Notes under the pieces: generated by a model
Database searches by the model: none
What the model saw: the letters and a program-made list of their open reading frames with translations, nothing else
Told to the model about the DNA's origin: nothing
In this document: piece by piece, positions 1-64,000 of the stretch
Numbering within the stretch: position 1 is the first letter of the stretch
Layout: each line of letters opens with the position of its first letter
Made by a program: the position numbers and the translations under genes
Assembly (NCBI GenBank): GCA_964595645.1
Contig: CAZQQT010000002.1
Coordinates: 96,001-160,000 of the forward strand
DNA from: an uncultured Thermococci archaeon
GTDB taxonomy: Archaea; Methanobacteriota_B; Thermococci; Methanofastidiosales; B48-G16
DNA: 64,000 nucleotides
Direction: 5' to 3'

Positions 1-1529
1 GTTATGGAGGAGGCGGTACATATGTAGGAGAAAAATCTTATATGAATAAAGAAATTGGAGAAACATCTATAGATCGTTTATTAGGGTGGAGTGAAGACTG
101 TGAAAGAATATATCTCAATTTTTTTGGTGGGGAACCGCTCTTAAATTTTTCGTTGATACAACACTTGGTGAACTACGGAAATAAGAAGGCTGAGTTAGAG
201 GGGAAGCGCATAAAATATAGTATAACCTCCAATTGTACGCTTCTTACCGAAAAAATTATAAAATTTCTCAATGATCACAATATAAACGTCCTTGCGAGCA
301 TGGACGGACCAAAACCTATTCAGAATACAAATCGCCCTTTTAAAAATGGAGGAGGTTCTTATGACACCATCGCGTCAAATGTACAAAAACTTTTCTCAAC
401 GCGGAAAACTGTTACTGCACGGGCGACACTTACACGAGATTGCATATCCCTTAATACGATCATTAATGGATTAAGAAGTGTTGGATTCAAGTATATACAC
501 ATAGAGCCAGTAACAGCCGATAATACTTGTTCATTTGCACTTTCAGAAGAAGATTTTGAAACATTAAAAAAAGAATATGAAAATGTTGGAAAAATATTTA
601 TGGACAGTGTTTTGAGGGGCGATCCTATTGGATTTTCAAATATTCTCAGAATGATACATCGAATATACAACTCAGTTATACGGCATTATCCCTGTGGTGC
701 CGGAAAAACGACATTCTGCAAAATAATGAACGGGCTCGTGATACCGAGTTCCGGAAATCTCTATATCGATGGGTACGAGACCATAGAGGATCACAATGAG
801 ATCTCCAAACGAATGGTGACCGTGTTCGGAGGCGAACGGGAGATGTGGGGACTGTTCTCATGGAGGGTCCCGGTGGAGAAGAACCTCCGATATATCGCCG
901 AGCTCTGGAAGGTACCGTCGGACTGCGTCAACGAAAGAATCGACTACGCGCTCGATATCCTCAATCTCGAAGACAAACGCACGGAATGGTACCAGAAGCT
1001 CTCGGCGGGTATGAAACAGAAGGTACATCTCGCCTTAGCATTCATCGTCCAGCCCAAGATCATCGTGTTAGATGAGCCGACGATCCGGCTGGATGTCCCC
1101 ACAAAACGACACGTCCATAAAGTTATACAAAAGGAACTGTGCGCTACGCTCGGATCCACAGTACTCCTCACAACACACGATATGCACGAAGCAGAAACGC
1201 TCTGTGATCGGGTCGCAATTCTCAATACCACAATTGAATCCATCGACAAACCCGAGAACATTAAGGAACTCTCCAAACAGTATGAAATTATGGAATTGAA
1301 ACTGAAAGAGAGCAACACAGCCCTGAAAACTGCACTGAAACCATTTGTCATGCGGATAGAGGATCGGTACCACAATGGAAAGTGGTACATGAAAATATTT
1401 TTCGAGGACAAACACACGAACCTGCCCAGGATTTTAGAGGTAGTGAAAGATGCGGTCGATGATATTCGAATGAGAACGCCCTCGTTGGAAGACGCCTTTG
1501 TCTATTTGGTGAGAGATGATGACCATTAG
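1..1529 (+). CDS. 5'-partial chimeric ORF: SPASM-type radical SAM core fused in frame to an ABC transporter ATPase
   Basis: Frame open from window start: (C)YGGGGTYVGEKSYM, the end of a CxxxCxxC motif. Then FFGGEPLL, TSNCTLL and SMDGPK (radical SAM). After YPCGAGKTT come LSAGMKQK, VLDEPT and LTTHD (ABC). Confidence 0.8.
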   Translation, partial: YGGGGTYVGEKSYMNKEIGETSIDRLLGWSEDCERIYLNFFGGEPLLNFSLIQHLVNYGNKKAELEGKRIKYSITSNCTLLTEKIIKFLNDHNINVLASMDGPKPIQNTNRPFKNGGGSYDTIASNVQKLFSTRKTVTARATLTRDCISLNTIINGLRSVGFKYIHIEPVTADNTCSFALSEEDFETLKKEYENVGKIFMDSVLRGDPIGFSNILRMIHRIYNSVIRHYPCGAGKTTFCKIMNGLVIPSSGNLYIDGYETIEDHNEISKRMVTVFGGEREMWGLFSWRVPVEKNLRYIAELWKVPSDCVNERIDYALDILNLEDKRTEWYQKLSAGMKQKVHLALAFIVQPKIIVLDEPTIRLDVPTKRHVHKVIQKELCATLGSTVLLTTHDMHEAETLCDRVAILNTTIESIDKPENIKELSKQYEIMELKLKESNTALKTALKPFVMRIEDRYHNGKWYMKIFFEDKHTNLPRILEVVKDAVDDIRMRTPSLEDAFVYLVRDDDH

Positions 1530-2322
1530 ATCGGAGTTTCGAACGGTACGTGCCTTTCTCACCGTGGGGTTTCACGTGTTCCTCTCCCGTCGGTGGAACC
1601 TCATCTCACAGTTCCTCGGAATCGCGGTGAACGTAGCGGTGATCGGTATCTTCGCAAAACTCGTCACATTGGACGCAGATATCGCACAGTACGGCACCCC
1701 ACGGTTCCTCGAGTTCTTTGTGATCGCCATGTTCATCACGAACCTCGTGTTTATTAGTAGCGGGAGTATCTCAGGAGTTATCCGGGGTACCACCTTTGCC
1801 AATCTCTATACCTCCCCCTGTCGATTAGGTACCATTTTCATCGGAGGGAACGCGTGGAAAATTGTCTGGAGGTTTCTCACGAGCTTTTTCTTTATTTTCA
1901 TGGCGGTCATCGTGTTCGGTGCTAAAATTTATTTCAACACAGGATTCATTGTCGTGTTCATTTCCGGGTTTGTACTGATGCTTGCGCTGGATCTTTTTGC
2001 TGCGGGATTCACCATCGTGACAAAGTCCCCGCAGGATCCTATCAACTGGTTTTTAGGGCTCACATCGCAGCTCGTCTCGGGTACGTACTTCCCCATCGAG
2101 GAGCTCCCATCATGGCTCCGTCCTGTGGCCCATATTCATCCCCAGACCTACGTGAATAAATTCGCCCGGCTGACCATGGGCGGCAATGCCAGTCTTACCG
2201 ATGTCTGGCCGGAGCTCAGGGCCTTTATTCTCACGACAGTGATCATGCTCATTATTGGCTACACAATGTTCGTCTACGGATTTAACCGTGCGAGGATCTC
2301 GGGGACGTTGGGACATCAGTGA
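1516..2322 (+). CDS. ABC-2 type exporter permease
   Basis: About 6 TM helices, SGTYFPIEELPSWL motif, overlaps the ABC ATPase. Confidence 0.85.
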   Translation: MMTIRSEFRTVRAFLTVGFHVFLSRRWNLISQFLGIAVNVAVIGIFAKLVTLDADIAQYGTPRFLEFFVIAMFITNLVFISSGSISGVIRGTTFANLYTSPCRLGTIFIGGNAWKIVWRFLTSFFFIFMAVIVFGAKIYFNTGFIVVFISGFVLMLALDLFAAGFTIVTKSPQDPINWFLGLTSQLVSGTYFPIEELPSWLRPVAHIHPQTYVNKFARLTMGGNASLTDVWPELRAFILTTVIMLIIGYTMFVYGFNRARISGTLGHQ

Positions 2323-2386
2323 TGCTTCTCAGAACCGAAAAGTCTTTTAATATGAGTGGAGATAGATATATGGATGAGGTGATCTA

Positions 2387-2554
2387 ATGGACCTTCGATG
2401 TCCGGTATGTGATTTCAGCGTTGAAGTACACCGTCCACGGGAAGGTAAAGTTGTACAATGTGAGGAGTGCAAACAGGATCTGAAACTCATTAAAAACGAG
2501 GAATGGGAACTTACAATCTTTGAACGGGAGGAAGAAGAGCGACTTCTAGGATAA
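2387..2554 (+). CDS. 55-aa LysW-like zinc-ribbon protein (not in ORF track)
   Basis: MDLRCPVCDFSVEVHRPREGKVVQCEECKQDLKLIKNEEWELTIFEREEEERLLG; two CxxC pairs, acidic tail, SD GAGGTGA upstream. Confidence 0.8.
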   Translation: MDLRCPVCDFSVEVHRPREGKVVQCEECKQDLKLIKNEEWELTIFEREEEERLLG

Positions 2555-2556
2555 CA

Positions 2557-3770
2557 ATGAACTCTCAAAAATCTTTTTATATTTTTATTCCTTTTAGAAT
2601 GGCGCAGGGGTGCACGTCCATTCTTCTTCCTTTGTTGATTTTGAACCTCGGAGGGAAAGCAAAGGAAGTAGGACTTATTATTGGGATTTATACGGCAGCA
2701 TCAATGATTGGTACTGTGCTGTGGGCAAAACTGTCGGATAAGCTGAAAAAGAGAAAGATTTTTATTCTTTTTGGATTTTTAGGGACCTCATTGTCGTATT
2801 TCGCTCTTTCAGCGGCATCCTCGCTGCAGGCTGTACTCGCAATCCAAATAGTTTTTGCCCTGATTATCGCTGCAGAGGTACCTGTGTCAACAGTATACAT
2901 CCTCCGAAGCGCCACGAAACATGAGTGGGACGATGCCATAGGCAGGTTTAACCAGATAGGAGGATGGGCGTGGTTGTTGGATTATTTATGGGTATGGCAT
3001 CATTAATTTTTCTTTCCGTGAGGAATTTATTTGTTTTCAACAGTGCAATCTCCTTTATCGCCTTTATTTGGGGGCATGCGTATCTGCGGGAGAAACCTGT
3101 GGAGGTGTACAGGAAACGGCTGCCGCTGTACTTTACACAGATCCTGGAACACACAAAGTATCTTCCAAACTATCTCATCCATGTCCCAAAGGCAGCAGTA
3201 ACAAAGGTGAAGGAAGTCAATTCGTTTCTTGTCTCGGTCTACTTCATACTCGTGGCTTCGGGACTGATATTTACACCTATGGTTCCTTATCTCAAAATGC
3301 TTGGTGCTGGGGCAACACTCTGTTTTTTCGTTTCCTTTCTACATTTTACAGGCTCTGCACTATTCTATCGCCATTCAGGGAAAATTATTTCTACGAAAAG
3401 CCCTCTCAAAATCCTCAATTATGGAGCAATCAGCAGAGTAGTACTTTCTCTCCTCCTGGTACTAATAATCCTGATCAGCGTATCCCTCCCCCTCATCGTT
3501 CTTGTATATGCGATGTTTGGCGTGACGTGGTCATACATTCTGATCCCACTCGTGTCCCACATGTCGAAAATAGCGCCAGAAGACAAGGAGAGTGGAGCCT
3601 TTGGCGCTTTTAACTTTTTTTACTCCTTCGGTCTTCTCACTGGAAGTCTGCTTTCCGGTGTAATTGTGGATTATCTTGGTTACGAGATTGATCTCGTCTT
3701 TGCCGCGACACTTTTTCTCGTTGCAGTACTTAACCTGAGAAACTCCAAAGATGAGATGAAAAACGAATAG
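2557..3770 (+). pseudogene. MFS transporter split by a single-base frameshift near 2971-2973 (pseudogene or sequencing error)
   Basis: N-half has motif A-like KLSDKLKKRK; the C-half continues in another frame. Adding one G gives ...GGWAWVVGLFMG... Confidence 0.75.
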
Positions 3771-3816
3771 GTGATATACAGTAAAACTTTATATATTATC
3801 TTGACTACGCATTCTC

Positions 3817-4446
3817 ATGATGACGAGGGAGGAGTACAAACGGAAGTTTGTCCATATTTTTATGGGGTTATGGTCTCTCTACCCTCTTGTCCTCACGAAA
3901 TATCAGGCACTCTGCGTTCCCCCTCTCATGGCTGTGCTCGTGGTATTTTTTTGGAGACCCAACGGACTGTGGCCTCAGGGGTTTGAGGCAATGGCCCGGG
4001 AGGAAGATCGCCAGTATGGCATCCTCGTCGGCCCGCTGATCTATATTGTGGCGATCGAGCTCTGCGTTGTGATTTTTCCTGTGCATATTTCCGCAATGTG
4101 TATCGGCATTATGGCATTTGGAGATGGGTTCGCGACAATTATAGGGAGAAACTTCGGGAAACACAGGCATTGGATAGACAAACATAAAACGGTTGAGGGG
4201 AGTCTTGCTTTTTTCGTCGCTGCATTTTTGTACGCGTTTCTTATTCTCCAGTTCATTTCCCCTGTACAGGAGATCAGCTATATTGTAAAAATTGCTCTTA
4301 CCGGCAGTATTTCTGGAATGTTCGTGGAAATGCTTCCCTTCGAATATACGAGGCACGATCAGCGTCTCTTTTCACGGATCATCCTTGACGATAACTTTTT
4401 CGTTCCTGTTGTGTCGAGTGTGTTCATGTTTCTCGGGAGTTTATGA
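3817..4446 (+). CDS. CTP-dependent polyprenol/dolichol/phytol kinase family membrane protein
   Basis: RKFVHI, GDGFATIIGRNFGKH, KTVEGS and DDNF motifs. Confidence 0.8.
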   Translation: MMTREEYKRKFVHIFMGLWSLYPLVLTKYQALCVPPLMAVLVVFFWRPNGLWPQGFEAMAREEDRQYGILVGPLIYIVAIELCVVIFPVHISAMCIGIMAFGDGFATIIGRNFGKHRHWIDKHKTVEGSLAFFVAAFLYAFLILQFISPVQEISYIVKIALTGSISGMFVEMLPFEYTRHDQRLFSRIILDDNFFVPVVSSVFMFLGSL

Positions 4447-5508
4447 AACCTTATATAGCGCAACGAGGTATGAAAGTATTACCAGCGGAAAGGGAGAGAT
4501 ATCCACACATACCAACGTGATTGAGAGCAGAATCGCGTAGTAGGGGAGCACTTTTTTTGCATCGTTCATTTTTTCCCTGAGTGTGCCGAGTACAGCTCCG
4601 AAAAACACCATGACAGGAATACCAAGAACCCCGAATGCCAGTATTAGTGGACCGAGAATCGTGGATGTCGTGTTGTGCGCAGATCCTGTTACTATCTTCC
4701 CCACGATCGTTCCGGTAATAGGATGAAGCCAGAGATCATGTGTGTGTCCCCACAACCCGGCTTTTTCGACGAGTGTATTGAGTACAGATGTTGTATACGA
4801 GGTTCTGTACGCTATCAACTCCACAAAGTTGAGATGCCACTGTTGCGACGAGAACTGCAAAAAGGCGATATTGAGCACGAAAAGGGTGATGATCCCCACA
4901 GGAACGAGCCAGAGATACCGCGTCACTCTTTTGGTGTAGTAGAGCACTACTGCTGTAGAGATCACGAGAATGAGAAGATACGTCCGGTAGCCGTAGAAGA
5001 ACAGTACCACAAACGCTGCAATGAAGTAGGGTAGATTAAATTTCTTTGCTGTCAGAAAAGCAATACCAATATAGAGAAGTGCGTATCCACAGGCGAATAC
5101 AATTGTCAGCGCTTCTCGTTTGACATCGGGATTGAGGAGTGGAATATCTCGGATGTAGATAAAATTGAGGAGAAGCAACGTAATTCCAGCAAAATAGAAT
5201 TTTTTCGAGTATTTTTTAAAATCGAGTTGCATGAGCGCGAGGAGAACGGGAATAATGAGGAATGCGGTATATGAGTAGAGCATGAAACTGTAGTACCCGA
5301 GAACAATTGCTGTAATAAGGAGAATATACTCTCTTTTTATATATACTGTGATCCTCGTCCCGATGTAAAAGCAGAGCATTCCGTAAGCCACATAGAAAAA
5401 CAGGAGTACGTGGGGTGTGTACTCCGTGTACCCCCGTGTGATCACTCCCACAATGATGAATAGGACGTAGGCGAGTATAAAGATATTCGGATGAAAAATA
5501 TCGTCCAT
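4441..5508 (-). CDS. Wzy-like oligosaccharide repeat unit polymerase family membrane protein
   Basis: About 10 TM helices; IPLL, GYRT and T(S)TILGP motifs typical of the archaeal family. Confidence 0.6.
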   Translation of the reverse strand: MDDIFHPNIFILAYVLFIIVGVITRGYTEYTPHVLLFFYVAYGMLCFYIGTRITVYIKREYILLITAIVLGYYSFMLYSYTAFLIIPVLLALMQLDFKKYSKKFYFAGITLLLLNFIYIRDIPLLNPDVKREALTIVFACGYALLYIGIAFLTAKKFNLPYFIAAFVVLFFYGYRTYLLILVISTAVVLYYTKRVTRYLWLVPVGIITLFVLNIAFLQFSSQQWHLNFVELIAYRTSYTTSVLNTLVEKAGLWGHTHDLWLHPITGTIVGKIVTGSAHNTTSTILGPLILAFGVLGIPVMVFFGAVLGTLREKMNDAKKVLPYYAILLSITLVCVDISPFPLVILSYLVALYKVS

Positions 5509-5517
5509 ACTTCCCGT

Positions 5518-6495
5518 CTATTCCTTCATATAAATCTTTTTTCCACAGGCGGGGCACTGTCCCTCTTCTGTCTTATTTTCTAACAGGCTGAATCCCATTC
5601 TCCTGATCAGCGTCTCCCCGCATTCGGGACAGTAGGTAATATCATTCCGCATCACATTGCCAAGATAGACGTGGTGAAGCCCCATATCTGTTGCAATCTT
5701 TTCTGCCATCTCCAGGGTTTTCATGGGGGTAGGATCGTGATCCTTCATTTTGTAGTGGGGGAAGAATCGAGTGAAGTGGAGTGGGATTTCGGGACTGATC
5801 TCGTACAGTTTTTCACAGACATGCGTGATTTTTTCCTCTGTGTCATTCCACCCAGGGATAATCAGGTTAGTAGCCTCTACGTGTCTGTCATGCTCGTACA
5901 CGATTCGTACGGACTGAAACACATCGTAAAATGGTGCATGGCAGAGTTCCTCGTAAAATGCCTCATCTCCCTTCACATCGATATTGAAACCGTCCATGTA
6001 TTCCACCAGCTTTTTCAGTGGCTTTTCATTGATGTATCCGTTGGTGACCATCACCGTATAGAGATCGTGCTCCTTTGCAAGCTTTGCAGTCTCGTACATA
6101 AACTCGTACCATATTGCCGGTTCGTTGTAGGTGAAGGCAATGCCGTCTGTTTCTTTTGCCATTTCCACGATATCTTTGGGGGAGAACTCCCGGGTGAAGC
6201 TATCCTCCTGAGAGATGGTGTAGTTCTGACAGAACTCACATGCGAAGTTACATCCAATAGTTGCGATGGAGAAAACGGTGCTTCCTGGATGGAAATGGTA
6301 GAGGGGTTTCTTTTCAATAGGATCCCTTCCGAAGGAGGATACCTTTCCGTAGATCTCGGAGTAGAGTGTATTTCCCTCATTCTTCCTTCCCCTACAGAAT
6401 CCATACTCTGATTCGGGAATATAACATTTTCTGGGGCAGAGAAGACATCGCACACCTTCATCCTCTGTGGTGTAAAACTGTGCCTCTTGTAACAT
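5518..6495 (-). CDS. amrS: AmmeMemoRadiSam system radical SAM enzyme
   Basis: CLLCPRKC, DPIEKKPLYHFHPG, GCNFACEFCQN, FTYNEP, C-terminal CPECG/CPACG. Confidence 0.9.
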   Translation of the reverse strand: MLQEAQFYTTEDEGVRCLLCPRKCYIPESEYGFCRGRKNEGNTLYSEIYGKVSSFGRDPIEKKPLYHFHPGSTVFSIATIGCNFACEFCQNYTISQEDSFTREFSPKDIVEMAKETDGIAFTYNEPAIWYEFMYETAKLAKEHDLYTVMVTNGYINEKPLKKLVEYMDGFNIDVKGDEAFYEELCHAPFYDVFQSVRIVYEHDRHVEATNLIIPGWNDTEEKITHVCEKLYEISPEIPLHFTRFFPHYKMKDHDPTPMKTLEMAEKIATDMGLHHVYLGNVMRNDITYCPECGETLIRRMGFSLLENKTEEGQCPACGKKIYMKE

Positions 6496-6535
6496 TGCTA
6501 TTATTTATGCAGTATCTCTACTTAAAATTTTTGTT

Positions 6536-6937
6536 TCACAAGATTGTCAGAAGGATAGGTCTACTTCTCGGTCTCGTATCGAAGTTTACCACAACTATCT
6601 GCTGCCACCTTCCTAGTACTAGCCTGTTGTTTTCAAAGGGAACAGTGAGACTCGGGCCAACGATGCTCGCCTTGACATGGCTGGATCCATTGTCGTCGTG
6701 CCACGTTTCATGGTGAGCATAGTAGTCATCCTTCGGTGCAATCTCATCCATTATTCGGGGGAAGTCTTTCTGCAATCCCAGTTCGTACTCTATGGTGGTA
6801 ATTGCACCCGTTGACCCTTCAGAAAAGATGAGTACAGCCCCTTCGTTTCTTTCGCTTTCTTTCACGAACGTTTTCACAGCATCTGTAATGTTTTCCATCC
6901 CTCCGTGTGCTTTCACATCTACATTCAGCCTCTTCAT
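6536..6937 (-). CDS. YjbQ/UPF0047 family protein
   Basis: HHETWHDDNGSSHVKASIVGPS, LGRWQQI. Confidence 0.9.
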   Translation of the reverse strand: MKRLNVDVKAHGGMENITDAVKTFVKESERNEGAVLIFSEGSTGAITTIEYELGLQKDFPRIMDEIAPKDDYYAHHETWHDDNGSSHVKASIVGPSLTVPFENNRLVLGRWQQIVVVNFDTRPRSRPILLTIL

Positions 6938-6987
6938 TTTTTCACCCCTTACTAATGATTATTAAAGTCATGAACCTATAATAAGGT

Positions 6988-7701
6988 ATGGATACAGTAG
7001 TTGGTAGACGAGCCGTGATGGAGGTGCTGCGGGGAGGAAGAAAAGTGACGAAGATCTTCGCTGCTCACCATGCGGATCTTGGACCAATCGTAGAGATAGC
7101 TCGGAAGAAGAAGGTACCACTCGTGCAGGTAGAACGACATGTGCTCGATAGCTACGGGAAGAACCATCAGGGCGTTGTTGCCATTATCTCACCAAAAGAG
7201 TACGCAAAATTTGAGGATCTTACTTTTTTCGATCGTTCTTTCTTCATTGTCTTAGACAGAATAAAGGATCCGCGAAATCTGGGAGCAATCATCCGTTCTT
7301 GCGAATTTTTTGGTGTTGACGCCGTGATTATCCCGGCAAGGCGTTCGGCACCTCTCACCGAGACGGTATGGAAAACATCGGCCGGTGCCTTGGAGCATGT
7401 GGAGGTGGTCCGCGTGACTAACCTCTCAACCACACTAAAACGACTCAAGGAGAATAAGGTGTGGATAATCGGCGCCGATATGAAGGGAACGCCCTGTTTT
7501 GAGAAGAATTTACAGGGACCAGTGGCTCTTGTTCTCGGTGAGGAACACAGCGGTATACGGAAAATACTCCGACAACAGTGCGATCTTCTCGTGAGCATCC
7601 CGGGAAAGGGACGGATTGAGTCCCTGAATGTTTCTACGGCGGCGGGGATCCTCATGTATGAGATCCGTAGACAGCGGGCCCACTCACCGAAAACTATTTA
7701 A
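6988..7701 (+). CDS. rlmB: 23S rRNA Gm2251 2'-O-methyltransferase (SPOUT, TrmH family)
   Basis: NHQGVVA, DPRNLGAIIRS, LGEEHSG, ESLNVSTAAG. Confidence 0.85.
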   Translation: MDTVVGRRAVMEVLRGGRKVTKIFAAHHADLGPIVEIARKKKVPLVQVERHVLDSYGKNHQGVVAIISPKEYAKFEDLTFFDRSFFIVLDRIKDPRNLGAIIRSCEFFGVDAVIIPARRSAPLTETVWKTSAGALEHVEVVRVTNLSTTLKRLKENKVWIIGADMKGTPCFEKNLQGPVALVLGEEHSGIRKILRQQCDLLVSIPGKGRIESLNVSTAAGILMYEIRRQRAHSPKTI

Positions 7702-7788
7702 ATAATAATGGAGAGAAAAATGAGATATCTTCAAAGGTACAAGGAGAAACACGTTAAAAATTTGTTTTTTCCTTTTTTTATATTATTT

Positions 7789-8292
7789 TCAATTTTTTAT
7801 ATGATTTCTTATGTCTATTGACCTACAGAGTATGTCCTGCATGAGATGTTCTATTTCCTTTTTTCTCGATTTGAGACTTTTTATCTTCTTTTTTGCCTTC
7901 TCATTGGCTTTTATATATTCTTCAAAATCTTCATCTTCTTTTTTTCCAATAATCAGTTTGAAAATATCAGAGGCAGTAAAAAACTCTCCAAACTTTCTCC
8001 TTTCAATATCATACCGTAGTTTTTCAAATTCTCTGGTAAATCTATATACTTCATCGTCTATTTTGGACACTATTTTATTGTATTCCTTTTTATTTTTTAC
8101 AAACCGTAGTGACAGTGTCATATCAGGCCTGTAACTACATTCACACTCTTCTAACTCACGTATATTATGTTCAACAGCGGCGCGTATTTTTTTCGTATCT
8201 CCAGCATGTTCAATCTTTTTTCTTCGGAGATAGAGAAAAAGTACTACCACAAAAATAATCCCGATACTCCCGACATATACGTAAAATTCCAT
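7789..8292 (-). CDS. Hypothetical protein, N-terminal TM anchor plus coiled coil
   Basis: Hydrophobic N-terminus followed by RRKK and charged helical segments. Confidence 0.6.
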   Translation of the reverse strand: MEFYVYVGSIGIIFVVVLFLYLRRKKIEHAGDTKKIRAAVEHNIRELEECECSYRPDMTLSLRFVKNKKEYNKIVSKIDDEVYRFTREFEKLRYDIERRKFGEFFTASDIFKLIIGKKEDEDFEEYIKANEKAKKKIKSLKSRKKEIEHLMQDILCRSIDIRNHIKN

Positions 8293-8314
8293 ACTATTAT
8301 AGCGTGAGTAGCAA

Positions 8315-8905
8315 TTATAAATCTACCGTTGCGTTTCCCTTCGTGTGTTTTAAAAGATCGGCGACAAAGGCTTTCTTCTCTTCTTTCTTCACGGAAACTT
8401 TGAAAAAGGCACTGTCTCCCATTTTTTCCTCCACGATCGTACAATTATACTTTTCCAGTGTATCACTGACACCACCAAAGAACTCATAGGGCACAGAAAA
8501 TGAGATTTCCTCTTTACAGTATTTTTTGGTAGTACCAGCGGCCGTGATTACCTTCTCTGCAGCTTCTCTGTACGCGCGTATTAGTCCACCGATTCCGAGT
8601 TCTGTTCCACCGAAATAGCGTGTGACAACAATCACCACGTGGTGGAGGTTTTTATTCTCTATCACACTCAAAATAGGTTTCCCAGCTGTATTCAGTGGTT
8701 CACCGTCATCAGAGGAGTTAAACACTTCTTCTATCTTATATACGTATGTATTATGTGTAGCGTCGTGGAATTCTTCTCGTATATCTTTGATAAATGTTTT
8801 TGCATCCTTCTCATCTTCTACACTTCTTGTTGAAGCAATAAACTTCGATTTTTTTATACTGATCGTGGTCCTGGTAGGCGCTTTCACTGTGAGGTAGCTG
8901 TCCAT
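8315..8905 (-). CDS. YigZ/IMPACT family protein
   Basis: IKKSKFIA, DATHN, DDGEP..TAGKPIL, VTRYFGGTELGIGGLIRAY. Confidence 0.9.
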   Translation of the reverse strand: MDSYLTVKAPTRTTISIKKSKFIASTRSVEDEKDAKTFIKDIREEFHDATHNTYVYKIEEVFNSSDDGEPLNTAGKPILSVIENKNLHHVVIVVTRYFGGTELGIGGLIRAYREAAEKVITAAGTTKKYCKEEISFSVPYEFFGGVSDTLEKYNCTIVEEKMGDSAFFKVSVKKEEKKAFVADLLKHTKGNATVDL

Positions 8906-8972
8906 ATCATCAGTTGGAAGAATCGTTTAAATACCCGCAACATTTTTAAACAGTGTAGTTTATAACATAGCT

Positions 8973-9662
8973 ATGTATAAAACTACACAGCACAAGATTG
9001 CCCTCGCCGGGGTCATGGCAGCCTTCGTGGCGGTGGCGGGGTTTTTTCCCGCACTGCCGCTTTTCGGACTGGGCAAAGTTGTGACAGTAGGTGCTCTTGT
9101 CATCCCCCTCGTTGGGGTACTCCTCGGACCGATCGTTGGTGGATACGCCGCGCTTATCGGTGCACTGGTGGGAGAGAGTATCGCGCCCTACGGCGCGGTA
9201 TTTGGATTTCTCACATTCATTCCTCCCACACTCGGTGCGGTGAGCGCTGGACTTCTCTCCCAGAAAAAATGGAAGTACGCGTTCGTCCTTTTGACATCAC
9301 TTATCCTTTTGTGGTACAGTACGGAGGTGGGAAGGCAACTATACTACTTTCCGTACCTCCATGTGGTCGCACTTGCTCTGATCCTTCTTCTGAGGGAAAA
9401 GTTATCTGCACTCAGCAGCCGTCTTTTTCTCAAACTCTTGGTTATCTCGTTCTGTGCAGTGTTAACTGATCATATGGCAGGAAATCTCATATTTTTTATC
9501 GTTGCAAATCCGACAAAGGCAGCCTTTACAGCAGTTTTGATGCAATATTCCATTGAGAGAATAGCGATGGCGATTTTCGCGTCTGTTGTAGGTGTAGGAG
9601 TACTAAAAACACTTCAGGAGGTGAATATATGGACATCCAAAAAATCGGAATTCTCGTGGTAA
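8973..9662 (+). CDS. ECF transporter S component (substrate unknown)
   Basis: IALAGVMAA, GVLLGPIVGG, about 7 TM helices; leaderless, TATA about 29-30 nt upstream. Confidence 0.65.
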   Translation: MYKTTQHKIALAGVMAAFVAVAGFFPALPLFGLGKVVTVGALVIPLVGVLLGPIVGGYAALIGALVGESIAPYGAVFGFLTFIPPTLGAVSAGLLSQKKWKYAFVLLTSLILLWYSTEVGRQLYYFPYLHVVALALILLLREKLSALSSRLFLKLLVISFCAVLTDHMAGNLIFFIVANPTKAAFTAVLMQYSIERIAMAIFASVVGVGVLKTLQEVNIWTSKKSEFSW

Positions 9663-10093
9663 CGGCAGTTCTCATTGGGGCAGTGGCTTTTGTTGCACTG
9701 AATACCGAAAAACCCGTTCTCACCATTGAATATAATGGGGAGAAGGAAGAGTTCACACTAGACGATCTGAAAGAACTGGAAAAAACGACAATAACAACGT
9801 ACGATCCTCATTTGAAGAAGGAGATACAGTATGAAGGCGTGTCATTGGTCACGATAAAAGAGGTATTACGGACGGAGTGTAGCAGTGTGAAGGTAATTGC
9901 CAAGGACGGCTATAACACAGCAATTGACGCAGAAGACTTTGATATGGGGATTATTATTGCATATAAGGCGGATGGAGAACATATCTCCCAAGGAAAGGGA
10001 GGTCCAATAAAACTCTCTTTTTCGGAAGAAGCTAAGAAAATCTACGATGAGAATAACTGGGTATGGTGGATCACGAGACTCATATTCCAATGA
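9629..10093 (+). CDS. Membrane-anchored molybdopterin-oxidoreductase-like domain protein
   Basis: N-terminal TM, FTLDDLKEL, YEGVSL, AKDGY, IAYKADG, GGPIKL, WVWWITRL. Confidence 0.65.
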   Translation: MDIQKIGILVVTAVLIGAVAFVALNTEKPVLTIEYNGEKEEFTLDDLKELEKTTITTYDPHLKKEIQYEGVSLVTIKEVLRTECSSVKVIAKDGYNTAIDAEDFDMGIIIAYKADGEHISQGKGGPIKLSFSEEAKKIYDENNWVWWITRLIFQ

Positions 10094-10180
10094 ACATTTT
10101 AACTTCAAAGTTGATAAGGATACTACCTGAAATATTCAGTTAAAGAAAGATTTATAAAGTCTTAATATAGAGAGGTATAC

Positions 10181-10220
10181 GAAGGGATGGTTGTCCTCCT
10201 TTTCCATCCCTTTTCTCTTC
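10181..10220 (+). ncRNA. Candidate small hairpin RNA with anti-SD loop (may also act as trm1 terminator)
   Basis: BRE/TATA (GAAAGA-TTTATAAA, TATA at 10151) lies 30 nt before a 10-bp stem (10181-10190/10204-10213), followed by a pyrimidine tract. Confidence 0.45.
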
Positions 10221-11273
10221 TCATTTCATTACGTCGAGTACTGATGCGAGATCGGCGTCAGTCTTTACCCCTGTAGGGGCGAAGTGCGTTCTCGAAGCCT
10301 GAAATCTCATTTCCTTCAGTTCCTTCACCACATTATTGGTCTTTTTCAATGGAAATTTATGTATTTTTGCTAGTTTGTGGAGATCGTAGTAAAAGGGGAC
10401 ATGCACTTCGTTTTTTATCTCTGTGATATTTTTTTGTAGGTCGTCACCCATCTCTTTTCCTATAAGCATTTCTAGGGTTTCATCATTTTTAATCTTGCCA
10501 ACCCATACAGGAAGCGAAAATTCGAGTTTTTTTCCGCATTTTGGACATTTTTCCATCAATTTTTTTGTGAACGTTCTGTATCCGCAGTGGCAGTAGTAGA
10601 CGACCTGTATATTATTTATATTTCCATCCATCTTCCGTAAACTCTTTTCTACGTTCATGAAGACACGCATGTAGTGTTTATAACAGTAAGCGAGCAGTAC
10701 ATCTATTGCGTACTCTTGCTTCATTGCCTCTCGTACGATACTGGAAATAAGGATACGGAGCCCAAGTTCTTTAAAAAAGTCTGTTCGCAAAGGAATGGCA
10801 GCATATTTCCGAATACATGCTTTTTTAGATACACACAAGGCCTGGGTGTCCGTGGCTGTGACACAGAGGATTCCTTCTGCTCTAAGAATTCTGAAGGCAG
10901 CAGCGAGATATCGGGAGGGAGATCCGAAGGGATCGATATCCACAATATCCGCTTCCACATCCAGGAGGTTCACATCTTTATTGTATATTTCTCCGTCCAC
11001 TTCGTTCATTTTGCAGTTTTTTGCGATTAACTTCGTTGCTTCTGGATTAATATCATTGAAAATAGGCTGCAGATTGGACTCTTTCGCGTATCGGATCCCC
11101 CGGATACCCGTGGCGGACAACCCGTCTAACACAATGCCATCAAAAAAAGAAAGGAGCAGTGAGGAAAGATCCCTGTCCATCTCCATCTCCGGATTATAAA
11201 ACACCTCATTCTTAGAGGTGACTTTCTCAAACTCAGGAGCCTCTATCGTGGCTTCCCCTTCTGTAATTATCAT
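10221..11273 (-). CDS. trm1: tRNA (guanine-26-N2)-dimethyltransferase
   Basis: VFYNPEM..DRDLS, LSATGIRGIRY, DIDPFGSP, TATD, zinc finger, RTHF..TGVKTDA. Confidence 0.95.
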   Translation of the reverse strand: MIITEGEATIEAPEFEKVTSKNEVFYNPEMEMDRDLSSLLLSFFDGIVLDGLSATGIRGIRYAKESNLQPIFNDINPEATKLIAKNCKMNEVDGEIYNKDVNLLDVEADIVDIDPFGSPSRYLAAAFRILRAEGILCVTATDTQALCVSKKACIRKYAAIPLRTDFFKELGLRILISSIVREAMKQEYAIDVLLAYCYKHYMRVFMNVEKSLRKMDGNINNIQVVYYCHCGYRTFTKKLMEKCPKCGKKLEFSLPVWVGKIKNDETLEMLIGKEMGDDLQKNITEIKNEVHVPFYYDLHKLAKIHKFPLKKTNNVVKELKEMRFQASRTHFAPTGVKTDADLASVLDVMK

Positions 11274-11276
11274 GTC

Positions 11277-12239
11277 TTAAACGTCCACTTGTATCCCAAG
11301 TTTTTTCTCTAACTCTTTATACCTGTTCCGTATGGTGACTTCCGTCACCTTGGCAACCTTGGAGATCTCTTTCTGTGTCCTCCTCTCGTTGCACTGGATA
11401 CTCGCGATATACAGGGCGCCAGCGGCAACGCCCATGGGACCACGTCCAGAGGTGAGTCCATTATCCATGGCCTCCTCGAGTATTTCCACAGCCCGTTTCT
11501 GGACTTTACCGGAGACTCCGAGTTCGGATCCGAATCTGGGAATGTAATCCACAGGGTTCGTCGGGCTTAGATTGATATCGAGTTCCTTTGCCAGGAACCG
11601 ATAGCTTCTACCGATATCCTTCTTTTCTACACGGGAATGCTCCGCTATTTCATCCAACGTACGCGGAATTTTCTGTCTTCTGCACACGATATAGAGACAG
11701 GCAGCTGTGACGCTTTCTATCGATCTCCCCCGGATTAGCCCCTCGTTCAATGCTTTTCTATAGACTATCGCAGCATCTTCACGTATATTTTTCTTCAATC
11801 CGAGGTATGATGCCAGTCTGTCCATTTCCGAGAGTGCAAAGGAGAGATTCCTCTCCATGGCATCTGAAACACGTATTCTCCGCTGCCATTTTCTCAGCCT
11901 GTAGATTTGGGCTCTCCGCTTCGGACTCAGATCTCTGCCGTAGATGTCCCTATTCCTCCAGTCTATCATCGTTGAGAGACCTTTATCATGAATGGTGTAA
12001 GTGGTGGGACTGCCTACTCTGCTTTTGCTGTTTCTGTCATCGCTCTCAAACACTCTCCACTCAGGCCCCTGATCGATGATCTCTTCCTGCACAACCAGCC
12101 CGCAGTCTGCACAGATGATCTCCGCTTTATCAAAATCTTTCACCAAACGGGTGGATCCACATTCAGGACATTTTAGGGTTTCTTCCTCTTCTTCCGATTT
12201 CTCCTTCTTTTCCTTCAATTTCTGTTTTTTTTCCACCAT
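11277..12239 (-). CDS. tfb: Transcription initiation factor IIB
   Basis: CPECG..CADCG zinc ribbon, [33 protein letters not shown]. Confidence 0.98.
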
Positions 12240-12240
12240 A

Positions 12241-12459
12241 TCACCCTAAAAACATTTCTTTTCCTATAATATTTTCTTTTCCTTTCTTCACAAGGATTTT
12301 TACATACGGGTTATTCACGTTACCAAATATATCGATAACCTTCCCCACCCTCTTCTTCTCTTTATCAACAACGGCACTTCCCAGATGTTTGGGTTTCATC
12401 TGATCGCTCTGTGCGATCACACATTTTCCTCTTCTATGTATGGCTTTACCAATGTACAC
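12241..12459 (-). CDS. gar1: H/ACA RNP protein Gar1
   Basis: [16 protein letters not shown]; conserved gar1-tfb order. Confidence 0.85.
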
Positions 12460-12624
12460 ACGATCACCGAAAGCTTCTTAAAGGATTGGGGAAAAATTTT
12501 TAAGCCTTTCGTTTCCACTTATAAATAGCAGTACCGGGCAATATAAAATTTTTGCACACTTTTTATTCCAAGCCATATATCCTTCTGCCAAAGCTATTTA
12601 AACACCCTCTCCCAACAGAAGCGT

Positions 12625-14970
12625 ATGAAAAAGAGAGCAATAGAGTTGGGTTTGGTAATAGGTATCATGGTTTTAGCAGTTTATGTGCGATCCGAGTACA
12701 TTTTGGACGAAAATGAGGAAAATAAGTATTTACTCGGATACGATCCCTACTTCCACTACAGAGCCGCCGAGAGCATTGTGGAAACCGGGGAGCGCCCAGA
12801 ATGGGACACCTTGGCAAATGCTCCCGAAGGAAAGCCCTTTTCACATCCCCCTCTATTCCACTATGCTCTCGCATATACATATAAGATATTCGATGTGTTC
12901 TCCGACAGATCTTTTTTTGATTTTGCTGTACATTTTAATATTCTCATGATCATTGCCTGTACCGGCATTGCCTTCCTCACTGGAAAGGAACTCACAAATA
13001 GTGTAGGAGGCCTCTTCACAGCATCTCTCTTTGCCGTATCCAATGCTGTAGTGAAACGGAGTATCATCGGATTTACTGATACGGATCTTTTCGTCGTTTT
13101 TTTCTCGTTCCTGATCACATTTTTCTGGCTCAAAGCCATTAATAATAGAGAATTGCAAGATTACCGACTGCTGTCCAGTGGCGTATGTGGATTCTCTATA
13201 TTCCTCTACTACCTTACTTGGCAGGGGTATTTCTACATGCTTTCTCTCGTTCTTGCGGCAACGGTGCTTGTCTGTCTTATCGAGATAGTGAGAACTAGAG
13301 AGATACCTGTGAATGAAGGAGAAATCTTGGGCATGTCTCTTCTCGGATTCTTTGTACCTTACACACTCTACGAGTTAAACTACCTGTCTTTTGGTGTACT
13401 GGCATTTATAACGCTCTTTATCCTACTCTTCGAGTTTAAACTGAGAACAGGCGCAGTAGAGATAGTAAAAAATCTGAACAAGAATTTTGTATATGCACTA
13501 GTTGCTGTAGTCGTTGCTGTCACTTCCTTTTTCATTTACAAGCAGGGAGTACTCGAGATAGTGCTGCCATTCCAACGGTACGGAGCTACTGGGGCAGTGA
13601 AAAGCATTGGTGGTGCGATGTACCCTACGACAGATGCGTCAATACGAGAAATGTACCAAACAGATCTCGGCGTGCTTTACAGTCTTTTCGGCATTACGCT
13701 TCTGCTCGCTCCTCTTGGAATTATTTTCTCTCTGTGGAGGAATAGACGGTATTCTTATGCAGTATATTTCATACTCTTTTTAATAGGAACATACAGCATG
13801 CTCACTAAGGGAGGACGGTTCAGCTTGATCATGGCGGTTCCTATGATCCTCGCTAGTACACTGTTTCTCGGAGACCTCTATGAGATCATCGACGAGAGAG
13901 TATCCCAAAAAAAGGTAGTGAGTGTTGGCATCATTGCAATGATCATTCTCGCTCCTCTCGTACTCGTTCCCTCTTATGTAGAAGCGGATGAGAACAATGC
14001 TGGACAACGTGAGATGACGGAAGGATGGTGGAAGGCGCTGAATTGGATGAGTGGAAACACCCCTGAGGATGCGACGATTATCAGCTGGTGGGACTACGGA
14101 TACTGGATACAAGCCGTTGCAGAGAGGAAGACGACCATGGATGGTGGACACTATGGAATTAGCCATAAACTTGTGAAAACAGGAAAGCTGTACAGCACGA
14201 CCTCTGAAGAAGTAGCAGTGAAAGAGATCTATGGATTTGATCTCAACAGCACGAAGGAGGAAGCATTGGATGACATGGAAAGCCTTCGACAGTGGTCTAA
14301 GGATCCAGAACTGGCTAAAAAAGAGAAATTAAAGGAGATGAAAGGGTACGCAGAGGATAACGCCTACGTGATTGTGGATGAAAAAACGGCATCCATATTT
14401 TCGTGGATAGGGTACTATGGGGCATGGGATCACAACAAAGGTGAAGGCCAAAAAACCCCTATCTATAGATTCTATCTCGCTGGAATGAGAAAACGAACAA
14501 TCAATGATACCGAATGTGTCGAGTATATCTACCAGAGCGGAAATACGAGAATTCATATGCTACAGGACTTCAATAACAACTTCCACGCCTTTTATGCACA
14601 AAATGAGAAGGGTACACTTTTGATGGGCACAGTATTTGAAAACAACGGGAAAAATTACTTGGTAAATAAGGAAGGTGGACTTGGAGTCGCATACCTTTCT
14701 GATCACAGAGAAAATCTCAGGAGTGAGGGGGGAACGGTATACTATAACACACCCACACGGATGTATCTACTCAATCCAGAGATGGTCTCAACCATGTTTT
14801 CACGACTCCTGTGCTTTGATGGTGCGAATCTCTCCCACTTCGAGCTCGTGAAGAGTTTCGATACCGTCAAGATCTACAAGGTTCACAAAGAGCCACAGAA
14901 GAATCTCAACGAGGATCTTACCTACCGAGAGGATGAATTTTTCAAAAATCTGACAGGAAAAGAACAATGA
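12625..14970 (+). CDS. aglB: Oligosaccharyltransferase (STT3 family)
   Basis: DPYFHYR, GFTDTD, SIREM, RF, ISWWDYGYWI. Confidence 0.93.
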   Translation: MKKRAIELGLVIGIMVLAVYVRSEYILDENEENKYLLGYDPYFHYRAAESIVETGERPEWDTLANAPEGKPFSHPPLFHYALAYTYKIFDVFSDRSFFDFAVHFNILMIIACTGIAFLTGKELTNSVGGLFTASLFAVSNAVVKRSIIGFTDTDLFVVFFSFLITFFWLKAINNRELQDYRLLSSGVCGFSIFLYYLTWQGYFYMLSLVLAATVLVCLIEIVRTREIPVNEGEILGMSLLGFFVPYTLYELNYLSFGVLAFITLFILLFEFKLRTGAVEIVKNLNKNFVYALVAVVVAVTSFFIYKQGVLEIVLPFQRYGATGAVKSIGGAMYPTTDASIREMYQTDLGVLYSLFGITLLLAPLGIIFSLWRNRRYSYAVYFILFLIGTYSMLTKGGRFSLIMAVPMILASTLFLGDLYEIIDERVSQKKVVSVGIIAMIILAPLVLVPSYVEADENNAGQREMTEGWWKALNWMSGNTPEDATIISWWDYGYWIQAVAERKTTMDGGHYGISHKLVKTGKLYSTTSEEVAVKEIYGFDLNSTKEEALDDMESLRQWSKDPELAKKEKLKEMKGYAEDNAYVIVDEKTASIFSWIGYYGAWDHNKGEGQKTPIYRFYLAGMRKRTINDTECVEYIYQSGNTRIHMLQDFNNNFHAFYAQNEKGTLLMGTVFENNGKNYLVNKEGGLGVAYLSDHRENLRSEGGTVYYNTPTRMYLLNPEMVSTMFSRLLCFDGANLSHFELVKSFDTVKIYKVHKEPQKNLNEDLTYREDEFFKNLTGKEQ

Positions 14971-15563
14971 TTACCTTAGACCATGTCAACAAAAGATTCA
15001 AGAATTTTTCTTTGTCTGTGTCGCTGAAGATAGAGCGGGGAGAGATCTTCGGCCTTCTTGGGCCGAACGGCTCTGGAAAGACGACACTTCTCAAAATCAT
15101 TGCAGGTTGGTATAAAAGTGAAGGGGTCTCGTTGCAGTCAGAGAACCTGAACTACTCTCCTCAACAAATTCTGCTCTACGACGATCTTACTGTGGAGGAA
15201 AATGTAAATTTTTTTTCTTCGCTCTACAATATACCACCGAATTTGCGCGTTTTAACGACGTTTTCCCTCTATGAAAAGAAAAAAGCACGTGTCAACGATC
15301 TTTCATACGGCATGAAGAGGAAACTCAACCTTTTAGTTTCATTGCTCAACTTTCCCGATATTCTCCTGCTGGACGAACCCACGGAGAACATCGATCTCAC
15401 ATCTAGAAAGGCAATCTGGAGTTTTTTAACGAAAATGAGAGATGAACATGCAACGACAATAGTAGTGGCCACTCACTCTCAAGAAGAGGCGTCACATTGT
15501 GATAGAGTCTGCGTGTTGGAAAACGGGAATGTGGTGGAGGTAAAAGATGCAGGCACTGATTGA
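14967..15563 (+). CDS. ABC transporter ATPase
   Basis: GPNGSGKTT, LSYGMKR, LLLDEPT, VATH. Confidence 0.9.
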   Translation: MITLDHVNKRFKNFSLSVSLKIERGEIFGLLGPNGSGKTTLLKIIAGWYKSEGVSLQSENLNYSPQQILLYDDLTVEENVNFFSSLYNIPPNLRVLTTFSLYEKKKARVNDLSYGMKRKLNLLVSLLNFPDILLLDEPTENIDLTSRKAIWSFLTKMRDEHATTIVVATHSQEEASHCDRVCVLENGNVVEVKDAGTD

Positions 15564-16566
15564 GAAGGATTTAAAAAGACTGTTAAAGGGTAAAAAAACC
15601 TACCTTACACTTATTATTATTCCAATTCTTCTGGTGTTTTTTGTAGGACAAACGCTGAGTCTTGAGAATCCCGAGAATCTTCCTGTAGGTGTGGTGGGCA
15701 ACAATGATGAACTGACAGAGTTGATCGATTCCATTGGGATTTTCGATGTACAACGGGTGGAGCGAGAAGAAGGAACACGAAAACTGCTGAATGAGAAGAT
15801 CTGTGCCATCATCGTGCTCCCGGACTCTCCGGGCACTGTGACTATTATCCTCGATAGAGCCCAGTTGATCACCTCGAGTCTCGCGGATCTCGTAGTGGAC
15901 AGTATCAACTACGATCTCGCCTACTTGGACAAACCGTACCACGTGGATAGGGCGTACCGAGGACAGGATGTGACCATGTTCGAGTATATCATGGCCGGAT
16001 TGTTGGTTGTAGTATCGATCTTTATCGGCGTACTCGGAGGAAGTACTGAGCTCGCCAATGAACGAAAGGTGCTTTTCAGGATTTTGTTTTTTAAAAGTTC
16101 TTTTTCTGTGTATCTGGAGAAGATACTCTTTATATTGTTTGTAACACTCTTAGAATGCCTTGTCATGCTCTTAATCGGTGTGGAGTTTTATAATTTTGAG
16201 ATACATAATCTCCTGTTTTTACTCCTGGGGATTATACTCATCACAGTTGGATCTACCGCCTTCGGCATCCTTATATCTCTCTTTTTAAAAGAACGATCGG
16301 CGTATTTTGGCATCCTGACGAGTATTGCCATGATCTTCTTTTCAGGAGTGATATACCCTGTAGTGCTCATGCCTCCTCTACTTCGACAGTTTGCGAGCCT
16401 CACACCGAGCTACTACGCTTCCAAGGTCGTGCGAATGTGTACGATACGGGAAGTGCCGTCGGATATTCTGCATGAGAACATGACGTATCTCGCCCTCTTT
16501 ACCAGTGCGCTTTTTGCGTTCTCAGCTGTATTTTTCATGTGGAGGGCGAAGTCTTTTTCTGAATGA
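15547..16566 (+). CDS. ABC-2 type permease with extracellular domain
   Basis: TM1, large loop, then 5 TM; FSGVIYPVVLMP. Confidence 0.85.
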   Translation: MQALIEKDLKRLLKGKKTYLTLIIIPILLVFFVGQTLSLENPENLPVGVVGNNDELTELIDSIGIFDVQRVEREEGTRKLLNEKICAIIVLPDSPGTVTIILDRAQLITSSLADLVVDSINYDLAYLDKPYHVDRAYRGQDVTMFEYIMAGLLVVVSIFIGVLGGSTELANERKVLFRILFFKSSFSVYLEKILFILFVTLLECLVMLLIGVEFYNFEIHNLLFLLLGIILITVGSTAFGILISLFLKERSAYFGILTSIAMIFFSGVIYPVVLMPPLLRQFASLTPSYYASKVVRMCTIREVPSDILHENMTYLALFTSALFAFSAVFFMWRAKSFSE

Positions 16567-17143
16567 GAGTTATCGCGATGTAGATACAGAGGAACACTAC
16601 AAAAAGTACCACACCGCCCAGTAGGAAAGTGTGGAGCGTGTTTGTGCCGCTGGCTGCTTCAGAAGCAACCCTCGCAGGAGCTGGAGCTTTCTCTGCAGCT
16701 TCATACATTCTTGGGAGGGCTGCTTCCCGCTGGGTTATCCATCCTATTACTGTTGTGATCCCGAGCGCGATGACAAGGGAGAGAGGGGCGACAATCTTGG
16801 TACTCACCGCATTTTTTATCTGCGACATTGTCTCTTCTTTCTGTGCGGGGATAATGAGTATTGCTCGTTTTGCAGGAGCGTAGCATTTCATCTCTCTAAA
16901 TTTTTTACTCATTTTTGTCTCCGCAATTTTAATGAGGTTTAATTCTGTTAATCGCTCTATGTGGAACAGTACTGTGGAGAGGGGAATCTGGAGCTTTTCC
17001 GATATTTCTGAAGCGGTGATTGTATCGGTGTTATATATTTCTTCAAGTATATTCCTTCCTGTATCATTTGCGAGTTCTAACGCCATTTTTTTCGTATCTT
17101 CCTCATTCGTCGTTGACACACGCACAATTTCATCCAGATCCAT
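16535..17143 (-). CDS. ArsR-like winged HTH regulator with two C-terminal TM helices (start moved to ATG 17143)
   Basis: LANDTGRNIL..TASEISEKLQIPLSTVLFHIERL; TATA about 28-29 nt upstream of 17143. Confidence 0.8.
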   Translation of the reverse strand: MDLDEIVRVSTTNEEDTKKMALELANDTGRNILEEIYNTDTITASEISEKLQIPLSTVLFHIERLTELNLIKIAETKMSKKFREMKCYAPAKRAILIIPAQKEETMSQIKNAVSTKIVAPLSLVIALGITTVIGWITQREAALPRMYEAAEKAPAPARVASEAASGTNTLHTFLLGGVVLFVVFLCIYIAITLIQKKTSPST

Positions 17144-17242
17144 ATACACAAGAGTAGCACAATGTTTATAACCTTTTTGTTTCACTTCAAGATTTATTGA
17201 AGTTTAGAAATCTTTTTATTTCTAAGGGGTGATAGTACCTTT

Positions 17243-18676
17243 ATGATAGGACGGATACTCCTGATTCTCTTGGCGCTCTCTCTCTGGACACCCCAAGAGA
17301 ATATGAACTTTTTTGTGGAAAATGGAGAGCCACAATGTCTTGTTGTCTATGGTGAAAATTCGGTTGATTTTGAGTCTGCAAAAATTATCGCGGAGAAAAT
17401 TGCAGAAAAAGCAAAAAAACAGGAGAAGATATTTACATTCACACAGAAAAACTATGTGGACAAAAACAATGGACAGACACCTCACTGTGATTTCATTGCC
17501 GTGGGCAACACCTCAGGGTACTTTAACAAGAGACCGTACATCAACCTTCCTCTCTGGTACGATGATACAAACCTCAATGGAAAACTGGACAAGAATGAGT
17601 CACGGGAGGAGATACAAATTCAGTTTTCCACACACAATAATAATTTTCCCGTGCTCAGCATGGGTGATATTCGGTATAGAACGGTGATCGAAGAACTCCC
17701 ACTAAAAAGATTATGGAAATCAGGAGAAAAAAGTGTATACATATACGATACACCGGAAAAGGTACGATTTTTACAACAGGAGCTCTCGCCGCTGGACTAC
17801 TTTGAAAGTCTTGAGGGAAACATCCTTCTTCTTGGTGAGCCGTACAGAAAAACGTTTCCGTTACAGGAAGAGGTATCCTTTCAGGGATGGAAGGTACAGA
17901 TGGGGGAGCAATATACAATTACAGAGCCTAACGGCAAATCTCACACTCTTACTCCGGATAATCTTGTGTATATAAAGAGAACAGTTTGTGAGGCAGAGGA
18001 TACTGCTATTTTCGCAATGCGTGTCGGAGAAAGCAATGTGGAAGTTTATGTGCTACGAAATTACAGTCTGGTACGAGACGCGACAGGTGTACAGATAGGG
18101 GCTGATCGATGGAATTTTTATGTGCGCTCAGAGGACATCGAATATATAGATTTTGAAGATTACTCACCCTCTTTTCGGGATAATAATATAGAATACATTG
18201 TCGGACTGAGAAATTACTCACCGGTTTCAGGGAGCGTCTCCCTCACTGAGTTTCAGATTCCTCCGTGCGGGCTTCTGGAAGAAGAAAGCTATACAGGACG
18301 AATATTTTTTGCCCTTGAGACAGAAGATACAGATCCCCGCGATACCACAGTAGATAATGTGAAGATGACGTATAAAAAGGTGGAGGAGGAGAGTTTTTTG
18401 AAGTATATCATTAAGGATACCGAACTCACGAATCAAATCGTACGATCCTATAACCTGATCACCGTGGGTGGACCCGGATACACGAAAACGGAGAAGGGAA
18501 CGAATATTTGCAATACATGGACGAAATCCATTGTCGACGAGGAGCTATCGGAGGTGAACTGGTATACTTCTGAGGGGGAGTGGGAGTACATAGAAGAGAG
18601 AGGAACACTCATCGTTGCAGGCAAGGACAGAGAAGCAACACGAAAGGCTGCGGAGAAATTAGTTGAACAGTTATAG
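17243..18676 (+). CDS. S-layer family protein (Methanococcales/Thermococcales type N/C domains)
   Basis: Signal peptide, VVYGENS.D..SA, C-terminal NLITVGGP and LIVAGKDREATRKAA. Confidence 0.75.
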   Translation: MIGRILLILLALSLWTPQENMNFFVENGEPQCLVVYGENSVDFESAKIIAEKIAEKAKKQEKIFTFTQKNYVDKNNGQTPHCDFIAVGNTSGYFNKRPYINLPLWYDDTNLNGKLDKNESREEIQIQFSTHNNNFPVLSMGDIRYRTVIEELPLKRLWKSGEKSVYIYDTPEKVRFLQQELSPLDYFESLEGNILLLGEPYRKTFPLQEEVSFQGWKVQMGEQYTITEPNGKSHTLTPDNLVYIKRTVCEAEDTAIFAMRVGESNVEVYVLRNYSLVRDATGVQIGADRWNFYVRSEDIEYIDFEDYSPSFRDNNIEYIVGLRNYSPVSGSVSLTEFQIPPCGLLEEESYTGRIFFALETEDTDPRDTTVDNVKMTYKKVEEESFLKYIIKDTELTNQIVRSYNLITVGGPGYTKTEKGTNICNTWTKSIVDEELSEVNWYTSEGEWEYIEERGTLIVAGKDREATRKAAEKLVEQL

Positions 18677-18710
18677 AAAGGTTTAAATATCTTCTTTTTC
18701 AAGTTTCGAT

Positions 18711-20243
18711 ATGAAAAGATATCTGGTCTTTATCGCGATCCTCCTCTCTTTCAGTACAGTCTCCGCCGAGAGAGTATACGATATGGAGTGGTCGTACATG
18801 ACCGAGGGTGAAGTGCGGAACCTCTGTCTCATGGATAATAGGATCATTTTTTCCTCGGGGGCCTATAAAGGATTTCCGAATGAGTATGGAAAAAACGTGA
18901 TTCACGCTTTCAGTCTTTCCGGAGAGAAGTTGTGGGAGGAGGAGTTCCCCGATCTAATAAAAACCATCCAGACAAAGGAGAATATTTATTTTTCCTCGGG
19001 AAGATACTTTTACTGTTACTCTCCATCCTTTTCAGAGCAGTGGCACTACTCCACAAACGCAGAAATCAGAGATTTTTACGTCCAAGATAAGAAGACATTC
19101 CTTTTCTTGGAAGACGATACAATTACCTTTCTCAATGAAAACGGGAGAAATATATGGGAGCGAAGGATAGATTCTGGTGTTTTTTTGAAGTTTGAGTATA
19201 CTGGGATCTACGCCGGCTACTATCTCCAACCGTATCTCTACTTCCTTGATACGCAGGGCGACATCACCTGGAAGTACAAAACAGCGGAAAACGTTGAGTA
19301 TGTTCATGTGGAGGATCTCGATGAGGACGGGGAGCCCGAGATACTCACCTCTGCCTATAAATACCTCACTGTGACGAACAAGAATGGGATGGAGGAGTGG
19401 AAATTCAGGGCAGACGAGTACATCAACGATGTGTACGTATCCGATAACATCTACGCCGTGGCAGGAACTACACTTTACGTACTCAATAGACAAGGAGAGA
19501 TCGAAAGGAAGGAGACTGGCGATGATCAGATTTATCTGGTGAAGGCAGAAGACATCGATGGCGATGGTGAAAAAGAGGTGCTTCTGGGATGTTCTCAATG
19601 GAGCAAGGAGGATCAGGAGTGGACGGAGCACTACCTCTCCATAGGAGGAAAGATAGTACAGAAAACAAATGGGAGGATACGCCATGTTATCTGCGTTGAT
19701 ACGGATGGAGATGGAGACAAGGAGATTATTCTTGGAACAAATGACCTCTTCTTTCTCAAAAACAATATTGTGGAGATAAAGGAGATATTACAGACTGAGT
19801 ACGAGGAAGCTATGGTTCTTTATGAAAAAAAGGACTTTGAAGGTGCGAAAAATTCTTTTTCAGATCTAAAGGAACAATACACGGAGTATGACCTCAATAC
19901 TTCAGAAATAGAGAAAATGTTACAGAAAATTGCTACATATGAGAATGGATACAAGCTCTATAACGCAGCAGATGCGGCATTTAATAAGGGAGCGTACGAA
20001 TCTGCCAAAGTGAACTACCAAAATGCCAGAAAGTACTTTGAACAGGTCAACGATACAGCAATGCTCGAGGAGATTGAGAAGAAGATCTCCCTTTGCGAGA
20101 AGGAGATCACGATGAAGACTACCACACCTCCACCTGAACCGGCCATTATGGATTACTTCAGGGGGATGTTCTTGTATCTGTGGATCGCTGTGGCAGGCGT
20201 GTTGATTGTACTCATTCTCATACTTATAAGGCGGAGACGATGA
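18711..20243 (+). CDS. Secreted, membrane-anchored PQQ-type beta-propeller with FG-GAP-like Ca loops and TPR-like stalk
   Basis: Signal peptide, repeated G..W motifs, DLDEDGEPE/DIDGDGEKE/DTDGDGDKE, C-terminal TM plus RRRR. Confidence 0.75.
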   Translation: MKRYLVFIAILLSFSTVSAERVYDMEWSYMTEGEVRNLCLMDNRIIFSSGAYKGFPNEYGKNVIHAFSLSGEKLWEEEFPDLIKTIQTKENIYFSSGRYFYCYSPSFSEQWHYSTNAEIRDFYVQDKKTFLFLEDDTITFLNENGRNIWERRIDSGVFLKFEYTGIYAGYYLQPYLYFLDTQGDITWKYKTAENVEYVHVEDLDEDGEPEILTSAYKYLTVTNKNGMEEWKFRADEYINDVYVSDNIYAVAGTTLYVLNRQGEIERKETGDDQIYLVKAEDIDGDGEKEVLLGCSQWSKEDQEWTEHYLSIGGKIVQKTNGRIRHVICVDTDGDGDKEIILGTNDLFFLKNNIVEIKEILQTEYEEAMVLYEKKDFEGAKNSFSDLKEQYTEYDLNTSEIEKMLQKIATYENGYKLYNAADAAFNKGAYESAKVNYQNARKYFEQVNDTAMLEEIEKKISLCEKEITMKTTTPPPEPAIMDYFRGMFLYLWIAVAGVLIVLILILIRRRR

Positions 20244-21037
20244 TAAAAAGAGTTCAATCTCTCCTTAAAAAGTATAATTTGGCACCATTAAAATTTTTAT
20301 CACAACACTTTTTGATATCTCGGCGCGTAATCAAAAAAATGGCGTCCTATGCCAAAAAAACAACCTTGGAGATAGGACCGGGGCTGGGATTCATCACAGA
20401 GGAACTGGCACACAACGCGGAGAAGGTCATCGCCGTAGAAAAGGATCGAGGAATGGTGGAGGTGCTCAGAAAAGAGTACACCTTTGATAACGTGGAACTA
20501 CATAATGAGGATTTCCTAGAGACCAGTTACTCCTTCGACTGTTGTGTGTCATCGATTCCCTACTCACTCTCCACAGAAATTATTTTTAGACTCCTGGATA
20601 CTGATCATGAGTACTCAGTGCTCCTCCTTCAGAAGGAGTACACAGAGAAAATCGCGGAAATGGACTCACGACTTGGTGTGATGGTTCATGCCTTCGCCGA
20701 TATCGAGATCCTTGACACTGTTGATAGACAGTGTTTCTATCCTTCACCGAAGGTGGACTCTGTAATAGCCATGTTTACTCCACATAAAAAGGTTACTGCC
20801 CCATTTTTCAGTGATACAGTGAGAGTCCTCTTTCAGCACAAGAGAAAAAAGGTAATAAACTCTCTATCTGACTCTGCCCATGCGTTGAATATTGATAAAA
20901 AGAACATCAAAAAAATCCTTTCAGATATTCCATACCGGGAAAAGAGAGTGTTCAATCTCACGCTGGAGGAAATAGAAGAAATTTCCTATGCACTTAAGGA
21001 TAACACTAAAAATATGAATCAAGAGAACTCTGTGTAG
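20240..21037 (+). CDS. rsmA: 16S rRNA m6,2A dimethyltransferase KsgA/Dim1 (start moved to ATG 20240)
   Basis: SQHFL, EIGPGLG, VEKD, LLQKE, FYPSPKVDS; ATGA overlap with the upstream gene. Confidence 0.9.
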   Translation: MIKRVQSLLKKYNLAPLKFLSQHFLISRRVIKKMASYAKKTTLEIGPGLGFITEELAHNAEKVIAVEKDRGMVEVLRKEYTFDNVELHNEDFLETSYSFDCCVSSIPYSLSTEIIFRLLDTDHEYSVLLLQKEYTEKIAEMDSRLGVMVHAFADIEILDTVDRQCFYPSPKVDSVIAMFTPHKKVTAPFFSDTVRVLFQHKRKKVINSLSDSAHALNIDKKNIKKILSDIPYREKRVFNLTLEEIEEISYALKDNTKNMNQENSV

Positions 21038-21989
21038 ACTCAGAGAAGGCTTTTTCCATCCTCTTTATGCCGTTTTCTACTCTATCATATGAGAAATCTC
21101 TTTCATCACAGAGGAACTCGGTAATACCATTTTTCTCTGGTTTCTTGAACAGCACGGTGTACTCGTCTGTCACCTTTGGATCCAAAAATATCTTCTTTAC
21201 ATCTTCGTAGTTCTCAAACTCACTATTTTTCACTTTTTTTAACGCAGTCTTCGGACCTACACCCTTCACTCCTTCATTGAAGTCTGTGCCCACTAGAATC
21301 CCTATTTCTACAAGTTGCTCCCGAGTGATACCATTTTTCTCGAGTGAACTCTCAAGTGTGATTATTTCAGGTGTAATTTTTTTATACACGTCTTTACCCG
21401 GCAGTTTTCTTCTCCCAGAGATTGTGAGATTCCGTATGAGCCGTGGTGCACCGAACAACAGCGAATCAAAGTCCTGTGAGCCAGTGGCCCACACATCCTC
21501 CTTCATCGTCATATACGCGGCCTGTGCTTCTCCCTCCGACGGTGCCTGTACAGACGGAAGTCCCATATATTCCAGAAGCCTCTTACTTTCATCTATCATT
21601 CTATCGGTAAACCTTACCGTGGCCTGTGCGTATTTTCGTATTTCTTTCTCTTCCCCTTTTTCTTTCGCTTCCTTCAACTTTTTATCTGCCTCTCTTTTTG
21701 CTTCCTTTCTCTCTTCAATCGTTTTTTGCTTTATTTTTGGCGGTTCGCCGTCAAACACATAGATAGGATGCATTCCGTACTCCAGAAGATTAATCGTCCT
21801 ATAAAAGAGACCTGAGAGATGAGATGTTACCCTTCCTTTCGAGTCTTTTAGGGGTTCTCCATCCCGCTGTCGTATGATCGCCATAAATTGATACAGTGTG
21901 TTCATTGCGTCTATTGCCACTTTTTTCCCCTGTAGCTCTTCCAACTGTATTTTCCTTTTGGGCAGGAGTCCCTTTAAGTTTACTCCCAT
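21006..21989 (-). CDS. fen: Flap endonuclease-1
   Basis: MGV, IDAMNTLYQF, VFDG, APSEGEAQAA, SQDFDSLLFG, C-terminal PIP box QSSLDSYF. Confidence 0.97.
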   Translation of the reverse strand: MGVNLKGLLPKRKIQLEELQGKKVAIDAMNTLYQFMAIIRQRDGEPLKDSKGRVTSHLSGLFYRTINLLEYGMHPIYVFDGEPPKIKQKTIEERKEAKREADKKLKEAKEKGEEKEIRKYAQATVRFTDRMIDESKRLLEYMGLPSVQAPSEGEAQAAYMTMKEDVWATGSQDFDSLLFGAPRLIRNLTISGRRKLPGKDVYKKITPEIITLESSLEKNGITREQLVEIGILVGTDFNEGVKGVGPKTALKKVKNSEFENYEDVKKIFLDPKVTDEYTVLFKKPEKNGITEFLCDERDFSYDRVENGIKRMEKAFSESTQSSLDSYF

Positions 21990-21991
21990 GG

Positions 21992-22174
21992 TTATTCCCT
22001 GATAACAGTGAAGGGGATCACTCCTTTCTCAAATTCTTCCATGGTAATTCGTATAGAATCCGTCTCCTCTGTTTTTATTAGTACAGGAGCGCCCATGGCT
22101 ATCTGTAGTGCCCGAGCCCCGATCATACGAGCTTTCTCATACTTTGTAAGGTCCATAATATCCATATAGTACAT
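21992..22174 (-). CDS. rpoK: RNA polymerase subunit K (Rpo6)
   Basis: [22 protein letters not shown]. Confidence 0.95.
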
Positions 22175-22197
22175 GATATAAGTAACCTTTTTAAAGG

Positions 22198-22884
22198 TTA
22201 CACCAACAGGACAGAGATGATCCCGGTGAGAAAGATGCCGTCGAACGTACCGGCCCCTCCAATGCTCGCCATTGGTGCTCCGAGATTTTCTATTTTTGAG
22301 AGATTGAGCAGATCAGCTCCTATCAGTACACCCAACACTCCGGAGACATAGGCGATAATCGGTGCGTAGGGGTGTGAGAGTACCATTGCCACCACTGCAG
22401 ACACAATTGGAGGGATAAAGAGGGGGAGGCCGATACCGACGCGGGGTACTGGTCGTGCAAACTTGTAGCATACGGCGGTGACTACCACGATCCCGATGAG
22501 CACCTTCCAGATCGGTACCTCTGAGTTCGCGAGAAGATAGAGGGATACGAGCAGAGGGATTACCGCACCACCAAGATTTACTGTAATGACTGTTTCCTGT
22601 ACTGTAGCGAGGGAGTCTTTCCTTCCGAAGAGCAAATTTAGACTGTATCCTTTCTCCACTTCCTTATAACTCTTTTTTATAGGTAAATTTATTCTGCTTC
22701 CGATGAGTGACGCAAAAAGAATACCAAAGGCAAGCCATGGAGAGAACCCAAGTTTCACAAAGGCGGTATTTATCGCAGTGACGATGAAAAACACTAAAAA
22801 CAACGGTAAAAGCAATAGCAAAATTATAAATAGAGGATTTATTCGTGGGGAAAAAATTCTTTCCATACTTTTCACTTTCCCCAC
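22198..22884 (-). CDS. DUF1614 family membrane protein (start may be ATG 22866)
   Basis: [39 protein letters not shown]. Confidence 0.85.
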
Positions 22885-22960
22885 GTCTTTTTAAACGTTG
22901 TGGGGCGGTCTTTATGCCGCGTGAAGGGGACACTACCTATTTAAGTTTTATTTTGTTACA

Positions 22961-23300
22961 GTGTTTATAGATTTTGAGGCGATATTCTCCTCGTGGATAA
23001 ACGCTGTAGAGAACCCGGCGAGGTTCCAGAAACGTCTTGCAGAAAGTCTTCTCAAAAAGCACACAAAAACAGAGTATGGAGGGGGAAAGAGTAGCATTGA
23101 GGAATTTCCTATAGTGTAATATCACTGGTCTCAGTGAGAAAGACTGGTATGCATGATTTGATCTTGCGTACCAGGAAGCACTCGAGGAGAATATTACCAT
23201 GGTTGCGGGTGTCACACAGGTGATGCGGCAGTTTGCCGTTTACATGAGAAAACAGTATGGGAAATATCCAAAAAATCTCTGGAATATTCGCGTACTTCTC
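22961..23300 (+). pseudogene. Degraded GH3-family (acyl-acid amido synthetase-like) remnant
   Basis: Fragments VENPARFQKRLAESLLKKHTKTEYG..FPIV* and EKDWYA*FDLAYQEALEENITMVAGVTQVMRQFAVYMRKQYGKYPKNLW resemble N-terminal and central parts of prokaryotic GH3 proteins (recognised by eye). Confidence 0.45.
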
Positions 23301-23450
23301 CTCCTTTTCACCGCCCTTTTCTTGTTTCTCTTCCTTTTCATCTTTTTCGCCACGTTTTCTTTCTGCCATGCATTAATATATGTATTTTAAAAATGTTTCT
23401 ATAGGCATGTAAAAAGAGAAATTCTTTAACATAATGTCCATGAAAATAGT

Positions 23451-23504
23451 TGCCGTGCATACGTTCGTACCTTTCACCCATCTTTAAGTTGTTTCGAAGT
23501 TTCA

Positions 23505-23507
<3 letters not shown>
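23451..23507 (-). repeat. 3' arm of the 23S processing stem with bulge-helix-bulge
   Basis: Inverted repeat of 26490-26547; CACC/GGTG helix flanked by AAC and AAA bulges. Confidence 0.85.
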
Positions 23508-26489
<2,982 letters not shown>

Positions 26490-26495
<6 letters not shown>

Positions 26496-26547
26496 AACTT
26501 CTACTCAAACCTAAAGATAGTTGGTGGGTACGAACGTATGCACGGCA
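26490..26547 (-). repeat. 5' arm of the 23S processing stem
   Basis: TGCCGTGCATACGTTCGTACC-CACC-AAC pairs with the 3' arm. Confidence 0.85.
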
Positions 26548-26609
26548 TCATGAATAATCAGCCCTTCACTCATGACATACTTTATCATGAGTTGCATCCC
26601 ATAGTTCAG

Positions 26610-26682
26610 TGGACTCACCGGGATTTGAACCCGGGGCATCTGCCTTGCAAAGGCAGCACTCTTCCAGCTGAGCTATGAGCCC
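26610..26682 (-). tRNA. tRNA-Ala(UGC) in the 16S-23S spacer, CCA not encoded
   Basis: GGGCTCATAGCTCAGCTGG...CTGCC-TTTGCAA-GGCAG...GGTTCAAATCC...GAGTCCA. Confidence 0.97.
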
Positions 26683-26688
26683 TTCAAA

Positions 26689-26721
26689 GTCTAACAGCCA
26701 ATTGGTGTTCGGATATGACGC
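26689..26721 (-). repeat. 3' arm of the 16S processing stem with bulge-helix-bulge
   Basis: GCGTCATATCCGAA-CACC-AAT-TGGCTGTTAGAC pairs with GTCTAACAGCTA-GGTG-AGA-TTCGGATATGATGC (28260-28292). Confidence 0.9.
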
Positions 26722-26732
26722 TTTTTAAGTGT

Positions 26733-28206
<1,474 letters not shown>

Positions 28207-28259
28207 TGTGGGAGTAATTCACAAAGGTTACGCGGAAGTGCACACAAAAAGGTAGTTCG

Positions 28260-28292
28260 GCATCATATCCGAATCTCACCTAGCTGTTAGAC
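28260..28292 (-). repeat. 5' arm of the 16S processing stem
   Basis: Inverted repeat of 26689-26721. Confidence 0.9.
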
Positions 28293-28486
28293 CTACATCA
28301 AATCCTATGAGATACTACACTATAGGACTCTCATTTTTTATCCTAATTGGAGGACGGTTTCTCATCCGTTGGGTAACCCCAATCAAAACCGCCACGTTAT
28401 TAGGCTACTTTAACATCGCAACCCTCAATGTTATAAAATTCTTGCACGATGGCTCCATCGAGGGCACCTTCTACTGAGCACTTTTC

Positions 28487-28505
28487 TATTTATATAGTTA
28501 TCGGT
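28487..28505 (-). promoter_or_regulatory. rRNA operon promoter (BRE-TATA)
   Basis: Minus strand CCGATAAC-TATATAAAT upstream of the 16S leader. Confidence 0.6.
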
Positions 28506-28531
28506 TAGTGGTAGGGCACATTACAAATGAG

Positions 28532-29851
28532 CTATCGTATCTCTTTCAACACTGTTCGTATCCTTTCATCTGCCAGTTCCAGATCCTCATTTTCTACACA
28601 GAGTATCGGTCTAAACCTGATGGTATTCTTGCCGCAGGGAAGGAGCAACATATCATATTCAAAACACTTCTTTCTAAATTTATCTCGTGTCTTTGTGTTT
28701 GGTAGATCGAAGGAGCACATCAGCCCGAGCCCCCGCGTGTTAGATATCAACTCTGGGAAATCGCCTTGTATATTGTGAAGCATCTCCAATAATTTTTTTC
28801 CTTGTTTTTGTGCATTTTTTACTAAATTATCCTCATCTATTATCTCTAAAATGCGGGTGGACCGGACCATATCAACGATATTACCCCCCCATGTGGAATT
28901 TATTCTACTTGACTCCACGAAGGGGTTGTCCTCGATCTCGTCGATTCTTTTTCCAGCCATGATTCCGCAGACCTGCATCTTTTTCCCAAAGGCAATGATA
29001 TCAGGTTTCACATCAAAATGTTGGTGGGCCCACCACTTTCCGGTGATGCCCATCCCCGCTTGGACTTCATCGAATACGAGCAGTACGTCGTACTCATCAC
29101 AGATTTTCCGAAGTTTCTGGACAAACTCCTTCCTAAAGAAGTTATCCCCACCCTCTCCCTGGATCGGTTCCATAATAAATGCTGCAATATCTTCATGCTC
29201 TCTCTCCACCACACAGTAAATCTGTTCCAGTGCTCGAGATTCTCGTTTTTTCACTTTGTCCGCATGATCTTTCACTGGAAATTCTACTATCGGGGGGTCG
29301 ATTCGTGGCCAGTCAAACTTCGGAAAGAACTGGTACTTCCGCGGATCGGCTGTATGAGTCAGTGACATAGTGTACCCTGTTCTTCCGTGGAATGCATGGT
29401 CAAAATGCATTACTTTTTTCCCCTCTATAGCATCAAGGCCTTTTTTCAAATTCTTTTTTACCTTCCAATCAAAAGAAACCTTTAATGCATTTTCCACAGC
29501 CAGCGCACCACCGGAGATCTGGAAGAGATGTGGTAGATATTCCGGCATCGCGATTCGTCGCACCGCATCTACCCACTCTGCGAACTCTACGGTGTAGATA
29601 TCTGAGTTGGCAACCTTGTTTATGGCTGCTCTGAACACTCTCTCCTTAAAATCCTCGTTCGCCAGTTTTGGGTGATTCATTCCCAGGGGAGAAGAGGCAA
29701 AAAATGTGTAGAAATCCAAGAATTTTCTTCCGTCTCGCGCATCAACAATGTACGATCCCTGGCTTTTTTCCATATCGATGACAATATCATATCCGTCGGC
29801 AATAACGCTTTTTTTCAATGTTGGCAAAACATCTTTTGGTTCTACTGACAT
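28532..29851 (-). CDS. lat: L-lysine 6-aminotransferase (class III PLP)
   Basis: FLDFYTFFASSPLGMNHP, KVANSDIYT, GALAVENALK..FDWK, EPIQGEGGDN, FGKKMQVCG, RINSTWGG. Confidence 0.9.
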   Translation of the reverse strand: MSVEPKDVLPTLKKSVIADGYDIVIDMEKSQGSYIVDARDGRKFLDFYTFFASSPLGMNHPKLANEDFKERVFRAAINKVANSDIYTVEFAEWVDAVRRIAMPEYLPHLFQISGGALAVENALKVSFDWKVKKNLKKGLDAIEGKKVMHFDHAFHGRTGYTMSLTHTADPRKYQFFPKFDWPRIDPPIVEFPVKDHADKVKKRESRALEQIYCVVEREHEDIAAFIMEPIQGEGGDNFFRKEFVQKLRKICDEYDVLLVFDEVQAGMGITGKWWAHQHFDVKPDIIAFGKKMQVCGIMAGKRIDEIEDNPFVESSRINSTWGGNIVDMVRSTRILEIIDEDNLVKNAQKQGKKLLEMLHNIQGDFPELISNTRGLGLMCSFDLPNTKTRDKFRKKCFEYDMLLLPCGKNTIRFRPILCVENEDLELADERIRTVLKEIR

Positions 29852-29978
29852 TACAACTCCTCCTTTCCATCAACTTATATACTATCAAGCAAAATTGATA
29901 TTTCACTTGATTTAATTAAGATAGAAAAAGAACCATTTAAATCTTTTGGTAGTAAATACCCATGAAAGTATAGAAAGA

Positions 29979-31067
29979 TCAAAATTGAAGATCAATACTT
30001 CCGCTAAGATATAACTCGAGGAGAACGAGGGAGGTAACTGCCTCTATAACAGGTACCGCTCTTACCGCGATACATGGGTCATGTCTTCCCTTCATATGAA
30101 TTTCACACTCTTCCATTTTTTCTATATCAACTGTTTTCTGTGTTTTTTTAATACTTGATGTAGGTTTCATAGCCACACGAAAAACAATAGGCATACCATT
30201 GCTGATGCCACCGAGAATTCCTCCGGCGTTGTTTGTTTCAGTGATTATTTTCCCATCTTTGAGAAAAAACTGATCGTTGTGTTCCGTTCCTTTCATTTCT
30301 GCACATTTGAATCCTGAACCAAACTCGATACCCTTCACACCGGGGACACTGAATACAATGTGGCTTATCATACTTTCAATAGAGTTAAAAAAGGGATCAC
30401 CAATACCAGGGGGGATGTTAGGTATCCTGCACTCGATAATCCCACCTATAGAATCCCCTTCTTTTTTCATCCTGAGGATTTTTTCTTTCATTTTTTTGGC
30501 TGTCTCTGGATCTGCACACCGCAGTGAGTTTCTATATACGTTTCTTTTAATTTCTTCATCACTGATCTTTTTGTCTATTTTAACATTTCCTACTTGAATA
30601 AGATGTGATAATACATTTATTTCCTTCTTACGGAGTATCAATTTTGCTAACGAGCCTCCAAGGACAAGGGCAGCAGTCATTCTTCCAGAAAAGATGCCAC
30701 CCCCTCTAAAATCATGAAATCCGTTGTATTTGTACCATGCAGTGAGATCTGCATGTCCAGGTCGGGGGGAGGTTTTGATTCCCTTGTAGGAACGTGAGTC
30801 TATATCTTCATTCCTTATCATTAGTGTCAATGGTGCCCCTGTCGTCTTTCCGTGAAAGAGCCCACTACGAATCTCTACTCTATCCCTTTCTTTTCTTTCA
30901 GTAGTGATTGTACTTTGTCCAGGCTTTCTTCTATCAAGTGCTTGCTGGATTACCGATCGGTCTATCTCCAGCCCAGGAGGGCAGCCATCTATCACGACAC
31001 CCACGCACTCTCCATGACTCTCACCGAAGAGTGTAACTCTAAAATGATTTCCAAAGGAAAAGGTCAT
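29979..31067 (-). CDS. aroC: Chorismate synthase
   Basis: FGESHG, RPGHAD, NNAGGILGGISNG, KPTSS, GRHDPC. Confidence 0.97.
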   Translation of the reverse strand: MTFSFGNHFRVTLFGESHGECVGVVIDGCPPGLEIDRSVIQQALDRRKPGQSTITTERKERDRVEIRSGLFHGKTTGAPLTLMIRNEDIDSRSYKGIKTSPRPGHADLTAWYKYNGFHDFRGGGIFSGRMTAALVLGGSLAKLILRKKEINVLSHLIQVGNVKIDKKISDEEIKRNVYRNSLRCADPETAKKMKEKILRMKKEGDSIGGIIECRIPNIPPGIGDPFFNSIESMISHIVFSVPGVKGIEFGSGFKCAEMKGTEHNDQFFLKDGKIITETNNAGGILGGISNGMPIVFRVAMKPTSSIKKTQKTVDIEKMEECEIHMKGRHDPCIAVRAVPVIEAVTSLVLLELYLSGSIDLQF

Positions 31068-32320
31068 GATATATCAGCTCCTATGTTCTTCATATCGTTG
31101 AAAAATTGAGGATAACTCTTGTTTATACATTTTTCATCTTCTATCGTCGTTTTTCCTTCGGCTACCAATCCCGCCACAGTACCCATCATGGCAATCCGAT
31201 GGTCTCTGTGAGGATTGATAACCGATCCCCTAAGAGGAGTAGGTCCTTCAATGTGTAGTTCGTCTTCTTTTTTCTGGATAGTAGCACCCATCTTGTTGAG
31301 TTCCGTTGTAATGGTAGTGAGTCTATTACTCTCCTTCCACTGCAGTCGGCCTGCGTTCAGTATTTTGGTGACACCTTTTGCTTGTGTTCCAAGCAACGCA
31401 TAGATGGGTGCAAGATCAGGGGTATTGGCGATATCTACTGTTGTGGAACTGAGTTCTCCCATTTCTACAGTTATTTTATCTTGCTTTTTTGTTACGTGCG
31501 CTCCCATTTCCTTAAATATTTCAACGATTTTTCTATCACCCTGAATCGAAGTGTGTGTGAGGTTGGAGACGGTAACTTTTCCCGCCAGCGCTCCTGCGGC
31601 CAGTAAAAATGCAGCAGAAGAAAAATCACCTTCTAACGTATATTTCCGTGGCTTCAGTTTCTGCCCCGGAGGAATTCTAAAATGATTGTTCCTTTCGTAT
31701 ACGGTAATGCCAAACCTTGAGAGCATATCTACGGTGATTCTGACGTAGGGAAGTGATTGAAGATCTGTGACCGTGATCTCTACTGGGTTCCTTGCTTTGG
31801 AAGATACAAGAAGAAGTGCCGAGGCGAACTGGGAACTCACATCACCCCGCAGGGTGGTACTCCCTCCTCGTATGATCCCTCCAAAAACAATAAGAGGGGG
31901 CAGTCTGTTCCTCCCTGCGATAGTTTTTACTCCTAGTGCTCGCAGTGCGTTGAGCAGTTCTGCAATAGGACGTCTTCTCAGTGATGCATCTCCCGTGAGG
32001 ATTGAAATTCCAGGTACTGCTCCCGCAATGGCGGTGAAGAACCGCAGGGTTGTTCCGGAGCCTCCACAGTTCATAACTCCGTCTGAAGGGGAGAGAGTAT
32101 CTGTACCTTCTACTATCAGCGGATCTCCATGGGTCATTTCCGCTCCCACTTTTTTACACATATCCAGTGTTCTCATTGTGTCTTCGCAGTATAACGGGGT
32201 GGATATTCTCGATCTTCCATCGGCCAAAGATGCGCAGATCATTGCTCTATGGGTGCAACTTTTTGAAGGTGGAGCTTTTACTTCTCCCTCAACATGACTT
32301 TTTCTCACAACAATACTCAT
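31064..32320 (-). CDS. aroA: EPSP synthase
   Basis: PPSKSCTHR, SGTTLRF, SSQF, KESNR, DHRIAM, KSYP. Confidence 0.96.
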   Translation of the reverse strand: MSIVVRKSHVEGEVKAPPSKSCTHRAMICASLADGRSRISTPLYCEDTMRTLDMCKKVGAEMTHGDPLIVEGTDTLSPSDGVMNCGGSGTTLRFFTAIAGAVPGISILTGDASLRRRPIAELLNALRALGVKTIAGRNRLPPLIVFGGIIRGGSTTLRGDVSSQFASALLLVSSKARNPVEITVTDLQSLPYVRITVDMLSRFGITVYERNNHFRIPPGQKLKPRKYTLEGDFSSAAFLLAAGALAGKVTVSNLTHTSIQGDRKIVEIFKEMGAHVTKKQDKITVEMGELSSTTVDIANTPDLAPIYALLGTQAKGVTKILNAGRLQWKESNRLTTITTELNKMGATIQKKEDELHIEGPTPLRGSVINPHRDHRIAMMGTVAGLVAEGKTTIEDEKCINKSYPQFFNDMKNIGADIS

Positions 32321-32804
32321 AATATCGTCTCATTATAGTGTCTATCACGGTATTTACCGAACACTCAGTATTTACAGTGATGTCGGCTGCCGAAGCATAG
32401 AGAGGCGCTCTCTCTTTTAGAAGTGCACGAAGATCTGTGGACATAAGCGGACGGTTGGTATCTTCGGATATACGCTGGAGTATCTCTTCGAGAGAGGCCG
32501 TGAGTAGTACAACAACTCCCTTTTTCTTTAACCGCTTGATATTTTCAGAGTTTAGTACCACCCCTCCACCACAGCTTATCACCGCATCTCCGATCGCAGT
32601 GATCTCCTTAATTACCTTTTTTTCATACTCCCTGAATCTATTTTCTCCCTCCTCCTCGAATATCTTTGGTATTGACTTTTCAGCTTTTTCTTCTATGAGA
32701 TCATCCGTCTCAATAAACCTTTTTTCAAGTTTTTCTGCAAGGATTTTTCCAATTGTACTTTTTCCTGCCCCCATGAATCCTATGAGGACGACATTATTGT
32801 TCAT
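32289..32804 (-). CDS. aroK: Shikimate kinase, bacterial AroK (P-loop) type
   Basis: LIGFMGAGKSTIG, GE..FREYE, SCGGG, RPL, ERAPLY. Confidence 0.93.
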   Translation of the reverse strand: MNNNVVLIGFMGAGKSTIGKILAEKLEKRFIETDDLIEEKAEKSIPKIFEEEGENRFREYEKKVIKEITAIGDAVISCGGGVVLNSENIKRLKKKGVVVLLTASLEEILQRISEDTNRPLMSTDLRALLKERAPLYASAADITVNTECSVNTVIDTIMRRYYEYCCEKKSC

Positions 32805-33649
32805 CGACTTCCCTCCAGATATAAAAGAAGAGCATCTCGCATTACTTCAAGGGGCGGGTTTCTTCCAGTCCATAGTTTGAATCCTGGAACAGCTTGCTGG
32901 ATGAGCATATCCATCCCATGGATTATCTTACATCCCGCTCTTTCTGCCTCCTCGAGCAGTCTAGTTTTTAAAGGAGTATACACTACGTCTATTACCGTGA
33001 TAGTAGGGTTCAGCATTTCTGCGGTGACAAGTGTTTCATTTTCTAATTTCCCTTTCATTCCCACGGATGTGCAGTGTATCACTATATCTGCGTCTTTTAG
33101 TTCTTCGCGTAGGTTATCCAGTCCTCCCCAGTGTATTTCTCCCTTTGTGACTCTTTCCATCTCATGTGAGATCCTTTTCGCTCTTTCTACAGTTCTATTA
33201 AGAATAACAAGTGATCGAAGATCGTACTGTGTGAGTGCAAGGGTGATTGCTTTCACCGTTCCCCCTGCGCCAAGTGTCACCACTTTTTTCCCTGTGATCC
33301 TGAGCGAGTGTGCTTCTATCATTTTCAGGAAACCTCTTCCATCGGTGTTGTGTCCAATGACCTTCCCGTTTTCCCTGTAAAGTGTATTTACTGCGCCTAC
33401 TTGTGTGGCTTGTTTAGTGAGTCCATCGAGGGACGACAGCACAGTTTCCTTAAAGGGTGTTATCACATTTCCTCCTATAATTTTCCCTCTTCTAATCCGT
33501 TCAATCACTTCAGCTATTTCCTCTTCCTTTGCTTTTGTTTTTCCATAGTAAAACTTCTTATCTAACCCAAGTGCGCCCAAGGCTACATTGTGTATTAAAG
33601 GGCTTAGAGAATGACTGACAGGGTTTCCTATAACAGTTAACCTCTTCAT
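32801..33649 (-). CDS. aroE: Shikimate dehydrogenase
   Basis: HSLSPLIHN, PFKE, GAVNT, NTDG, GAGG, NRT. Confidence 0.95.
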   Translation of the reverse strand: MKRLTVIGNPVSHSLSPLIHNVALGALGLDKKFYYGKTKAKEEEIAEVIERIRRGKIIGGNVITPFKETVLSSLDGLTKQATQVGAVNTLYRENGKVIGHNTDGRGFLKMIEAHSLRITGKKVVTLGAGGTVKAITLALTQYDLRSLVILNRTVERAKRISHEMERVTKGEIHWGGLDNLREELKDADIVIHCTSVGMKGKLENETLVTAEMLNPTITVIDVVYTPLKTRLLEEAERAGCKIIHGMDMLIQQAVPGFKLWTGRNPPLEVMRDALLLYLEGSR

Positions 33650-34311
33650 AGGATCACTTCATGAACTGCTCGAAGCGTTGCAGCACGCAACTGTCCCGGT
33701 GCTACCCGATCCCCTGCAAATGTGTAAGTAAACGGTGCACCGTATAAAGATCCAATAACACGGGTAAATCTTCCTGTTTCCCCCATGGTAAATGCAACAA
33801 GCGGAAAATTCTCTTTTTTTGCCTTTAAAAGGAGAGAAAGTACTCTATGACAGTCTTCTATAGAGTGGGCTGTAGTTACGATCTTCCCGATGTCTGCTCC
33901 CTGACTTTGTTCCATTTTCATGATATTATGAAGTTTTATTGTTGTTGGTGTCCTTTCAAAATCGTGTTGGGAGATAATTACACCACAATTGTTCTTTTTC
34001 GCGTGTTTTATTAGTTCCTCTTTCATTTCATTCTGCGTTTTAAGTTCAATATCGATCATGGTACAGCCAGCATTTATAGCGTCAATGAGAGATGCGATCC
34101 TTGATTTTTCTGTTCCCGTATAGTATCCACCAGATGAAGAAGACCGATTTGTTGCGATAACGGGGAATTTACTTGCAGTATATATTTTCTCTAATCCCTC
34201 TATTTCTCCCATAAAATCTATTCTATGTTCTATAAGATCTGTATTGAGTTTTTCGATTACTTCTATACACTTTTTCGATGTTTTTTGTGCAACACATGCG
34301 CATATTTTCAT
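33646..34311 (-). CDS. aroD: Type I 3-dehydroquinate dehydratase
   Basis: EHRID, DIEL, ISQHDF, KIV, MG..G..TR, APGQL. Confidence 0.92.
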   Translation of the reverse strand: MKICACVAQKTSKKCIEVIEKLNTDLIEHRIDFMGEIEGLEKIYTASKFPVIATNRSSSSGGYYTGTEKSRIASLIDAINAGCTMIDIELKTQNEMKEELIKHAKKNNCGVIISQHDFERTPTTIKLHNIMKMEQSQGADIGKIVTTAHSIEDCHRVLSLLLKAKKENFPLVAFTMGETGRFTRVIGSLYGAPFTYTFAGDRVAPGQLRAATLRAVHEVIL

Positions 34312-35384
34312 TTTAAATCCTCCAGTACTTCTTTTACAGTTTCTTGTGGGACGTCGTTCCGCATGGCCACCGTACCTATCTCCTCAGGAAGTACGAATGT
34401 GATGTGATTCCGTTGTGTCTTTTTATCGTACTGCATCCTCTCAAGAACAGCACTCGTACTGACTTCGGGGAGCGTTGTGGGGAGTCCGGTCTGGACGATA
34501 AGTTCTTCTTGCCGGTGTACAGCCTCGGTGTAGAGAATTCCCATTTTTTCTGCAATCCGTGCGGCGGCACACATTCCTATTGCCACAGCTCCTCCATGAG
34601 ATAGTGTAAAATTGGTAACAGCTTCAAGTGCATGCCCCACTGTGTGTCCATAGTTCAGTATCTTTCGCACTCCAATCTCCCTTTTATCCTTCTCCACAAC
34701 ACCGATCTTTATCCTACAACATTTTTCTATGATATCTTCCAGCGGAGGAGAAAGAAGAAGGTTTTCTCTACTTTCTTCAAGCGTCTCAAAGAGAGAAGCA
34801 TCTCTGATCATTGCATATTTTATTATCTCTGCAACACCATTTTTCATCTCCTCTTCAGGAAGCGTGGAAAGTACCTCTGTATCTATAAGGACGAGCTCCG
34901 GATCTTTGAATGCGCCGATGATATTTTTCGCATGTGTGTAGTTTACCCCTGTTTTTCCACCGATGCAGCTGTCTACTTGAGCGAGAAGAGTAGTGGGAAG
35001 ATGAATGAGCGGGAGACCTCTTAGATAGGTGGCGGCCACAAAACCTGCAAGATCTCCCACTACTCCCCCACCCAACGCGATTATAGGCGTGAATCTCTCT
35101 ATTCTGTGCTGTAGGAGCTCTTCGTAGATCATCGATGCCATTTCCAACGATTTGCTTTTTTCAGTGTCAGGAATTTCAAGCACCGTTAGCTCGAATTCCT
35201 CATTCAGTAAACTTTTCTTCACGGTCTCTCCATGCAGCTCATTGATCGTTTTATTTGTCACAATTACTGCTTTGGAAGAGTACCCTCTTTTTTTCAGCAT
35301 TGGCCCGATGGTGGAGAGGATCCCACGATCTATAAAGATCCCATAGTTGTTCTGAGGGTGATGGACAGTCAGCTTCCGTCTCAT
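34308..35384 (-). CDS. aroB: 3-dehydroquinate synthase (classical AroB)
   Basis: [38 protein letters not shown]. Confidence 0.96.
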
Positions 35385-36367
35385 ATATCTATCATCCTCT
35401 TAAGCTGATGCATCATCTCTGCGAATTGATCGGTTGTGAGCGATTGGTTTCCATCACATAGCGCATCAGCGGGTCTGTTGTGTACCTCTACCATGACACC
35501 ATCTGCACCTGCCGCAATAGCGGCCTTTACCAGAGGGATTACAGCACTCCGTTTCCCCGTGGCATGACTCGGGTCAATGATTACGGGGAGGTGGGTGAGT
35601 TCATTGAGTACAGGAACAGCACTGATATCCAGGGTATTTCTTGTTGCAGTCTCAAATGTCTTGATTCCCCGTTCACAAAGTACCACATTCGGGTTTCCTT
35701 GCGACATAATATACTCTGTTGCAAAAAGGAGATCTTTGATCGTGGCATTCATACTTCGTTTTAGGAATATGGGTTTGGACTGTTTTCCTACTTCCTTGAG
35801 GAGGGAGAAATTCTGCATGTTCCTGGCTCCGATCTGTAACATATCGGAGTATTTCTCTACCAAAGGCACATCCCGTGTGTCCATCACCTCTGTGACGATA
35901 GGGAGTCCTGTTTCTTCCCGTGCCTTTTCGAGAAGTTTTAATCCCAGTTCACCCAACCCCTGAAAGGAGTAGGGGGATGTTCGCGGCTTGAATGCGCCGC
36001 CGCGGAGAATTGATGCTCCCTCTTTCTTTACTCGGTGTGCGGTCTCCAGTAACTGCTCTTTGGTCTCAACACTGCAGGGACCGGCAATGACTACTGGTTT
36101 TTCACCTATAGCTATTCCGCCTACATCTATTACCGTCTTTTTGTCTTTAAACTCCCTTCCAGCCAGAATATATCGTTGGGGGGAAAATATCACTTCTTTT
36201 ACTTCCTGCAGCTGTGATATTTTTTTCACGTCGGAAATATTTTTTGCTACAACCACCGGAGCCGAAAACTCTACCGAAAAGACATCAGAACAGGTTTTTT
36301 TCAGCTGTTCCTCTATCTTAGATCGTTGCAATTTCGATAGATTTTTCTTCAGTACAACTGCGTACAA
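35381..36367 (-). CDS. aroF: DAHP synthase class I-beta with N-terminal regulatory domain (start moved to TTG 36367)
   Basis: [40 protein letters not shown]; SD AGGGGA precedes TTG-TAC-GCA-GTT-GTA. Confidence 0.93.
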
Positions 36368-36392
36368 TCCCCTGCTTTCTTTTCTCTCCAAC

Positions 36393-36518
36393 TTAATTGT
36401 TTTTAGAGAAGGATGACCAATCGAACTCATAGTCATCTCCTCCACAATCTACACAGGCCACCTCATCCTGTCCATTGTCGTTTTCACTATTTTCGTTTCC
36501 TTCACTTTTACATTTCAT
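36393..36518 (-). CDS. Putative aro-operon leader peptide, 41 aa (not in ORF track)
   Basis: [41 protein letters not shown]; SD AGGTGG, own promoter, paralogue at 38533-38649. Confidence 0.8.
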
Positions 36519-36553
36519 TTATTCCACCTTTCCCCTGATATAGACATGCATGC

Positions 36554-36570
36554 ATTTAAAAGGTTTTTGG
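36554..36570 (-). promoter_or_regulatory. BRE-TATA promoter of the aro leader/operon
   Basis: CCAAAAACC-TTTTAAAT, near-identical to the promoter at 38681-38696. Confidence 0.7.
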
Positions 36571-36640
36571 TGCATTTTTATGTACATGTAGTAGTTCATT
36601 GACTATGTAGATCAATATTCATCAAATTTTCGGACACAGA

Positions 36641-37411
36641 CTAAAGATTTTTTCTTAGCGTTTCGATAAAGGTTACCATCTCACTATAGCTTTTTTTCGT
36701 GACTATATCTCTAAAATTTTCTAGCTGAGTAGTAATTTTCTCAATTTCTGCAAGCGAGTAGGGAGCAAAGAGTATTTCAGCAAGAAGATGGTTATCTTCC
36801 TCTAACAGTTTTCGTGCTACTTCCTGATGTCTTGTGAATGTTGTTCCTGGAACAGCTTTCTCCGGGAGACAGGCAGCAAAAATCAGGGAACAAATAAAAG
36901 GAAGCGCAAGCGAGTCTGCCATGAGGCTATCATGTTCATCGAAGGAACATTCGTATATATGGACACCACGAGTGAGAAAGAACCTCTTAAAAAACTGTTT
37001 GGCTGCAGTATCAGATTCTTCTATAATGATAACATTCTCTTCTTTCAAATCATCAAATGTAGTGAATCTGGGACCGAACATTGGATGGATCGAGGCATAC
37101 CTGTTTCCACACTCTTGGTAGTACAACGGCAGTTTTCCTTTAATGGAAGCAATATCCACAAGAATACAGGCCGATGGCAAGTATGGTGCAACTTCCTCAA
37201 AAACCTCGACGGTATGCTGCAGACTCACCGCATTTATCACCATTTCAGGGTCGAAGGATTTAACCTCTGCGATAGCATCGAGATGAGTAACTCCCTCTAC
37301 TGCCTCTCTTTTCTCTTTATCTTCATCGTAGATTGCTATCTCATGATTTTTTGAGAGCTCACGGGCCAGCCATGAGCCCATATTTCCAACACCTATCACC
37401 GCGATCCTCAT
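36641..37411 (-). CDS. tyrA: Prephenate dehydrogenase (start moved to ATG 37411)
   Basis: MRIAVIGVGNMG, DIASIK, HPMFGP, EHDSLMA; ATGA overlap with the pheA stop. Confidence 0.9.
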   Translation of the reverse strand: MRIAVIGVGNMGSWLARELSKNHEIAIYDEDKEKREAVEGVTHLDAIAEVKSFDPEMVINAVSLQHTVEVFEEVAPYLPSACILVDIASIKGKLPLYYQECGNRYASIHPMFGPRFTTFDDLKEENVIIIEESDTAAKQFFKRFFLTRGVHIYECSFDEHDSLMADSLALPFICSLIFAACLPEKAVPGTTFTRHQEVARKLLEEDNHLLAEILFAPYSLAEIEKITTQLENFRDIVTKKSYSEMVTFIETLRKNL

Positions 37412-38463
37412 AGGATCGCCTCCGGGTAGCAGCCGAGGAATTTGTAGATTAGTGTTCGATCTTTCATCTCGCGAAGCATCTCTTTTATTCTCTCCTCTTC
37501 CACAGATCCCTGAAAATCGAGTAGAAACATGTAATGCCCGGGTCTTTCTTTTATAGGCCGGGATATTATTCGTGTGAGATTTATGTTTTTCTCGGTAAAT
37601 ATACGAAGCAGACGGTGGAGGGCACCGGGTTCGTGCTTTACTGAAACGACAATAGAACATTTTGTTCCCTTTCCACAGGGAGCAGAGGAGACAACCACGA
37701 ACCGGGTAAAATTCGAGGACACATCCCCGACGTTTCTTTTTATTATTTCGAGATTGTAACGTTCTGCACATAGTGTACTTGCGATAGCTGCAGTGGCAGG
37801 TGGGAAGGTATCTGCGATCATCCTAGCAGCACCAGCAGTATCGTAGTATGGAACTATCTCGATTCCAGTCTCCGTAAGAAAGCTCCTGCACTGTGCCAAT
37901 GCCTGCGGGTGAGAGTATACTTTTTTAATCTCGCTGAGTTCAGTGCTTGGTGGTGCGAGAAGAGCATGGTGGACAGGAAGCTGTATCTCTCCCACTATTG
38001 GAAGCTCATACGCTATTAGAAGATCCGTTACTTCTGTCACCGTTCCTTCGATTGAATTCTCAATAGGGACAATTCCCAGATCAAACCATCCATGCTCCAC
38101 CGCCTCGAATATTTCAGCAAAGGCTGTGCAGGGGATGGGCACCATTTTTTCGCTGTATCGTTTTGCAGCCATCTCCCCGTAAGCACCGTGTTCACCCTGA
38201 AATCCTATAAGTGCATGTTTTTCTCTCTGGAGTTTTTTACTTTCTGCAATTATTTTCTTAAAAATTTGTGAAGCAAACTCGTCATCTATCAGATCATGGC
38301 AGTACGTTTTAACAGTATTTATAACGCACTGTTCTCTCTTTTCATCAGTGATTTTCTCCTTCAGTTTCGTAGTCCGTAATGCCAGCTCCATTCGTTCGTT
38401 CAGCAGCGAGATAATTTCACGATCTATCCGGTTTATCTCCTCCCTTAGAAGTGTTAACTCCAT
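37408..38463 (-). CDS. pheA: Bifunctional chorismate mutase / prephenate dehydratase
   Basis: LREEINRID..LLNER, QGEHGAY, VPIENS, SHPQALAQC, NFTRF, ACT domain (PGAL, NLTRIISRP). Confidence 0.95.
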   Translation of the reverse strand: MELTLLREEINRIDREIISLLNERMELALRTTKLKEKITDEKREQCVINTVKTYCHDLIDDEFASQIFKKIIAESKKLQREKHALIGFQGEHGAYGEMAAKRYSEKMVPIPCTAFAEIFEAVEHGWFDLGIVPIENSIEGTVTEVTDLLIAYELPIVGEIQLPVHHALLAPPSTELSEIKKVYSHPQALAQCRSFLTETGIEIVPYYDTAGAARMIADTFPPATAAIASTLCAERYNLEIIKRNVGDVSSNFTRFVVVSSAPCGKGTKCSIVVSVKHEPGALHRLLRIFTEKNINLTRIISRPIKERPGHYMFLLDFQGSVEEERIKEMLREMKDRTLIYKFLGCYPEAIL

Positions 38464-38532
38464 TCTTCCCCCCTCCAGAGAGATCCGTCCCTCTTTATCA
38501 CTGACACTCTCAGAAAAGTAATACTCTGTCCT

Positions 38533-38649
38533 TCACATTGATTCGTCCGGGAACGACTGGAAACAGAAGTCATAGTCGCTCCCTCCGCTATCTCGGCAGC
38601 TTAACATATCATCTCCGCCATCCTCATTTTCTTGTTCTCCATTGTTCAT
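38533..38649 (-). CDS. Putative pheA-tyrA leader peptide, 38 aa (not in ORF track)
   Basis: MNNGEQENEDGGDDMLSCRDSGGSDYDFCFQSFPDESM; own promoter; paralogue of 36393-36518. Confidence 0.8.
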   Translation of the reverse strand: MNNGEQENEDGGDDMLSCRDSGGSDYDFCFQSFPDESM

Positions 38650-38680
38650 GATACCTACCTAGACTCTCCTACACAGCTGT

Positions 38681-38696
38681 ATTTAAAAGGTTTTGG
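38681..38696 (-). promoter_or_regulatory. BRE-TATA promoter of the phe/tyr leader/operon
   Basis: CCAAAACC-TTTTAAAT. Confidence 0.7.
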
Positions 38697-38827
38697 CACG
38701 CCAGATTTGATATGCAAGAGGCAAAAAATGTGTATGTTTTGAATCCATAAACCCTAAAAGGTATGTGTCTCTATGAGCAGGATTCCCAAAGAAAAACTTC
38801 TTTACTATCTTTTGGATACACTATTCA

Positions 38828-39607
38828 TCAGATATTCTTTGTAGGGAGACTCATTTCTTTGACGTAGGTCGTAACCTTCTCATAACTATGTGTTCTTCTT
38901 ACAATACCACTGCCAACGATTACTCCATCTGCTCCGAGATGAAGTATCTCTCGCACATGAGTGGGATGTGAGATCCCAAATCCTACACAGAGAGGAATGT
39001 CTGTGGCGGCCCGCATTCGTTTCATACATTCATGAACCTCTTGGGAAACTCTGTCCCTTTCACCGGTCACACCTAAAAGTGATACCACGTAAAGGAATCC
39101 TGTGGTAGCCTTTATAATCTTTTTAAGTCGTTTATTTGGGGTGATGGGAGATGCCAAAAATATATTTGCAAATTCATGCTCTCTTGAAAGTGTTATAAGC
39201 TCAGAAGCTTCTTCTGGTGGGAGATCAGCAGCTATCAATCCATCGGCCACCTCTGCGAAATCACTGATGAACTCGTTGATACCGTACTGCAGAATAATGT
39301 TGTAGTATGTCAAGAGTACAATAGGGATATCACGGTTCTTACGGGCCTTTTTTATTACTTTTAAGACCTTTTCCGGCGTTGTGTCGTTTTTTAGAGCTCT
39401 TTGTACTGAATTTTGTATTGTTTTTCCATCTGCTACCGGATCGGAGTGAGGAATACCCAGCTCTATAATATCTGCACCATTTTTTTCGAGAACTTCTATG
39501 AGTTTTACGGTATCTTCCAATGAAGGATCACCACAGGTGATATAGGGAATAAATGCTCTTTGATTTTTTTCCCGCAGTTTTTCGAACGTTGTATTAATGC
39601 TATTCAT
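38828..39607 (-). CDS. trpA: Tryptophan synthase alpha chain
   Basis: [39 protein letters not shown]. Confidence 0.97.
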
Positions 39608-40800
39608 ATGCGTACCTCCAAAAGTCTTACTCCTGTCTCCACATCTTTATCCCCCCGTCCTGAAAAGTTCACCACAACGATATCATCTCTTTCATACTGT
39701 TCCTTCATTTTGTGAAGATACGCAAGAGCGTGACATGTTTCAAAAGCGGGAATAATTCCCTCTGTTTTTGACACAAACTTGAAGGCATCGAGTACTTCTC
39801 TATCAGTAGCATAGTCCGCTTTTACCCTTCCGCTGTCAACAAGGTATGAGATCTCTGGACCACGGGCGGGATAGTTCAGTCCTGCACTTCGGGAGTAGGT
39901 CCGTGATATCTGTCCGTGATCGTCTTGGAGAAGGAAGGTATAGGCACCGTGAAGTACACCCTTTTTTCCTCCGGCAAATACAGCAGTATGTCGTTCTCCT
40001 TCTAGTCCTTCACCTCCTCCTTCTACAAATATGAGATTCACCTCTTCAGTGATGAACGGAAAGAACGCACCGAGGGCGTTAGAACCGCCGGAGCCGCAGG
40101 CGACGATAGCGTCGGGCAGTCGTCCTTCTTTCTCTAATAACTGATTCTTTATTTCTTTCCCGATAATGTTCTGAAACTCCCTTACTATCATGGGAAAGGG
40201 GTGAGGTCCTACTGTCGAGCCGATGAGATAGTGTGTACCCTCTACATTAGCAACCCAGTCTCGGAGAGCCTCATTCACTGCGTCTTTCAGAACACCGGAG
40301 CCTCCGGTGACAGGTGTAACTGTTGCTCCCAGAAGCTTGATCTTCAATGCATTGAGTCTCTGTCTTTTTATGTCTTTTTTCCCCATAAATACTTCTGTTT
40401 CTAAGTCCAAAAGAGCTCCTGCAGTTGCTGTAGCAAGCCCATGTTGTCCAGCGGCGGTTTCTGCGATTATTCGCTTTTTTCCCATCTTTTTTGCAAGCAA
40501 TGCCTGACCTATTGTATTATTCAATTTATGAGCGCCACCATGGACCAGATCCTCTCTTTTTAGATATATAGTGAATCCAAAATAGCGCGAAAGAGATTCG
40601 GAGAGATAGAGAGGTGTAGGCCTTCCGGCGTAATCTCTGAGATATGAATTCAATTTCTCCCGAAATTCTGGGTCTTCTTTATATTGCGTATACGATTTTT
40701 CCAGCTCTTCTAAGGCAGGCATCAATGTTTCCGGTGCAAATTGTCCACCAAACTCACCAAATTTTCCATTATTATCTGGAAAAGAGTATTTTTCTCTCAC
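39604..40800 (-). CDS. trpB: Tryptophan synthase beta chain (TrpB1 type)
   Basis: [38 protein letters not shown]. Confidence 0.96.
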
Positions 40801-41380
40801 TCTCTACACCTCGTGCCTTTTCGATGAACGCCTTCATTAACTGATGATTCTTTTTTCCATCCCCTTCCACCCCACTGGAAACATCAACTCCAAATGGTGC
40901 TACCTCCTGCACGGCTTCTACTACATTCCAGGGCGTAAGCCCGCCCGCTAAAATTAACGGTTTTGTTACCGTCTCGTTGATTTTTCCGGTGATTGACCAG
41001 TCGTGAACCTCACCACTCCCATATCCAGAATCGATAAGCACCATGTCTACTTTGTTTTTTATTTTTGTGAACTGTTCAGCTGTGAACTCGGAATGGAGAT
41101 ATCCTCGTATGACTCCACAGTGAAAGGGAGGGAAGGTATCTTCATATAGCTGGATATAATCTGCCGTGGTGGTTATTTCTTCGAGATTCTCTGCATGAAG
41201 TGTCACTGCCACTGTAGCAATTGAAGGAGGGACTAACATCATTAATTTTTTTGCCTTTTCGATCGAAAGATTTCTTTTACTCTCCTCTGTTTCGACAACA
41301 AATCCCAAAGCGTCCGGATAGAGTGTTACCGCATCTTTAAGTTCCCTTTTGGAGGTAATACCACATATCTTTATCCACAT
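40772..41380 (-). CDS. trpF: Phosphoribosylanthranilate isomerase
   Basis: [32 protein letters not shown]. Confidence 0.95.
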
Positions 41381-42126
41381 ACGATCAGCTCCTGTAATTT
41401 CTCCTCTGGATTCTCTGCAGTCATAAGTGCTGTGCCCACAAGAATGCCATCAATATGCTCTTTCACCGTTAATACCTGCGATCTGGTGCTGAACCCGCTC
41501 TCACTTATCAGCGGTTTTTCTACTGAGACATTTTTTAGGATTCTGCATGTATGGAAAATGTCTGTGTTCATCGTTCGCAGATCTCTGTTATTTATACCGA
41601 GAAGATCTGCTTCCGTTTCTGCTGCCTTTACCAGTTCTTTTCGGGAATGGACCTCCAGTAACACCTCGAGTCCATGCTCATGGATATATTCTATCATTTT
41701 ATCGAGATCGAAGTACCCACGATCTGCCAGTATAAAAAGCACCAAGACAGCATCTGCACCAATTCGTTCTGCAGCATCAACCTGTACTTCAGAGATGACG
41801 AAATCCTTCATTAAGAGAGGAAGATCGACCTGTTCTCTCACCTGTGCGAAACGATGTAAGCTTCCTGCAAAGCTCTTCGGTTCGGTGAGAATGGAGAGTG
41901 CAGCACAGTACTGCTCCATGGTACGTATCATCGTTGAAGGATCTTCTTCTTTTCTTAGGATCCCTTGGGAAGGCGATGCATATTTCAGCTCGCCTACTAA
42001 TGAGAAAGAGTTGTGTTCTAAGGTTTCTCTGAGTGATTTTCCCTTCTTTGCTTCCGTAGTTATATTGTAGTATCCTTCTCTCACTGTGTGTAGCGTTTCA
42101 TTCACTAGCATATCAAGGATATCCAT
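41371..42126 (-). CDS. trpC: Indole-3-glycerol phosphate synthase
   Basis: ELKYASPSQG, SILTEP, KDFV, LLEVH, GINNRDL, ISESG. Confidence 0.95.
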   Translation of the reverse strand: MDILDMLVNETLHTVREGYYNITTEAKKGKSLRETLEHNSFSLVGELKYASPSQGILRKEEDPSTMIRTMEQYCAALSILTEPKSFAGSLHRFAQVREQVDLPLLMKDFVISEVQVDAAERIGADAVLVLFILADRGYFDLDKMIEYIHEHGLEVLLEVHSRKELVKAAETEADLLGINNRDLRTMNTDIFHTCRILKNVSVEKPLISESGFSTRSQVLTVKEHIDGILVGTALMTAENPEEKLQELIVCG

Positions 42127-43158
42127 CTACTCACCAAACCTTTCTAGAACAGAGATATCTCCACCTTCTCTTACCAGCAGCTCAAGTTTTCTAAACGCTT
42201 GTCCAGAATCAATGCTTTCTTCAGCAATTTCCATCGCCTTTTTAAGATCGTTTGTTTTTCCTCCTGCAATTATTGCCAGTGCTGAGTTTGCTACGACAAT
42301 GTCCCTTTTTGATCCTTTTTCTCCTTTTAAAATATTGTATATTGTTCTTGCACTTTCCTCCATTCCATTTGTTTTTAAATCGCTTAAATGGGCCTTTTCA
42401 AGGCCAAAATCCTTTGGTGAGAGCTCATATATCTTTACATCCTCTTTTATTTCTGCCACGAGCGTTTTCCCCAAGATGGTAACTTCGTCCATGCCGTCTC
42501 CATGAACAACGAATGAGTGATCCACGCCGAGCCGTTCTACTGCATGAGCAATTTTTTCAATGATAGTTGGCGTATACACACCAAGTACTTGGTGGTCAGC
42601 ATCTGCGGGATTTGTTAACGGACCAAGAATATTAAACACAGTCCGCAACGCTAGGTTTTTTCGTACAGGCATTGCATATCTCATTGCAGGATGAAAAACC
42701 GGAGCGAACATAAATCCGATACCTATTTTCTCAATAATTTTTTCTATCTTTTCTGGCGCTGTCTTCATAGAGACTCCCAGAGCCTCCAGGACATCTGCAG
42801 AGCCTGCGTTGCTTGTGACAGATCTATTCCCATGTTTTGCGATGGGAACGCCCGCCCCGGCAGCAACGAACATTGCGGCTGTAGAAATATTGAATGTCTT
42901 TATTTTATCGCCCCCCGTTCCACAGGTATCGACAAGTCCTTCCTTCATAGGGGCTATCTGTATACACTGTTCTCTCATGCTTCGGGCAAACCCTGCAATT
43001 TCTTCAGAGGTTTCACCTTTCATTCTCAGTGCGATGAGAAATGCGGATATTTGTGTCTTTGATGCCCTTCCTTCCATTATGTCGTTCATACTCTCAAAAG
43101 AAGTCTCTTCTGAGAGATTTTTTCCTTCTGCCAGATCTTTTATTGCGCTTTCGATCAT
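42127..43158 (-). CDS. trpD: Anthranilate phosphoribosyltransferase
   Basis: DTCGTGGD, FNIST, KHGNRSVTS, RTVFNILGPLTNP. Confidence 0.97.
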   Translation of the reverse strand: MIESAIKDLAEGKNLSEETSFESMNDIMEGRASKTQISAFLIALRMKGETSEEIAGFARSMREQCIQIAPMKEGLVDTCGTGGDKIKTFNISTAAMFVAAGAGVPIAKHGNRSVTSNAGSADVLEALGVSMKTAPEKIEKIIEKIGIGFMFAPVFHPAMRYAMPVRKNLALRTVFNILGPLTNPADADHQVLGVYTPTIIEKIAHAVERLGVDHSFVVHGDGMDEVTILGKTLVAEIKEDVKIYELSPKDFGLEKAHLSDLKTNGMEESARTIYNILKGEKGSKRDIVVANSALAIIAGGKTNDLKKAMEIAEESIDSGQAFRKLELLVREGGDISVLERFGE

Positions 43159-43706
43159 TTCCTCACCTTCAAAAAGTTTTTTATTATTTTTTTGCCCTCT
43201 TTCGTGAGAATAGATTCTGGATGAAATTGTAACCCTTCTACAGGATATATTTTATGCCTAACTCCCATAATTTCCCCTTTTTCGGACCGAGCTGTTACAT
43301 AAAGGTCTTTTGGGATCTCAGACACTATTAAAGAATGGTATCTTGTAGCTTCAAATGGGTTAGCTATTCCTTTGTATACACCTTTTCCGTCATGGGAAAT
43401 TAATGATGTTTTTCCATGAACTATTCTTTTTGCTCTTTCTACCTTCCCCCCAAACGCTAAGGCAATAGCCTGATGCCCGAGACAGACGCCGAGTAGGGGA
43501 ACATGTTCCCCATGGTGCTGTATACGTGCCATGATCTCTGGGATACTTTGCGGATGACCCGGGCCTGGACTCACCACAATTTTTGCGTATTTATCGATTC
43601 TGAACTGTTCATCATTTCTTACCACACTTACTGTCGTATACTCGCCGATATACTGGACTAGATTGTAGACAAAGGAATCATAGTTATCGATAACAAGCAC
43701 CGTCAT
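43155..43706 (-). CDS. trpG: Anthranilate synthase component II
   Basis: IDNYDSF, SPGPG, GVCLGHQ, RYHSL, QFHPES. Confidence 0.96.
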   Translation of the reverse strand: MTVLVIDNYDSFVYNLVQYIGEYTTVSVVRNDEQFRIDKYAKIVVSPGPGHPQSIPEIMARIQHHGEHVPLLGVCLGHQAIALAFGGKVERAKRIVHGKTSLISHDGKGVYKGIANPFEATRYHSLIVSEIPKDLYVTARSEKGEIMGVRHKIYPVEGLQFHPESILTKEGKKIIKNFLKVRK

Positions 43707-45067
43707 TCTAACACCTCGTGAACAGCCTTTTTCATTGCCTCGAGTTTTTTTTCTGTTTCAAAGTACTCTTTCTCAGGGATAGAATCTGCAACAATTCCTG
43801 CACCGGCCTGCATCGTCAACACTCCTTTATTTACAGTGAGGGTCCTTATTGTAATTGCAAAGTCCATGTCACCGTTATATGAAAAATATCCCACACCCCC
43901 TGCGTAGATATCCCGTTTTTCTGGTTCTAATTCCTCGATAATTTCCATGGCTCGTATTTTTGGAGCACCACTTACAGTACCGGCTGGAAATGTTGCCCTG
44001 AAGAGGTCAAAGGCGTCTAGATCTTCACGAAGTATACCAGAAACACTGGAAACTAAATGTTGAACATGACTGTACTTCTCAACAACCATAAAGTCTCCCA
44101 CCGTCACCGATCCGTACTCACAGACCTTTCCGAGATCGTTTCTTCCGAGATCGAGGAGCATTACATGTTCTGCTCGTTCCTTTTCATCTGTCAGCATCTC
44201 TTCTGCAAGCATTGCATCTCTTTCTTCAGTTTTTCCTCTTCTCCGAGTTCCAGCAATAGGCCGTACCCACGCTTTTTTACCCTCTAGCCGCACCAACATT
44301 TCAGGGCTACTTCCCAGTACAAAAAGATCGTCAAAGTGTAGAAAGTACATATAGGGTGAGGGATTGATTTTCCTGAGAGCGCGGTAAAGAAGGAGAGGAT
44401 CACAGTCTACCTCAGCTCTGAGTTTTCGTGAGAGAACGACCTGGAAAATATCCCCTGCGTAGATATACTCCTTGGCTCTTTGCACTATTTTCTCAAATGC
44501 TTTTTTTGAGATAGAGGAATAAAATTTTTTGTGTGTTCCATTAGTAGATAGTATCTTTTTTTCCTTCAACTTTTCTTCAAGACACGCAATTCGTTCCTCC
44601 GCACGGCTGTACGGTTCATGGCTGTCCAATGTAACAAGGATGTATGTCTTCTTGGCGACATGATCGAATACAATACAGTCATCGGTTACCATGAAGAGTG
44701 CATCGGGAATGGCATTCTCTACATTTTCTTTGGGTAGCCTTTCAAACTGCCTCACCATATCATAAGAAACAAACCCCACGATGCCTCCAACGAATCTCGA
44801 TATATTTTTATCTGAGCATGTTTTCTTTTGTACAAACTTTTCCAGAGATTCTATGGACTTATCCTTCAGCGAGATATGTTCCCTGGAGATGCCAAGGAAG
44901 GAGAATCTAGCAGTTTTATCAAACTCCGCACTTTCAAGGAGAAAAGAGTAGGGCTTTTTAATCCTCAAATAGGCTTCTAAAGGTGAAATGTTTAGTTTAA
45001 TCTCCTTAGACAGACATATTTTTTCATAATCTTTTCTTACATCTTCAAATTCTGATCTCGATAACAT
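43703..45067 (-). CDS. trpE: Anthranilate synthase component I
   Basis: FLLES, GDIFQVVLS, NPSPYM, PIAGT, KERAEH.ML.DLGRND, PAGTVSGAPK. Confidence 0.96.
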   Translation of the reverse strand: MLSRSEFEDVRKDYEKICLSKEIKLNISPLEAYLRIKKPYSFLLESAEFDKTARFSFLGISREHISLKDKSIESLEKFVQKKTCSDKNISRFVGGIVGFVSYDMVRQFERLPKENVENAIPDALFMVTDDCIVFDHVAKKTYILVTLDSHEPYSRAEERIACLEEKLKEKKILSTNGTHKKFYSSISKKAFEKIVQRAKEYIYAGDIFQVVLSRKLRAEVDCDPLLLYRALRKINPSPYMYFLHFDDLFVLGSSPEMLVRLEGKKAWVRPIAGTRRRGKTEERDAMLAEEMLTDEKERAEHVMLLDLGRNDLGKVCEYGSVTVGDFMVVEKYSHVQHLVSSVSGILREDLDAFDLFRATFPAGTVSGAPKIRAMEIIEELEPEKRDIYAGGVGYFSYNGDMDFAITIRTLTVNKGVLTMQAGAGIVADSIPEKEYFETEKKLEAMKKAVHEVLE

Positions 45068-45105
45068 AATATCCCCTCCTCCGATAAGAACTCACGCAGA
45101 GTACC

Positions 45106-45176
45106 TTAGAATCGCCACTCCTCTAATAAAGAGAGAAATTCCAGTGTTCCCAGTAGGGGCTTACTCTGCATACCAT
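45106..45176 (-). CDS. Putative trp leader peptide(s): MQSKPLLGTLEFLSLLEEWRF (45171-45106) and overlapping MVCRVSPYWEHWNFSLY (45176-45123)
   Basis: ATG 45171 lies 29 nt from the TATA start, the spacing seen at leaderless genes in this window; the alternative frame has 2 Trp, 2 Tyr and 1 Phe. Confidence 0.55.
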
Positions 45177-45192
45177 TCCAGAAGAAAGAGCA

Positions 45193-45237
45193 TTTATAAA
45201 CTTTACGCTTTTGTACATGAAAGTATAATATAGTACA
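45193..45237 (-). promoter_or_regulatory. trp promoter (TTTATAAA) plus three TRP-box-like hexamers
   Basis: TGTACA 45212-45217, AGTATA 45222-45227, AGTACA 45232-45237 (4-bp spacers) next to BRE/TATA. Confidence 0.6.
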
Positions 45238-45396
45238 TCAATTACACTTTATATACCTCAAACTACTATTTATATTAAAGTCGTTGATAGTTCCTTCAGA
45301 TATTTCACACAACACCCATCGAATTCCCTTCTGTACCTTTTCGTTCCATTGCGAAAGATACAAAAATTTAAATAGTTACAGTTACAATAGGTATGT

Positions 45397-45816
45397 TTGA
45401 AGATGAGAGATAAAAACATGGAGTACAAACGAGGAGACCTGAAAAAAATAATAGCTTCCTTAAAGAAAAAACGATTCACAGGAAGTGTACGATTCAATAA
45501 AGGAGAAGCGCTTTTTTCAGAGGGGAACCCTGTATTTTTTATTTACGATCATGAATTGAAGAAAGAAGATGTGGAAAGGTTTAATGAACAATCAAAAACA
45601 CCCTATAAGATAGAAAAACTTGATGAGGAGGAACTTCAATTAAGGATTAAATGGCACAAGCTCATCGATAACATTGAGGAAAAAAGCAGAGAGGAAGTCA
45701 TGGAAGATCTCGGTATACAGGAAGTGGAGAAAAAATATATTGTAAAAATTTTAGAAAGTGAGGATCTTTTATATCTCCTAGAAGAACGTGGTATTGATGC
45801 TTCTACTGAAGAATAA
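45397..45816 (+). CDS. Hypothetical protein, DUF2226-like N-terminal domain
   Basis: LKKKRFTGSVRF..G..LF..G pattern. Confidence 0.5.
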   Translation: MKMRDKNMEYKRGDLKKIIASLKKKRFTGSVRFNKGEALFSEGNPVFFIYDHELKKEDVERFNEQSKTPYKIEKLDEEELQLRIKWHKLIDNIEEKSREEVMEDLGIQEVEKKYIVKILESEDLLYLLEERGIDASTEE

Positions 45817-46372
45817 CCCGGTAGCTGAGGACCTCAAATCATCGTATATTAAAATAGAGGAACTTATACGTGAGATGAAAGAAAAGAAACTTACAGGATT
45901 CATCGAAGTACAGTTGAAAAAGGATAAAGATGTGCTCCTCTATGAGTCGGGTAAGGTTGTGAAGGTACTACGAATTAACTCTGACGTACAAGTTATCGAC
46001 AAAGATAGTGTGGTCATTGATCTTGTGAAAAAAAGTGCGAAATTTAGTGTCTACAGAATGAAAGCTTCCGTGGTGAGAATGGTTCTTGATTCCGTTGAGA
46101 ACGATCCTGTCTACTCCCATCTCTCAACAGATTTTGTGGATATGAGGAGACTTTTGAGAAAACTTCAGGAGGATGAGTTTAACGGTACAGTGTATGCCTT
46201 GTGGGAAGATGAGACTGAAGGAGCAATTCTCCTCTCGGACGGACTCCCATCAAGTTCAGTGTATCGGAGTAGTGGATTCATTGAGGAGGGAGCTGAAGCA
46301 CTGGAGGAGATAATTCGAAATGCAGGAGGAAAAAATGCAATTTTAACCGTATATCCCGGAAAAAAACAGTAA
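45788..46372 (+). CDS. Tandem DUF2226-like domain protein
   Basis: Internal duplication: LKSSYIKIEELI...KLTGFI / LSTDFVDMRRLL...EFNGTV. Confidence 0.55.
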   Translation: MVLMLLLKNNPVAEDLKSSYIKIEELIREMKEKKLTGFIEVQLKKDKDVLLYESGKVVKVLRINSDVQVIDKDSVVIDLVKKSAKFSVYRMKASVVRMVLDSVENDPVYSHLSTDFVDMRRLLRKLQEDEFNGTVYALWEDETEGAILLSDGLPSSSVYRSSGFIEEGAEALEEIIRNAGGKNAILTVYPGKKQ

Positions 46373-46383
46373 TTTCTTTACAC

Positions 46384-47136
46384 TCATTTATACGTTTTTT
46401 TCATGTCTTTTAATACAGGAAATTCATCCCGTATCTTTTTTACTAGTGACATGTCAATCTCACATATTAGTATCTTCTCCTCGGTATTCCCTTCAATGAT
46501 TCTTTCTCCCCACGGGTCGATTACCACGGAATGTCCGAAATACTCGAGGGTTTTATCTGTTCCCACTCTGTTACATCCAATGACGTATGCCTGGTTTTCT
46601 ATTGCACGTGCTTTCAGGAGCGTCCGCCAGTGATCGAGTCGAGGATACGGCCATTCTGCAGGTACAATTAGTAGTTCAGCTCCTTTTCTTGCAAGAGTTC
46701 GTGCAAGTTCCGGAAACCGTAGGTCGTAGCAGATAAGCATGCCCACATCCCTGTGTATACCAATCGTAGTCCCATGGTCAAAGAATTTTTCTTCGTTCAT
46801 TAATGAGAAGAGGTGCATCTTTCTGTACGAGGCCTCCAGTCCATGGGAGCTGACAACATGCATTGTATTGTAGCACTCTTCTGCCTTTTCAGCAATAGTT
46901 CCGAGAATTGTTGTACTATATTCTTCTGCAAGATCCGTCAGCGTTGTTATCGTTTCTCCATCCAGCGGCTCTGCCAGATCGTGGAGATTTTTTACATACC
47001 CCGTAGTCCAGAGCTCCGGAAGCACAATGAGATCTGATTTCTTTTCTGCTGCTTCTTTTATGAAAGATATCCCTCTCTGGAAATTTTTCTCCTTTTTTCC
47101 TACCTCTATGTCCATTTGCACTATCGAGATCTTCAT
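46384..47136 (-). CDS. Carbon-nitrogen hydrolase (nitrilase/omega-amidase family)
   Basis: LPELWTTGY, YRKMHLF, ICYDLRFPE, ARAIENQ. Confidence 0.92.
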   Translation of the reverse strand: MKISIVQMDIEVGKKEKNFQRGISFIKEAAEKKSDLIVLPELWTTGYVKNLHDLAEPLDGETITTLTDLAEEYSTTILGTIAEKAEECYNTMHVVSSHGLEASYRKMHLFSLMNEEKFFDHGTTIGIHRDVGMLICYDLRFPELARTLARKGAELLIVPAEWPYPRLDHWRTLLKARAIENQAYVIGCNRVGTDKTLEYFGHSVVIDPWGERIIEGNTEEKILICEIDMSLVKKIRDEFPVLKDMKKTYK

Positions 47137-47159
47137 GGTCTTTTTAAAAAAGAAAGGTA

Positions 47160-47846
47160 TTAAAGCGTTGTGGTTTCCTTCTCAACTTTTCCATCGCGTA
47201 GGAAGATAAGCCGCTCGGCATTCCCCGCCATCTCCATATCATGCGTCACGATGACAATTGTCGTACTGAACTCTGTGTTTAGCTCCTCCAGAATTCCCAT
47301 AATCTCCTTTCCCGTCGTGGTATCTACGGATCCCGTAGGTTCATCTGCGAGAATAATTTTCGGGTCATTTACGAGTGCTCGTGCCATCGCCACACGCTGT
47401 TTTTGTCCACCGGAGAGTTCAGGAGGCGCGTGCAGTGCTCGATCCTTCAATCCAACAGCTTCAAGGAGATTCAACGCCTTTTTTTTCTTTTTGCGGTTGA
47501 TTCCTTCAGGAAGGAGGGGAATAAGCACGTTTTCCAACGCTGTTAAGCTGGGAATGAGGTTGTGACTCTGGAATACAAACCCTATTTTGTCTCTTCGTAG
47601 TTTATAGAGAATCGATTTTGGGATCTTTGTGATATTCACTCCATCGATGATGACGCTTCCAGCAGTCGGTGTGTCGAGCGCCCCTATCTGATTTAAAAAT
47701 GTCGTTTTTCCCGAGCCCGAAGGACCGACAACACTCACAAACTCGCCCTTTTCAATGGTGAGTGTCACTCCATCCAAGGCTTTCACGATGATTTCTCCCA
47801 CCTTGTAGTATTTTTTTAGGTCGATTAACTCTATCATATTACTCAT
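47160..47846 (-). CDS. MacB/LolD-type ABC ATPase
   Basis: GPSGSGKTT, IGFVFQ, LSGGQKQRVA, ADEPTG. Confidence 0.93.
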   Translation of the reverse strand: MSNMIELIDLKKYYKVGEIIVKALDGVTLTIEKGEFVSVVGPSGSGKTTFLNQIGALDTPTAGSVIIDGVNITKIPKSILYKLRRDKIGFVFQSHNLIPSLTALENVLIPLLPEGINRKKKKKALNLLEAVGLKDRALHAPPELSGGQKQRVAMARALVNDPKIILADEPTGSVDTTTGKEIMGILEELNTEFSTTIVIVTHDMEMAGNAERLIFLRDGKVEKETTTL

Positions 47847-48969
47847 TCCTCAATGCTTCTATCGGATCAATGGATGCAGCACGGTACGCCGGATAGAGAC
47901 CACCCACCACGCCGAGAGATACTGCAAAGAGCATGACCTCTCCTACCAGTGTTGTAGTAATCTCTGCTTGGAACAACGATCCCCAGTAGGATGCGAGACC
48001 TGATGTGGCGATTTTTCCCCCGAGAACACCGAGAACTCCACCGAACACACCCAGCAATGAGCCTTCTAGGAGGATCATCTTGAGTGCATCACTGTTGCTC
48101 CATCCCACCGCTTTGAACACACCTATTTCCTTTGTGCGTTCAATGACAGACATGAGCATGGTGTTCATAATTCCGATACCTCCAACAATTGCAGCGATAG
48201 CCGATATTGCCCAGGTCATTGTTTGTATAGTATCTAAAAACTCCCCTATCTCTTTTGTTTGTTCTGCAGAACTTTTTGCTTCCACATCCGAAACAATTAA
48301 GTTTATTCTAGTGGCAACTTCCTTTTCCGTACCGGGCTGTTCGACTTTCACTCGGACCATATGGAGGATATCAGGATCCATCCCCGCTACCTCTCGGGCG
48401 ATATCGATGGGTATCGCTCTCATCTGATCCATGATGCTGTTTCCCGTCTCGATGATTCCCACTATTTCAAACGAGTGATCGTAGAACTCAACTTTACTTC
48501 CGAGACGGAGATCCTCTGCCTTCGCGTAGGAGCTTCCTACTATCATCTTATATCTGTCACTTGCCCTTAGTGCTCTCCCTTCCTTTATCTCTGTTGCCGC
48601 TGTCCCTATTAATTTTTCAGTGACGGGATCGATTCCATAAACCTCAAAGCTCCCCGCACCTCTTCCACTTGTTATCTCCTTTTCAGGGATGATCACCACA
48701 GGGGCAACGTACTTCACCCCCTTTATCTCTTCGATGGTAGACATTACTTCTTGGTCCATGGTCTGGGGCGCCATGGCTTGTCCACTTTTGGTCACAGTGA
48801 TATCACCGGTAAGTGAGCTCATCACCTCCAACGCATTACTTCTCAGCCCATTGGAGATCCCTACCAAGGAGACAATCGCAGCGACACCTATCATTATTCC
48901 TAATAAAGAAAGGAACGTCCTGGATTTCCGCCTTAGCATATTTTTGTACACCATCTCCAGGAGATTCAT
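47839..48969 (-). CDS. MacB/FtsX-type ABC permease
   Basis: RTFLSLLGIMIGV, GIMNTMLMSVIERTKEIG, YPAYRAA..DPIEALR. Confidence 0.92.
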   Translation of the reverse strand: MNLLEMVYKNMLRRKSRTFLSLLGIMIGVAAIVSLVGISNGLRSNALEVMSSLTGDITVTKSGQAMAPQTMDQEVMSTIEEIKGVKYVAPVVIIPEKEITSGRGAGSFEVYGIDPVTEKLIGTAATEIKEGRALRASDRYKMIVGSSYAKAEDLRLGSKVEFYDHSFEIVGIIETGNSIMDQMRAIPIDIAREVAGMDPDILHMVRVKVEQPGTEKEVATRINLIVSDVEAKSSAEQTKEIGEFLDTIQTMTWAISAIAAIVGGIGIMNTMLMSVIERTKEIGVFKAVGWSNSDALKMILLEGSLLGVFGGVLGVLGGKIATSGLASYWGSLFQAEITTTLVGEVMLFAVSLGVVGGLYPAYRAASIDPIEALRNE

Positions 48970-48973
48970 TGCA

Positions 48974-50476
48974 TCACTCCATCAGTTTTTTCATCTCTCG
49001 GTGTCTTTTAATCCACCATGCGAGTATCCCAATCACAAAAAGTACCGCAGCTCCAAGTATTAGTGGTGCACGCGACTCTCTTTCTTTCACTGTGAGTATA
49101 TAGACATCCTCGAGCGTTTTTTTATTCCCAGTCTCACCTTCGTATTCAACTGTAATGGCAACATTGATCTTTTTTCCTGCATCTGCTGGGACGATCGTGT
49201 TGAATACCGCTGCACTGCTCTCTTCTTTGCCGATACCTCCAACATAGCTGACAAATGTGCCAAGATCTGATGAGAATGTTACCTTTGCCACCTTCGCGTC
49301 ACCGGTTCCGATGTTCTCAAGGTTCACTGAGAGCGTCACTTCATCGCCTTTGAATGGTACCTTAGGATCCGAATCTGCCCCCTGAATTACTATCCGGGGC
49401 ACACCGCGGATCTCGAGTCCCAGTGTATGTGTTTCGGTTACTATCTCTCCACGCTCGTTCTTGTAAGCGAGGTTCACTGATATGGGGTAGGTTCCTGAAT
49501 CTAAGTCCTCGTTGATACTGAGATCAAATTCTACTTCTGTTGAGGTGTTTCCCCCGACATCGTTGTACACCTTCGTGAGATCGTCGTTGTTTGGAGTGAG
49601 AATGGGAATAGAGTTTACTACTGGATCTATTCCGATCTTCAACCATTCTATTTTCCCCTCTCCCGAGTTTTGGATGTTCATATGAAGCTCAAAATCATCA
49701 CCTGGAGACAGTGTGCCTGTGCTTACCTCATTAATATCTATTACCACATCTTTCATCTCTTCTATCTCGACAGCGATCGTTTTCTTTTCTGTTACTACAT
49801 TTCCAAACTCGTCTTTGTATGTAATGGAAAGTGTGAGAGGATAGACACCCTGCAGTGTCTTTTTATCCGTTTTCAGAGAAAATACAGTGTGAATTGTTTC
49901 CCCTGCGTCAATGTTTTTACGTATCTGTTCCATTGATCCCTTTGCAGGCATAAAGACATCACTCATGAGGATTAGCTTTGCCCATTCTATCTTTGCTCCC
50001 CCTTCATTATTCAGATTGAAACCAAGATCGAATGTCTCTCCAGGCTCGGGAGAGTCTGGATATGTGATATTTCCCACGGAAATTAGCACTTCGGAAACAA
50101 TCCGTAGTTCACAATCGAATTCTTGGGAAAAATTCTTGCTTTCTATTCTTCCTTCTATCGTATATTTCCCTGCGTTTGCGTTCTCGTCTATTTCTATCTC
50201 AAATATCGCCCTTTTCGGAATTGCTTTCCAGCCGTGTCCCATATCACCTAAATAGTACTCGGGATCTTCAATAGAAAATGGTCCCTTCGAGAACAGTTCT
50301 ACTCGAACGTTTTCGAGATCGAACTGTGTGTTGTTTGCGATAACAACACTTACTCGTGCGGTATCTCCTCCTTTGTAGTATGGGTTGTCTGGAATGACCT
50401 TCACATCGAAGGTATCTCCTGCGTATATTGGAGTCAGTAGACTTAAAATGACGACTAGTACTAATGCTCGTTTCAT
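48974..50476 (-). CDS. COG1361-type S-layer/Ig-fold repeat surface protein
   Basis: Signal peptide, repeated PG..F.L...N.G / G.YP...Y units, C-terminal TM. Confidence 0.8.
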   Translation of the reverse strand: MKRALVLVVILSLLTPIYAGDTFDVKVIPDNPYYKGGDTARVSVVIANNTQFDLENVRVELFSKGPFSIEDPEYYLGDMGHGWKAIPKRAIFEIEIDENANAGKYTIEGRIESKNFSQEFDCELRIVSEVLISVGNITYPDSPEPGETFDLGFNLNNEGGAKIEWAKLILMSDVFMPAKGSMEQIRKNIDAGETIHTVFSLKTDKKTLQGVYPLTLSITYKDEFGNVVTEKKTIAVEIEEMKDVVIDINEVSTGTLSPGDDFELHMNIQNSGEGKIEWLKIGIDPVVNSIPILTPNNDDLTKVYNDVGGNTSTEVEFDLSINEDLDSGTYPISVNLAYKNERGEIVTETHTLGLEIRGVPRIVIQGADSDPKVPFKGDEVTLSVNLENIGTGDAKVAKVTFSSDLGTFVSYVGGIGKEESSAAVFNTIVPADAGKKINVAITVEYEGETGNKKTLEDVYILTVKERESRAPLILGAAVLFVIGILAWWIKRHREMKKLME

Positions 50477-50657
50477 GATATCACCTACTTCAATGTAAGA
50501 AAGCTTATATATAAAGCTTTCGGATCTTACATAAAACAGAGGTTGGAAGAAAAAAAGAACTACAACAAGAATACACTTTTCATGCTACAAATTTCGATAT
50601 CCTCTCTTTCTTTTTTCAGATCGTTATTTTTATATTGTTCAAATATAACACATTTAT

Positions 50658-51188
50658 ATGAGCCAAAAAGTGAGGATCAAACGAGATTATGAAAAATGTA
50701 GTGGCTGTCGAAGATGTGAGATAGCATGTTCTCTTCATCATGAAGGTAAAATATGGCCCGAGGCATCGAGAATAAGAGTTTTCATGTTTGTTCCTGGCGT
50801 TGAAATTCCACACCTCTGTTTTCAATGCGAAGATTATCCATGTGTAGGTGCGTGTCCAGTCGAAGCATTGTCTGTAGATGACAACACAGGTGCAGTAAAG
50901 GTGGATGAAGCTGTGTGTACTGGCTGTGGATCATGTATAGAAGCTTGCCCCGGAAAAGTTCCGCATATGCACCCTCAAAAAAATAAGATAGTTATATGCG
51001 ATCTTTGCGATGGAGAGCCGAAATGTGTCGAGACATGTCAAAGAGGAGAGTGGAATGCCTTAACTCTCGTCCAGGAGGAAGAGGATATTTCTCATGAGGA
51101 TCGTGCAAAGTCCCCTACTGAAATTACTAAGGAAACCGCCGAAAAAATTTTTGGAAAAGAAATTTCTGAGGAGGTTCTAGGACAATGA
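50658..51188 (+). CDS. Polyferredoxin (4x Fe-S) small subunit
   Basis: CSGCRRCEIAC, CFQCEDYPCVGACP, CTGCGSCIEACP, CDLCDGEPKCVETC. Confidence 0.9.
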   Translation: MSQKVRIKRDYEKCSGCRRCEIACSLHHEGKIWPEASRIRVFMFVPGVEIPHLCFQCEDYPCVGACPVEALSVDDNTGAVKVDEAVCTGCGSCIEACPGKVPHMHPQKNKIVICDLCDGEPKCVETCQRGEWNALTLVQEEEDISHEDRAKSPTEITKETAEKIFGKEISEEVLGQ

Positions 51189-53056
51189 GAGGTTATACCG
51201 GGAAATTATTGGAAATCGATCTTTCTTGTGGTGAGATTAAGGAGATAAGCTTTCCCAATAAAGTTTTAAAAAATTACATTGGTGGTAGAGGACTTGGCAC
51301 CAAAATACTGTGGGATAGACTTGGAGAACAGTGGGAGATGGTCGATCCGTTCGGTCCAGAAAATGTTCTGCTCGTACTTACAGGCCCCTTAACAGGATAT
51401 CTGCTAGGGGCCAAGACCTGTGTATCGGGCAAATCCCCCCAACATAATGCGGTGATAGGCTCGACTGTTGCGGGAGAATTTGGCATAGATCTTAAGTGTG
51501 CGGGATACGATGGTCTGATAATAAAGGGAAAAGCTGAAAAACCATGCTATATTTTTATATGCGACGATACAATTGAAATAAAAGATGCAACAGATATTTG
51601 GGGTAAAAAAGCAAGAGAAACCCTGCACCATTTGGTCAAAAGATCGATTGAAGAAATTAAGGAGATCAGACCTAATTATGGAGAAGCAAAAGAACCTTCA
51701 ATCCTCTATGTAGGTCCTGCTGGAGAAAAACAAACAAGAACTGCAGCTGTTCTTTCTAAATATTCCCACGCAGCAGGATACGGAGGGTATGGAGGTGTGA
51801 TGGGATCTAAAAACCTGAAAGCCATAGTTGTGAAGGGATTTGGTCCACTTCCATCGGTCCATGAGAGGAAAAAGATGCTGGATCTAGACCAGAAATTCTC
51901 AAAAAAAGAGCTGAAAAGAGAAGAATTTAGACGATGGGGAACAGGCGGTGGAGGGTATTTCTTTGGAGCCGAAACAAGTTCTGAACCTATACGAAACTGG
52001 CAGGAAGAGTGGCACAATAAAGAAAGCTACAGAAGAGAAGAATTTGATAACTATTGGGTTAAAAAGTACTGGGGTGACTTTGGCTGCCCAGTGACATGTT
52101 TGAAACTTTCAGTGTTAAAAAAAGGAAAATACCGTGGAGCGATATGTGACAATCCCGATTATGAGTTACAGTCCTATCTGGGAACGAACCTTGGAATATT
52201 TAGGCCTGAAGATAACATCTACCTCTCCTTTCTCATCAACGAGCTTGGATTGTGCGCGATCCAAGCTGGGGCGGTCATGGGACTTTCAGCAGAGTTATAT
52301 GAAAAGGGAATACTGACTAAGGAAGATCTGGATGGCTTGGAACTTGAATGGGGAAACACCGATGCTTTTGCAGCTTTAGCTAAAAAAATTGCGTTTAGAG
52401 AGGGAATAGGAGATATTTTAGCTGAAGGTGTTTATAGGGCAGCGTTAAAACTTGGCAAGATGAAAAATAGGGATTTGCAGAAGTATGTTGTCCATGAGAA
52501 GGGTGTAGGCATCGGAGCCCACGGCGTGAGGAGTGGCGACGATTACGTCGTGCAGAACATTTCCTACGCATGCTCTGTTCAGGCCGGCGATCACACGTCA
52601 GGTGCATCTCTTCCATCACATGAGGGCGGTGAACTTCTCACGATATTCCATGATTCAGGGGTGCACTGCTTCTTCAGTACAGGACAGTTGGATGATTCGG
52701 AACTGTTTGAATTCTACGAGGCTGTCACAGGGTGGAAACTTGATAAGGAGAAATGGTACAATAGGAGAGCCCTGAGAATACTGCAGCTCCAGCGGGCTAT
52801 GTTGTTGCTAGGCGGCCCTGATCATAGATGGAATCCAGATCAGGATGATGACAATCCGCCAAAGTTTTGGGAGCCTTTACCCTCAGGCCCCTACGAGGGA
52901 AAAACTGTGGACAGGCAAGCATTCGAGGATGATAAACATGAGTACTACAACTCAGTCGGCTGGGACGAAAAAGGAGTACCGACACCGGAAGTACTCCAAG
53001 AGCTCGGTTTAGAAGATGTAGAATCGAAGCTTAGCGACGTAGGGCTGATCGAGTAG
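51185..53056 (+). CDS. Tungsten aldehyde:ferredoxin oxidoreductase family, WOR5/GOR-like two-subunit clade
   Basis: YIGGRGLG, GPLTG, KSP, GPAGE, GVMGSKNLKAI, DFGCPVTC, PDYE; coupled to the Fe-S subunit. Confidence 0.88.
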   Translation: MRGYTGKLLEIDLSCGEIKEISFPNKVLKNYIGGRGLGTKILWDRLGEQWEMVDPFGPENVLLVLTGPLTGYLLGAKTCVSGKSPQHNAVIGSTVAGEFGIDLKCAGYDGLIIKGKAEKPCYIFICDDTIEIKDATDIWGKKARETLHHLVKRSIEEIKEIRPNYGEAKEPSILYVGPAGEKQTRTAAVLSKYSHAAGYGGYGGVMGSKNLKAIVVKGFGPLPSVHERKKMLDLDQKFSKKELKREEFRRWGTGGGGYFFGAETSSEPIRNWQEEWHNKESYRREEFDNYWVKKYWGDFGCPVTCLKLSVLKKGKYRGAICDNPDYELQSYLGTNLGIFRPEDNIYLSFLINELGLCAIQAGAVMGLSAELYEKGILTKEDLDGLELEWGNTDAFAALAKKIAFREGIGDILAEGVYRAALKLGKMKNRDLQKYVVHEKGVGIGAHGVRSGDDYVVQNISYACSVQAGDHTSGASLPSHEGGELLTIFHDSGVHCFFSTGQLDDSELFEFYEAVTGWKLDKEKWYNRRALRILQLQRAMLLLGGPDHRWNPDQDDDNPPKFWEPLPSGPYEGKTVDRQAFEDDKHEYYNSVGWDEKGVPTPEVLQELGLEDVESKLSDVGLIE

Positions 53057-53108
53057 ATCAGTTCGGCCTACAAAAACACTATTTAATTTTTAATTTCTAT
53101 ACAAAGTC

Positions 53109-53576
53109 ATGTTTCTCGGAATCGATCTCGCCGGTACAAAAGAAAATACCACAGGCCTAGCGTGTCTCAACGATGAGTTTTTTGTGACCTCCGTTCACAC
53201 CGATGAGGATATTTTGGACTTTATCGAAACGCATGCACCAACGGTAACTGCCATCGATGCTCCGCTTTCATTCCATGGCAAGCCTTTTAGAGATGGCGAT
53301 CAGGAGCTACAAAAAGAGTATAGTATATTACCATTAACCTTTAAAGGAATGCGAAAGCTCACTCAACGAGGAATAAAACTCAAAGAGAAGATTGCAGGGA
53401 CAGTGATAGAGACGTACCCCTATGCCTCACGGAAAAAGATAAAAGATAGGATTTTCACACAGTATACTGACAATATCCACGAAGAAGATGCGTTGATATC
53501 AGCCTTTGTTGCGAGAGCGTACTATTATAATACCGCTCGATGTTACGGCAACCAAGACAGGATATATATCCTGTAG
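53109..53576 (+). CDS. DUF429 family predicted RNase H-fold nuclease
   Basis: LGIDLAG, AIDAPLS, IETYP, HEEDA. Confidence 0.8.
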   Translation: MFLGIDLAGTKENTTGLACLNDEFFVTSVHTDEDILDFIETHAPTVTAIDAPLSFHGKPFRDGDQELQKEYSILPLTFKGMRKLTQRGIKLKEKIAGTVIETYPYASRKKIKDRIFTQYTDNIHEEDALISAFVARAYYYNTARCYGNQDRIYIL

Positions 53577-53840
53577 GTCTCTAGATCTAAATTAGCTATA
53601 TTTGAATATATTCTTTAAAATATCTTTTCTCCACTTTTTAATATAAATGTTTTTTATAAAGAAAAGAAGGCCTAATATTGAATTAATGATTGATAAGATG
53701 ACATAAATCATCTTAAAATATTATTCCACGAAAAATAGCATTCAGTTGTGTATAAAAAGCGCATAGAAAACCGAAAACTTTATAAACCCGAGATCTAGAT
53801 CTATTACAAACGGACGAGTTAATAATGAAATGTATAGTAA

Positions 53841-54386
53841 ATGATAGAGGATCATATGAGAATAAAGAAAAGGGTTGCAATTGTAATAACATTCTCTCTT
53901 TTTATTTTAAGTGGTGTAGTCTTCAATGGAGTTCATGGAGCGGCCTTCGATGGAAGAATTAACTACATCCACGTGAACGGTGCAGATAATCCAGAAGGGG
54001 ATCTCGTGGTTACCGTCGAGCTTGAGTGTGTTGGAAACCCTATCAGTCAGTCCTCGGCCTCAATTGATGTGACTTGCAGTTGTGATTCTTCTTGGTCGTT
54101 GAGTAAATATGACTGCAAAAGAAATATTCGGATGTCACCAGACGGTACAAGCGGACCACAGATTAGAACACTTACTTGGACAATTCCTGCTTCGGCACTT
54201 CCGTGTCAGGGTGATTATACCGTGTGTGTATACTGGGATAGAAGCAATAATTGTACACGAGGAAAATTGATCTGCGGCGCTGAATGTGCTACCGATTACT
54301 CCGTTCCGTCGTTAGGAACCGGACTGTTTGTGGTGTTTTTAGCTGTTCTCGTGGCACTCTCTTTCTGGAGCGTGAGACAATGGTAA
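53841..54386 (+). CDS. Secreted Cys-rich protein with candidate C-terminal sorting signal (VPSLG-TM-R)
   Basis: Signal peptide, 9 Cys, DYSVPSLGTGLFVVFLAVLVALSFWSVRQW; coupled to the exosortase gene. Confidence 0.7.
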   Translation: MIEDHMRIKKRVAIVITFSLFILSGVVFNGVHGAAFDGRINYIHVNGADNPEGDLVVTVELECVGNPISQSSASIDVTCSCDSSWSLSKYDCKRNIRMSPDGTSGPQIRTLTWTIPASALPCQGDYTVCVYWDRSNNCTRGKLICGAECATDYSVPSLGTGLFVVFLAVLVALSFWSVRQW

Positions 54387-54982
54387 CCACACTCGCGTTT
54401 CTTCTGTTCCTCGTCTTGTACATCGGTGTGGTGATATTCTTCCGAATGAAAAAGATGTGGTTTCCCTACTTTTTAGTAGGAGCCTTTGGGCTTACGTTTA
54501 TTATTATCTTCACACTTGTTACTCTTGGTCTTGATGAGCGAATCGGTAGCATCGAGATCGGCCACGTAAATACCCTCTCGCACGTCTTCGGTGTTGATAC
54601 GCGTGTATTCGACGGTACGGACCTTGCTGTTCCCGATCCCACAGGATGGAGTATTCTGTCCATCAATGTGGAGTGTTCTGGTATTCTTGAATCTGCAACA
54701 ATCTTCTCCTTGCTGCTGTTTTATCCAGCTTTTTTTGTCCCGAAAAAGATTTTTTTGATTACAATTGGAATGATTTTCACTTATATTGCCAATCTTGCGC
54801 GAATGCTTCTCATAGTTGGGATCACCACTGTATACGGGAAAGATATGGTATATTTTGCACATGCGGTACTGGGAAGGGTAGTTTTTTTCCTATTGGTCGT
54901 AGGTATTTACTGGTACTTCGTCACACGACCTTCACTGGGTGTGGTGTATAAGAGAGCGCAGGAGGTGACTCACTATGAATGA
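54380..54982 (+). CDS. Exosortase/archaeosortase family protein, XrtG-like (start moved to ATG 54380)
   Basis: Cys-Arg-His triad: ECSGILE, ANLARM, FAHAVLGRVVF; C-terminal YWYFVTRP. Confidence 0.85.
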   Translation: MVTTLAFLLFLVLYIGVVIFFRMKKMWFPYFLVGAFGLTFIIIFTLVTLGLDERIGSIEIGHVNTLSHVFGVDTRVFDGTDLAVPDPTGWSILSINVECSGILESATIFSLLLFYPAFFVPKKIFLITIGMIFTYIANLARMLLIVGITTVYGKDMVYFAHAVLGRVVFFLLVVGIYWYFVTRPSLGVVYKRAQEVTHYE

Positions 54983-56282
54983 AACAATGATATTTCTGTT
55001 AGTATGGGGAATTTTTATTTTCATTCCTATATTTGTGGACCTTACCGGGACACTCATTAAATTAATCACCATCACGTTCTGGCGGCAGAAGAATCCTCCT
55101 ATCCCGCAGGGAGAATACCCTACTGTGTCTGTGGTGATTCCTGCGTACAATGAGGAAAAAAGTATCGAACGATGTCTCACCTCGATAAAGAACCAGGACT
55201 ATCCACGGGACAAGTTGGAAGTCCTGATTATTGACGATGGATCTACAGATAAAACACGGGACGTGATCAACGGCTTTAAGCATGTGCAGCTGTATAAAAA
55301 CGGACATAATGGCAAGGCATTCGCCTTAAATACAGGAATCAATGAAGCGAGAGGAGATATTATCATTACCATGGATGCAGATACTATCATTGAGAGTACG
55401 ACAATACGAGAGATGGTCTACGAGTTCATGAGAGATGAGGAGCTCGCAGCGGCAAGTGGTAACATCACCATTGACTGGAAAGAAAAAGATCGTCCCCTAC
55501 GAGAGAAGTTCTTCATTAAATGTGAGTTTTTAGAGTACCTCAATGCCTTTCGTTTAGGGAGAGAGTATCAGAGCATCCTGGGCATACTCTACACGTTGTC
55601 GGGAGCCTTTTCCGCATTTCGATCGAAGTACCTCAAGAGAATACAATATGACGATCGTACACTCACGGAGGATTTTGATCTCTCCGTAACGCTCCATCGA
55701 GAAAAGGCGAAGATCAAATATGCGTCTCGGGCACTCGCCTATGTGGAGCCAAAGGTTTCCTGGGAGAAACTGTACAGTCAGCGGGTGCGCTGGAGAAGCG
55801 GCCAGATGGAGGTATGTTCGTTGAATAAAGATCTCGTAGGAAAACGAAAGTACGGAACATTCGGATCCCTCGGCCTCCCATTTTTACTGGTGACTGATCA
55901 TACACTCGCATTTCCAAGGATTATCTGGACATTCTTGGTGCCAATATTCCCCCTCTTCGGATATCCATACCGGTTCATTTTCTACGCCGTACTGCTGATG
56001 TATTTATTCTATGTCTTCCTGGATCTACTCCAGACATCTGTCGCATACCTTATCGTCAACGAGAGAATCAAACCGAAAATAGAACGTTCTTTCCTGTACT
56101 GTTTCCTCACGCCGTTTTACCGGATTATTGTGTTCTACTTCAAGATGTCGGCATATATCAATGTCTTGAAGAAAAAGGCGGAATGGAAGACGGAGAGTCC
56201 CAAAGTCGTATTCAAAAACGGTGTCAAAAAAGTTGCATTCCTGAACTCAGTCCTCTCAATCTTTAGAACAAAAGATCAATAA
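54975..56282 (+). CDS. GT2 processive glycosyltransferase, XrtG-associated type
   Basis: IPAYNEE, DDGSTD, GKA.ALN, DAD, LSGAF, TEDFD, QRVRW. Confidence 0.88.
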   Translation: MNETMIFLLVWGIFIFIPIFVDLTGTLIKLITITFWRQKNPPIPQGEYPTVSVVIPAYNEEKSIERCLTSIKNQDYPRDKLEVLIIDDGSTDKTRDVINGFKHVQLYKNGHNGKAFALNTGINEARGDIIITMDADTIIESTTIREMVYEFMRDEELAAASGNITIDWKEKDRPLREKFFIKCEFLEYLNAFRLGREYQSILGILYTLSGAFSAFRSKYLKRIQYDDRTLTEDFDLSVTLHREKAKIKYASRALAYVEPKVSWEKLYSQRVRWRSGQMEVCSLNKDLVGKRKYGTFGSLGLPFLLVTDHTLAFPRIIWTFLVPIFPLFGYPYRFIFYAVLLMYLFYVFLDLLQTSVAYLIVNERIKPKIERSFLYCFLTPFYRIIVFYFKMSAYINVLKKKAEWKTESPKVVFKNGVKKVAFLNSVLSIFRTKDQ

Positions 56283-56304
56283 ACTATCTCGGACGAAGAA
56301 CTTT

Positions 56305-58728
56305 ATGAAGCTGCCTTATGACCGCGTGAAGAATATAGCGCCACTCATTCTGATCTGGATTGTTCTCATCATTCTTTTTTCGAGAACATTCAATAATGGT
56401 GTACCCCCTGGTATCGATACGCTTGGACATCTTGCCAAGGTGCAGTATCTCGGCGAACATTTTAAAGAGACAGGCGAAATTGCTTCGTGGATGCCTCACT
56501 GGTACTGTGGATTTCCTGTGCTAAAATATTACCCTCCCCTCTGGTATATTATCGCGATACCTATTTTTTACACTCTCCGTGATGTGTTTCTCACCTATAA
56601 TTTTTTCGTGATATTGTGGGCAATTTTAGCAAGTTCAGTTGTTTTTTTTACTGTTAAAAGAAAATTAGATTTTTTATCTGCATTATTCTGCGCATTTTTC
56701 TTTGCTATAGCTCCCTTTACCATAAGAGAGCTTTTTTATATAGGAGGGATCCCACGGCTTTTCGCCATTTTGTTTTTTCCACTTTGTTTTTATTTTACAC
56801 AGGAACTTTTCAAAACAACAAATTTAAGAAGAGTAATCATTTTTCTATCGATTTCTTTTTTATTTTACATCCTCTTTCATGCCATGACTGCATTTTTCTC
56901 CATGACAACCCTCATGGTATATATCGGATTTAAATGCATACTTGAAAAAAAAGTATATCTAAAGCAGATCGGTTCATATCTTACTTCTGTTGGAATAAGT
57001 GTGATACTTTCTGCGTGGTGGCTTTTTCCTGCATATCTTGAGCGATTTGGAACCTTTTCCTCTGAAGAAGCAATTCAAACAACTTCAATTTATTTAAAAG
57101 AAATTTTAGGCATGAATTTCCATCTTTTTGGTGAAATAGGAAGTAGATACCTCGGAGTCTCCATTCTTCTTTTTGCATTGATTTCTCTCTACATATCAAC
57201 TAATAAAGAAAAAATGGCTATCTTTCTTACAGCTTTATATTGTGTTTTTTTCTCGTTAGGTACACGTACAGCATTTTATAATATTCCATTTTATTCTCAA
57301 CTATTTTTTCCCGAAAGAGCACTTAGCGATGCAACTTTTTTGCTGATATTTCTTTCCTCAACACTTTTCTTAGAAATCAAAAATATAAAAACCAAAAAAA
57401 GGTACATCATCGGAGGAGTTCTCATTGCCATATGCATATTAGATTTCTTTCCATCTTTTCAATTGAGCGATAGGTGGGAAGAGCCGGAAAATGTTATTAA
57501 CGCTACTAAAATGGCTAACATGGGGGGAAGAATTTCTTTAATATCACATAATGCTGCAAAAGCGTTCTATCCCGTTTTTTTAGATAGAAAAAGCGTTGAA
57601 GGTTATTATATCCAGGGTACACGCCATCATAAAGAACTTGCTGGTATCAATGATGCATTACAGTATAAATGGTATGATTATATACTTAAAAGGTACAATA
57701 AGTGGAACGTGCACTGTGTAGCAGTCTCACAACATAATGAATTTAGCAGCTTTCTGGAGAAAAATGGATTTTCAAAAACATCTTCAACTGACAATCTTGA
57801 TCTTTACTGCAGAAGCACCGGTTCATATGTGTATCCTCTTGAGAAGACTGCGATCGTTATCGGGAAATACAGTCAAACAGTATCAATGGTTTTTCCAGAG
57901 ATCGCGGAGGGATACTCCGAATATCTCGATGACTACGATATAGACTATCTAAAAAAATTCGATATGCTCATCCTTTCTGGATTCTCCTTCCACAAGAAAG
58001 AGAATGCAGAAGCAATGATTTCTGAGTTAGTTGCCGAGGATGTGAAAGTGATAATAGATCTACAGGGTGCAAATGTCAACTGGCAGGAGAGTTCACCTTC
58101 TTTTTTAGGCGTCAACGCCATGAGCATAGATGTGGAAGGAACTGTAGATCTCGAAACTGAAGAACTAGAAGATTTCATCTTCGAGCCGTTTTATTATAAA
58201 GGGGATGCATGGCGCTCTGTGGCATACCTTGGACTGGAGAATAGCATCCTAAACATTAAAAAAGAAAATGAATCATATACGATTCTTGGATATAACGTCA
58301 TCAATGGAAAAAAAGTCTATTATGTAGGACTTAACTTGTTTTACCACACGCTTCTCACTCACGATAAGGATGCAAAGAGAGTGTTAGAAACAATAGTACA
58401 GCCTCAGGAATCACATTCTACAAAAATAGAACTTAGAAATTTTGCAATGGGAAACGAATCTATCGAGTTTGAGTATCTATTAGGTGTACCCACATCTACT
58501 GTAGTAAGTGTCACATGGTCTCCGAACTGGAGAGCGTATGTGAATGGCGAAGAAATAAAAGTACAGAACTTTGAGAATCTCATTTTACTCAACTTGCCCG
58601 CAGGTGACCACAAGGTGACGATAGAACAGAGAAGGACAACTCTTGAAATATTCTCTTTTGTTATCACGATCTTAGCATTTTTATTTGTGTTCATTCTATT
58701 TTTGACTAGTGTGTATAAAAAATCATAA
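56305..58728 (+). CDS. 6-pyruvoyl-tetrahydropterin synthase-related / YfhO-like GT-C membrane protein
   Basis: GIDTLGHLAK, WMPHWYCGFP..YYPPL, many TM helices, C-terminal PNWRAYVNG. Confidence 0.8.
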   Translation: MKLPYDRVKNIAPLILIWIVLIILFSRTFNNGVPPGIDTLGHLAKVQYLGEHFKETGEIASWMPHWYCGFPVLKYYPPLWYIIAIPIFYTLRDVFLTYNFFVILWAILASSVVFFTVKRKLDFLSALFCAFFFAIAPFTIRELFYIGGIPRLFAILFFPLCFYFTQELFKTTNLRRVIIFLSISFLFYILFHAMTAFFSMTTLMVYIGFKCILEKKVYLKQIGSYLTSVGISVILSAWWLFPAYLERFGTFSSEEAIQTTSIYLKEILGMNFHLFGEIGSRYLGVSILLFALISLYISTNKEKMAIFLTALYCVFFSLGTRTAFYNIPFYSQLFFPERALSDATFLLIFLSSTLFLEIKNIKTKKRYIIGGVLIAICILDFFPSFQLSDRWEEPENVINATKMANMGGRISLISHNAAKAFYPVFLDRKSVEGYYIQGTRHHKELAGINDALQYKWYDYILKRYNKWNVHCVAVSQHNEFSSFLEKNGFSKTSSTDNLDLYCRSTGSYVYPLEKTAIVIGKYSQTVSMVFPEIAEGYSEYLDDYDIDYLKKFDMLILSGFSFHKKENAEAMISELVAEDVKVIIDLQGANVNWQESSPSFLGVNAMSIDVEGTVDLETEELEDFIFEPFYYKGDAWRSVAYLGLENSILNIKKENESYTILGYNVINGKKVYYVGLNLFYHTLLTHDKDAKRVLETIVQPQESHSTKIELRNFAMGNESIEFEYLLGVPTSTVVSVTWSPNWRAYVNGEEIKVQNFENLILLNLPAGDHKVTIEQRRTTLEIFSFVITILAFLFVFILFLTSVYKKS

Positions 58729-59640
58729 AATATTCCTTATTTCCTTGATACCTGCAATTTCAACTGTGTAAAGAACGATCCTGTCCATAATAGCAAAAGC
58801 AAAAGCTCTTTCTGCTTCGATTCCTAGTGCAATGAATACTGCAGATACCGCTGTTTCTACCACACCAAGTCCTCCCACTGTAATAGGGAGAAAGGATAAT
58901 GAGATCACCACCGGCTGCAAAAATATGTACAGAACGGGAGAGAGACTAAAAGAAAGTGCCTTTCCGATGAATATCCATCGTGCTGAAGTAAAAATCCAAG
59001 AAGCGAGAGTTAAAATTATAATGTCTTTTTCCAGTGTTTTTTTATGAACTTTTTGAAAGTCATCGATTGCTGCCATAAAAAAATCTTTTTTGAATGGGAT
59101 TAACCTTATAAAATACTTTATTTTCTTTGATCGTGAGAAAACAATCAAGGCGACAAATATAAACAGAGAGAAGATCAATGCAACTCTAAGTACACTCTGG
59201 AGCTCTGGGAGTTGTAATGAGAGTATGAAGTACAGTATCAGTACAATGGCCAAAGAAAACCGCAGTAGGAAATCCAATACCTGTGTTGCGACAATCACTG
59301 TCAATATTTTTCCCTTATGAGTTTTCTTTTCTTTATAAAGAGGTGCTGTAACAGAGAGATACCCAATTTTTCCTGGTGTTATCTCTGCGAGTAACATACC
59401 AAGCATATTTGCCCAAAATATTTTTGAAAACAAAAATTCTACATTTAAATCAGAAAAAATGAGCTTTAATCTCCAACTTACTGCACAAAGTCCCAAAAGA
59501 TAGAAAAGTAAAGCGGGAATAAGCCACTCATATGTCATATTCGCGAAAATATCGGCTAAGTTTCTATATTCAAGGTTGAGTACTACAAGAGAGAGTATTC
59601 CTATACCTATCAGTAGTTTTACAACGGATTTTATTTTCAC
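58723..59640 (-). CDS. Flippase-like (lysylphosphatidylglycerol synthase TM / UPF0104) protein
   Basis: WRLK, ITPGKIG, LPITVGGLGVVE, DR. Confidence 0.8.
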   Translation of the reverse strand: MKIKSVVKLLIGIGILSLVVLNLEYRNLADIFANMTYEWLIPALLFYLLGLCAVSWRLKLIFSDLNVEFLFSKIFWANMLGMLLAEITPGKIGYLSVTAPLYKEKKTHKGKILTVIVATQVLDFLLRFSLAIVLILYFILSLQLPELQSVLRVALIFSLFIFVALIVFSRSKKIKYFIRLIPFKKDFFMAAIDDFQKVHKKTLEKDIIILTLASWIFTSARWIFIGKALSFSLSPVLYIFLQPVVISLSFLPITVGGLGVVETAVSAVFIALGIEAERAFAFAIMDRIVLYTVEIAGIKEIRNIL

Positions 59641-60332
59641 TGCATCACTCTCAGTTTGAGTGCGAATACCAAATACGACATTAATGTTTTCAACGAGCCT
59701 CGAAACTTGGATTTTCCCATTTTTCTATTCTTCAACACTATAGGTATCTCAGCCATATTATCTCCCGGTATCTTCGCGACCATTTCTACCTGAATCATAA
59801 AATCATTTTTTTGGAGGGCGATCTGCCGCAAGGTCGTTGTATTTATCATACGGTATCCTGATGTAATATCATGAAGGGAAACATTGAGAATAACTCTCAT
59901 AAGTGCATTTCCTATCCTGCTGATAAGCTGTCTGAAGAGTGAAACGTTCTCCATACCCCCCCCAGGGATATACCGAGATCCTACAACAAAATCATGTTCT
60001 TCTATTTTTTCAAGAAAATTGGGGATATATACTGGGTCATGACTCATGTCGCCGTCCATGAAGAGTACAGTAGCATATTTTTCATTAGCGAATTTAATTC
60101 CTTCCTTTAATGCTCCACCAATTCCTTTATTTTTCTCATAAGAGACGATTTTTATATTCTGATATTTTTTCGATATTTTTTTTAATTCAGAGAGTGTTCC
60201 ATCAGTACTCCCATCGTTTATAGTTATAATATCAAATATTAGGTTATTGACATGAATAACTTTTTCTATATTTTCGACAAGTGGTTTTATATTATCTTCT
60301 TCATTGAAAAAAGGTATTATTATACAAAGCAA
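59637..60332 (-). CDS. GT2 polyprenol-phosphate glycosyltransferase (Dpm1-like)
   Basis: IPFFNEEDN, NDGSTDGT, MDGDMSHDP, VGSRY, DITSGYR, GKSK. Confidence 0.88.
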   Translation of the reverse strand: MLCIIIPFFNEEDNIKPLVENIEKVIHVNNLIFDIITINDGSTDGTLSELKKISKKYQNIKIVSYEKNKGIGGALKEGIKFANEKYATVLFMDGDMSHDPVYIPNFLEKIEEHDFVVGSRYIPGGGMENVSLFRQLISRIGNALMRVILNVSLHDITSGYRMINTTTLRQIALQKNDFMIQVEMVAKIPGDNMAEIPIVLKNRKMGKSKFRGSLKTLMSYLVFALKLRVMQ

Positions 60333-60460
60333 TCTATCATCTCTCTAAAAGAATAAATTTTTCATGTCCGTTTAGAATAGTACTTCTATTTATATTTTTC
60401 TGTCTACTAGAAAAAAAAAGGGAAAATAATTATTAACAGAAAGATTAAGCGATTTTCGAA

Positions 60461-61753
60461 TTATTTTAACCGCCGTGCAGCCATCTCGCAGGCAAGATAC
60501 ATCGGCTCGAACTCCGGTGACAGAGGAGGCGCGTAGCAATATTCTGTATTCGTGAGGTCGTGAACATCCATTCCATTCAGTATGGCGAGGCAGATAGCAT
60601 CCATTCGTCCGACGAGACCTTCACCAATCATCTGCGATCCGAGAACTTTTCCTTCTGTATCAGCGATAACCTTGACAATAATGTCTTCCCCCTCCATGTA
60701 CTCGGGTCGTGTCTCCCCTTTGTACCTCCCTTTTATAACTGCTATTCCTTCTGCCGCTGCTCTCGATTCTGTCAATCCTGTCGTTCCTATTTCAAGTCCG
60801 AACAACTTGGTGACAGCAGTGTTCAGCACAGGTCCAAATGTAGTATCTCTCCCAGCAATATTCTCAGCTACTATTTTCGCCTGTCGTACTGCCGTTGTTG
60901 CCAACTGGCTCATTATCGGTTTTTCCGTGATAAAATCTTCACACTCAACGCAATCCCCGCAGGCGTACACATCCTTTAGCGATGTTTCCATTCGTGCGTT
61001 GACCTGTATCCCCATATCTGTTTTTATGCCTGCCTTCTCAGCGAGAGCGATGTTTGCCCTGACACCGGCGGCAACGACCACGAGATCGCACGGAATTTTA
61101 CGTTCTTCGGTGTGCACCATCTCCCCGATGCGTTCGACCTTCTCATTGAGGTAGATAGTAAATCCATGGCGTTCCAAATGACGTTTTACACGGCGAGCCA
61201 TATCGTTATCGAGCATGACGGGCAGTACCCGATCGAGCATCTCCACCACGGTCACCTCGATATCGTGTTGCGCGAGTGCATCAGCCGTTTCCAGACCTAT
61301 TAGCCCTGCACCTATAATTACGGCTCTCTCTGCCCTTTGCATTTTTTTATGGATTTCCTTCGCGTCGTTCAGATCTTTGAATACAATAACCTTTTCAGCA
61401 TCGATGCCATCAATAGGGGGAGCAAAAGCGTAGCTTCCTGTTGCAAGGATTAATTTATCGTAATGCAGCTCTTCGTTGTCATAAATAATTTTTTTATTTT
61501 TAGCATCGATGTCTGTCACTTCTTTTCCCAAAACAAGATTGATTCCCATCTTCGTGTAGAATGATTCGTCCAACGTTTGGAGCGCGTCAAAGTCCTCCAC
61601 CTCCCCAGCGAGGACAAAGGGCATGCCGCAGGGGGAGTACTCTTTATATTCCTGTGCGTTTATAATCGTGATCTCAGCGTCTCGTTCTCTTTTCCGTATT
61701 TCTATGGCAGCACGAGTTCCTGCCGCTCCTCCACCTACTATAACGATATGCAT
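60461..61753 (-). CDS. CoA-disulfide reductase / NADH oxidase family flavoprotein
   Basis: GGGAAG, YSPCGMP, GAGLIGLE, YACGDC, YAPPLS. Confidence 0.9.
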   Translation of the reverse strand: MHIVIVGGGAAGTRAAIEIRKRERDAEITIINAQEYKEYSPCGMPFVLAGEVEDFDALQTLDESFYTKMGINLVLGKEVTDIDAKNKKIIYDNEELHYDKLILATGSYAFAPPIDGIDAEKVIVFKDLNDAKEIHKKMQRAERAVIIGAGLIGLETADALAQHDIEVTVVEMLDRVLPVMLDNDMARRVKRHLERHGFTIYLNEKVERIGEMVHTEERKIPCDLVVVAAGVRANIALAEKAGIKTDMGIQVNARMETSLKDVYACGDCVECEDFITEKPIMSQLATTAVRQAKIVAENIAGRDTTFGPVLNTAVTKLFGLEIGTTGLTESRAAAEGIAVIKGRYKGETRPEYMEGEDIIVKVIADTEGKVLGSQMIGEGLVGRMDAICLAILNGMDVHDLTNTEYCYAPPLSPEFEPMYLACEMAARRLK

Positions 61754-61788
61754 ACTCTGGAATCGGTAGGAATTTTAATAAACTTACC

Positions 61789-62043
61789 CTACATCGATCC
61801 AATCACAAGGCTCGTTTCCGTTCTTTTTATTCCTTCTATTTCCCTTATCTTAAGTACAAAATGATTTATATCTTCTATAGCGTCTGCAACTATTTTTATT
61901 ACTATATCAAACTCTCCATATGTCATGTATGCCTCTTCTACCTTACAAGACATAAATTTAAGATTCTCTAGTTTCTTTTTCACGTCATTTTCTTTTCCGG
62001 GTTCTACAACCATCTGAATAAAGGCAATTGCCATATATATCAT
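61789..62043 (-). CDS. Stand-alone Lrp/AsnC ligand-binding (RAM) domain protein
   Basis: TYGEFDIVIK, IREIEGIKRTETSL. Confidence 0.88.
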   Translation of the reverse strand: MIYMAIAFIQMVVEPGKENDVKKKLENLKFMSCKVEEAYMTYGEFDIVIKIVADAIEDINHFVLKIREIEGIKRTETSLVIGSM

Positions 62044-62391
62044 CTCCTTTGCATTAACTGTGTACTGTGATCTTTTTCCTATTTATATTTTTGGTCACTC
62101 CCATACAATATCAGAAGATATACGACATAACTATTCTAAGCTCTATATCAGTGAAACAGCAACTTATATAGTTTTTTAAAGTAAAATAGCTACATAAAAC
62201 GATTTCTTTACATCTCTTTCATCATTGTATTTTTTGTTGTGGGAACAGTACAGGTATCGCTCTTATAAGGGTTCCTCCTACACCCAGAATCGGGGTGACC
62301 GTGATATTTGCCCTTCTCCATCTTCTTTTGAGTATTGTGCCGTACAGTACAACACAAAAGGAAGAGAAAGGACGGAAAGAGAAAGTAAAAC

Positions 62392-63141
62392 TCATACTTT
62401 ACGGTGCTCTCGGCTATCTTTTCTGGATGGAAGTACTCTCAAAAGGTCTCCAAGTCCCTGGATCGGTTGGGAGTATCCGAGAGTTTGTAAGGTAGCCCAT
62501 AGTGATGCCTGGTTGCTGGTGACCACTGGGACGGCAATCTCTCCTTCCAATAATTCAATAGTCTCAAAGGTTCGCAAATTAGTACAGCTGATAAATAGTG
62601 CATCCGCTTTCTCCATAATCTCATTTTTTGCTATTTTGTAAACATATTCCGGCCTCTGTTTTCCGATTACTATATTATCAACAATTCCCATCCCCCACGC
62701 TTTTAGAACGTCTATTCCATCAGATTCCAAGAATATTTTTTCCTTTTGAGTTATTTTATCAATATAAGGGGTAATGAGAACGATTTTTTGGGCATTCAAT
62801 ACCTTTAAAGCGTTAACAACAGCTGAGATAGTTGTAATAATAGGAATACCCACCTTTTGTGCCAACCTCCTTTCAATTTTCTTTGCATACGCTGTACCTT
62901 CAATAAAGCTACCGCTGGTGCATCCATAGAGAACTATATCCACCTGGGCATCTTTTAAAAGTATCGCAGCGTCATAGGCCGCTGCATGCATCGTGTGGAG
63001 AGTCTCATGCGTGACCGCTGTCAACGGCATTCGTGACGTATGAAGAGAGATCCCGTGAGGCAATACCTTATGGAACTCCATCTCCATTGTGGTGTTAGAT
63101 GAGGGAAGTACAAGTCCAATTCTGCCATTTTCCCCATACAT
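62392..63141 (-). CDS. Maleate cis-trans isomerase / Asp-Glu racemase family (start moved to ATG 63141)
   Basis: RIGLVLPSSNTTME, YGCTSGS, TPY, ISCTNL, TSNQA. Confidence 0.88.
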   Translation of the reverse strand: MYGENGRIGLVLPSSNTTMEMEFHKVLPHGISLHTSRMPLTAVTHETLHTMHAAAYDAAILLKDAQVDIVLYGCTSGSFIEGTAYAKKIERRLAQKVGIPIITTISAVVNALKVLNAQKIVLITPYIDKITQKEKIFLESDGIDVLKAWGMGIVDNIVIGKQRPEYVYKIAKNEIMEKADALFISCTNLRTFETIELLEGEIAVPVVTSNQASLWATLQTLGYSQPIQGLGDLLRVLPSRKDSREHRKV

Positions 63142-63286
63142 GTATTTACTCTTTCTCTGGAGGTAAAAAAAGATTTCTCTCACGAAAAATAAGATCCAAA
63201 AAAATATGTGGATTAAATTTTTTTCTATTATTCATTTAACAATGCTTTCCACAAGTTTAATATAGACTTTTCCCTCATGAATAGTA

Positions 63287-64000
63287 ATGATCGTCAAAAC
63301 AAAGAAATACAAACTCCCTTTTTCCAGGGGGATCCTGGCGCGATCGCTGACACGGGCAGGAATTGAGATCGGTGAGGCATATCAGATCGCAAGGGAAATA
63401 AAGGAGAATCTTAAGAAGAAAAAAACAGAAGAGATACTCTCAGAAGATTTAATGGAGATCACCCATGATTTTTTGATAGATAAAAGCTATCAAAAGGAAG
63501 CAAAAAACTATCTTGTTTGGAGAAAATTTAGAAAACTTGGTATACCGATAATCATACTGATCGGAGGTGGCACGGGCATCGGAAAATCTACCATCGCGTT
63601 TGATCTTGGGTACAGACTCGGCATACGATCGATCATCGGTACAGATACTGTGAGGGAAGTGATGAGAGATATCATTTCATTGGATCTTCTTCCGGCGCTT
63701 CACACCTCTTCTTTTAGAGCACATGAAAAAATAGAGTCTCCAAGTTCATATATTAATAAGACAATATACGCGTTTGAGATGCAGGTAAACTATGTGAGCG
63801 TGGGAACCGAAGCAGTCATCTCTCGGGCGGCACATGAGGGATTCAATCTCCTCATTGATGGGATACATCTGGTGCCTGGTTACATTGACATTGAGAAAGA
63901 AAATTCAAAGATATTCCATTTTGTGCTTTATTTAGACGATAAAGAAGAGTATATAAACAGATTTCATGCGAGATCCTACGGAAGTAAACGAGAAGCAGAG
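63287..64000 (+). CDS. pgk2: 2-phosphoglycerate kinase, 3'-partial (not in ORF track)
   Basis: MIVKTKKYKLPFSRGILARSLT (ATP cone), ILIGGGTGIGKSTIA, IGTDTVREVMR, LHTSSF. Confidence 0.9.
   Translation, partial: MIVKTKKYKLPFSRGILARSLTRAGIEIGEAYQIAREIKENLKKKKTEEILSEDLMEITHDFLIDKSYQKEAKNYLVWRKFRKLGIPIIILIGGGTGIGKSTIAFDLGYRLGIRSIIGTDTVREVMRDIISLDLLPALHTSSFRAHEKIESPSSYINKTIYAFEMQVNYVSVGTEAVISRAAHEGFNLLIDGIHLVPGYIDIEKENSKIFHFVLYLDDKEEYINRFHARSYGSKREAE

Follow-up and report, generated by a model that had tools for sequence, protein, structure and literature searches.

Why would two operons for the synthesis of aromatic amino acids in an archaeon each begin with a very short ORF that carries codons for the products of its own pathway? 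The control of archaeal aromatic biosynthesis described so far depends on the DNA-binding proteins TrpY and Tar. Leader-peptide control is established in bacteria only, and neither a ribosome-based leader for these archaeal pathways nor the layout reported here was found in the literature that we searched. The two ORFs lie in a window of 64,000 nucleotides (the whole stretch of DNA analysed) from an uncultured member of the Methanofastidiosales, the sister order of the genetically tractable Thermococcales. A DNA contig that is possibly the source of the window covers the stretch with zero differences.

Leader ORFs and promoters

The original prediction reported two minus-strand ORFs, and both are present with the translations that it gave, at the head of the following genes.

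36393..36518, minus strand: aro leader ORF, 41 aa, with sensor codons for Tyr, Phe and Trp and its own Shine-Dalgarno sequence (SD)
36554..36570, minus strand: BRE/TATA-like promoter of the aro operon, conserved in G001, L056 and L114
35381..36430, minus strand: aroF (DAHP synthase, 349 aa), beginning at the +1-frame AUG on the leader Tyr codon, which the two share in part
38533..38649, minus strand: phe leader ORF, 38 aa, with Tyr and Phe codons and no Trp
38681..38696, minus strand: BRE/TATA-like promoter of pheA-tyrA, with similar sites in L068, L069 and L070
37408..38463, minus strand: pheA (chorismate mutase-prephenate dehydratase-ACT)
36641..37411, minus strand: tyrA (prephenate dehydrogenase-like), below the NCBIfam cut-offs and above the Pfam PDH_N cut-off

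Each leader is the first ORF downstream of a copy of CCAAAA(A)CCTTTTAAAT, at 36570 and 38696. The two operons had been said to share a near-identical promoter. Such a sequence does head both leaders, but it is largely a generic BRE/TATA-like one, with three more one-mismatch copies in the genome. The SDs of the leaders themselves form duplexes of -9.0 (aro) and -7.0 kcal/mol (phe) with the 16S 3' end. In six frames of the 1.97-Mb genome the peptide motif G-G-x-D-Y-x-F is confined to these two places, and the leaders gave no match above cut-off in Pfam or NCBIfam and none in Rfam. As for the acidic, aromatic-free N-terminus proposed for both peptides, Phe, Tyr and Trp make up 0 of 234 N-terminal residues across nine leaders, against 9.3% genome-wide, and the leaders contain no aromatic codon upstream of the motif. 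The acidity is not constant, the N-terminus being acidic or basic depending on the homologue (basic in L070).

Homologous loci

Homologues were collected by genome search, by profile search, from the neighbours of pheA and aroF, and by a context-free DNA pattern scan of metagenomes. The module was recovered in nine distinct loci of this Methanofastidiosales lineage, every one of them before aromatic-pathway genes. Five leaders belong to the common pathway, four before aroF (this genome, G001, L056 and L114) and one before aroA' (L117/L070); aroA' encodes the entry enzyme of the DKFP route, is non-homologous to aroF and carries the module too. The four others precede pheA (this genome, L068, L069 and L070-73/L166). 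Orthologues of the aro leader are those of G001/L002, L056, L114 and L117, and pheA was not found in G001 (contig break; genome 94% complete). The metagenome loci carry no taxonomy and all nine loci represent one small lineage, relatedness being taken from pairwise identities; synteny (trpA upstream and the order aroF-aroB-aroD) suggests that the metagenome loci are close kin.

A profile search of 1.84 billion representatives yielded three matches, and a peptide-profile search of 61 relatives gave real matches in G000 and G001 only; the weaker ones inspected, at eight loci, were noise, and the remainder had E values of 0.08-0.7. The metagenome pattern scan returned 23 matches, two of them real and both before aromatic-pathway genes; the other 21 lacked the leader layout, a number close to a rough chance estimate of about 15. 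The scan of GTDB genomes returned none. An RNA model run over 41 genomes and 80 distant pheA loci matched loci of this lineage only; the other families of the order, the Thermococcales searched and those distant pheA loci yielded no copy of the module. The prediction of a duplicated, conserved module confined to the neighbourhood of aromatic-pathway genes is borne out by the nine loci. RiPP maturases are not among the neighbours, and a RiPP precursor or small zinc-finger protein is not indicated, given that there was no family match above cut-off, that the Cys residues are variable and that only aromatic-pathway genes adjoin the leaders. The comparison points to a cis-regulatory module that is real, under selection and limited to a small uncultured lineage.

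A hairpin that hides a start site

The original prediction had overlooked an embedded SD and AUG, a hairpin, and a connector ORF that leads to pheA.

36407..36443, minus strand: aro hairpin, with a 5' arm formed by the SD GGAGGAGAU plus GACU, a loop holding the aroF AUG and the aromatic codons, and a 3' arm that is the anti-SD
38549..38583, minus strand: phe hairpin, paralogous and SD-sequestering, with compensatory changes (-19.8 kcal/mol, z -2.9)
38454..38573, minus strand: connector ORF, 39 aa, in the +1 frame, starting at the hidden AUG, its stop overlapping the pheA start by 10 nt

The G-G-x-D codons encode an SD that can pair with the 16S end GAUCACCUCCU, with duplex energies of -7.5 to -11.6 kcal/mol. 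The Tyr codon is always TAT followed by G, and so contains a +1-frame AUG in all loci, and the Ser codons after the loop form the anti-SD arm. Over the nine loci, 95.5% of the cells of the 10-bp stem are paired and four of the ten pairs show two-sided change. This pairing exceeds nearly all shuffles (0/500 reach the observed value) and all slid controls, a control that kinship inflates. The aro hairpin has a z of -3.1, while that of G001 is weak (-8.3 kcal/mol, z -0.6). Fixation in the homologues is at the codon level, Asp being always GAC and Ser always TCR.

A sequence-specific arrest peptide had been put forward to explain the conserved non-aromatic residues. A free aromatic amino acid would then provoke a nascent-peptide stall over the SD and AUG and the operon would be repressed. 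Simple occlusion would indeed yield the right sign, Trp follows the pathway, and similar motifs occur in 7/9 leaders. The peptide itself is nevertheless poorly kept: C-x-D-[CS], given at first as shared by the two leaders, is lost in homologues (at Cys22 they have Ser, Thr, Arg or Gly, and at the position of the second Cys they have Ser, Thr, Arg or Lys), the acidic N-terminus varies, the invariant residues are fixed as codons of the SD-sequestering stem, the stop follows at no fixed spacing, and in the folding model the hairpin would repress without any stall. We thus consider an arrest peptide improbable. G-G-x-D and S are the codon imprint of a covarying hairpin, and the conserved entity is an RNA layout rather than the whole peptide. 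Of the overall interpretation first given to these leaders, their conservation, duplication and retuning hold, and arrest by a specific peptide sequence does not.

The aroF start and the connector to pheA

The aro leader had been placed before aroF. It is the first ORF of the operon, but aroF begins within it, at 36430, giving a 38-nt overlap. Gene callers place the aroF start at this embedded AUG, and comparison of the homologues supports this correction. Among other candidates, TTG at 36367 is CTG or CTC in the orthologues and GTG at 36445 was rejected. The aro leader stop lies 36-38 nt past the aroF AUG; over all loci the leader stop falls 33-45 nt after the hidden AUG, beyond the 3' arm, and in 4/9 the hidden start stands at exactly -38 nt relative to the leader stop. 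A genome-wide control found an overlapping SD-led short ORF at 7 of ~1630 ORFs under a loose rule, and the opening cost of the aroF start (11.3 kcal/mol) ranks 77 of 921, so that neither the overlap nor the strength of the hairpin is remarkable alone.

In the phe units, the hidden AUG opens connectors of 39, 74, 52 and 70 aa. All of them stay open and end within pheA, 10-14 nt past its start, in one or the other of two frames. The 39-aa connector of this genome is a degenerate copy of the AroF N-terminus, and that of L068 and L114 is a plain copy, so that the pheA unit must go back to a duplication of the aroF 5' end. We therefore regard the pheA copy, on this comparison, as a duplicated aroF 5' end that lost Trp. 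The L117 connector itself terminates in an aromatic run. Read-through of a UGA into pheA was also considered; it is in frame in G000 but not conserved.

Selection on the aromatic codons

According to the original prediction, each leader had been retuned to its pathway, and this is supported by the distribution of Trp, which is present in 5/5 common-pathway leaders and 0/4 pheA leaders (Fisher p 0.008, the kin not being independent). The Trp slot of the pheA leaders holds F, S or R or is absent, differing among loci, and in L114 a codon insertion shifts Trp out of the stem and Trp is still kept. The loop Phe is kept in 8/8 aligned leaders, as TTC and TTT equally, with the overlapping +1 frame reading S, L or F, and the ninth leader has its Phe ahead of Tyr. 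Each leader has two to four aromatic codons, clustered after an aromatic-free stretch rather than forming a run. The phe leader of L068 and the aro leader of L114 show six differences over 129 nt, five of them within four loop codons (DFDW -> AFNS), the sixth turning TAA into TAG. This contrast is strong, though not clean, evidence that the loop codons are selected, as the two come from different samples and the loop is free of pairing.

These data also bear on a constitutive coupling or damping device of the fr/MS2 coat-lysis type, which would sense nothing and whose residues would be by-products of the SD, the AUG and the hairpin. The 38-nt overlap is identical to that of phage fr coat-lysis, SD and AUG dictate G-G-D-Y-[DE] almost entirely, and the T of TAT is stem-paired. 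Such a device nonetheless predicts neither the synonymous retention of the loop Phe nor a Trp that is kept unpaired in L114 and missing in all phe copies. The clustering of changes in the loop codons, the lack of aromatic codons upstream of the motif and the cognate leaders of the his and trp operons speak against it too, and we judge it unlikely.

Other cognate-codon leaders in the order

45106..45171, minus strand: trp leader, 21 aa, ending W-R-F-stop, before trpE; same regulon, different design

A 21-aa trpE leader ending W-R-F/L is found in both G000 and G001. In G001 its Trp codon shares bases with a trpE-frame start codon (A-UG-G) that is open into trpE; here the sequence is G-UG-G, with one intervening stop before trpE. 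In the same two genomes, hisG is preceded by a leader ending H-H-H-R-stop. In Methanofastidiosum, a genus of the same order and of a different family from this archaeon, seven operon-type copies of hisG are headed by an unrelated leader whose last residues are two or three His, the leader is absent from all ten stand-alone copies of hisG, and the aro operon is preceded by a leader with a Tyr/Phe run. Simple melting in the footprint model leaves the his leader unexplained. Taken together, the his, trp and Methanofastidiosum leaders with their cognate codons suggest an order-wide strategy. A 2005 paper on the trp genes of M. thermautotrophicus reportedly described a very short Met-Trp minigene. 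TGTACA probably corresponds to the TrpY box, an identity that the literature searched did not confirm.

A proposed stall-and-restart model

How could these elements work together? In the folding model, opening the hidden start costs 9-13 kcal/mol with no ribosome present. Footprint folding of the nine loci predicts that a ribosome at the leader stop leaves the start region resealed (8.8-17 kcal/mol) and that the start becomes essentially open only for as long as the initiation zone lies under a ribosome. The sensor codons overlap this zone in 9/9 loci. Counted from the AUG, which the Tyr codon overlaps, their positions are +6 to +8 for Phe and +12 to +17 for Trp. In this model a ribosome that completes the leader should leave the start locked, and a stall on the conserved aromatic codons should admit no second ribosome, as the stalled one would itself sit on the initiation zone. 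A stalled ribosome covers the AUG and would thus give the wrong sign unless it is released, so that release followed by restart is the simplest route to the right sign.

Most likely, the leaders let the ribosome turn the operons on when Tyr, Phe and Trp run short, and the sensing of tRNA charge by some route is probable. With plentiful amino acids, ribosomes would pass through the leader and terminate at too great a distance to reinitiate efficiently; the hairpin would re-form, and aroF (or the connector to pheA) would stay low; polarity would probably amplify the effect on the operon. With uncharged Tyr or Phe tRNA (or Trp, in the common pathway), a ribosome would stall on the loop and keep the hairpin open. 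It could then be released there, by premature termination at the stop-like UAU or UGG, by drop-off or by Pelota/ABCE1 rescue, and its small subunit would use the freed SD to re-initiate at the AUG a few nucleotides off. The connector of the phe unit would relay the signal to pheA by termination-reinitiation. We favour this release and restart at the hidden AUG tentatively, at somewhat below even chances.

If the Tyr, Phe and Trp codons are taken as stops, the overlaps with the downstream frame are 2, 8 and 14 nt, whereas the real stop gives 35-47 nt. UAU and UGG are each one base away from stop codons and are false-termination hot spots in bacteria, and the genome encodes two genes of the aRF1/Pelota family. 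To our knowledge, regulation by release and restart at a hungry sense codon has not been established. Coupling drops steeply with the distance between start and stop in archaea and bacteria, and more so with overlap (PMC10666635; PMC12548453), and a stalled 70S ribosome can shift in vitro to a nearby start in an SD-dependent manner (reviewed in PMC12548453). The lysis genes of phages fr and MS2 count against the proposal, as termination at -38 and -50 nt switches them on, not off (PMC12548453). Further points against restart are the two to four aromatic codons without a run, the weak G001 hairpin and the origin of the nine loci in one small lineage.

The stalled ribosome might instead unfold the RNA for another one. 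Halted at a distal Phe or Tyr codon, with its trailing edge on the 3' arm, it would free the SD for a new 30S subunit, in keeping with classical translational attenuation and with MS2 lysis logic. Extra Phe or Tyr codons do occur at +18 to +36 in 5/9 leaders, and in the model a ribosome at Tyr +36 of L117 brings the cost of opening down to 4.3 kcal/mol with no steric clash. However, L056, L114, L068 and L069 have no distal aromatic codon, and the conserved, pathway-specific codons belong to the loop, so that a ribosome stalled on them overlaps the initiation zone; we hold this route to be rather unlikely.

A transcriptional read-out was considered as well. FttA/aCPSF1 attenuation would have the stalled ribosome shield the pyrimidine-rich 3' arm and the U tracts, the embedded start merely restoring coupling. 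U-rich tracts do follow within the AroF N-termini and the connectors, a search between leader and first gene turned up no intrinsic terminator hairpin (0 terminator-like sites), and archaeal polarity has been ascribed to FttA (PMC12548453). This reading, which we doubt, needs neither an SD-locking hairpin with its AUG on the Tyr codon nor a connector coupled in two frames, and a stall would uncouple downstream transcription.

A +1 frameshift at a hungry codon, joining the leader to AroF or to the connector, seems very improbable. In all loci the +1 frame stays open from the sensor codons onward, with an SD just 5' of the P-site codon, as at the prfB frameshift site. However, a conserved slippery P-site codon is lacking, re-pairing from GAC to ACU is impossible, and the conserved and locked AUG and SD spacing would be needless.

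Significance

The nine loci indicate leader-peptide control in an archaeon in a new form, and possibly with a new read-out. Our broader proposal is that sensor codons laid over a hairpin-locked start, where the stalled ribosome becomes the initiating one, represent a principle of which we found no description and part of an order-wide set of aro, phe, trp and his leaders; we advance it as a conjecture with about one chance in three. The locus is a compact case with natural controls, in the form of Trp-containing and Trp-free paralogues that are otherwise nearly identical. It shows a regulatory 5' end copied between operons and then retuned, and the start of aroF is corrected along the way. Should restart at the hidden AUG prove true, ribosome rescue or mis-termination would serve as a nutrient switch, with a bearing on how prokaryotic reinitiation works.

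Comparison with known systems

The enterobacterial attenuators pheL-pheA, trpL and hisL (Rfam Phe, Trp and His leaders) share with the archaeal module a short first ORF in a biosynthetic operon, pathway-matched codons and an RNA hairpin. Unlike them, the archaeal module has two to four sensor codons and no run, no intrinsic terminator and no Rfam match, and the start codon that it controls is placed within the leader, beneath the sensor codons. From its sequence features it would function like a leader-peptide attenuator, yet outside the classical class, the terminator not having been found. In the translational attenuation of ermC and cat, a ribosome stalled upstream leaves the ribosome-binding site free. 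There too the SD of the controlled gene is locked in a hairpin and opened by the leader ribosome, whereas here, in the footprint model, the stalled ribosome would sit on the ribosome-binding site. TnaC is likewise a short leader with a conserved Trp near the C-terminus, but the conservation of the archaeal peptide is explained by RNA constraints and its operon is biosynthetic.

Among archaea, we found no leader-peptide attenuator in the literature searched, which was thin on subscription journals. The factors Tar (TK0271) and TrpY bind DNA at promoters of euryarchaeal aro, tyr-phe and trp operons, and in Thermococcus the activator Tar runs the same operons, with no mention of leaders or attenuation (PMC6737238). 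The pathways controlled are thus the same, within a sister order, with Tar and TrpY acting on DNA. The closest layout to the archaeal module is the coat-lysis overlap of phages fr and MS2, in which an out-of-frame start 38-50 nt before the upstream stop is hidden by structure and depends on upstream translation (PMC12548453). The phage overlap is constitutive and without sensor codons, whereas the archaeal start bears pathway-specific aromatic codons.

Leaders of the trp and his operons

The following leaders and promoter-proximal elements lie ahead of amino-acid genes in the window, in its source genome (G000) and in loci from relatives or metagenomes (L-numbers).

Window 45106-45171 (-): trpE leader, 21 aa, ending W-R-F/L-stop; counterpart at L055:1400-1465
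Window ~36580-36590 and 45210-45240: TGTACA/TGTACT palindromic boxes, immediately upstream of the aroF and trpE TATA boxes
Contig C7 of G000, ~110 nt upstream of hisG (126411, -): hisG leader ending L-H-H-H-R-stop; also in L154
Methanofastidiosum, 20-22 nt before the operon hisG: His leader with two or three terminal His (L132, L133, L136-L140)
Methanofastidiosum, upstream of chorismate mutase (CM): ~23-aa leader ending [LF]-Y-Y-[YC]-F-S-F-[RW]-Y-stop (L004, L006-L008, L010-L013, L015, L018)
L070:2697-2903, and in L117: connector ORF before aroA'

Sequence comparison shows that the trpE leader is kept between the window and L055; its Trp codon shares nucleotides with a start codon that lies in frame with trpE. 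In the related genome G001, ATC replaces the usual trpE ATG, and the upstream trpE-frame reading with the Trp-codon start stays open. The palindromic boxes, partially retained in relatives, may serve as operators for a TrpY-like repressor.

The hisG leader of G000, retained in G001, leaves 32 nt to hisG and is followed by an SD-sequestering hairpin. The Methanofastidiosum operon-hisG leader is unrelated to it, and the stand-alone hisG paralogues of Methanofastidiosum have no His leader. Elsewhere in G000, a LysW-like small protein gene heads a lys operon (contig C12, ~44890-45055); ilvD was sought in G000 and G001 and found in neither.

Leaders of the aromatic operons

At 38533-38463 of the window, the phe leader is in frame with pheA, separated solely by the leader TGA, an arrangement not kept in relatives. 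At the aroF locus L114, the pheA connector (reverse complement 1-110) is near-identical to the aroF 5' region of the same contig, which would reflect either recent gene conversion or assembly collapse. In Methanofastidiosum, the aromatic leader heads the operon CM-aroF-aroF-aroB, and an 8-bp hairpin spans its aromatic codons.

One relative (L070-L073/L166) has the DKFP route (aroA', aroB') in place of the DAHP synthase of G000; its trpA is intact in L166 and only a 56-aa fragment in L070-73. Despite this different entry route, its leader module is the same. The aroA' connector ends in a run with 9 of 12 residues aromatic, followed by a U tract, a combination that may possibly constitute a two-tier switch.
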